A stretch of DNA of 51,876 nucleotides, filler included, from Bipalium vagum (lineage: Eukaryota), in assembly GCA_037834085.1 (NCBI GenBank). It is 3 parts of 3 records of this genome, joined end to end, with 100 filler letters (N's around TTAATTAATTAA, not from the genome) between each part and the next. Parts side by side here need not be neighbours in the genome. Positions count along the whole stretch, not along the records: positions 18,062 to 34,818 come from JBBMKC010095555.1; 2 more parts are not named here. One strand, given 5' to 3'. This document shows positions 1 through 51,876 of the stretch, one piece after another. A program made the translations under genes and the position numbers. Each line of letters begins with the position of its first letter. The stretch's first letter is position 1. A model generated the notes under the pieces. It worked only from the letters and a program-made list of their open reading frames with translations, did not search any database and had not been told where the DNA came from.

Positions 1-65
<65 letters not shown>

Positions 66-102
66 GTAGTAGTAGTATTAGTATTAGTATTATTATTATT
101 AT
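1..102. repeat. (TAT/ATT)n microsatellite with a few TAG units, at window start
   Basis: Direct trinucleotide periodicity. Confidence 0.98.
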
Positions 103-183
103 TCAATTTTATAAATAATGTTCATCAACACTAGTCTAAATATGCATCTGTTATGAATTGTCTTAAACAAATCGACCAATTAC

Positions 184-907
184 CAGGTAGGTTTGAGTTG
201 CCTAAACATTCTGAAGTTAAAAATTGTTCACACATTGAAGATTTGCCAACCAAGGGGGCACCGACAACCTGTATCTTGAAAGATATCGCCTCTGGTTTGG
301 AATTAGAATGCCAGTGAGTCTGAGAATCATCTCCCGGCCGTTCAAACGAAACATTTGGCATGGTTTTCTGTTTAGCGCACGAATAATCCTTTTTCTTTTC
401 GAACGTTGTGGGAGTCCTGGTTTTATGATCAACAGAAGAATGGTATTCTTTATTTGGATAGGAAAATTCTTTTTCCAAACTCGTATTACTATGATTTCTC
501 ACCGAATCCCCTTTACTGATCTAAATTGTTTAGAAAACGTTTCTCTGACATTTACTGAAACATGAAATTACCACTCCTTTCGATGTTTTCTTCAAACTTC
601 TCACTCGATACAAGTTACTGTTGCTTTCTTCGGCATTTTGAAAATTTTCCGTGTTTTGCTTGAGTGAATTTTGGCTACGGTTCTCTTTTGTTGATCTGTT
701 ACGAAAATTGGACGGCTGCAATGAATCCCGTCGACTGTCAAATGACAACATTTCATCTTTGCACGAATTATCGAAATCTGTGGGCAATAACGACTGGCTT
801 CGTATTCGGTACGGTGATTCCGAGTCTCGGGGGTTCAGAAAATTGCGATTGCAACTCTTACTATTGGACGATCTGGCCAATTGACAATAATACTCAAATT
901 CATCCAT
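184..907 (-). CDS. RGK-family (Rad/Rem/Gem/Kir) small GTPase, 5' partial; exons 907-572 and 520-184, continuing beyond window start
   Basis: A 51-nt GTAATT...TTTAG intron (571-521) joins the two ORFs into YRVRSLKKTSKGV|ISKGDSVR, an N-terminal motif typical of invertebrate RGK proteins. This is followed by the P-loop FKIQVVGAPLVGKSSMCEQF and a donor G|GTAATT at 183. Confidence 0.8.
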
Positions 908-2030
908 CAGTGCTCAGACCAAAGACGTATTTGTAAAATCCTCCAAATATATTTAATATATATAAATATAAATATAAAAAATTATATATTGTTTTAAGTG
1001 AATTCACAAGGATAATAATATATATGAGGAGAAAATGATTCCAATAGCAAATATATATGTGTATATATCAGTGGTGAATGTCGATGTCTTCGGATGAATT
1101 CAACAGAACAATCTCTTCAGTCGACACACAGCCAAGCCAGCTACTTAAATTGGGATTTGCATCGGTATTGGGATAGAAAATTATTGAGAATTTGATTTCG
1201 TTTGAGGTTCATTGTAACAAATTTCAGAATAATTTTTAACATTAACATAGTTGTTTAATTAAATAGAAGAAATATTGACAAACACAACCATAGAGGAATA
1301 TAAAAATAGAAATTCAATTCAATTAGCGTATTTTTCAACTTTTAGTATAATAAATTAAAATTTTAATCGATATGTTAAGGTGAAAATAAATAATCACAAT
1401 GTATCACAATTCATTGAAAACCTGAAAACGATTTAATCAACTAATATCTCTTGGTGATGGTAAATAAATAAATATAAAGAAAAAATCGTGTAAATATTGT
1501 CAAGACATGAATATTTGTACTTTTTCGTGTGTGGGAAATATTTGTTTATCTTTTCCATTTAAATCTGTCAAAAATTGTAGCGGAGATTAATTTACAATTA
1601 TGTATTATCGTATCATTGGTATTTTCAGCGTTTGAAGAACATTTTTACATGTCTCTTTAAATTAATTTATGCAATTCTCGACATGTATGATAGTTTTATC
1701 TATCTTTTAAAGGTGATAAAGCTATTTATTATCACAACCTTTGTCATTATTGTATTTATTTCTTATTTTTGTTTACATTGTCAATATTTTGTACTACTAT
1801 GTAGTTTTATACATTAGTATCTATGCTGCTGGGAAAGTTTGTGGAATCTTGAAAAATAAACCATACCAAATATACATTATCTTTTAAAATAAATGCCAGT
1901 AGAGTAAAAATGAATAATCGTGACCACACCCAACAATAAAATTTTTATGAAACAGCCGTTTCATAAAAAAAATTATGGCTATGTAAGATCTTGATCAGCC
2001 TTTTTTACTCTACTCAGGTTAGATCATGTA

Positions 2031-3281
2031 CAGTATTGATTTTAAGTTTAAGAAACCCTATATAAATATATACATATATATATAAGAAAAGAAAATGACA
2101 TATTTTTATGGATAATTATACATGTTAGTATTTTGTGATATAATCATGGTGTCGAACAACTTGCTGAAGACGTCTACCTATTGAAAAAACCATACGCTCA
2201 CAATGTTTACTTAAATGTTGATAACCAAACTTCATGAATACTCTCAATGAGTTCTTGAACATTGCGAACTGTTTTCCTTGTCACATTCTGCTTCATTATA
2301 CCCCATATATTTTTAATACAATTCAAATCTAGATTTTGAGCAGGCCATGGTACAATACAATCGTCCAAATTATGATCATGTAACCATTGCTGAACTTTTT
2401 TTGATTTATGAACAGGGCTATTATTCATAACAATTTTGAAATCTGGGATTTAGAATAATTTAATAGATGGTCTTAAGGAGTTCTCTAATGCCATAATGAA
2501 GTCATCAGCCTTGACATTATTACTGAAGACATGAAGAACACCAGCACTGCTAAAAGCCATTGTGCCGAAAACCATGACAGATTTTCCTCCACCTGCGAAT
2601 GTGTTCATTATCTATCTGCATTTTGAAATTGTACCAATTATCAATATTTTTTAATCCATTAAAACAAAGCATAATTCTGAGATGTACAATGTTTCAGCTT
2701 TCGAACGATATATAAATTATATATTTCTGATTTGTTTAAGGCCAAATTAAGGCCAAAACGATTCATGTAAAAAACGTACGAATTTTCCGGACAACCCAAT
2801 AATACTCGATGCTTTCCTCAATTCTGCCGATGTTGCACGACGAATCTGTCTGCATAAACGATATAAGTATCGTTAATTTCGGAAAGTAAATAGCTTTGGA
2901 CGCCCAGACATAGGACGATGTTTGACCATTCCTGTTTCTTCAAATCGACGGATTGTTTTCAAAACACATGTTGTGGATACTTGTAAAACTTCGACTATGT
3001 GCTTCTTAGTTGTTCCAACACGATGTTCTCCAATAAATTGCCAGTATAATGAATCGCCTATTGTTCGTTTACCCATATAAATTTCTAAATAATAAAATGT
3101 TATTTTAAATGATTTAATTTAATTATAAAAGATTTAATTTTAAGTGATAAAATTTAAATTAAAAAAAATGATTAAATGATTAAAATAGCTTATAAAATGA
3201 TATATGAAAATGATAAAAATTGATATAAATGAATTACAATTCAGTTTTATATGGGGTGTCTTAAACTTAAAATCATTACTG
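2031..3281 (-). mobile_element. Degenerate Tc1-like DNA transposon
   Basis: TIRs of about 36 bp (CAGTATTGATTTTAAGTTTAAGAAACCC / CAGTAATGATTTTAAGTTTAAGACACCC) with TA at both flanks. Transposase remnants: HTH ending RPMSGRPKL, and NNSPVH...WPAQNLDLNCIKNIW (Tc1 WPxxSPDLNPIENxW). Confidence 0.9.
2625..2799 (-). mobile_element. Truncated mariner 5' end nested in the Tc1 element
   Basis: GTACGAATTTTCCGGACAACCCAA-TA matches the mariner TIR at 16462-16485 and 25291-25315. Left boundary approximate. Confidence 0.65.
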
Positions 3282-3834
3282 TATGTCAATAAATCAATTT
3301 ATATTCTTAAAAATGAATGAAATATGGTTTTGGAAATTTTGCAAAAAAGTATTTCTAAAACAAATAAAATTTATCATGAAGAGAATGCAATACATGAAAA
3401 AGTACACTGCAAAAAATACATCAACCTTATCACTGAATTAACAAGGTTGAAAAAAATGCATAAAAAAGAAGAAAAACAATTATAAAGAACGAAAAATTAA
3501 AAAATATCCAGATTTTTTCTAATAGTTGGTGATGATTTGTAGTCATAAATAACAAATAACAAATGTTTAAAAGAGAATGGTTTAGAAGTAGATTCTGCTA
3601 GAATTATTTTTCAAAATGATTCTAATTTGTTTCATTTACAATCTTCTGTCGTTTTCCTATTTTCCTTAGCTTCGGACTTTATTTTTTGTTGACGAGTTTT
3701 TTGCCCATATATCTTTTTGTAAATAATTCAAAATTTCCACAAATTTGAATTAATTCCATAATTTGAGAATCTTGATTACTTATATATAATTTAATTTTTT
3801 GAAATTTTCGAATTTTTGATTCCAATTTTTATTC

Positions 3835-3872
<38 letters not shown>

Positions 3873-3889
3873 CTAATTTTCCCTCCAGG

Positions 3890-4462
3890 ATACAAAGAAA
3901 TGAAATGCATCATAATATCTAAATTTTGATAAACTCTTGCATTTTATTTATTTTTACTATTAAAATGGGTGCAGATGAAAATGCTAATTTTGTTAAAAGA
4001 ATTAAAAGAATCATAAAAAAAATAATTTTGAAACTAATAAATTATATCAATGGAGAGTAGAAAGAGGATTACAACAAGGTATAACAATGTTTCATAAACA
4101 TGTTACTGGTGCAAATTAAAAAAGATAAAGAATAAAAAATAAATAAACATTAATAATGCTAATAATAATTCTAAATTATGAATAGTATGTAACACCCGAT
4201 ATTGAACTCTCACTCACTCTCATCCTTGACCCACGACTCTCGAAAATTTCAAGACAAAGTAATGAAATGCATAATGATAGAAAAATGCTTAAATAGCAAA
4301 ATGATAGAACAGTTTTACATTTTATTTACTTTAACTATTAAAATACGTGCAGATGCAAAATCTATTTTGTTTTAAAAAAATTAAAGAATTAAAAGAATCA
4401 ATCGCTGCAGAAGGAAGATTTCAACAACATGTAACAATATTTCATTAACCTGTTACTGATGC
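3890..4462. repeat. Diverged direct duplication of a ~220-bp unit (about 3890-4112 and 4252-4462)
   Basis: Shared blocks in the same order: ACAAAG..ATGAAATGCAT, ACTATTAAAAT..GTGCAGATG, AAGAATTAAAAGAATCA, GATT.CAACAA..TAACAAT.TTTCAT.AAC.TGTTACTG.TGC. Confidence 0.7.
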
Positions 4463-4685
4463 TCTAAGCACAAAGACATTGCCCGATAAATTAGAAATTC
4501 AAAAAGTTGTAAAAGATAAAAACCAACAAACTATAAAAAATAAAGATAATCCTAGTCGAATTAAAGATGAAGATGTAGAAAAGGTGGATTTTATTCGATA
4601 TATCTGCAGCATTTTGTTTTGTTTTAAATAATTAATTTAATCTTAAATTAATATTCATTTTTACCTTTACTTTTGTAACTATATA

Positions 4686-5842
4686 CAGTCAAACCCGGTT
4701 GTAAAATATAGGACGAGACCTGCGTAAATGTCTCTTAAAAACGGGTTTCTCTTACACATGGGTTTAGTCATTCCTACTACTTATAAAATATTATTAAGTA
4801 GTCTAAAGTTAAATTATCAATAGTAATTGCCATTCTTACATATCGATATATTTTTATTAATAAAATATTTTGTTTCCACCCATAAAGTAAGACAATTAAA
4901 CGACAAAAATATTGAATTCGCTAAAACATTTATTTTTTATAAAAATCTGTAATTTTTTATTGATTGAAGGGCATACATTTCTTGCTCTATATCTAATAAT
5001 TTCACATGATCACTGAATTATGCATCATAGTATTGACGCATAGCTTTCAGAGCCATCAATACCTCACATGGACAACAATTGTGAACGACAGAAAATTATT
5101 CCTCATCAGACTTCTCAATATTCTCAGTGCTTGAGGCGTTCATCACTTGATTTATGGTCTCAATATTTGTCAATTCACCATATCAAAGTACGTAATTGTT
5201 CATTTTCATCCATTCTTTCAATTCATTTTCTGTCAAACCATTAATTTTGACCGTAACTTCTCTGACAAATGGACGTTTTTCATTATCTTCACATTCAAAG
5301 CCGACTTTACGAAAACATTTTTGAACAGTTTTTTCTCTTAATTTTGACAATGCATATTTTAGCATACTTAAAACCGTCAAGATTGTGATATTTCTGTAAA
5401 AATCATTAATGCTTTCACCCTCTCCATGCTGGCAAGCTGTTTACGATTGAGATGTTGTCGGTAGTATACTTTGATATTGTGAATGATTCCATGATTCAGA
5501 GGCGGAATCAGAGAAGTAGTGTTTGGAGGGAGAAAAACGAGGCGAACATTAGACAGCTCTGCATTCTCCAAATTATGGAATGCAGCATTATCTGCCAAAC
5601 AATAATTTCTTTGTGTAGTGAAAAATAATTAACCGAATTAATTGACTTTATAATTATCTCTTACATATGGGTAAAATTCTTTACAAAATCATTATTAGTT
5701 TAAATAATTTATTTTCTTATACACGATTTTCTCTTTCAAGCGGGTTGCTCGCTATGGAAATATATATGTGGGGGACCTAGTAGAATATCTCTTAAATGTG
5801 GTCGTCTATTATATGAGAGTCTCTTACATCCGGGTTTGACTG
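4686..5842 (-). mobile_element. Internally deleted pogo/Tigger-like DNA transposon
   Basis: TIRs CAGTCAAACCCGG(T/A)TGTAA with TA flanks. DDE_1-type remnant DNAAFH...VRLVFLPPNTTSLIPPLNHGIIHNIKVYYR. Confidence 0.9.
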
Positions 5843-6515
5843 TAGTATGTTAATTGAAATTGTCACTACTAAGGTCGCTGCGATCCCATAAAAGACTCCG
5901 CTAATTAAAAATATCATGGTATAATTACCTTTGGTTTTAAAAAAATTTTATAACATAAGAAATATTAAATTCATAAATATTAAATTAATCTTGACAAAGG
6001 ACCTGTAGAGATATCAAAGTTCAACCAAAAAGGTTAACGAAATGTCAAATACTTTAGTTAATCAAAAAGTTTGAAAAAATTTTCTTATGCATTATATACT
6101 TAATTATGAAAACATATATATAGATACTTAAGTGTTATCTACTAATTTAATCTTAAAATTATTATTTTTTAAATAATAAGTGATTTGAAATCAATCATTA
6201 AGTTTTTAAAAAACAAATAAAAATTCTTAAGGTCTTAATAATATTGAAATATCCGGGAATAATTTATCTAAATTATATAAGGGATTTCAAATATAAAAAT
6301 TCAACGACCATATGATAATATCAAAATATATTCTTCTTGTATATTTGATATAACTTTTACAAAACTAGTATTTGTTAATTAACTTAGTCTATTAAAATTG
6401 ATTTGTTTCAATGTATTCATTTTAAATTGTTTTTGAAACCATTATGTAGCAACAAAGTCATTATTATAATACTCTGAAAATAAATTATTAGTGTTTTTAT
6501 ATAATTTTTAGATAA

Positions 6516-8001
6516 ATGGGAGCATTTTTAGACAAACCCAAAACAGATAAACATAATGAAAGTGGAATAGGTAATGGACTTAAGTTTGGACTTGCTAGTA
6601 TGCAAGGATGGAGAATAGAAATGGAAGATGCACATTGTGCTATTACACAATTAACTGGAAATCTTGGTGGTTGGTCATTTTTTGCTGTTTTTGATGGTCA
6701 CGCTGGAGCACGAGTATCCGAGATTTGTGCCACTCAACTTTTAAAAGTTTGTAATATGGATATAGTTCGAATCATTTACTCAATTATTGTAGAATATTGT
6801 GGAGACAGAAGAATTTAAAAACATAGATCCTGAAATGGCACCAAGTGTAGAAGAAATTCGTGAAGGGATACGTGAAGGATTTTTAACTTTAGACGAAAGA
6901 ATTCGTAAGATGATTGAAGGTGAATTAAGTGACGACAAATCAGGATCCACTGCTGTCTGTGTATTGGTTTCACCAAAACACATTTTCTTCGCAAACTGTG
7001 GTGATTCTCGTGCTTTATTGATAAGGGAAGGCAAGGTATGGTTTTCAACTGTTGACCATAAGCCTGCCAACCCAGTGGAAAAGGAGCGCATTCAAAATGC
7101 CGGCGGTAGTGTAATGATTCAAAGAGTTAATGGTTCTCTAGCTGTTTCAAGGTGATTAGATTATCGATTGATTTCGCTTATTTATCATTTTAGAGCTATT
7201 GGTGATTTCGAGTACAAGAATGTTGAAGGCAAAGGTCCAACGGAGCAATTGGTTTCTCCGGAACCAGAAGTAACCGTCATAGATCGCGATAATAAAACCG
7301 ATGAGTTGCTCGTGTTGGCGTGCGATGGTATTTGGGACGTGATGACAAACGATGATATTTGTCAATTTTTACAACACAGAATACGATGCACGGACGATTT
7401 GACAAAAATTTGCAACGAGACAATTGACACGTGCTTATACAAAGTAATTTGTGTATAAAATGCGCAATGAATCTATAAAACTCATGGATCAATAGGGTAG
7501 TCGTGACAACATGAGTATCGTTTTAGTGGCATTTGAGAATGCTCCAAAGCTTGAATATGTGTATGAACTAAAGGACAAAGAGCTCGACAAAATGCTTCAA
7601 GAGGGAATTAAAGGTAAAAAAAATATCTATTTACTTGACAAAATATAAACAAAACCTCATCATATACGTTCAGACTATCTTGCTAAATGCGATGATGCTG
7701 ACCTTAATGCCGTTGTTAATCATATTCAAAACCTAAAACTTCTTAATTTTCCTCCAGGTGGAATACATTCTAAGTATTATTTCGAATTATCAATTTTTTT
7801 AATTAAAATATATTTTATTCGATAGGAGGCATCTAATTGATAAAGTTTATTCGGAATTGTCGAAAAAGGAAGACAATAGAAAAGTAAACTTATAGGATGT
7901 TTTAAAATTAAAATGCTTAAAATCTTATTACATTATTTTGAATTTTTGTTTATGAATATTTGTTTGTTTAGATGAATTCGGATGGCTCTTGTTTAAATTA
8001 G
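6516..8001 (+). CDS. PPM1A: Protein phosphatase 1A/1B (PP2C alpha/beta); exons 6516-6746, 6793-7151, 7194-7443, 7496-7613, 7674-7773, 7826-7883, 7972-8001
   Basis: [10 protein letters not shown] start, [60 protein letters not shown] and PPGG motifs. Six phase-consistent GT-AG introns (46, 42, 52, 60, 52, 88 nt). The last exon is less certain. Confidence 0.95.
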
Positions 8002-8294
8002 TGGTCTATTTTACCCTATTGTTTCAAAATGACAGTTTTCAATCATTACGTTTTGTAGATTTTAATTCATAATAATATGTGGAAGCATTCAAAATTTTGA
8101 ATTACTCTGGCGTTTATTAAAGTTACTGATATACAAAAAAATTTCATGTATTTGTATCATAATAAGATTTTTCATGTGATTATTGTTGATTGAATCATTT
8201 TTTGTCAAGTAAAATAATTTGGATAAGACCTAAAATTGTAATAATCGATAGAAATATAAATAACATGACACGATTCTCTCTTTCTGCATGAACA

Positions 8295-9792
8295 TTAATT
8301 TATATTAACATTCCAATTCCTTGATCTCTGACAAGCTTCTTTCCATTTGGAAAACTTTTTGTCTAACATTTCTGATATGTGATTATTTGGGATGAATACT
8401 GAGTCGATTTTGCATAGATCGGATATCTCGGATAACGATTTCCACATTCCTATCATGGAAAAAATTATTAAGAAATCGAAATGTTATTAAGTTACCTATG
8501 TGCAAACCTGCCAGATATGCTGCACCACAACAACTGGCTTCGCGGTCTATGAAAGCTTCGATTTTCAGTTTTGTCATGTCTGCTAGACGTTGTAGAATCC
8601 ACTTATTCTTTGCTATGCTACCGTTAACTCGAATGGAATTCAATTTCATGCCTAATAAAAAATTAAACCTAAAAGGAAAATATGTTATAGTACCGGTTTC
8701 CTGTTCAACGGATTCTAAAATCCACCTTATAGACATAGGAATGGCTTCGATTACGGCAAGTACAATAGATTCTTTTAAAGTTGTTGGATTTAGACCAATT
8801 AACATTCCACTGGCGGTGGGGTCATTAATAGGAACTTGTAACCCCATGAATGCCGGTACAAAATAGACATCACTACCTAATAAAATCAGATGACAATAAC
8901 TATAAGGTTGACTGAATTACTTTGTGGATTGGATATTAATATTTTTTCTAATTCTTCGTAATTTTTGAAAAAATCTAAACTAAAAGTAAAAGAAAAATAG
9001 ATTACGATTTCTTCTTACTTAAATTTTTTAACCAGTTAATTGTGGAACCCGTTGAAGGATTATAACCTTCTACAAAATAAATTGTAGCAGATTTCGTTTT
9101 TAATCCGATCTCAGGGTAGAGACCTTTCATAGAAACGTGAGGATCTGCTCCCGTATTAATATTAAGAAAAGAACCCGTTCCTAAAGTCACTTTCCCTTCT
9201 TGCTTGTTGAAACACCCTACGCCAATAGTGGCAGCTTGTGAATCCCCGATTATACAACGGATAGGTATTGAAAGACCTTCACCAAGGAAGTCGGTACTGG
9301 TATTTCCGAAATGGTCTCTAATGATAAATTATTTTTATGTCACCCAGTGGAAAAAAAGTACATTGTGTTTTTCACTTGAGGTAAAATTTCTTTTGGAATA
9401 CTCAACAAATTAATTAGTTTATCATTCCAGGTACACTAACGATAAAATAAAATACTTTATTACAAACTGACAGAAATACAGTAAATGGATCATATATTCC
9501 CGTTACACTAGCACAACTGGCATCTGTTGAGAACTCTTTTCCTTTTGTAAGGCACCATAATAACCACGTTTCAATACACCCATAGCAAATTTCTCCAGCT
9601 TGTGCTCTGATATTCAACTATCGAAATAAATATTGGACTTGACTCACATTTAATAGATACCTTTGGATTAGACTGTAGCAAATCATACAATCTTATACTG
9701 ACTAGAGAGCTTTTAAAAGTGAGAATACTGGCAGCTAAGTAACGAACATTTCCCGTAATTAAGTATGCCAACTTGCTGCTTTGGTTTATGAT
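8295..9792 (-). CDS. GK5: Glycerol kinase 5 (FGGY family), 3' eight exons: 9792-9661, 9617-9480, 9435-9362, 9317-9019, 8974-8921, 8876-8694, 8651-8496, 8449-8295; N-terminal exons not located
   Basis: Spliced frame is open and contains CYGCIETWLLWCLTKG, TDASCASVTGIYDPF, IGDSQAA, KVTLGTGSFLNINTG, YFVPAFMGLQVPINDP, GAAYLAGL and WKEACQRSRNW, which are GK5-like. Introns of 42-46 nt are in consistent phase. Confidence 0.9.
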
Positions 9793-9899
9793 CTACAAAT
9801 GAAGATTCACATCTCAAATCGATTTCATTAAGAGTAAAAGATTTTCAGTTACATAATCATTAAAAATTCATGCCAACGTTTGCAAATAGAACGATAGAT

Positions 9900-12800
9900 T
9901 GACTAAGATAGAACATCTCGATTTTCTAATTCAAATGACCATAATTTATTCTTCAAATTTTCATTACGAGAGTACATTCGATATTTACAGAAAAATTCTT
10001 AAAATTAAAAAATTTCATAGAATGGAATTCAATTGTTTTATGGATTATACTTTTTATTGTGTGTCGTTTTATGCTTGATTTTATTGATGATAAACAATCA
10101 ATATGATCTTATGAAATTCTCACAATTATTGTAGCAGAAAAATAATTTTTCATTGATAAAAATTAACTTTAGTTGAAAGTGGGTCTTTAGTTGATAATAC
10201 AGCTGAATATAAATGATAATCGATATCTTGATCATCAGAATGAGATCTATTATGAAAACATTTTTGTTCTACCTTAAGAATTAAATATATTCCTTTAGAT
10301 TAAAATAGTTTCATTTCAACATAAATAGAAAGAATTTTTTATTTTTAATAGAATATTTTCAGTAAAACTTCTTCGTGATTTTTTGTTCAATAACTGGTCT
10401 TTTGAAAAATGTGATATCAAAAAGAAATGAATAGTTTTGTATTTATTTGTATATTGTAAGAATTTCAAGCTTTCGTGACAAATTTACTGAACATACTCAG
10501 ATCGTTATAAAATGATTACATATTAGAGAATGTATATGGTATTCTCAGAAAATTAATGATTTTCTGTTCAGGTTAAATTCAATACTTATCTCCGTCTTAA
10601 AAATATTTTTTAAAAACTTATGAATAATTTTGATAATCTTCAAGAACATTTTAGAAAGTCCTCGATATTAAGAGAAAAATTTAATGATCACGAATGCTTT
10701 CTTTTAATTTACATTTGTAATATATCATCACTATTAAAGTGTAAATTTGTTGGGAACCGTAGTAAAATCTACTGTGATCTCTACAACCCAATACAAGTCA
10801 ACTATCCAAAGATTGCTGATGAACCCAGAAGACCCACATCAAAGCCTCCACACGATGAATTTCCTAAGTTCACAATAGACTCGTCATCACATTGATTTTA
10901 TTTTCATAAAAAGGCCTCATTAGGCCTACTTTTTTTCTTACTTATTTATACATTCCACATAAATATGTACATTTTTCTATTGATAAAAATAATATTTAAA
11001 TAAAAATACATACACTTAATTAATTAAAAAAATATAGAATCATAAATTATAATAATTATAAATAATTTGGTAAATCTAATCAAAATTTAAAAAGAATAAG
11101 TTTAGAAGAATAAATAAGTAAAAATGAAATATTTTAATAATATTATTATTATTATAACTAAAATAAGTAATTTTCGTAATTTTGAAAAAATCATGAATTA
11201 CTTAAATTACCAACTTACTAAATTTAGTAAGATTTGAATATAAATAGAAATAAACGGTTAAAAATACAGGGTGTTTCATAAGTAACTGACTATTTTATTT
11301 TTTAAATATCTTTTTTATAAAAATGAAAACTAAGACAGATTTTTTCTATAAAAATTTATTTAGACATAAAATTTACGCATGGAAAATAATATTTTCTAAA
11401 TGGCCTTTAATTCCAAGAATTAAAAATTTAATAATAAATCATTCATTTAAAAAATGTCAGTTACTTATGAAACACCCTGTATTTAAATATAATTTTTTAC
11501 ATAAGATAATAATGATATACAGGTATGAAAAATATGATTTTTTAAAATATTCTTATTTTTATTTTCACTCTAGATATGATAAATTTTAAAAAAAGTTTGA
11601 AAATGTATAATTTCGATATTACAGTTTTGATAAGACGTACTGGGCTGTCAGACTTCCATTTCTCTCTTTTCAGTATCGTTTACATGTCCTTCTAAGAAGG
11701 AGGATTTTTTATTACTCAACTAAAGATGGAAAAGCTCATCGAACAATATGGGTCACATATAACTGACTTGTTTTATAAAATTATTTTTAATTAAATAAGC
11801 TGTTCAAAGATTAAAAATGCCTCACGACCTTTTTCTAAAAACCTAACATTTTTTGGGTTATTTTTAAGAAATCTTTTAGAAACTCTTCACCGCTCTTATT
11901 CTTAGAACAGTACATAAATATTTAATTTTCTTCCAATCAATATTTTTCATTGTGCCCATTTTTAATTTAAATTCATTAATAGCCACATATCCACGACAAA
12001 AATGTAACGAATTAATTAAATTTTTATGAAATTACAAAAATGTTATTTGACCAACCAAACTATTGAAAAATAATTTCAAAGGAAATTCAATTCTCTTTTT
12101 TCATCTTTATCAATTTAATTCTAATAAATTTATTAAAATAAAAATATGATTTAAAAAACATCTGAGGAACTTCGTCTTGGAAATATTTAATGAGAATTTA
12201 TTCGTTAAATGTTGCTCAACATTTCTTCTTCCAAACCTTTAAATAAATTAATAAAATATTTATATGTTGCGGTTTTATTTGCCGTTTTCACTATTCATTA
12301 AAAATTTTGATTGCTTCATTTTAGCGGTTGAAAAATAAATTACGGAATATTAGTGACGAATATAAATAAATTATGATCGAAAAATTTTTTTAATTAAAAT
12401 ATTTCTCAATTCATATTTTACATTATTTTATTTATTTAAGTAGATATAAGTAGAATTCTCTGAAAAGAGATATTTCCACTTCTTCTGCTTCAGCTTCATG
12501 TCGTATCAAGGATGTGTTGATATATGAATTCGTTCAGAGCCTCATTAAAAAAATATTTTATAGGTAAAATGATTTTCAATCTATTAAAACAATTATATTC
12601 GATAGCAACACAGTTTTTCGCGATTTTATTATTTTATGGTTTTGTTTACGGTATCATATTTTTACACTTTTTATGTACAATTTTTAAAACATTATCAGGA
12701 TTAAAAGACTAAACATATTACTTTTCTATAGTTTTGTACATATAATTTATAAGTAAAAATTAATTCATTAAAATCAATAAAAATAAGAAAAGAATTGATT

Positions 12801-13270
12801 TGTGGACCTGATATAAAAAGTATATTTTTATTAAAATCTATTTCATATTTTCTGTTTCCTTCCTTTATCAGAAGTACGATTGATTTGCTACATAAGAAAA
12901 AAAAATATAAAATAAATAAATCTCTTTCGAATTAATGAATAAATAAAGATTTATAAGCAAAAATTTCCTTAAAATTTGTTAAGATATTAAGCGTGCAGTT
13001 AATGAATGTCAAGATCCATCTTTGGCCGTCATAATTAGACTGTAATTGAAAGCGGCCAGATATATGTCAAGACTCTTAGACATCTTGATCAAAGTGATCC
13101 TCTCAGTACTTCTTACAGCCTTGGTTTACAATCTGATCCCTTCACTCAGATAAATTGCGATAGAATGATAAATTAAATTTATTATTGACTTTGTAATAGG
13201 GCTTATTTACTGAGAGGATCTTGAAAAGCACTTGGAGCATTTACAAACTGATGGATGGCAAAACATTTTT
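9900..13270. pseudogene. Patchy decayed coding-like sequence; strand and identity unresolved
   Basis: GC-richer blocks alternate with intron-like spacers. All frames are interrupted by stops. The best block is + 12960-13260, with an intron-like spacer ending TTTGTAATAG. Confidence 0.3.
11267..11479. mobile_element. 213-bp MITE of the Tc1/mariner superfamily
   Basis: Perfect 24-bp TIR CAGGGTGTTTCATAAGTAACTGAC, TA at both ends, no coding capacity. Confidence 0.93.
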
Positions 13271-13559
13271 CATTTTTCAAAATTGTTAATGATGATTAAA
13301 AATTAAAGTAATTTTTTTTGGAAAAGTGTAATACTAAAAATATTCTTTCGTAATGGACTCTGGGTTGTATCAATCAGTAGGAAGAGGAAAAAAAATAATA
13401 TGATAATTAATTAACGTCTTATTTATCACTTTTCGGAAAGTGAAAATTAACATTGACAATTTATATGTACACAAAATAAGTGTGGCAATGGATTTTAATC
13501 ATTCTTATTTTCTTATAAGCTTTAGATGAAAATATTAAATATAATAATTACACAAAGTT

Positions 13560-15335
13560 GTCATGGATCAATAGAGATAGTAATAACATGCCCCGAGGAA
13601 ACTCGTGATTGGTTTAACGCAATCTGATCTCTGAAATGTTTGAATGGCTTTTGTTTGTGATAAACTCGCCCTTATCCATTCTAGAGCAATTATGTGCCCC
13701 ATAAAATGTACCTGCTTCTGTAACAGATTACAATTTCTTTAATTTGCTCGTAAACCTGGTTGTGTTATCTTTTGTACAACGATCTCAAGTATCTTGTAGT
13801 GTTATCTGAATATATCAAAATATGGTCCTTATATATCACGGTGCTCTGAATTCCTGTTATCACCTTCGTCATGAGATCTTGATATGTACCAGATGCCACA
13901 GCTATTCAAAATGGCATCCAAGTAAAACAGTATTGTCCTGTTTTCGTTGAAAATGCTGTCTTTTCCGATGACGAATCATTCAACTCTACCTGGTAATATG
14001 CATTTCCATATCAAGCTCCTCCTGACGGTTTAGCAATTCTTTGATGCACGGCATTGGGATTGCTTGTCTCTCTGATATTGAGTTCAATTTCCAGAAATCT
14101 AAGTAAAGCCGCAATTTTTCCTTTTCTTTTTTCAAACTGCATGCAAATGGAGACCTTGAACTACACTTCCGTATTATATCGTTCTCCAGATTCTATATTG
14201 TCTCATTTAGAATTGCATTTAATTTATCATTCTATCGCAATTTTTCTGAGTGAAGGTATTGGATTGTAAACCAAGGCTGTAAGAAGTACTGAGAGGATCA
14301 CTTTGATCAATATATCTAAGAGTCTTGACATATATCTGGCCGCTTTCAATTACTGTCTCCATGGTCTTGAGTTGATTGGGTCCTCCTTTGTTACAATTTT
14401 CTGTTTCACAGTCTCGTACATCCAAAATCTCATTCCATGGCCATGAGAGCTGTTCTATTTTTTATAACTCTTTCTAGGTCAGTTTTGTCTTTAATTTTAG
14501 AATCTTCAGTTCTCTTCTTCTTCATTCATTATCTACTTGACCAAACTCTGCTTCTAAATTGCATATATGAACCACTGTTTTGTCAAGACATAGCCTCTGA
14601 TTTTATATAGTTTGAGCTCGAATGTTCTTTGAAGATCGATTCAGCCTATAATGTTTGGACAAGAGTCTTCTGCCATAATATAGTTGACCAGTTCTGTCCT
14701 TCCCCCACCTTGGTTTCAATGGTCACATTTCCTATAGTCTTCAACATTGTTTTATACGCGCATTTCAGTTTTACATCTAGTTTTTGAAGAAACACGTTCC
14801 TCAATTTTTGTAAAACTCCTATATCCAATAGGCATTCGTAATTTCTTTCCTTTATTCCAATTTCTATTCTAGGTCGCCCTTGCATCATGTCGTAGGTAAT
14901 CTCATCTCATTCCATTCCTTGATTATCAAAATTTCTGTTTCTTCTTCCTTAGCAAGGTCGCTTTTCTTGAAGAGTTTATGGAGTTTCCACATCTCATATG
15001 CTCCTTCTGCTCTACTTTCCTCGGAACGTCGCTGCATGTAAGTAACACCCTTGGTGTTATATCCTTATATATAAATTACCTCTTCCATTTGGAGACTTGT
15101 CTCTGGTTTCCCTCTTATATATCTGATCTGCACTGCAGTTATAGTCCGTACTGTCATGGGTTCCCGATTTTTAGGTATTTACGGCCGTGATACTGCTTAT
15201 TCTGCAAGTCAAATTGCTTTGTAGTTCTCTATTATCATTGAAAACAAAACTTTGTTGTCCATGGTTATCTCTACATTCTCTAATTTTTTTGATTCTCCAC
15301 TCAGTATTTTAACATTCATCTGCAGTGTGGCCCTT
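13560..15335 (-). mobile_element. Degenerate Gypsy/Ty3 internal fragment (gag end, protease, RT)
   Basis: Protease YECLLDIG and RT pieces KQKIVTKEDPINSRPWRQ, LRLYLDF, AYYQVELN..SSEKTAFSTKTGQYCF..MPF, collinear with the element at 38250-41686. Boundaries approximate. Confidence 0.85.
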
Positions 15336-15895
15336 AAGCGTACATTTTACTCATTTTATCTTGGTAATACAATTAAACATGTTTGCTTTACTTTTCTTCA
15401 AAAATTGGCAAGAAATTATTTTGACACAATATATAATTAATTAAATTGTCTTTGTGATTAAAAATAAAATTATTAATAAAGAACAACACAAAAAGACTAT
15501 TACCACACCACAAAAAATAATATTAATGTTGACAAAATAAATCAGAAAATATAAATAATTAGCTTTTTCTTTTCATATTTCAAAAGGTTTTTCTTATTAT
15601 AAATGCCATCTCCGTTCCTGGTAGAGTTCATAGGAATACTTTTTAATATTTATTTCCAACCCAAACATTTTCCAATTCCATTAATGTAAATTTTAATTAA
15701 TTTTTTGTTGGAGTGTCACTCAAAATTGTGATGACAATAATGTTGTTATTAGTATAAAATCGTCTTTAATTAAATAAAATCTAAAAATGTTTTTATTATT
15801 ATGTATTATTATTATTATTATTAAACTTTATATATATCAAAATAAAAAATATATTAAATAACGAAATAATAATCTATTATGATTATTATTATCTA

Positions 15896-16485
15896 TTTGT
15901 CCAGAAAGTTCGTTACGAATTTTTATTAGAAATTAAAAAGTAAGACAATGCAATTTTAAATACATTTATTAAAATACATATGTTCCATTTTGTTCCGCAA
16001 CCTTTTTTAATCTATCAGGCAAGTTGAATGTTCCATCCTTCCAGAATTTCTTAGATTTTTCATCGAAAAAATTATCCAAGTGACTTTTGATGTCGTCCAT
16101 GGAGATGAGGTGAATTTTGCAATGACCTGAATAAATGGAAGGTCTGCTGAGTATGACGAATGGGGTAGCATTTCCCAAACACTTGCAAAATTCACTTAAT
16201 GGAAAAAACTTTATCTCCTTGAACGAAAAAACTGACTCAAGCAATTATATATTAAATAATTCATATTCATTAAAAGCTTGTTCTGATTTGTGTGTAAAGC
16301 TTCAATTAAAAAACAAAGTTTACTGTGTCGATTTTTCAAGGTGGAGAATAAATGAACTAGGTCAAAGTAGACATCATATTGGTCTTGATAAAAATAGAGT
16401 ATAATATATTCTATCTATCTTTTATAATAAAAACTGTTTTAATTATGTATATTAAAAATCAGAACGAACTTTCCGGACAACCCAA
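15896..16485 (-). mobile_element. Internally deleted mariner (same family as 22873-25315)
   Basis: Right TIR GAACGAACTTTCCGGACAACCCAA-TA and an eroded left TIR. C-terminal remnant DDIKSHLDNFFDEKSKKFWKDG is highly similar to 22884-23093. Confidence 0.88.
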
Positions 16486-17599
16486 TAGATTCTAAAGCTT
16501 CAGCAATTTTGTTTTCAACAAACATCACAAATTAAATAATTGCAGTAATCAGAGAGACAGAATTAGAGAAACGAAAAATCAAAGATAACAAAAGATCAAG
16601 GATATTTGAGGAGTTCATCTAAGGTCTATTTCATTTGAATATTATTTATTTCGTTTCCTGCAACATTTTCTGGATAACAGAATTGAGGTTTGATTCAGCT
16701 TTTCGTTAATAAGGACAACATGTTTTATAAGGGTAAAATCTGGAAATTATTTGAAAGAAATAGGAAAATGTTGAATGAAATAGTCGACTAAATTATCGAC
16801 TGAAATTCTTCAATAAAAAAGACCTTTTGGATTTTTCGGATAACCTCCTTAAAGGCTTTCCACTCAACATTTACTTTATTCACTCATGAATATAAGAGTA
16901 TTTCGATATTTCTATAATAAAAATTTATCGATTAAAACAAAGGTTGATTTGTTTAAATTGAAATATATTTAGTTGAATATTAACTCCGTTGAGCATTGGA
17001 AATTACGTTTAATTTTTGTCAATTTTTAAGCATGAACAGTTATATTTCCAATAAAACAAAGACTTTTTGCCAATAAAATATCAATATTTTATTTGTTTTA
17101 ATAAATATTTAACAAGTAAAATGGTTTCTATAGCAAATATAATTTTCTTAAAATTGAATATTTTAACCATTTTTTGGCATGACACTTGTCAACAGAAAAA
17201 ATATGTAAGTTAGATTTAGAAAATTCATTAAAAGAATTTAATCTGATTAAAATTTTTCAACAAGTTCTTTTTAGTGCTAATAGTTAGTTACTTATTATTA
17301 ATGAATTAAAAAAAATTATTATTATTAAAAATAATTAAATAATTTTCATTAATTAAAAATAGGTTGATTAAGCTCTTGTTGCTTAAACTGTTTATGAGTT
17401 TTAGTATGAGAAGATATGTCAGGCTGCTCCACATGAAATGATGGGTTTTAGTTTCATTATTTCGAAGATTTGTTCAGCAATCAATTTTTATGATAAAAGT
17501 TGTTTTAATATATCAAACTGAAACACCATTTTCACTTTTTCATAACTCTAATAAAAGCAGTTCAATTTAAAATTAAAAGTTATTTCTTTCCATTTTCAA

Positions 17600-17855
17600 G
17601 AACCTCGTTGAACAACATGTTTGATTATGCATTTTTTATCAAATCAAGACTGGTCAAAATGCGTCAGAAGAAATAGAAATATTATTTCGCATGGAGTGGT
17701 GGTTCCGTTAGGTTAAAGATCAAAACAAAGAGATTTTCAACATTTTAAAAGTGGTAACTTCAGCCTTAAAAATGATGATCGTGGAAGACCAGCTAATGTT
17801 CTAAATAATGATCAGTTGAAAGACGTATTTGAAAGCAATACGAGAACATCAGTTC
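17600..17855 (+). mobile_element. Mariner transposase N-terminal (HTH) fragment
   Basis: RLCIFYQIKTGQNASE...FQHFKSGNFSLKNDDRGRPANVLNNDQLK. Confidence 0.75.
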
Positions 17856-17857
17856 TA

Positions 17858-18245
17858 CAATCCCCGCCAAAAGTCTTTGGCCATTTAAAATTCTAGAAAA
17901 AGCATTTATATGATTCTAGTCATTAATATTTATTAAGTACAAATGTAAAGAACGTTAACGANNNNNNNNNNNNNNNNNNNNNNNNNNNNNNNNNNNNNNN
18001 NNNNNTTAATTAATTAANNNNNNNNNNNNNNNNNNNNNNNNNNNNNNNNNNNNNNNNNNNNATAATTATAATAGAAGTAGTTTTATCAATATTATAAAAG
18101 ATGAAGAGAAAGTTGATAGAAAGGTATATGCGTTCATATTTTACAGACATAAAATGCTTTGAGGGAAGCTTGCAGAATCTTTGAAGTAGCAATGGATAAC
18201 ACCAAAACACAAACGAACGTGAAGATAGACATCTTTATCTCCTAG
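17858..18245 (+). mobile_element. Possible Tc1-like 5' end spanning the assembly gap
   Basis: TA-CAATCCCCGCCAAAAGTCTTTGGCC is a TIR-like start that truncates the mariner fragment. TNEREDRHL-like remnant after the gap. Confidence 0.45.
17962..18061. other. Assembly gap linker N44-TTAATTAATTAA-N44
   Basis: Exactly 100 nt, six-frame-stop spacer, identical to 34819-34918. Confidence 0.97.
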
Positions 18246-18599
18246 ATGTTCGAAGTCTCGAATTTTGCAATCAATAATATTAGTAAAGTTTTGTCTTGTC
18301 TACTTATTTCCCTTTTATATTTTTGTGGTCTGCTTTTATAAATAATTTTCTACTTATTTATTATTATTTGCATTTAATTTCTATTTATAAATATTTATTT
18401 TCTATATTTAGTAACTCATAATTTCTATTTTTATTTTATATTCAAATTTTTCTTTACATATTTTTTTTATTAATATTGATTAATAATATAAATAATAAAA
18501 TAATTATTATTATACTAATTTTGAAGTCTTTAATTTGATAATCCAATATAAAGTTTATACAGAAATTATAAAACACGGATCACAAAACATAAAAACAAA

Positions 18600-18920
18600 T
18601 AATTGTCAAAAAAGAGTCACAATGTCATCGAAACCCTTTCTAGAATTGGAATGAGGCCAAAATCTTGTAAACTGATTGTTTTTTCTACCAATATTGTCAG
18701 TTATATTTTGTATATTGGTAATATAATTACAAATCTAATCAATTAATATGAAAGTTCAATAAGGGTGTCCACTCAATATTTCTGTTTAATATGGGAATAA
18801 ATTCAATGTTGAATGAATTAGAAATTTATTGTGTGGTTGCACTATGATAAATGAAAGCAAACTGACGAACTAAAGGGATGAACAATGTAAGCTAGATTGC
18901 TGACTGAAAAAGATCACCTA
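18600..18920 (+). mobile_element. Highly decayed non-LTR (LINE) reverse transcriptase fragment
   Basis: VQ*GCPL..FLFN (QGCPLS.xLFN motif), preceded by IETLSRIGM and followed by a weak IAD*KR remnant in the YADD region. Confidence 0.45.
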
Positions 18921-19959
18921 ATTGAAAGATAGTCACTCCATCATGTCATCATTAATAAAGAACGAAAAAGACGTTTGTCTGAAACTTGCCCAATGTTTTA
19001 AGTTAGAAGTGAATTTTGAAGACCAAGTCAATCTTGGAGACTCAAAATGTATCGAAATTTCTGATATAAGAATATTTATTTACTATAGACACTACAAGCT
19101 GTTTTATATACAGTGTTAATAGTAAATAAAGTGATAATCATCAGCTGCTCCCCCAGTCACTAGTGGTTGTCAAAGTGCTTCATCTGCGACACCTGAGAGA
19201 GACCATAAAAGCAATTTAAGGGTCGAGACAAAGCACAATGGCTCATTAGTGAGATTAAATCGATCTCTATCCTCACTCCAGTCGACATCTGCCAGTGGGG
19301 ATAGGAAAATAAAGAAAAAAAAACCCACACACAATAATTACAAAATTACGTACAACTTATGTATAAAAGGTGGGTCAACAATAAAAGGATTTGTAGGATA
19401 AACTGTAAACATTGTAAAAGATTACTGTAAAATAAGCCCAAAAGGGTGGAAAACTCATGAAATTACAAATTGAATGCTTAGAAGAAAGTGCTAGAAGCTT
19501 TCTGACTTCAAAACTATCAACAAATCCATCAATCACACTTATAATCCATTCAAATAAATACCAGATATAGAAGCACATACAGTAAATTGGCATGTTTCAT
19601 GTCTGGTGCTCATTGTAAATTTTTAAATTAATTATAATTTAAAACACTAAATATAAATTAGTTAATTATTCTAAAATAAATTAGTTTTAATTCATGTACT
19701 TAACAAAAATTATATAAACTCATCACGTTTTCTTTCAAAAATTTCACCTGTCTAAGACTTTAGACGATGAGTCTATTAACATTTTTAATCGATTAATAAT
19801 TTTTCAAAATAATAGTACATTGTTGATTCTAAAATCAATTTTATAACTTTTAACCGATCTATAAAAAGCTGGGTGAGTATAGAGCTGAACTAAAGAAGAT
19901 AAATTCTATTGTAAAGCGAAAAACACAACACTATCAGAGCTAAAAACCAGTCCTAACAA

Positions 19960-20690
19960 GTAACACACGACCAAGAGGGGAAGCATGTTTAGAAAAGCCA
20001 AAAATGCGACAAAAGAACAGAAATGAAATGAAAAATAAAATGGAGTGCTGGACATGTCACAAAATGGGGCACATAAGCAGAGTCTGTATTATGAAAAAGA
20101 AACCGACTTATTTCGTTTCCAGAGTAGAAGGGCGCATGTGAAGACAATTCTCTTCAGTGAAGTGCAATCGTTGCGGCCTACATAGTCAATTGGATCATGT
20201 TTTTTGCTATACGAATATCGAAAGAAGACAAGATGATAGGAGAATGGCATAGAGGAACAGAAACAGCCAGTACCATCAGGTGCGTAACAGCAGGTATCTT
20301 AATATAATAGCTGAAGACGAAAGAGAACAAAACCTCTGTTTAGATTTCAGAAAGCTGAACCCCATCAGAGAAAGACAAGCTTTTCCGATTCCCATCATAG
20401 TACTTTCAGCTGTTGCAAGACAGGACAATGATAACACTGTCAAGATATTCCAAAACAATTGGATCTTAAAGTTCGGTGTGCCTAAAGAGATACACGCAGA
20501 TTGTGGAAAATGTTTTGAGTCCCAATAATTTAAAAGACTGGTAGCGGACGTGGGAGCAGACTTGATATTCTCGTACAATTATAGAGTATATAAATGCAAC
20601 CTTAAAGAATAGAAAGAATACTGATTGAGGCGAAATTTTACCAGAAATTGAATATAGTTTAAATGCATTACTACAGAAGACTATTCGAAT
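19960..20690 (+). mobile_element. Heavily deleted Gypsy remnant (gag zinc knuckle, RT and integrase pieces fused)
   Basis: CWTCHKMGHISRVC (CCHC); LCLDFRKLNPIRERQAFPIP (RT) joined directly to NNWILKFGVPKEIHADCGKCFES (integrase). Confidence 0.85.
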
Positions 20691-21371
20691 GTGTTATTAT
20701 TATTATTATTATTAAAATTTATTTTCAAAAAAGCTTAAGGAAATAATAATACAATAAAAGATAAAAACAATATATCAATGTAATTAGTTTAGTAAGTATC
20801 ATCAATTTTTGCATGAAGCCTTTCAAATTTCTCACCGTTAAATACACCTATATTTAAAATTATATTTGAAAATAAATATCAAATATCAAATATTTCCCTT
20901 TAAAATATTATTCAAATTTATACACATGTTTACAGATTAAATATTAGAAATGTGCAGTTTCCTGTTGCATTAAAACAAACTAAACAATTTAATATACTAT
21001 CAATATTTTTGTTAGCATAATAAAGGTTATCTGATCCTTGGCTTATATTCTAGAAGCAAATATTTTCAAATTTTGTTAAAATATTACTATTGTTAATTAA
21101 TTATTATTAAAAATAAATAAAAAAAATAATTCGTAAAATTATTTCAGTTATTTTCTGAGTACATAGAAATATGGTTTTAAACTTGTGTAATCTTTCCGAA
21201 ATTTTAAAAATATTATCTTAATTGGACATTTTTCTTTTTAAATTCTATGTTCATTCTTCCTATTTTTGACAGATGACGTTAAATGGACTCATTGTAATCC
21301 TTCTCTAAAGTGAGAAGGTGAATGTACTTTGATGCTTTGTGCTAGCCATTGTCGTTTCGTGGTCCTAGGTC

Positions 21372-22760
21372 ATAAGTTAATATTTATAAAAAAAATTGAA
21401 TTTCATATTGAAAAAAAATTATTAATTAGTTCATAAAAAATTATATAATTAATTCCTTATATACCCTGTCTTGAGAAATTTCCTTATCTTCACGTTTCTC
21501 TAGTTTCGTTTTCATATCTTGTTATTTAACTCATGTCTTCTGACATATATTTTCTAATTACCTTATACGGTCCAATATATCAATCTTATACTTTGTTTTT
21601 GATCTCTGGTCTTCCAACCACATATTCGATACTCAGTCTTCCGTTTCCATCTTTCTCATTCTGTTCCAAATTTCTCATTAAAATTTCCCTGCTAAAAACG
21701 ATTTCCACCGAAAATTCAACTTCCTGTACAATCTCTATCCAATCTGCTTGTTTCCCATTCTATAGCATCACATCAATCATATCACCAATTGGACGGAATT
21801 CACTTTCAGCTTGACCGTTTGTATTGTGATAATAGGAGGTCGAGAAAGATTTAAAGATTAAACCTTTTGAAAATTCTTTCAGCAATTTAAATTTTAAAAA
21901 TTTGTCCGCTTTAAAGATGAAATTCACTTGCAGCACTAAATTGTAATATTCATTTGTTCACCTAAAATCTCACCGATGTTTCATCTTTACGTTGATACAT
22001 ATTTGCTGAAATGATTTATCATTGCGAAGATATAGTTCTTCATTCCAACTTTTTCTTTAAAAAGGCCACGGATATCTACATAAATATCTACACATGATTT
22101 TTCAAACAGGAGACAGATGATTTAACATTTTTCCTTTCGTCACTTACAATTTCACAATTTTGATTCTCTGACATTGCTGGCAGAAGCTGACAAGTGCTTT
22201 CAGAACTTCTTTTAACCCTTGTAGTTCGCATAATCCTTTCACATACTGGCATGTCGTCTCCACAACCATATGAGCTAAGTGATTGTGAGTTTCCATATAA
22301 CCATTTCCTGACTTTAGGTTTCTTTTTATCTTTTCATTATCTTCCCTGAAAAAATTTGAATTTAATTTGATTTCCTTTGGTCTTAATATCATTTCTCTGT
22401 TTTCTGAAATGATAACTTCAACCTTTCTCCTAACTCTTCTGCTTTATCTTTTTTGCCGTGTATTTTACCTCAAAAGTCGGATCCAATAGTTTAACTATAA
22501 TTGCTTCTCTAAAATGCTTTCTAATGCCGGATAATTCGAAGAATGCTTGGCAGTCCTTCATAAAAATGTCAAAGTTATCGTATCTGGAGAAACTCTTCTG
22601 CGGGTACAGTTCGCAGAAAATATTCGAGTTGGTCTCCATCAGCCGCTACCATTTATTTAATATTTTAAAAATAATTTAAAATCTCACGGAAAAATTTTTA
22701 TTTTCATATTTAACAAAAAAAATTAATTAATAAAAAATTATGTAATTAATTTCTTTTATA
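21372..22760 (-). mobile_element. Internally deleted short-LTR Gypsy element (~1.4 kb)
   Basis: Diverged ~100-bp direct repeats (about 21372-21463 and 22652-22760), PBS-like TGGTAGCGG at 22651-22643, purine tract AAGACAGGG before the 3' LTR. gag N-terminus (SFSRYDNFDIFMKDCQAFF) and integrase HHCC (HNHLAH...CQQCQR) are present. Confidence 0.8.
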
Positions 22761-22872
22761 AGCGTCGACTGCATATGATACTGATAAACTTTATCTAGTG
22801 AAAGGTGAACATTTAACCAACTTTCCTGAATGATACTTTATATCGATTTTTTTGAGTTTTGATAAAATTTTA

Positions 22873-25315
22873 TTGGGTGTTCCGGAAAGTTCGTTCCGAA
22901 TTTTAATTAGAAATTAAAAAGTAAGACAATGCAATTTTGAATATATTTATTAAAATACATATTTTCTATTTTTTTCCAAAACCTTTTTCCATCTATCAAG
23001 TAAGTTGAATATTTCATCCTTCCAGAATTTCTTAGATTTTTCATCCAAAAAATTATCCACGTGACTTTTGATATCGTCCAAGGAGACAACGTTTTTTCCA
23101 TTAAGTGAATTTTTCAATGACATAAATAAATGGAAATCGGTGGGTGCAAGGTCTGGTGAATATGGCGGAGTAGGTAGCATTTCCCAATCCATCTCCAAAC
23201 ACTTTTTCTTGGTGGTCAAAGACACATGCGGTCGCGCATTATCTTGATAAAACACTACTGCCTTCCGATTCACCAGTCACTCATCTCCTGTCATCAATTG
23301 CTTCAAAAAATTGTGTTACTTTGTTGCATTTATAATTTAAGCTGCAGATGTTAATGCGATTCATCAGGTTATTTTCACTTAAAACATGTGGAATCCATAC
23401 GTCTAAACGATTAATAAAACCAAGCTTCAATAAATTCTCGTGTATGGTGGATTAGGGGATACCTAATATCTCTTCTAATTCACGTGTAGTATGACGTGAA
23501 TTTTTCTCAAGAAGCGCAGTAATTTGTTCATAATCAACGGTTCTCGGTCTCCCCTAGCGTTCTTGCTCTTCAAGGCTAAAATCACCATCTTTAAATCTTG
23601 CAAACTACTTTCGAACAGCTCTATCAGATAATGCTAATATGGGGACTCCCAGGCAACCAAGCAAACTCCCAACATTCCCAAGAGATGAGCAAACTCTCAG
23701 TATTGCCAGGAGATGAAAGATAAACCTTTTCGTGAATCTAGACATTTTTGTGATCTTTCATTATCTTTTGCATGAAAAAAAAATATTGTAAATAAAGTTT
23801 TTATTATGCATGTGTATAAAATATTTGTAAAAATTAATTCAAATTATTATTGATAAGTCCTGAAACTATTAAAATATAAAATAAATAAATAAGATGTAAA
23901 TAATATTTGAAAAAACTAATAAATCATAAAATATAAAAAATATAAATAATATTTGAAAAAACTAATATTTAAATTAGAATAATTCTAAATTTGGAAAGTC
24001 CAGTAAAAATAGTTACCAAAAATAGAAATAATAATCTAAAATCGAATAAATAATAAAAAAAATAGTGTATTAAAAATTAAAATTAGTAAATTTAGATTAC
24101 TAAAAATAATTAGAAGATAGAAAATTTTATACAAATTCAGTCGTCTGTAATCAAAAAGGCAGAAGAAAATAAATAAAGAAAAAACCAGAAATTTCTTGAC
24201 GTTAACACGCAAAAAACAGAATTACCCGTCAGTAACAGGAATCAGTCATTCTCAAACAATATTTTCGAGACTAAGATATCAAGGAGCACAGACACTTGAT
24301 TAGATATATCGTCGTCTGACAGCAATCGGAAACGCAAGAAGAAACGAAAAAACTTATATAAAGCAGGCAAAACTTACATTCAAAAAGAAGGACAATCGAC
24401 TAAAAAAGAGTTACACTTCGACAAAGACGCTAGACAAAATACGATTCGCAAGTTACCTTACATCTACAAAGAAACGACGAGAGGAGATTTAACCATCTAC
24501 CAAGCAACGACAAACAGAATCAAGAGATCGCCAAGGATCCAACATTAGAGGAATTCGACAGTTACCTACCGGTGGTCATAAAAAAACTATATATTTCGAT
24601 TCAGAAGTATCACAGTTTTATTAAGTAATTGTAGTAATTGTTTTTATATTTTAAATTTAACAATATCAATTTGATTTAAAATTGACTATTGTAAATATCT
24701 TTAAAATTCAACGGAATTAAAAAATTGGATAGATCCGCAATTGTTGTTCCATCATCAAAATACTTTTTGTTTGTTCTTCTTTTATAATCTTTTTTGCTTT
24801 CTCAACGCCAAGTAGGGCGGATAAGCGCTTTTTCAAGTCGAGGGCTCTTTAAGCTAAGACTGCAAAGAGTTTAACTATTATTCTAATTTATTCCGGGACT
24901 TATCATTAATAATATTGATTTTTGTTCAACCAATTATAAAAACTTTTGAATCGTTATAAAAATAAAAGTATTAAACTCATATTAATTTGTTTTGATTTGA
25001 CTTAGTGATAAAGACTTTTATTGAAAATTACATTTATATTTTTTATCCATTCACACAGTTACTCAGTCGATTTAGAATAACCATACGTAAACGAGCATTA
25101 AATGGCGAGAATGTATTTTATTTGTATCCATCTTTGAATTTGTTCAATAATTTAGATCAATATTTAAACAAATACCTTTTCATTATTTAATAAAAAAAGT
25201 ATCTTTTACCATTCAGAATATATATAATTATGCCATGTTTTCTGTCTATCTATTATAATAAAACTGTTTTAATTATGTATATTAAAAATCGGAAGGAACT
25301 TTCCGGACAACCCAA
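22873..25315 (-). mobile_element. Degenerate mariner interrupted by a ~1.45-kb insertion
   Basis: TIRs TTGGGT(GT/TG)TCCGGAAAGTTC with TA flanks. Start MDTNKIHSRHLML near 25131; WIPHVL, QDNARPH and PPYSPDLAPTDFHLF motifs within 22950-23635. Confidence 0.92.
23640..25085 (+). mobile_element. Non-coding insertion in mariner, probable solo-LTR-like repeat
   Basis: Interrupts the transposase; begins TGGGGACTCCC like 42692 (TGCGGAGACTCCC) and shares motif order with it. Right end uncertain. Confidence 0.5.
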
Positions 25316-26648
25316 TATATTCATATTTCTTTACGCTGACTATTTTATTAATTTTTTTGTTTTACCATAACAATATATAAGATGAATATTTGGCTTTAAA
25401 TATGATTTGATAATATATTTTATTTATATTTGACTTATTTTTATTATTAATAATTAATATCCAATTTAATGATTAATTATTTAAAACATCAGATGATAAA
25501 CTTTACATTATATGAATTTATATTGATTTTCACATTACCATTTCAATAAAAATTTCAACTCCAATAAACATAATTTTTACTTTTAGGCTCGGTTTACTTA
25601 TTCCATTTCTAACCTGCTTTTTGGATTTCCATTGCAATTTGAATATAATATAAATTAATAATTTATTATTATATATAAAAATATTAAAACAATTTAATGT
25701 AAATATTTTCATTTCAACTAGAAACTATTTCAAAATGGTGATTTATTTTAGCCAATAAAACTTTTGTTAGGAAAAATAATTTTGTATTACATTTTAAGAT
25801 CATTTCATATTTCTTAATTAACATTTCTAAGAAAAAAAAATAATAAATTTAGACAAAATTAAATAATTTTCTAAAACAATGATGTGTAAAATAGAAATAA
25901 TTTCCATTTTTAGTAAAAAAACTTTCAGTTAAAATTTTAATCTCTGAAATTAGATTAATATAGTTATTTTTATTATTCCAAAAAATTAAGTAGATTAGAT
26001 TGTATGCCTTATATTTTATTTTTAATCATAATTCCTATAATATTATAAAAAAATTAATAAACATTAAGAAATACATTTTAATTAAAAAAATAATAAAATA
26101 ATTACCTAAAAGAAAAAGGAAATCAAAATAATTCTTGTATATTTTATGGTAAAATTGTAATTCAATATTACTTATTGATAATTACCTAAAATGAAATGAG
26201 AGTTTATTAGATATTTTTTCTAAAATTTTTCTAATTAATAATTTTTTCTAAGTAAAATATGTACTATATATATTATCAAAAATAATTAAATTTCCGTACT
26301 TTATAATTTAAATTTAATATAATTAAAGCATATTAATAAAAATTACTATTGGAATATTCCGCAAATTAAATAAATTAAATAAATAAATAACCAAGTTGAA
26401 TATAATTTTGATTTTCATCGACAATCTTCTCGAAATTAAAAAATGTTTAATTAATGAATTTCTTTATTTATCTAGTTTAAAAACTAAAATGGCAAAACAA
26501 AATAATCAATTAAATCACAGAATGATTTCGCGATTTGAGATTAAATTCTTTATGTTAAAATTTAATTTTTAAGAGCAGAACAAAGTTTTTTTAATTTAAA
26601 TAAGGTTCAAATCAAGTCTTTTATTAAAATGTAATACAAATTATAATT

Positions 26649-26843
26649 TTATCCAATTAATCCAGTGTACCAATCTCTTTTGAAGATATTTCTTCTCAAA
26701 TTAAATTCATCATGAACCGGCTCTTTATATATCCTATAGCTTTTGAGTGGGAAAAATTGGCTTTCCACAATTATTTTATCAAGAAGAATAATGAATACCA
26801 AACAAATAAACAGAGCTTGACAATATGGATTTCTATTTCCCAT
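26649..26843 (-). CDS. Putative neuropeptide prohormone (64 aa) yielding DWYTGLI-amide
   Basis: Hydrophobic signal peptide (ALFICLVFIILL...VES), dibasic RR and KR sites, terminal Gly directly before TAA, AATAAA about 23 nt downstream (26625-26620), and a T-rich tract plus AG just before the ATG. Confidence 0.75.
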   Translation of the reverse strand: MGNRNPYCQALFICLVFIILLDKIIVESQFFPLKSYRIYKEPVHDEFNLRRNIFKRDWYTGLIG

Positions 26844-28061
26844 TCTTATAAAATAAATAAATTAATATGTTAATTTATTTTTTATGAACTTACTTTTAAA
26901 TTTACCCAACAATTAAATAAATACTGATAACGTTTCTCTCATTTATATATTTATTTGTTCGTTTTATTTATTCAACCAATGAGAATTTAATGAAATAAAC
27001 GATAATCTCATTATAAAATTAGGCCTGTAGTGATAATTCTATTAATTATTATTTAATAAGTTAATAACGATTGAGCTGAAATTTGAAATATTCACACTGA
27101 TATTTTATTAGAAATATTTTATATTATGATTTGGATAAAAATTTTATTAAAAATCCAAATAGTTGCTCACTTGATAAAAGTAATAAAATAATGATTTCAC
27201 TGGATTGTGGGTAATAATGGTTATTGTTTTTAAACTATTATTTAATATCGTACTTTACGATGATTATTTACACTGAAGTGAAATAATTGAATTTTATTGA
27301 TCAAGTTAAAACTGTTTTTCTAAATTTGATTGTTTTTGTTTGATAATAATATTTCATATTTTAAACATTTTTGATAAGAGGCTGGAAAGAACGATATTGA
27401 ATAAATATTTGAAATTAAAAAAACATGATTTTGTAAAATTGTTGATAAAACCAATTTTTGAGATCCTCACTAACCGATAAAAAGATTTACTTTACAGAGA
27501 AAATAAAATAATTAAAACCTATCAATAAAAATTGTAAATGTGAATTTTAGACATTTGTCAATGAAAACAATATGTTTTTTAAAAACATTTTTTTTATTTA
27601 AGATAAATCAAAAAATGTAAATTCTAAATGTGATGTAGTCCATTCTGCACAGTTTTTATCTGAAAAGAAATTTGGAAAAAAAATAAAATTTAGCCAATGA
27701 TTCCGAAAGTAAAAAATCAGTATTTTTATTATTGTTGTTAATTATTCTCAAATGATATCATGGGTTATATAATTTTTCTTTATTTTAATTAGATAAAAAT
27801 AATAAATATGTTCAAAAATTAAAATTCTTTTTTTTTGAAAAAAATTTTTTAAAAATATAAGATTCCGTATATTAAAAAATTTTTTTTATAATTATAATCA
27901 TAAATATTAAAATAATATTTTCCTTTTAATTGAATGAATCAATATATTAATTAAAGAATACATTAATTATCCACTGATTGATACTTTTTTCCATTTTGTG
28001 AATCATGTAGTGAATCATCAAAACTTTTTTTTTGCTCATTGCCAAAATTTCGATATATACC

Positions 28062-29060
28062 TTAGGTTGTCCCATTATAAGTGACCATCTTTGTATTCAT
28101 AATTTCTGTCTATACAAATTAAATGTGAACAGTAACATATAATAAATATATATCATTTTAAACATTATTTCATGCTCTGTCTATCTGTATATGAATTATT
28201 TATTGTATTATTAAATAATTTGTTACATATTTTAGATGATTGGTCGAAAAATTATAATTGCACTACTATTTTTCTCTTTAAAGAGGGTTTCAATGCGGCT
28301 CACGAGGTCCTTGAAATTTGTTCATATGAACTCCAATTCAGTAAGATGGTTTTTCGAAAATTCTGGTCTAGCGACCATAGATTGAAAAATAAATATTTTT
28401 GACATCCATAAATTAATCTTGATGAAGCTATTCGTATCAAAGCATTAAAAATGCCACATGTATCTTTTTGTACAATGCAGGTTACATATGGCTCTTCTAA
28501 TTCAATCTGTCATGTGCGAAAAATAGACTTCGTCCTGAAACGACCACAACAAGATCCTCAAGATTTGGCAATTTCTCAAATTAAAACATGAATGGCTATC
28601 AGCCATCAAACTTAATCTATTCAGTAAGAAAGTGTTGCTTTCTGTCAGGAAAAATTTTTAATGAGCTATTCATTTTTACTTCATCTAAGTAAGTAGATCA
28701 GTTGACACCAAGCTTTACTGTGAGCATCTTGACCGTGTTAATGAGAAATTTATCAGTCATTATCCCAATTTAGTTAATAGAAAGAGTGTATTAATGCGAC
28801 ATGATAATTCACCAGCTTGCGAAACGAAATTATAGAAAAAATACGAAATCTAGAATGAGTGGAAGTCTTACCAGATCAACATTACAGCCCTGACTGTGCC
28901 CCATTCGATTATGGGTTGTTCCGAGCAATGCAACACTTCAAAAAATGAGCTTCAACAATGTTGAGAAGGTCAAAGTGACATATTTTGACCTTTTTGCTTC
29001 CAAACCCAAGGATTGGTACTTTTACCTAGTTGAAAATTAGCAGCTAGATGGATAAACCTG
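28062..29060 (+). mobile_element. Decayed mariner
   Basis: TIR-like TTAGGTTGTCCCATTATAAGTGAC; LFKEGFNAA HTH; LVNRKSVLMRHDN; YSPDCAPFDYGLFRAMQH. Confidence 0.82.
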
Positions 29061-29895
29061 TTATCTGATATACACATTCATTGAACTTTGACAGATTTAA
29101 ATATATTGAATTAAGCAACTACCTTTGCAAAAAAGCATCTAAGTAGAAATAAATAAATTTAATTGAACCATTTCACTAGAATAAATTGCATTTTAATTTT
29201 AAGTATTGAATCTCCTTCCAAAAGTGGTGGTTATCTATAAAATTCACAATATATGCATTCTTGTTGTATTTGTTTTGTCAGATATCTTTTTGGGAAATTC
29301 ATTTTTCAAGAATACTGTGTCAATTATAATCGAGATAACAATAAGAGAATCTGTCTAGGAATTTTTTGAGACCGGAAACTAAAATTATAATTCTACAATA
29401 TGTCAATTAAAGAACATAGAAGAACTATATTCATAAGTCAATAAATATAAGTCACAGTGTATATTATATTATATTACTGACTTAATTTTAAATCTTGAAG
29501 TGATAATTATAAGTGATATTTATAATGATTTGTTAAAATAAAATATGGTCAAATGGTTAATTTGAAAGTATAACGAAGTGGAACAATGCAGTCCATGAAA
29601 GGCATCTGAAATATATACAAATTACAAAAATATTGTATACCAACACACAAAACATATGGCTTCACATGTAATTTTATATCTGGGAAAAAATAATATTTTA
29701 TGAGATATATTGCCTTGGGTCTCATCGATTTGTTTCTATGGATATAAAATTCATAGAACGGGAAATATTCATTGATGTGGAGGACATTAAAAGCCTCTAT
29801 GACTCAAATTTATCTAGGAAATAATTATAATAAGAAAATAATATATTAATAAGTTAGATGACGTCAGTAATAAAAAAAATAATATTTTTAGTATT

Positions 29896-30878
29896 ATAAT
29901 GGGTACAAATAAATAATGCTGATTTATTTAAAATAGATTTAGTGAGATATCGATAAGTATTGTGATTTTAAATATAAATCAATTTGTTTGAATTAATATG
30001 GTAATCATTTGAATTTTCATATGTTAATAATTTCAATTTTTAGATAAAAATATGTTAACATTTACGCCAAGAAAAGAACACTTGCGGGAAGTTCTCATTC
30101 ATTACTTTATGATGAACAAAAATGTCACAGAAAGCTGCAGGATATTATGTGATGTTTATGAAAAACATGTAGTATCTCAGGAGACATTCGAGCGTTTATT
30201 TCACTGCTTCAGAAGTAATGATTTTAGTGTAGAGAATAAAGAACGCCCAGCCCGTCCTTCCAAATTTGAAAACCTCAATCCAAAATATGTTGTTTTTATG
30301 CGAATTATGTTTATTATTTCTTTTTCTAAATAATATTATATGGTCAAATGAGTTCTTTTGTCACAAAAATTGTTCTTATGCAGCTAATGACCACTGATGT
30401 CAGGTTAAGTATTTCAGTTGGGTAGAATATTGGACTGATAACTTGAATATCGAGGGTCAGTTCTCAAAGCTAATTTAATTAATTTCAATAGGTTTTTAAC
30501 GATTTTTATTTATTGTTTACAATATAAATCAATGTTATTATTCTCTTACTTCATTATAATAGATTGAATAATCAATTAATCAATTTTTTTTATTAAAATT
30601 TACTTATTGACGTTTCTCCATCTGATTATTACTTGTTCAGATCGATGGCGCATTCTCTTCGAACAGTGCTTCAAAACTTTGAAGATGTCACATATTGGAT
30701 TGATAAGTGGATCATATCGAAACACGAAAAGTTTTTCTTTGAGGGCATTAATAAATTACGAGAAAATGAGCTAAAGTTGTAGATATCGATGGAAATTACT
30801 TGGATTATAAAATTTTGTTTTGTTTTGCTAGAATAAATGATTATCTTAAAAATCGCAATTTTCTACTTGTTCAACTAA
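29896..30878 (+). mobile_element. Internally deleted Mos1-like mariner with unrelated filler at about 30272-30600
   Basis: MLTFTPRKEHLREVLIHYF...NDFSVENKERPARPSKFE; 3' remnant DVSPSDYYLFRSMAHSL; eroded TIRs. Confidence 0.82.
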
Positions 30879-31739
30879 TAAGGATAATCATGAAAAATCG
30901 ATCGACAATGTAATTTCCGTTATTTAAGGACCTTCTCTCGTCCTTCTACTTGTTATTTTTATGTTTCTGGAAAAAAATACCAATAGGTGCAAGAAATTCT
31001 GTTTGTTATCAAATTGGCGCGGCATTTCAAAGCTTTCAAATTTAAATAAAATGGAATAAGTCAAGAACATCACTGTGATTTAGAAAAACAGAAAAAGGTC
31101 TTTCAAATAAATAATATGATACCATGAAACAAGTTATAAAATAATATTAGTTAAAAACTAATATTTATCTAACAAAATTTTTTGTAATTTTATTTAACTG
31201 GTTTTTTATTGACGTATGGCTTATTATTTATATAAGAGTGCATTAGAATTAAGAACATCGCTATAATGAGTGAAGAGCACATTGCGACCTGAGCTAAAAA
31301 TATTGCCTACATATTTCAGAATAAATTTGTTGGCGAATAATGGATTTCCTAGAACTTACATCTCTGCAAACTCAACAGAGGTTCGGTCATTGAAGAACAT
31401 TGCTCAATTATAAAAGAAAAATAAAGAATCCTGGGAAAATAATTGTAAGATGGATCATTGGTTCTGAAAAAAGAAAGTTATGGATATTGATAATAATAAA
31501 CCCTTAGTATTAAACGTAGTATTAACATTATTTTTTCTTGGAAATCATTGACGTTTGGCTCTAATAATTTATTGTAGGGGTCGGAGTTTGTGTTGATTCA
31601 TTATAAAGATAAAACTTATTAGTAAAATATTATAGAATTCATCTGAGATTTCTGAGACAAATTTGAAACTACACTTTTTGATTAATTATTTTAAATTTCT
31701 TATAAAAATTAAAGTAAATTTCTTTCCATCACGCTAAAT

Positions 31740-32270
31740 GTTAATTTGCCTTAAGCAATGAATAAGTTGTCCAGTTGGTTTTTATTTCATAACCCTGGGC
31801 CGTTTGGTTGCCAACTAATTGTTTCCAATACTTATATCAAATAAATGAAACTTGAGAAGTGATTGATGTTAATTATTTCATTACCTATGAAACTATTCAA
31901 TATTTTCATTCTGGCCAGTTTTTACAACAATATTGAAAGCTGAGACTGGATAATATTTTATTTTCTCAATTATTTAATTAACTTTTCAATCTTTTCTCTC
32001 TAAAACTATATAAAAATACTTACCCGGAGCCCAGCGATTATCAATATGATCCGTATACAATTACCGTACTGAGAGTCAGGTTAATTTATTGCTCCTAAAG
32101 ATCAGATATATAATTTTATAATTACAATTTCTAAATTAATATTTATGTTGATTTCTTCAATTTTAAATGTATTAAAAATTCAGAAAATTAATAATAAATC
32201 AATAACTTTTTTTTTCCACTGGAGGTAGCTTCTCAAATAAATATAATTTATCATCCATATGCCAATATAT
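31740..32270 (-). pseudogene. Decayed intron-containing gene or spliced non-coding RNA (exon-like 32094-32024, 31945-31885, 31830-~31750)
   Basis: Canonical sites TTTAG|, |GTAAGT, TCCAG|, |GTAATG, ATAAG| with 78- and 54-nt spacers; the joined frame contains stops. Confidence 0.35.
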
Positions 32271-33119
32271 ATAAATATTGAAAAGATATTATGGGAAATT
32301 ATAATTTCATTTCGTTTCATTTTCGATTTTTTTTAATTAATTATATTCTAAGTGGCATAAAAAGATTGTTTTAATTTGAGACTTGAGACAATGTTTGTTG
32401 GGTTTCAAAGGATGAAGGATGTTATGTCATTTTTGATTCATTGAAAAAAAATAATTATAGGTTGCTGCATAATTATTCGTCGTTTGTTTAAAAATATTAT
32501 CTATTATTGATTATCATTGATTAGTGTTAACAATATTCGTCTATTATCAGGATAAAACATTCTTCTCAAAAATTATTTGCACATTCGTTATATCATTCTT
32601 TACAACTACGAGACAGAATGGAAGAAAGCATGATCATTTCGGGACCTCAACAAAGTTTTCGGCAAAGGAACACTTAGTGAAAGTCAATGCCGAGATAGTT
32701 TCCGTGGTTAATTATGTAACAATTTAATAATAATCTCTTGTTGAAAATGGTAACTAATTTGTAAGAGCGTTAGGAAGAATATTTTGAGGTGTCAGTTATT
32801 ATTGGTATTATTAACATACCTTAGACTATAAACTTAAAATACAAACTAAGTACTGCTTTACAAAAAATTGATCTGAAAAATGATCGTTGGTATTATCGAA
32901 ATAAGGAATAATTTTCTTGTTACGGATAGGCTTGTGATTAAAATTATTTTTGTAGGTGAGGATATATAGTATCAAGTTGCCGGATTGGAAATCTTACTTA
33001 TATAACTTGTAAATTGCTTTGTTTAAATAATTTGTTTATCTGATATATTTGTATTTATTTTAAAGCACTTTTTGATATAAAGTTTAATATATATATTTAA
33101 ATTTTTAGAATATTTTAGA

Positions 33120-34100
33120 TCAAACATGAATGATACAAAATATGGTGTACGTACGTGCCTGCTGGATGATTTCTAATTAGAAAAATGCACCTGAATACCA
33201 CCGCAGTTCGTCCAGAGTATTCATCATCAGAATGCTCCTTCATTAGGGCAATACCACCGTTGGTTTCAGCGCTTCAAAATGAAATCCTGGAAGACAATGT
33301 GCATGGGAAACGTCCAGGGATTTTTGGTAATAAGGCAATAAGGACTACGTTGAATTGGATCCAATGCAAACTACAAGATAAGGTGCGAAGAAGGTTGGAT
33401 ATCATCATTCAACCATTGTTGGTCACTTTCACACAATTGGAAAGATGAACCGTTGCAGAAAATGGGCGCTCAGCAAATAAAGCAACACAATTTACCATGG
33501 CCGGTATTCTTCTTCGAAGTGTCAACTCAAAGGGTTTTTCAATTCTATCATCACATCGGATAAAAAATGGATGTATTATGAATACAATACCTCAAAGCGG
33601 CGGTGGTTAAGTACTGATCCGCCCCCGAAACCATTTCTCAAAAGGAATATTCATGGTAAAAAGAAGTTACTTTGCGTCAGTTGGAATAGTCAGAGATTGA
33701 TCTATTTTGATGTGCTTGAAAAGAGTCAGGCGGTTAACACGGATCTGTAGCGCGTGGATCAAACGCTAAGCATCCAAAGCAACAATACAAAAGTAGTGCG
33801 GATCCTCCATGATAACGCCAAACTAACATTGCGAAAGCCTCCCAGAAGAAAATTGAAGAATTAAGGTGGTACGTTCTTCCTCTAATACCATACAGCCTGG
33901 ATATTGTGCCGGTCCATGCAGAATGTATTGGCTGGAAAAAATTTTAAAACCAAAACAAGACTGAAATTTGGATGTCAGAAGTCCAATTTCTTTAAGAATG
34001 GCATTTATTCTTTACGTGAACATTGGGAACAGGTCATTTATCTATGTAGAAATTATATTTTGGATCAATATATCTTATTGTTGTTTTTATAATAAATATT
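33120..34100 (+). mobile_element. Decayed near-full-length mariner transposase (TIR-like TTATAGGTTGCTGCATAA upstream near 32455)
   Basis: RWFQRFK, WMYYEYNTSKRRWL, IHGKKKLLCVSWN, ILHDNAK, WYVLPLIPYSLDI motifs. Confidence 0.85.
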
Positions 34101-34384
34101 TTTTTTGAAAAAATTCAACATTTCTAATCCAAAACTTGGTGGTTTCACGAAAAATATATGATGTGATACATAAACGTTTGTTCAGATCATCATTAGTTTC
34201 TGACAAGGAAATTCACTATTGACCGTAACTTAACTACTGAATTAAATTGATATTATTTTTTGACTATCAACGAAGCTTATTGTAATAGTGTATCATTTTT
34301 ATAAGAATTTTCCTGAACCACAGATACCACAAACTTCATGAGAACACAGTATGATCTTGGTTAATAATTTGTCACATATTATTA

Positions 34385-34818
34385 TTAGGTTGAGGCATAA
34401 TGTTTTGCCGAAAAAAATGAAATAAGTTAAAATCGAAAATTTTATTTTTTAATAAAACATTCATCAGTTATATAATTACCATTGTTCTCGACAATTATTT
34501 GCCATCTCTGAGGCAGTTTCATGATTCCATCCTGGTAGAACTTTTGGGGTTTTGATTCAAAGAACTGAGACAGTGCAGTTTTGCAACCTTCAAACCGCTT
34601 CCCACTAAGAGAGTTCTGCAGCGATCGAAACAGATAATAATCCGAAGGTGCTATGTCTGGAGAATATGGAGGGTTTATAAGAAGATCCCATCCAAAGTCA
34701 TTCAGTTTCTGTAGAGTTCGAAAAGACTTGTGTGGTCTTGTATTGTCCTGTTGAAATATTACTTTATTTCTATTGACCAAAGCGGGACGTTTTTCTTCAA
34801 GAGCAGCTTTCAGATTGT
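34385..34818 (-). mobile_element. Mariner 3' end with intact C-terminal frame, cut by the gap
   Basis: QQDNTRPH...PPYSPDIAPSDYYLFRSLQN; TIR TA-TTAGGTTGAGGCATAATG. Confidence 0.92.
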
Positions 34819-34918
34819 NNNNNNNNNNNNNNNNNNNNNNNNNNNNNNNNNNNNNNNNNNNNTTAATTAATTAANNNNNNNNNNNNNNNNNNNNNNNNNN
34901 NNNNNNNNNNNNNNNNNN
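34819..34918. other. Assembly gap linker N44-TTAATTAATTAA-N44
   Basis: Identical to 17962-18061. Confidence 0.97.

Positions 34919-34990
<72 letters not shown>
34919..34990. repeat. (AAT)n microsatellite
   Basis: Perfect trinucleotide run adjoining the gap. Confidence 0.98.
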
Positions 34991-36368
34991 GGCAGCTTGG
35001 TTAATTTTTCATTTTTATTTTCATTTTTATTTTCATTTATTTGACAGTTATCTTTTCAAATATATTAAGATAAAGAAAGAGAATATAAAAATAATCAATG
35101 TTTTTCAAATTTCAATTTCTTTTATTGTGTGATGCTCCACAATTAGACAGACAGAAAATCAGAGAAATCAAAAAAAAATTACACAAAATTTTCAGTAAAT
35201 GTTTAATAAAATATGAAATAAAAATATTTTTCTATGAATTATCAGTATATCTTTTTATAAATAAAATATATAAAAACAAGATTTGGAATTATATATGAAG
35301 AAATATTTTCTGAATATTGAAAAATTAAGGAACTTCGCTCTTGCAGCATTGAAGATTCATCCTCATTTCAAAAACAACAAAAAGGAATTAATTTTATTGA
35401 TCATAAAAATAAAAATTGTTTTGAATTAAAATATTCATCTTCAAGAGATATTAATAATGGAAAATAAATATTTATAAAAAAAAACTAAATCAATTTAAAA
35501 TTTATAATCCTTATTATACAGTTATTCATGCATGTATTAAGTCGTCTCATAAGTCTTCACGGAAAAGGTGTATAAAAAAATTTATTTTATAAAAACACGA
35601 TTATTTCATTCGATAATAATAATAAGCATTGAGTGTCTAAGTAATCAACTAATATTCATGTGTATGTTACTTATAGTTGGATATTTGTGATTTTCAACCA
35701 TTATTATAGGGTTTTCTGATCTACGTTGTTCTATCATTGTGATTATTAGACTGGATTAAGTAAAAACCACGTATGTTTTGAGTTACTCGCACGAAAAAAA
35801 ATTCTTATTTTATCATTTCAAAACTACAGGTGATTTGATGATGTGAGGAAAGAACTTTAATAGCGTTTCTGATTCGGATCCATCATGTTTTTTTCTATCT
35901 TTTTTCATTTAGCCATTCTAAGCAATTAGCTGTTGTCGATTTATCTATTGTCAACCTTGGTCTACTCATCAATTGTATATATCAATGATTTTTTTTCAAG
36001 TACACTCTTCTTAAAAAACATTTTTGAAATCATAAAATTATATATTTATAATACTATCTTGATACATGTTTCGATCTTTTCATTCAGATCTTCTTCTGAG
36101 TATATATATAATAATAAAATCTAATTTTTATTTGATTAAATTTAATTGACATTTACAAGTAATAAAAATTTATATATTAAAATTCATTCCTTATTTATAT
36201 GCAATTTTATAAAATTATTTAATAAAATATGAAAGTTTTTTGAATGTTTATTCTATTATTCATTATTATTAACTTCAATGTGTGATATTGTACAGCTAAC
36301 AGTAAAAAATATTAACTTAAAATTAATCAAAATGATATTGATTTTATTATAGATTTAATATACATACC

Positions 36369-37163
36369 ATGGACGAAGATTTAGACACGGTAAAAAAGTT
36401 TAAAATCAGGCGTTCAATAAATCTTCTTGTCACTGAAAATGGATTAGCAAGTTCTCTTTCGGAAATACCGAATATTTCAGATGAAGATTTAAAAATGTTT
36501 CAAACTTTACAGCGAGTTGGATTTATAAGTAATCCTGAAAGGACTGCACATTTGAAGTCCAAGTTACGTAAACAGGTATTTGAGTGTGGGAAGTTTACCA
36601 GGGGTACCATATCTTCATCAGTTTTTCGAGGCATTGGAGAAGAAGTAAAACGTACTAGACTTTCAGATAAGAAGAAGTCTTTTAATGCTCTCGAAAGAGT
36701 TCATTCAACAATGAGCAATATGAACCGAATGCTGCCTGTATATTTTCATTCAATAAGTTTTTTAGTATATTATTTTTTAGTCTTTCTTCTTTGTGGTTAC
36801 TTTTTATTCATATGCAATATGCGTGAAGCTTCAACGTTTAGATTCATCAGTCCAATGATCTCGTTGATATTTGGATTTCAAGTAATGGTTTATTCCGTTT
36901 TCAAGCGTAAATCAGCCACGGCCCTGTCTATGATATTTGTTTGCTATACGTTGTTACTGCTAGTTATCATTGCCAGCATTGTATTTATTCTTCAAAACCT
37001 TTTGGTGACAGAACCTGACGGATTAAGAACACTTTATTTAGACGAACGATGTTACAGGTCCATAGAAATAATCTTTATAATACTATCTCTTATTGACTTT
37101 TGGCTTCCAACTCTTCATTTGTTTATACTGATTTATTTAGACAAGCACAGCAGTGGAAATTGA
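36369..37163 (+). CDS. Uncharacterised 264-aa protein with four C-terminal transmembrane helices
   Basis: Long open frame in AT-rich DNA, ACCATGG start, acceptor-like TTTATTATAG 16 nt upstream, four hydrophobic stretches after a ~120-aa polar N-terminus. Confidence 0.8.
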   Translation: MDEDLDTVKKFKIRRSINLLVTENGLASSLSEIPNISDEDLKMFQTLQRVGFISNPERTAHLKSKLRKQVFECGKFTRGTISSSVFRGIGEEVKRTRLSDKKKSFNALERVHSTMSNMNRMLPVYFHSISFLVYYFLVFLLCGYFLFICNMREASTFRFISPMISLIFGFQVMVYSVFKRKSATALSMIFVCYTLLLLVIIASIVFILQNLLVTEPDGLRTLYLDERCYRSIEIIFIILSLIDFWLPTLHLFILIYLDKHSSGN

Positions 37164-38249
37164 AAATATTATCTTCACAATCATGTACTTGACAAACAAA
37201 TCAGATATATTATTGTTTTGATTAATTAGAATTTTGTTTTTCTGAAATATAAATGTGTAATATATTGTATTAAAATCATTTTGCTATATAAAAAATTTCT
37301 CATTTAAATTGATTTTCACATTCAATGAAATCTTAGGAAAAATCAAATGTAAAACTTTTCAACAAAGAACTCGACGAAGAATTCTTTCAAATTAAAGAAC
37401 CTAATCAAAATTGAATCGTTTACAAGATCAAGATCATATCACTCTGTCATACTTTGTTACATAAAAAATCAGTGGTGGTTATGAGTAAATTTATCTTTGA
37501 TCATTATTAAATCCATACCTTAATTTGTGACTAAGTTGAGATTTTTTCAGAAATATTTTAAAAAAATTGTAAACTTTGGAATTTAAAAAACAAAATTCTG
37601 ATTTTATACAACTGAAAAATTACATTTGTAAGTAAAAGATTAATATTTTCACAATAATAGGTTTTTACCTAATTATATTTATACCCTATTGGTTGGGAAA
37701 ATTCGAAAAGGTTCTGTGTTGTGAAAAATCGTATTCTCAACTCTAGAGGTTTGTAGAGTATCGATGCGGGAAAACAGTAAAAAAGAAATTGGAAGAATGA
37801 ATCAAAAGTCGGTAATGTGAAGACAATGTTTTAATTATTGAATTTATTTGTTTTATATATGTTTTTAAAATATAAATTCGTATTTCGAGAATCTATCGTT
37901 TAAGATTTTTACCTTTATTAGGAATTTCTTTAAATTCGTACTCTGCTAATAGGATTCTTTTCACTATTAAGTAACAATTTCTTTTACGAATTTACTGTTG
38001 AAAACAGGAGTTTATATAGTTCCTTTTTCAGCTTTTGAGCATTCCTATTGGTTTCATAAAATTACTAATTTTTTCACGATTCCTACTATAATTAGACCAT
38101 ACTTCCTAATTGTAGGAAGTTTGATATTTATTTTTGACAATTTTTATTTTTTTTAATTAAAAACTATTGATTAAAAACAACGTTTACGTGCCATTTGTTT
38201 TAATTTCCTAAATAAATCAAATTCTAAAGAATTAACTTAATATAATAAT

Positions 38250-38404
38250 TTTGAGGATTATTAATAATATTAAAAAATCAATTCAAAATCATTGCTGTTT
38301 AAATAATACGGTTGTCGGCAGATAAGTTGTTTTGAAATACATTTTGAAAGCGTGTTTATTTTTTATGATTTCAAACCTCAAAAATGAAATAGCCGTAGGT
38401 AACA
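38250..38404 (+). repeat. 5' LTR
   Basis: Direct repeat of 41530-41686; ends AACA before TGG. Confidence 0.93.
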
Positions 38405-41400
38405 TGGCGACCACACCACCTAAGGGTCTGTTTTTAAGCAGATTAATGCCGGAGACATTTAGGAAAAATGACAATCTGGAAGAATTTATTGAAGACTGTG
38501 TGAGATTTTTCGGCGCTTCTAAAATGGACAAAAAAAACAAGGGAAGGCCTGGTAAAAGCCTTTTTAGAAAGAGATCTCATCGATATCTATGAAAAAACTG
38601 AAAAAGAAGTCTGTGAATTCGAGGATAGGCTTCGAAAAACAATTGGAAAACCCAAGTCTTTAATACAAGACTTAGAATGAGCTCTGCGATACAAGAAAGG
38701 CTTAGAAGATGCTGAAACATTCAATAAGAAGATTGAAAGGATTGTGAAAAGAATCTTATAAAATGATTTGAACGAAGAAGCCCTAAAGAAAGAATTCTTG
38801 TTGCATTGTGCAGAGAATGTAAATTTGAAGAGAGGTTAAAATGAGGAAAATAGAAGACACTTCAGAAATTGTGGAAACTCTTAAGCTCTTAGATCAGTTA
38901 GACAGGGAAGTTGAGATGATTAGTATCATTAGAAGTTACAGGGGAGCAGTCATTAACGAACCTCAGCGATTAAGCTCAATGAATAGTTCATCTTTGACAA
39001 CATACAGGAACGCGCCAGGAAGAAGAAGAGAGGAGAATAACAGTTACGTGTTACGTAATTATGTTTTGCTTGAATAAATAGTTTTTATAACTCTGATGTC
39101 TTTTCAATGTGTAGTAAAGAAGAACTAACTGTAACAGACAATGAACATGGCACAAGGTAATAAATATGTCGGACCCCATAGAAAAACGGAAGATGAAAGA
39201 ACGACAGAGACTCAACCTCATAGGCCACCCAAATGGCTCGGCCCGACAGAAGTGGAGGTAGTCGGGGCAGTCTATTAAACAGAAATGTTTACTCCCGTAG
39301 GTTAGCGGGTGACATAGAAGAGGAAATAGAGAAAACGGATATGCGTTGGCAGATGGTGGGAATGTGGAAGAGAGAATGGGTATAAACAGGGCGGAATACA
39401 TTCATGATTTTTGAAGAAAAAATCTCCAGATAAGGAACAGAGAGAAGAGCATGCTGATGATCAAAGACTGATGACAATCGAAGAATACCGACAAGAGGTA
39501 ATATCATTTGATAAAATACAGGAACACCAAATGTGACATTGACAATACAAGATAAAAATATTGAATGCCTGCTAGATACTGAAGTGAGAGTAAATATTAT
39601 GAGTATGCAGACATTGGAAGAACTGAGAGGTATAAATCTAGTTAGATGTAATGAACATTTACGGTGTGAGAATATAGCGAAATGAAGGTGAAAGGAACGA
39701 CAGAAATAGAAGTACGATTGGGGAATATTTGCAGAATGATAAATTTTATAGTTGTAGATAAAATAACACCGAATATCATTGGAGGCATAGAGCTGCAGAA
39801 AAAAATTGGATTCGAACTGATCCGAACTACCATGGAGAATGAAAGCTTTCACATATGCAATATCGAAGCAAAATTTGGAAGAACGGTACACAAAGAAGAG
39901 AGATTTCGAAAAGCTTTGGAATTTCTAAACGTGGCGGAGGAATCAAGACTGGGTGAAGTAATTAGAAAAAACGCGGATGCATGTATGGCAGATAAATGGG
40001 ATGTCGGGTGCACCAGTCTACTTAAACAGAGAATAGTTACAGGAGGAGACCCAATAAATGTTAAGCCATGGAGGCAACCTATGCATCTTGAAGAAAAGAT
40101 TAATGAAGCGATTGAAAATTTATATATGAGTAACATCATCAAAAGTTGCAACTCGGCCTGGAATACACCACTAATATGCGTGTGGAAGAAAGAAAAGAAG
40201 AACATTAGACTTAGTCTAGATTTAGTTACGACTAAACCTGGTAACGCAAACACATGCCGAATGTAGATGAGATGTTGGACAGACTTAATGAAGCCGTTTA
40301 TTTCAGCATTATCGACCTCGAACAGGCTTACTACCAGATTGAAATGGATGAAGTTTCGAAGGAGAATACAGTATTCTCGGCGAAAGTAGGACAGTTCTGT
40401 TTCAATCGCATGCCGTTCGGAATCACTGCTGCACCAGGTACATTCCAAGAATTGATGACCAAAATCCTGGTAGACATGAGAAGATCTATCGGGTATCTAG
40501 ATGACACTCTAATACACTCTGAAGGCCTAGAAGAACACTACAAACGCTTAAATGAAGTGCTGATGAGAATCAAATCAGCAGGACTACGAATAGACCCAGA
40601 CAAATGTTCATTTATACAGAAAGAAATAAAATTTTGGGGGAATATTATAAGCAATGACGGTGTGAGAGCAGATCCTACGAAAGTTGATGCCATAAAGAAA
40701 TTTGAACGTCCAAAGTGTGTAAAAACTCTCCGAAGTTTTTTACGCCTTTGCAACTATTATCGGCGTTTCATCAAGGGCTATGCAAACAAAGCTAGAGCAT
40801 TAGATGAACTTTGTGGACGGAACAAAGAAAAACTAATTTAGACAGAAGCGTGCAGTACAGCCTTCTCAGAGATGAAAACAGCTGTTACCAATCCACCGGT
40901 GCTAAGTTACCCAGACATACGAAGAGAATTTATTCTAGATACGGACATTAGCTTCGATACAATTGAAGCAGTGCTGGCCCAGAAAGACAATGAAGGTATG
41001 GAAAGAGATATTGCATATGGATCCCATGCAATGTCCGCCCACGAAAGAGGATACTGCATTACCCGAAAGGAGCTCTTATCAATTTAATATTTCTGCAATC
41101 ATTTCAAACACTATCATTATGGTAAAAGATTCATATTAAGGACAGATGACAAAGCCATTACATTCATGATCACGTCAAAAGACCCGATCACTCCACAGTT
41201 CCAGACTTGGATAAATTATTTATGCCCAGCCCGTATCACTACCAAACCAATGGAGTAATAGAAAGAATCAATACAGACAAATGGGTCGGAGAAGCAGAGT
41301 TAGAGGAGACCACGGGAATCGAAAAAAGTCAGGGGAGAACAAGAAGAAAATTTGCCATCAATGAAGAAGTACTGGTCATAATAAAAAAAACAAAAGACAG

Positions 41401-41529
41401 TGACAGATTCGAAGGTCCATTCCAGGTCATAAGAAAGATACACGATCGGAGATACAAAATACGAAGTCAAAAAGGAAAAATAATTCAAAGAAATATGGAA
41501 AGATTAAAAAGTTTCTTAAAGGAGTGGCA

Positions 41530-41686
41530 TGTGAGGATTATTAATAATATTAAAAAATCAATTCAAAATCATTGCTGTTTAAATAATACGGTTGTCGGCA
41601 GATAAGTTGTTTTGAAATACATTTTGAAAGCGAGTTTATTTTTTATGATTTCAGACATCAAAAATGAAATAAGCAGTAGCTAACCA
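41530..41686 (+). repeat. 3' LTR
   Basis: TG...CA direct repeat of 38250-38404. Confidence 0.93.
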
Positions 41687-42691
41687 TAATAACTAATAAT
41701 AGACAGAGAATATTTATATAATTTATATTAATTTATCGTTATTTATATAATTTAATAAAAGTAAGAATTTACTTTCCAATCAATAAAAGTGAGAGCTTTA
41801 TTTTACTGAATCTTGTTCTCAAGATTAAATCATTTTTTGTTCTATTCTGAAATTAATGTCTGGAAAAAAATTTATTTCATCCAAAATCTCTCTAATTTAT
41901 TGATTATACAATTATATATTACATATATTATGTATTATACATATAACTTGTTTATTTTATTTAGAAAGTTTTTTTTTACAGGAGTTTCAATAACCAATTA
42001 TAATGATGCAGCCGACAATCTTTACCCTGAATTCTATCCAGACGTCCTGTGAATTTTGCTATTCTCTTCATTTGCAAGCTAAACTGAATGTGGTAAAAAA
42101 TGATTTTTAAAGATATTTGATTAAATTAGTCAGAATACAGTTACTTAGTGATAAAAACTGAAGATAGATTAAGAAAACACAGATGTATTTTATTTTAATA
42201 GTATAAGAATTGATAATCGTAATCACGAGAAATAGCTGACAAACGAAAATGATTAATCGTATTTATTTAATTAATTATAACTAAAAAATTTTTTTAATCT
42301 GATGAAATTATTGTTTCTGTTTTGTATTCTCTGCTTTTATTTGTTAATTATTAAATTTAAGTTAAGTTTTATCATTTTAGCTAATTATTTAAAAGTTAAT
42401 TATTTAGAAATTGATTTAATTAGGAAATTAAAACAAATAACGCCTAAAGGTAGTTTTTATAATTTTACTTTAAGTAATTAATTTTATTTTTGGAAAATTT
42501 TTTAACTTTAGACAATTTACTTTCACTTTTAGCACTTGAATGCTGTTTGCTTTTCAATCTATTTATTTTACAGAAAAATTTGGGTCTGTTTCTCTTTCAT
42601 ATATTTTTCAGTACTGAGTGCTATTTTTATTTTATTTTAAGAGAAAAAATAAGCTTATTATAAAAAAATACAAATACATGATTGTAATTAT

Positions 42692-43639
42692 TGCGGAGAC
42701 TCCCACGCTCAGTTCCAAAATCGTCGACTCAATCCAGTTCAAATACAAAACAATATTTTTGAACCTTTTAATAACAAAGTTTTGGTGCTTAGTTTTGTGT
42801 TTTTATTTGTTATTATTTGCAAATAAAATTTTTATGTTTTATGTAAAAGTTAAAGTCCGTATTATAATTTTAACTAACTTTCTTTCTTATCTGTTTTAAA
42901 AATATATATATAAAATTTAATAATTAAATAAAAAATAACTAAAACAAAAAATATAATATAAAAATTATAATTAATTAATAAGGTAGTTAGGTGATTAATA
43001 ATAAAAATTTGGTTAAAAATTTTAGTAGCAACAAAAAATTACTAAATAAATAAATAAAATAATAAATTTTTATACACCTTACTATACACAGAAATATACA
43101 ATAATATTTTATATAATAATTTAGAAATTGGTAACAAAGTGACTATTATTAATAATATAAATAATCGAATTAATTAGAAAAAAGGGACAACAAAAATCAT
43201 TTAGAAGACAGGTGCAAAATCGTGAGATTGCAGAACGAAAGGAAAAACTTTAAAAGACCCGCAGAATTTTACATTCGTCCAGCATATTCTTCTTCCCAAT
43301 TAGCAAATTAACCAGCATATTTTCCGAAGTAACAGAAATCGATACCACACTTTGTAACCCGTAAATTCAGAAAAGAGATAGTTCAAATTTAAACACCAAT
43401 TTGAATTAAAAAACAAACAATAAAACAAAAACAACAGAAAAAAGGAGAACCAAGTCAAGAAACAATAATCCACAACTCAAAAGCAATCACAGATGATTAT
43501 TGCAATAAGTAATTTTTTATTTAACTTATTCAATACGGAATTTGATTCCAAATTCCACAAATTAATTAATTCTAAGTAAATTTCTCTTTCACACTTTTAT
43601 TATGTGAAACGATTCCCAAGTAACAAAAACCTCTTAACA
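42692..43639 (+). mobile_element. Probable solo LTR (~950 bp)
   Basis: TG...AACA termini, flanks ATTAT/ATAAT (5-bp TSD with one mismatch), motif similarity to the insertion at 23640. Confidence 0.5.
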
Positions 43640-44608
43640 ATAATTCGATTTGAAATTATAAGTTAAAGGTTAATTAATTTAAATAAATATTAAAGGTTTG
43701 AACAGCTACTCCAACACTTTAGGATCAAATAAGCTTTCACTTTTTTCTGATTTCCTAGTATTTTCTTTTTGTGTGTTCTTCACGTCTACTAGGACGAAGA
43801 ACTGAATTTTTCACTAAGAGCTCTTGAGAGTAGGATACCGAAGGGTGATCTGACTTATTTTAGTAATTTCTATATCTCGAGTTTTAACACCAAAATAATT
43901 TGTAACAATAATAAAATTGTAGATTTATATGAAAAATATATTTTAATAAAAAATTGGTTATCTCAGTTTATCGTTTAAAAGTTTATATTTTGCAATAGAT
44001 TTTTTATTTAAGTTGTCATTTGAATTTTAACCCCGTCCATACGAGCACTAAACCTTCTGAGTTATAAACAGTTCACGTTAAGTTGCTCGAAAGTCCAATA
44101 TCGATCTTTTTCACCCAATTCTTTTTAAATACACCTTTTCAGCTTACTTAACATTATTATAAAAATACAAATACATGCTCAAAAATCAGCACATTATAAA
44201 GAGAACATAATATATATAATAATATATAATATATAATATATATCAAATATATGAAAGAATGTTAAATTGTTTCTTGTCTTTGCTGTTGGTGTTTGTTCCT
44301 TTTCATTAGACGCTGATGAGTTTAGATTAAAACCCGTGAGACTTGTAGATTCCATCACCTTTATATAGTAAATTTCAATCTATTTGTGAAGTTTTTAGAT
44401 TTATTTGAGTACAATTATAAAATTATTCCTCAATAAAAAAAATTCTGAATTCATTGATATTTTGTAAAATCATTTCTCAATTAAAAGAACTCCTAGCGAA
44501 GAATGTTTTCAACTACCTTGAACATATATTCTGTAGATAAAATAATTCCATGATATTATTTTGTGCTGTTATTGTTTTCTTTGTTTAACAGCTCTGTAAT
44601 AAAACATA

Positions 44609-47164
44609 CAGTATAGTTCGCCTAATCAGAATTAATCTAGACCATAAAAAACATTCGAATTTGACGAAATTGATTTTAAAAATGAAAAATCAAAGAATTG
44701 AATTAATTTTAATTAATAAATGACAGCATAGATCTTTGTTTGGTCTTCTTTATCGACTCTTCTGCTACATCATTTGTCAGATCCAAGATCTTATCAGAAT
44801 AAATTTCTTTTAAATCATTATTAAATTGTAAATATTTTTCTTCTTTGTTTGTTGGCTTCTCAACTACCTGTCTTATTTTATCATTTTCGTTTTCCACTTC
44901 TTCACTTGGATTACTTGAAAATAAATCCACAATATTCGAAAAGTTATAGTTTTGCATTTATTTGCAAATCCTCATCAATTTCAATAAAGTCTTTAAATTT
45001 TACATAAATTTTTTATCTCATTCAATTGATTAAAAAGATCATCGACTTCATTAGTTCAAAATGTTTAACTTTTCCTCTAATTTCTGTAGATTTGTAAAAG
45101 AAATACGGGAATATTAATTTATAATTATTCCTGTCGGCAAAATATTCCATGAATATTTTAAAAGATTCATTGATCAAGTAAAATGAAATTAAAATCAATC
45201 TCGGTTTCATAACATGCTAAAAGTCGCTGAAATAACTTTTTCTTATATGTTCATTTTTAAGAATGAATAACTCCTGCATCTAATGGCTGATTTCTAAATT
45301 TCTAGAAATTGTATTTGAAGGAAAAAAGTACAATTTAATAGTTTGATCATTTATATTCAAGTGAAATTGGTATCTGTCCAAAATGAGAGAAATTTATCTA
45401 TTTTCCTGGCCAAATAATAAATCTAAATTATTCAAAAATTTTATAAAAATTGAAGATGTCTTTCAAGACTATTTAAAAAGTAATCTAGTCATAATTTTGA
45501 AGTATTTTGGATTTCCGTATTTTTAAATTACCAAAAGAGAGCTTTTCTCCTATGATAGAAACAGTGATGAGAGCTGCTATTCTCTCGTTTGATTTTTCAC
45601 CACCATGAACTTTTACACCTTTAAAGTCCAATGTTCTATCAGAAGTCAAAATTTAAATTCATCACAATTAAAAATATTAGATCAATTATATTGACAAATA
45701 TACTGGGAGCAATACTGTTTCTCTCCAGTCACTTTATGACTTGTAATGCCATGTTGTTCCTTCCACAGACTTATCCAATTGATGAGCTTTAACTTCTTTT
45801 AATTCTTTAGCTAATTCATTTGTCTCATCTTTCAATAAATCGCCATTTATTGCAATATCAGGCCTTACATTTCGGGTATGATCGAACAATGTTAAAAGTG
45901 CTTTTGATGTTATTTCATTGTACTTAACGTACCTTACTTTTTAAAGAAATTAAAAATTTTTAAATTACTATATCTTCCAACTATACTATATCTTCCAACA
46001 AAGAAGATATTCCAATTATGTTATTATTGGTGTCATCAGTATGGCACAATGCAGATATTGAATTTCAAACTGGTATATCTGCTAAGAGCATTGTCCAATG
46101 GAATCTGTATTTCAGGGACATATGCGCCGAATATTTTGTTCGCAATCTAATACAGGTTGGAGGAGTTGGAAAAGTGGTCGAAATAGATGAGACATGCATA
46201 TCAAAACGAAAATATGAGAGAGGGAGAATAATTCGACAAAATCAATGGATATTCGGTGAGAAGGAGCGTGGATGTGCAATCTCACAGTCAACCATTCTTT
46301 TTGTTGAACAATTTTGTTGATCCGCAAACCAATGCACACACCCAGACCGTTGAAAACATGTGGATAAGGTTCAAAAAAAAGTTTAAAAAGTCACAAGGCC
46401 ACAACACCTCATCGAAAGAGGGTTACACTGATTATCTGCAAGAAATTTTGTGGAGAAGAATTTGGTGAACGCTCTCAAATATTTTACAATTTTTTGAGCC
46501 ACGTAATAGAATTTTACCCCATGTGAATATGAAATCTGTAAATTTTGTGTTAAATAAACATTAAAAATTTCTTACTTTTAATTATATATATATATTACTT
46601 TCAAATAAAAGTAATATATTCAACTTTAAAATTTTTAATTTCTTAAAAAAGTGGGGTAAGTACAATAGTACCCATGTTTACATTTATTTTTGACAGTAAC
46701 TGTTGTGGCTTTATTGTTAATTATTTTTTACGGCCTTCTGACTTTAACAAATCACATAAGTTGGAGCTTAAATTCCAATTTTATCCAAAGTTGATTTATA
46801 ACCAATCCTACTACCTCTTTTCTAAATTATCTACAAATTTAATAATATGATATTGTTTTGATAGTGAAATTTCTGTTCGATTCATTTTTAGCATTTTGTC
46901 TAAAATATGTTTTTTATATAGCAAAAATTTATCAAACTCAAGTGCTTATTTTATAAAAACAACATTTAAATATTTTTGCAAGTAATTGGATTCATTAAAA
47001 CATCTTATATGAACGCAAATTAGTTTTCAGTTTATAAATTTTAATTAATTCGGATTACAAAATTTTTCGCACAAGATTGCTCGTTAGACTAATTGGTTAT
47101 AGTGAATTCTCCTATTTTAAAAATCTGGACCGTAAAAGATTTTCAGATTAGCCGAACTCTATTG
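44609..47164 (-). mobile_element. Degenerate pogo/Tigger (CENP-B-like) transposon carrying a nested Merlin
   Basis: TIRs CAGTATAGTTCGCCTAATCAGAA / CAATAGAGTTCGGCTAATCTGAA; Tc5-type HTH remnant INGDLLKDETNELAKEL..WISLWKEQHGITSHKVTGE; DDE_1 remnant FNCDE..DRTLDFKG..GGEKSNERI. Confidence 0.85.
45918..46673 (+). mobile_element. Internally deleted Merlin (IS1016/IS1595-related) DNA transposon
   Basis: VGGVGKVVEIDETCISKRKYERGR..WIFG and FVDPQTNAHTQTVENMW motifs; ~45-bp TIR, with the right end intact (GGGTACTATTGTACTTACCCCACTTTTT) and the left end eroded. Confidence 0.88.
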
Positions 47165-48337
47165 GTGTTGGCACTTTAGCCAATTTAAAATATCTAAAAT
47201 TGAATAAAAAACTTTCCGAATCTTAAGCACATTAATCTAATTTGTGCTTAATCTAAACTGATTATTTAAACCTTTTCACACTAAAAATTCAGATTTTAAT
47301 TTGATTTATTCAGCTTTTATTAATCTAAAAGAATAAAATCTTTTTTGCGATACACAAAACATAACAGAAACGAAATATTATCATACCGATAATATAAATG
47401 GTATTTATTAAACATGAAATTAAAACTTATTCCAATACAAAAAATTACATTTTTCTTAACTTAATATTATATGTACCACTAATTACTCAAAAGCGGTTAA
47501 TATCGCAATTATACAACAAATACATATGATAATTTTATCTAAATAATTAAATGATTTATTGATAAGATTTCATAATCCAAACGAGAAGTTAAAACTTATA
47601 AATTAATTCTGATATATTAAAATTTATTAATAAGACGATTTTCTACAACTTCCACAAAGAAATTATAAAATCATGAATGATTCAAATGGATTTCAATATA
47701 GTGAAGCATCGGATAGACTTCAATTACTTTCTCAACTATAAATCTGCGCCTATTACGCGGAAATTTGGAAAACCAATTAGACCTGTTCCTAGAGATGCTT
47801 ATTCATTATCTATTTTCAGTTAGTCTAAAAAGAAAAGTGAAGCAATATCCATTGAATTAATAAATCACTTACGATAATCACATTGAGTAAATTAAATCCA
47901 TAGATCATGTCAGGTTTAACTCTAATCAACAAGATAAAACTTAATTGCACACTAATACTTTACATCCAAGCTTGTTTAAAGTAACTTCATGGTTTATATA
48001 GGACAATCTTAAATATGTACCATCTAATTGACTAAAATAAGTAAATTCTTAATCAAAATGTAAACTTAAAAATCCCAAAATAGGCATTAATAAATGCTTT
48101 AAAGATTTAAGATTACCATCATTAATTAACAATAGATTAATCTGAATATATTGTCAAGGACTTCACTTATCTGAAAAATAACTTTCGAATTTGATAACCA
48201 AAATTTAAAGTCAACCCTGTCGCTGTTTGAAATTGTTTCTCAAGTTTTCGGAGTCAATTGAGAATGTTAATTAAAATAAAAAAATGGTATTGATTTTTTA
48301 ATTTTTTTTGTAACCAAAGTAAGCAAAAATTTCTGTT

Positions 48338-49564
48338 TCAAAGTGAGACTTCACATTTATTCAAGATATCCAAACGAACCTGAAGCAGTAGAACGATGTT
48401 TTGGAAATTATCAGAAATGTTCTCTCTAACTTCCAAAGAGGACAGATCTTTTAGAATTGATTCCTTCAACATTCCGACAAGGGTTTTCAACCTGGATCGA
48501 TTTTTAACAGCGAGACAAGTCTCATTCCAATTATAAATGTCTTTTATAGACAGGGACTCATTGCGAGAAAGTCTTTCAATAATTTCAATGAGCAGAAGTG
48601 AACAGAAACTGAACCCATCCAGTGAGACGTTGAAGCAAAGAAGTTCATCGATACATTGATTGAGGATATTGGCTGATTTAAGAGTATCCAGTGCTTTAGT
48701 CACAGTTTGTTGTTCAAATAATCGTCGTAACATGTCCATTAATCCTATAAGTTCGTTTGGATTATTTTTGCAAACGAAACCGTATTCCATCAATAGCTTC
48801 GTGTTGCTATGAGGACCATAGTCAATATATATTTGATCCCCAGGCTCAAATGATTGAAATGTTTTTATTTCTATTTGCTGTTTAGTGTCATTAAATATTA
48901 TGTCTGCTTTGGAACCGAAATTGTGATTTAGCAAATCGAAAAATGGAATCAACAAAACATTTCCATTGACATATCTGTTTGGAAGTGAAAACTTCGAAGG
49001 ACAATATACGCACCTTGAATTGACTGCAGAAAAGGCCCACTTAAATAATTTTTCAATGTCTTCTTGATATCCATGGTGCTCGGCCATTTTGTTTAAATCA
49101 GATTTTATTATCTTGTAACTGTCTGAAACTGTATTACGATATTTCATAAATTTTCTTTTCAATAAGTCAGGCATAAAATCGATTTCATAATCACTGAAAT
49201 ATAAAATATTTGTGTATGTTTCGGGAACAGATGTTATGTATGGATAAAAATAAGAATCTTTGCATAACAGAGTTTCGTGAAACAGGAATAGCAACAATAT
49301 CCGAAGACCATCAAAATTAATCCATGATTTCCATGAATTCAAGTTAGCAAGGCAGGAGCATTTTTTTAATTTTTCCAAGCCTAATTTTGGTGACATGATA
49401 ATAGAAACGGGTAATTCTAATAATATATTTCCATTTTCCTGAAATTTTATATCACTTTTGGTAATCAATCCGGAACCCATAGCCTTAGTCTTCTTTTCAT
49501 AAACGGACAAATTGTTTACATCGATTCCATGATTAATTAACCACTGATAAAAGATCAAATTCAT
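48338..49564 (-). CDS. SETD4: SET domain-containing protein 4 (Rubisco-LSMT-like lysine methyltransferase), single coding exon, 408 aa
   Basis: GSGL, YPYITSVPETY, WAFSAVNSRCVY, LIPFFDLLNH and GDQIYIDYGPHSNTKLLMEYGFV motifs. Confidence 0.88.
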   Translation of the reverse strand: MNLIFYQWLINHGIDVNNLSVYEKKTKAMGSGLITKSDIKFQENGNILLELPVSIIMSPKLGLEKLKKCSCLANLNSWKSWINFDGLRILLLFLFHETLLCKDSYFYPYITSVPETYTNILYFSDYEIDFMPDLLKRKFMKYRNTVSDSYKIIKSDLNKMAEHHGYQEDIEKLFKWAFSAVNSRCVYCPSKFSLPNRYVNGNVLLIPFFDLLNHNFGSKADIIFNDTKQQIEIKTFQSFEPGDQIYIDYGPHSNTKLLMEYGFVCKNNPNELIGLMDMLRRLFEQQTVTKALDTLKSANILNQCIDELLCFNVSLDGFSFCSLLLIEIIERLSRNESLSIKDIYNWNETCLAVKNRSRLKTLVGMLKESILKDLSSLEVRENISDNFQNIVLLLQVRLDILNKCEVSL

Positions 49565-51805
49565 ATAATTAAAACTTTTTTAATTTAAAAAAGGCAATAT
49601 TTAAACAAATTGTATTAATTTTGTGAATTAGAATATTAAAATAATTTAACTATATAAAATTCATCTCTTGTGGTTTATTTCTGAAATTGTTTTATCTATT
49701 CATTTATTTTGAAAATTATTAAGGTAATATATTATATTAAACTTTAATTACTCAAAAAATATTTTTAAGTGTAATTTCAGTATTAAATGTATAGTTGTTC
49801 AAAATTATATATTAGAAATTATTTTATTAGCACTTAATGTACCCTTGGCATCAATAATAATTTTTTTCACCAAAATTAAAAAATTTGGTTTGCAAATGTT
49901 TTTAACATTTTTTATAGAATTTATTAAAATTTTATTTTCATGACGTAAATTAATATTTCTTTTTATTTATAAATATTTACATTTATATATTTGTTGCTTA
50001 TAAAAAAACTGCCTTTTATAATATACGTTTTTGTTGTAAGCTGAAATAAGTAAAGTCTTCCAGAATTTTAATTTGGTTTTAAAAAAGCACTAAACAAATA
50101 TTATTTATGGGATATAAATAAATTATTTTTAGAGAAAATCATTTATAAGTACTAAGATATTCTTAAATTAACAAGAATTTGTTTTCAGCTCTCACGTTTA
50201 TTATTTGCTAGCAATGTCGAAATTATTGATGAAAAATAAGAAAATATTGATAGAAAATTTATAAGTGAAAATAGATATATATATATAAAAAAAAGAATTA
50301 ATGAGCGGAGAAAAATGATTTGTGAGAAATCTATATAAATATCTTCATTGAAATTCAGTGACGTGGAAACTCACATTAATTTTTTAAAGAGAAAGAAATG
50401 CAATTAAGTCAATATTTGTTAAGAGCCTTGATGAGCAGAAAACACGAGAGCATATATAAGTTTGAAAAATAAAATTGGTCATATTTGTCCAACATGCTTA
50501 TGAATATTTTTAATTCCTTTCATATTGATGAATTTTAATTTTTTAAGTGATTTCTAAAGATATAATTTTTAGAATTTCAATTTGTTCCTTAAGTGTTATT
50601 ATTACTGTATGGGTAATAAAATTTAATGCTTTGAGCAACATGTACTTATGATTTTTGATATTTTTATTTCATTATTTTTCATTTATATATAAAATTATGT
50701 AAAATATAATGAAGTTTATAGGAGAAAGGATTTAAAAGACAATCATTTCAAATCAATATTGTTCAAAATTAAAAATAAAACTAAAAACAACAGTGCATTT
50801 TATATAAAATATAAATTGGGGTTTAAGATATTTCAAGATGAACGAAATTCAAGCAATCTGTCTTCCACTATTATCAATATAATGCTTTGTTTATATATAC
50901 TTAAGGCATTAAAATGGTTTTCTAAATCGAAAAATGGAAAAAAGAAATTGAATTCTGTTATGACATTTTATTTATTATATGAAATCTATTTACAACTTTG
51001 ATTTTAAGTTGAAGAAAAGCTTGCAAAATATCTGAAAATTTTCTTTTAACAATATGTTTGGTGAACGATGTTTATCATTTGATCCCACCATCAGTGGAAA
51101 GCAAGATGTGAAGATAAACTATTCTATTCCTTTAATCATACTAATTGTAAAGTATGTTAGAAGCTTGTGTTTCATATATTCCAAGATTATTTTAGAAAAA
51201 ATAGAAAAGGTAAGGGTCGGGTCGCTTTCAGTTCAAGACAGTATAATTAAAAATAGGAAAAGAACTGTAAAAATATAAGATCAGGTTTTTAATAAATTTC
51301 ATTTTATCAAGATAAAAAAAATCGAAATAATTTGAAAATCGACTATATGGTTCAAGGAATCTTCTGGGATTTTAGTCGCTTGTTTACAAAATGACAGGGA
51401 CCATGTTAGGTGCCTGCGTTTCTTTCTGCGTATAAATTGATTATAATATTTTTATAAAATAGTGTATATGATAGAAATATTAAATTTTAACTGTTCTAAT
51501 TTTTAACTCTAATGAAAAATTCTTTGACATTTTAAAAAGGATCTTAAAATATTAAATGTATGGTTAGGAATTTATCAATTTTGGTTTCAATGTTGATCTT
51601 TACTTGAGTCAATGAAAAGTAAAAGAAAGAGAAAATTAATATATAATTTCGTTAATATTTTTTATAATAAAAAAACACTTATTGATACACCAACTTATGA
51701 AAAATGTACAATCACAAAAGGTAAAATATTTCATTTTTCAAAACTATTTCAATAGTGGGAATATTAAATTAAGATCCAAATAAATACAAAGTCGATATCT
51801 TTACA

Positions 51806-51807
<2 letters not shown>

Positions 51808-51876
<69 letters not shown>
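51808..51876. repeat. (TTA)n microsatellite at window end
   Basis: Perfect trinucleotide run. Confidence 0.98.

What the first reader, a model, noticed from the sequence alone, without database searches (positions are those of the whole stretch)
26649..26843. Small candidate neuropeptide gene encoding DWYTGLI-amide
Seen: a 64-aa ORF in a gene-poor, extremely AT-rich stretch, with signal peptide | QFFPLKSYRIYKEPVHDEFNL RR NIF KR DWYTGLI G stop, followed by AATAAA. Established: KR cleavage by prohormone convertases plus a terminal Gly (PAM/PHM-PAL substrate) gives amidated peptides, and an N-terminal Gln can cyclise to pyroGlu. Inference: the mature peptide is DWYTGLI-NH2. Its aromatic-x-G-L-hydrophobic-amide end resembles tachykinin FxGLM-amide and flatworm GLI/GMI-amide peptides. 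I do not recognise this exact peptide, and genes this small are often missed by annotation.
Basis: partly seen in the sequence, partly recalled or inferred. Interest (0 to 1): 0.78.

Follow-up and report, generated by a model that had tools for sequence, protein, structure and literature searches.

The report
Unverified small peptide-hormone-like ORF
The 64-codon reading frame exists and looks exactly like a small amidated-peptide precursor, but no transcript or relative could be found, and frames like it arise by chance in such AT-rich DNA, so it remains an unproven candidate gene.

Summary
On the minus strand, 26843..26649 is an ATG-to-TAA frame of 64 codons. It has a rule-conforming signal peptide, then RR, NIF, KR, DWYTGLI, Gly and stop, with AATAAA 24 nt downstream. 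It lies in 2.7 kb of 17% GC DNA between transposon remnants. It coincides with the only significant GC-richer island there (31% GC, p about 0.01).

No independent evidence shows that it is a gene:
- Two protein searches (a word search of 5.8 billion proteins and HMMER against 1.84 billion) found no relative. The single HMMER hit is a translated tandem repeat.
- The literature search and a metagenome scan for the back-translated peptide found no precursor.

Simulations put chance frames of this architecture at about 1e-4 to 2e-3 per 16.7 kb. That is several to dozens per animal genome, similar to or more than the real genes of this shape.

My estimate is about 0.5 for a chance frame and about 0.4 for a real orphan amidated-peptide precursor. 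The tachykinin resemblance fails on the sequence. The GLI-amide ending does occur in planarian NPP-2 and in molluscan LASGLI-amides, but that is only three shared residues.

The parts
26649..26843 (-). 64-codon ORF, ATG to TAA, with the full candidate precursor layout
26760..26843 (-). Residues 1-28, signal-peptide-like. The n-region contains Arg4, the hydrophobic core spans 12 residues (10-21), and the c-region ends V-E-S, so cleavage would expose Gln29.
   Evidence: Rule-based test (passes the 'strict' filter). SignalP was not available.
26697..26759 (-). Residues 29-49, a 21-residue spacer or possible pyroGlu peptide ending before RR
   Evidence: Sequence; inference
26691..26696 (-). RR dibasic site
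26676..26681 (-). KR dibasic site, preceded by the tripeptide NIF (26682-26690)
26655..26675 (-). DWYTGLI, the putative mature heptapeptide
26652..26654 (-). Terminal Gly (possible amide donor), followed by TAA at 26649-26651
26620..26625 (-). AATAAA, 24 nt after the stop. By chance it is found within 60 nt of 17-28% of simulated ORFs.
26941..26948 (-). TATATAAA, about 100 nt upstream of the ATG, with ATTGG at 26976-26980. Both are common by chance in this composition (24-36%).
26845..26893 (-). Possible 49-nt 5'-UTR intron: GTAAGT, then a T-rich tract, then AG one base before the ATG. Seen by eye and untested.
   Evidence: inference
26662..26845 (.). GC-richer island (31% GC against a 17% background). 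It is the top-scoring segment of the 2.7-kb AT-rich stretch.
   Evidence: P = 0.007 by shuffling, 0.017 by Markov model
25316..28061 (.). AT-rich segment without recognisable transposon, bounded by two mariner-end-like sequences (TTrGGTTGTCC)
   Evidence: The boundaries were judged by eye and are only weakly supported.

Best explanation
Slightly more likely than not, this is a fortuitous open frame and not a gene. A 184-bp patch of somewhat GC-richer DNA sits in a 17% GC, transposon-flanked stretch. It carries fewer stop codons, so frames stay open there. Two codon-aligned frames, one on each strand, are each open for 70 codons. DNA this AT-rich also favours Phe, Ile, Leu, Lys and AGA-Arg codons, which readily gives hydrophobic N-termini and dibasic pairs. 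The terminal Gly is the one rare element. On this reading nothing is transcribed or processed.

Shown: the frame, its motifs, the composition, the chance rates, and the absence of any detectable relative. Inferred: that it is not expressed.
For: 1. Frame length is ordinary for the region. Six other frames of 56-70 codons lie within 2.3 kb.
2. The antisense frame 26661-26870 is equally open.
3. Simulated DNA of this composition gives 0.0007-0.002 ORFs per 16.7 kb with a signal-like start plus [KR][KR]-x(3-20)-G-stop. With stricter signal rules the rate is about 0.0001. That means several to roughly 100 per 400-800 Mb genome.
4. The GC contrast is not rare among ORFs in real, heterogeneous DNA. 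Of the 35 ORFs of at least 40 codons in this piece, 3 have a contrast of at least 0.115 and 8 have at least 0.10.
5. No relative was found by the word search of 5.8 billion proteins, by HMMER against 1.84 billion representatives (the only hit is a translated 55-bp tandem repeat), by Pfam, in papers or in metagenomes.
6. The language-model recognition score is 1989, below the 2300 that 91% of proteins from known families reach.
7. The promoter-like and poly(A)-like hexamers occur by chance beside 17-36% of simulated ORFs.
Against: The GC island is significant within its 2.7-kb background (P about 0.007-0.017). It shows no similarity to any transposon protein on either strand and is not repeated in the piece.

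The N-terminus passes standard signal-peptide rules that only 0.25-0.5% of chance ORFs pass. The start has A at -3 and G at +4, and there is no upstream ATG for about 100 nt.

The nearest named clusters by protein-language-model features are all short neuropeptide precursors: PDH, DH31, NPF, PrRP, NPS and GnRH, at 0.80-0.85. A neighbouring chance ORF scored 1028 for recognition and matched only hypothetical proteins.

Validated planarian prohormones have the same ending. Smed-npp-3 ends KR, seven residues, G, stop.

The absence of relatives is weak evidence, because neither this genome nor its close relatives appear to be in the searched collections.
Confidence: 0.5

Rival explanations
1. This is a real, very small gene for a secreted, amidated peptide precursor, either a lineage-restricted orphan neuropeptide or a peptide hormone. 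The signal peptide would be removed after Ser28. Prohormone convertase would cut at RR50-51 and KR55-56, and carboxypeptidase would trim the basic residues. Peptidylglycine alpha-amidating monooxygenase would then convert DWYTGLI-Gly into DWYTGLI-NH2. The 21-residue N-terminal piece might cyclise to pyroGlu. Every processing step is inferred from established prohormone biochemistry. None was shown here.
For: The full architecture lies in one frame and passes the strict signal-peptide rules. The CDS coincides with a significant GC island, as coding exons do in AT-rich genomes. The start has A-3/G+4 with no upstream ATG, TATA-like and ATTGG motifs lie upstream, and AATAAA lies 24 nt after the stop. 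The nearest named ESM clusters are neuropeptide precursors, and recognition is twice that of a neighbouring chance ORF. MS-validated planarian prohormones npp-3 and npp-4 end in KR-peptide-G-stop. GLI-amide and WY(S)GY-amide peptides exist in planarians (npp-2, npp-8).
Against: No relative turned up anywhere. Chance frames of this type are expected at genome scale in numbers equal to or above the real ones. The ESM recognition score is below the usual level for real proteins. The organism is unidentified, so the presence of PC2 and PAM is assumed. The setting is transposon-laden and no neighbouring host gene is visible.
Confidence: 0.4
2. The GC island is a relic of something else, such as an unrecognised decayed transposon, a pseudogene fragment, or an exon of a larger or non-peptide gene. 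On this reading the precursor-like frame is incidental to it.
For: The piece is a mosaic of decayed mariner and LTR-element fragments at about 30% GC, the same as the island. Both strands are open in the same codon register.
Against: Neither long frame matches Pfam or any protein. There is no DNA repeat or second copy in the piece. The frame begins with ATG six codons after a stop and ends in a stop, so it is not an internal exon.
Confidence: 0.08

Closest known systems
Planarian prohormones Smed-npp-3 and Smed-npp-4 (Collins et al. 2010, PMC2953531, supplementary file 6)
   Same: These are short precursors of about 85-110 aa with a signal peptide. Their last peptide is preceded by KR and followed by Gly and then the stop codon. 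In npp-3 that last peptide is also seven residues long, and it was confirmed by MS as amidated.
   Different: Those precursors carry two to five related peptide copies. This frame has one. There is no sequence similarity, their expression was shown, and here it was not.
Smed-npp-2, (R)GLIamide repeated seven times (PMC2953531, supplementary file 6)
   Same: Predicted C-terminal -GLI-amide.
   Different: npp-2 has seven tandem KRRGLIGKR units and a Cys-rich N-terminal domain. The candidate has one heptapeptide and shares only G-L-I-G.
Molluscan LASGLV/LASGLI-amide peptides (scallop, PMC5996578)
   Same: The ending -(S/N)GLI-amide compares with -TGLI-amide here.
   Different: The molluscan precursors are multi-copy with a conserved SLASGLI core. 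No wider similarity exists, and the taxon of this window is unknown.
Tachykinins (FxGLM-amide) and protostome tachykinin-related peptides (FxGxR-amide)
   Same: An aromatic residue five positions from an amidated end, followed by x-G-L.
   Different: The aromatic residue is Tyr, not Phe, and the last residue is Ile, not Met or Arg. There is no Pfam tachykinin match. The defining motif is not met.

Membership tests
Amidated neuropeptide / peptide-hormone precursor (generic class) | Cleavable N-terminal signal peptide | tested here: met
   A rule-based check was passed: positive n-region, 12-residue hydrophobic core, and V and S at -3 and -1. Only 0.25-0.5% of simulated ORFs pass it. SignalP itself was not available.
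Amidated neuropeptide / peptide-hormone precursor (generic class) | Dibasic convertase site immediately before the peptide, and Gly immediately after it | tested here: met
   KR-DWYTGLI-G-stop, read directly.
Amidated neuropeptide / peptide-hormone precursor (generic class) | The gene is transcribed, in neurons or secretory cells | not testable with these tools
Amidated neuropeptide / peptide-hormone precursor (generic class) | Mature peptide and its processing sites conserved in related species | tested here: inconclusive
   No relative was found among 5.8 billion proteins, 1.84 billion representatives or JGI metagenomes. However, genomes of the organism's relatives do not seem to be in these collections.
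Amidated neuropeptide / peptide-hormone precursor (generic class) | The host encodes PC2-type convertase and PAM | not testable with these tools
   The organism was not identified and only this 16.7-kb piece is available.
Tachykinin family | C-terminal F-x-G-L-M-NH2 (or F-x-G-x-R-NH2 in protostomes) | tested here: not met
   The end is Y-T-G-L-I. There is no Pfam match.
Flatworm NPP-2 ((R)GLIamide) family | Tandem KRRGLIGKR repeats after a Cys-rich N-terminal domain | tested here: not met
   The candidate has a single copy and no Cys-rich domain. Only GLIG is shared.
Lophotrochozoan LASGLV/I-amide family | Many copies of a peptide with the xSLASGL(V/I)-amide core | tested here: not met
   Only -GLI-Gly is shared, in a single copy.

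The most novel reading that the evidence does not exclude
The frame is a real, previously unannotated, single-exon gene for an orphan amidated heptapeptide, DWYTGLI-NH2. It may also yield an N-terminal pyroGlu peptide. No detectable relative exists in any searched collection, so it would be a lineage-restricted neuropeptide or peptide hormone.
Probability: 0.38. Interest if true: 0.45.

Novelty: not a real feature. Interest (0 to 1): 0.3.

Why it matters
If real, it would add one lineage-specific amidated peptide to an invertebrate's signalling repertoire. It would also show that genes of about 300 nt in AT-rich, transposon-filled DNA escape annotation. That would be useful for receptor deorphanisation but would not change any concept. 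If it is chance, it is a worked example of why pattern-only prohormone prediction in AT-rich genomes needs transcript or conservation filters. Here the expected chance yield per genome is as large as the expected true yield.

Tried and rejected
1. HMMER hit P0001 (E = 3.4e-4). Rejected: it is the translation of a 55-bp tandem repeat on a 934-bp metagenome contig. Its score is summed over three repeat copies of about 26 bits each, and there is no DNA similarity.
2. Back-translated DWYTGLIG in JGI metagenomes. There were 13 hits. All lie inside high-GC bacterial proteins or out of frame, and none is precursor-like.
3. Exact-protein look-ups for the ORF and for a mariner ORF found nothing.
4. Rfam and tRNA scan found nothing.
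5. Literature searches for the peptide and for precursor fragments found nothing relevant.
6. Transposon-relic idea for the island. Pfam and the word search on the antisense frame and self-BLAST and repeat searches gave no support.
7. Organism identification. The best named mariner hits are ants, bees and a spider at 60-65% identity. CpG observed/expected is 0.88. A search for the ITR strings in papers found nothing. This remains unresolved, so 'flatworm' is unproven.
8. Mariner identity of 28136-28399. Not confirmed by Pfam or by pairwise comparison.
Those places were sent to no search tool afterwards. Local scripts read the whole piece on the closed machine, and the places were masked or left out in every later script that read that part of the piece.

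Full report
**What is there.** On the minus strand an ATG at 26843 opens a 64-codon frame that ends with TAA at 26651-26649. The product has this layout:
- a nine-residue n-region containing Arg4
- a 12-residue uncharged hydrophobic core (residues 10-21)
- a c-region ending V-E-S
- Gln29 and a 21-residue spacer
- RR, the tripeptide NIF, and KR
- DWYTGLI, Gly, and the stop

AATAAA lies 24 nt after the stop.

**Setting.** The usable piece (18062-34818) is 27.5% GC with CpG observed/expected of 0.88. It contains no recognisable host gene. What it does contain is decayed transposon material:
- mariner fragments: HTH_48 at 30052-30330, Transposase_1 at 33481-33747, and DDE-type C-terminal parts at 22950-23273 and 34445-34816
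- LTR-retroelement fragments: integrase H2C2 at 22147-22392 and a weak zinc knuckle at 19944-20138

The ORF lies in a 2.7-kb stretch (about 25316-28061) of 17.4% GC. That stretch is bounded by two short mariner-end-like sequences sharing TTrGGTTGTCC. This boundary reading is by eye and only weakly supported. Rfam and tRNA scans found nothing. The organism was not identified. The best named relatives of the mariner fragment are from ants, bees and a spider at 60-65% identity, which says little because mariners move between phyla.

**Is it more than chance?**
- *Frame length:* no. Six other stop-to-stop frames of 56-70 codons lie within 25190-27480. One of them is the codon-aligned antisense frame 26661-26870.
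- *Motifs:* these are rarer. In order-3 Markov simulations trained on the piece or on the local AT-rich DNA, ORFs of 40-200 codons number 13-24 per 16.7 kb. Of these, 3.5-4.8% have a crude hydrophobic start, 0.25-0.5% pass standard signal-peptide rules, and 0.1-0.2% end in [KR][KR]-x(3-20)-Gly-stop.
- *Expected chance count:* combining these gives 0.0007-0.002 (crude) or about 0.0001 (strict) per piece. For an animal genome of a few hundred Mb that is several to roughly one hundred chance examples. It compares with perhaps a handful of true single-exon precursors that end in Gly-stop. The motif pattern alone therefore leaves the odds between about even and 1:15 against.

**Composition.** The ORF is 29.7% GC against 18% in its 200-bp flanks. 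A maximal-segment scan of the 2.7-kb stretch puts the top island at 26662-26845, almost exactly the ORF. P is 0.007 by shuffling and 0.017 by Markov model. In homogeneous simulated DNA, chance ORFs of this size exceed their flanks by only 1.4 ± 4% GC.

Real DNA is patchy, however. In this piece 3 of 35 ORFs of at least 40 codons show a contrast of at least 0.115, and 8 of 35 show at least 0.10. An open frame is also expected to end where AT-rich DNA, and with it stop codons, resumes. I count the island as moderate support for a coding exon, with a likelihood ratio of roughly 3-5.

The island is not a recognisable transposon relic. Neither long frame matches Pfam or any protein. The DNA is unique within the piece.

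**Expression signals.** Several features would fit a roughly 300-nt mRNA:
- A at -3 and G at +4 around the ATG
- no upstream ATG for about 100 nt
- TATATAAA at 26948-26941 and ATTGG at 26980-26976
- AATAAA at 26625-26620
- a GTAAGT...AG pair that could be a 49-nt 5'-UTR intron (26893-26845)

In this composition the Kozak pair, a TATA-like hexamer, a CCAAT/ATTGG box and AATAAA occur beside 10-12%, 26-36%, 24% and 17-28% of simulated ORFs respectively. I also picked these features after seeing the sequence. Together they add little.

**External evidence.** Only one public run holds this DNA. It dates from 2024, its kind is unknown, and it is not recorded as RNA.

Protein searches gave the following:
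- The exact protein is not on record.
- The word-indexed search of 5.8 billion proteins found nothing.
- HMMER against 1.84 billion representatives gave one hit at E = 3.4e-4. It is a frame through a 55-bp tandem repeat on a 934-bp metagenome contig. Its score is the sum of three repeat copies of about 26 bits each, and there is no DNA similarity. I treat it as spurious.
- A scan of JGI metagenomes for back-translated DWYTGLIG found 13 sites. All are inside high-GC bacterial proteins or out of frame.
- No paper in the library contains the peptide or fragments of the precursor. It is also absent from the planarian prohormone catalogue of Collins et al..

The absence of relatives counts only weakly against a gene. 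Other copies of this genome's own mariner families are also missing from the collections, which implies that neither this organism nor its close kin is represented.

**Protein-language-model view.** The ESM Atlas features place the 64 residues nearest, among named clusters, to short neuropeptide precursors. These are pigment-dispersing hormone, DH31, NPF, PrRP, neuropeptide S and GnRH, at 0.80-0.85. All are below the tool's 0.9 lead level. Recognition is 1989, below the 2300 that 91% of proteins from known families reach. A neighbouring chance ORF (25533-25712, minus strand) scored 1028 and matched only hypothetical proteins at no more than 0.77. This confirms that the architecture looks like a precursor. 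It does not show that the gene is real, because a chance frame with the same motifs would look the same. It is also a single control.

**Comparison with known peptides.**
- *Tachykinins:* the similarity fails on the defining motif. The end is Y-T-G-L-I, against F-x-G-L-M or F-x-G-x-R.
- *GLI-amide endings:* these are real. Planarian Smed-npp-2 encodes (R)GLIamide seven times, and scallop LASGLI-amide peptides end the same way. Both are multi-copy precursors and share only three or four residues with this one.
- *Closest architecture:* planarian npp-3 and npp-4, whose last peptide is KR-peptide-Gly-stop. In npp-3 that peptide is also seven residues and was confirmed by MS as amidated.
- *npp-8:* its peptides end in WYSGY-amide, which recalls the WYTG here. 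That is a four-residue resemblance I could not test.

None of this establishes family membership.

**Verdict.** I combined the base rate (about 1:1 to 1:15, with a middle value near 1:4), the GC island (about 3-5 fold for), the start and UTR signals (about 2 fold for), the lack of any relative (about 2 fold against) and the sub-threshold recognition score (neutral to 2 fold against). This gives roughly 0.4 that the frame is a real secreted amidated-peptide precursor and roughly 0.5 that it is a chance frame in a GC-richer patch. The remainder goes to an unrecognised relic or part of another gene. All processing steps (signal peptidase, convertase, carboxypeptidase, PAM, glutaminyl cyclase) are inferred from general prohormone biochemistry, and none is shown. 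The decisive tests are stranded RNA reads over 26600-26920 and the state of the frame in related species. Neither could be run here.

Noticed in passing
window 26661-26870 (+): The antisense frame, in the same codon register as the candidate, is also open for 70 codons (ATG ORF 26712-26873, 53 aa). The sense frame uses only one TTA and no CTA or TCA codons. It has no Pfam or protein match.
   Followed up: yes
window 25284-25315 (-) and 28062-28090 (+): Two sequences beginning TTrGGTTGTCC, each next to TA-rich DNA, face away from the AT-rich stretch. They look like mariner terminal repeats and would make 25316-28061 the DNA between two insertions. They share only about 12 nt, and the adjacent frame 28136-28399 was not confirmed as mariner.
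   Followed up: partly
window 22950-23451 (-), 30031-30779 (+), 33481-34089 (+), 34445-34816 (-): At least four decayed mariner transposase copies or fragments lie in 16.7 kb (HTH_48, Transposase_1 and DDE_3 matches). The best named relatives are in ants, bees and a spider at 60-65% identity.
   Followed up: partly
window 19944-22443: There are remnants of an LTR (gypsy-like) retroelement on both strands: a weak CCHC zinc knuckle at 19944-20138 (+), integrase-like pieces at 20253-20525 (+), and an H2C2 integrase domain at 22147-22392 (-). All are broken by stops.
   Followed up: no
window 26845-26893 (-): A consensus donor GTAAGT is followed by a T-rich tract and an AG that ends one base before the ATG. 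This would be a 49-nt intron in the 5' UTR if the frame is transcribed. GTAAGT is expected by chance in only about 4% of 150-nt upstream regions of this composition (my arithmetic).
   Followed up: no
L001 1-934 (JGI metagenome contig): The contig is made of a 155-bp repeat and a 55-bp tandem repeat. A gene caller read a 186-aa 'protein' (P0001) through the repeats. Such repeat translations can give misleading multi-stretch HMMER E-values.
   Followed up: yes
L002-L014 (metagenome contigs): The octapeptide DWYTGLIG occurs inside several unrelated high-GC bacterial proteins, so the string alone is not diagnostic of anything.
   Followed up: yes
window 23874-23911: This low-complexity AT-rich stretch tripped the read tool's filter. 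It was left alone afterwards.
   Followed up: no
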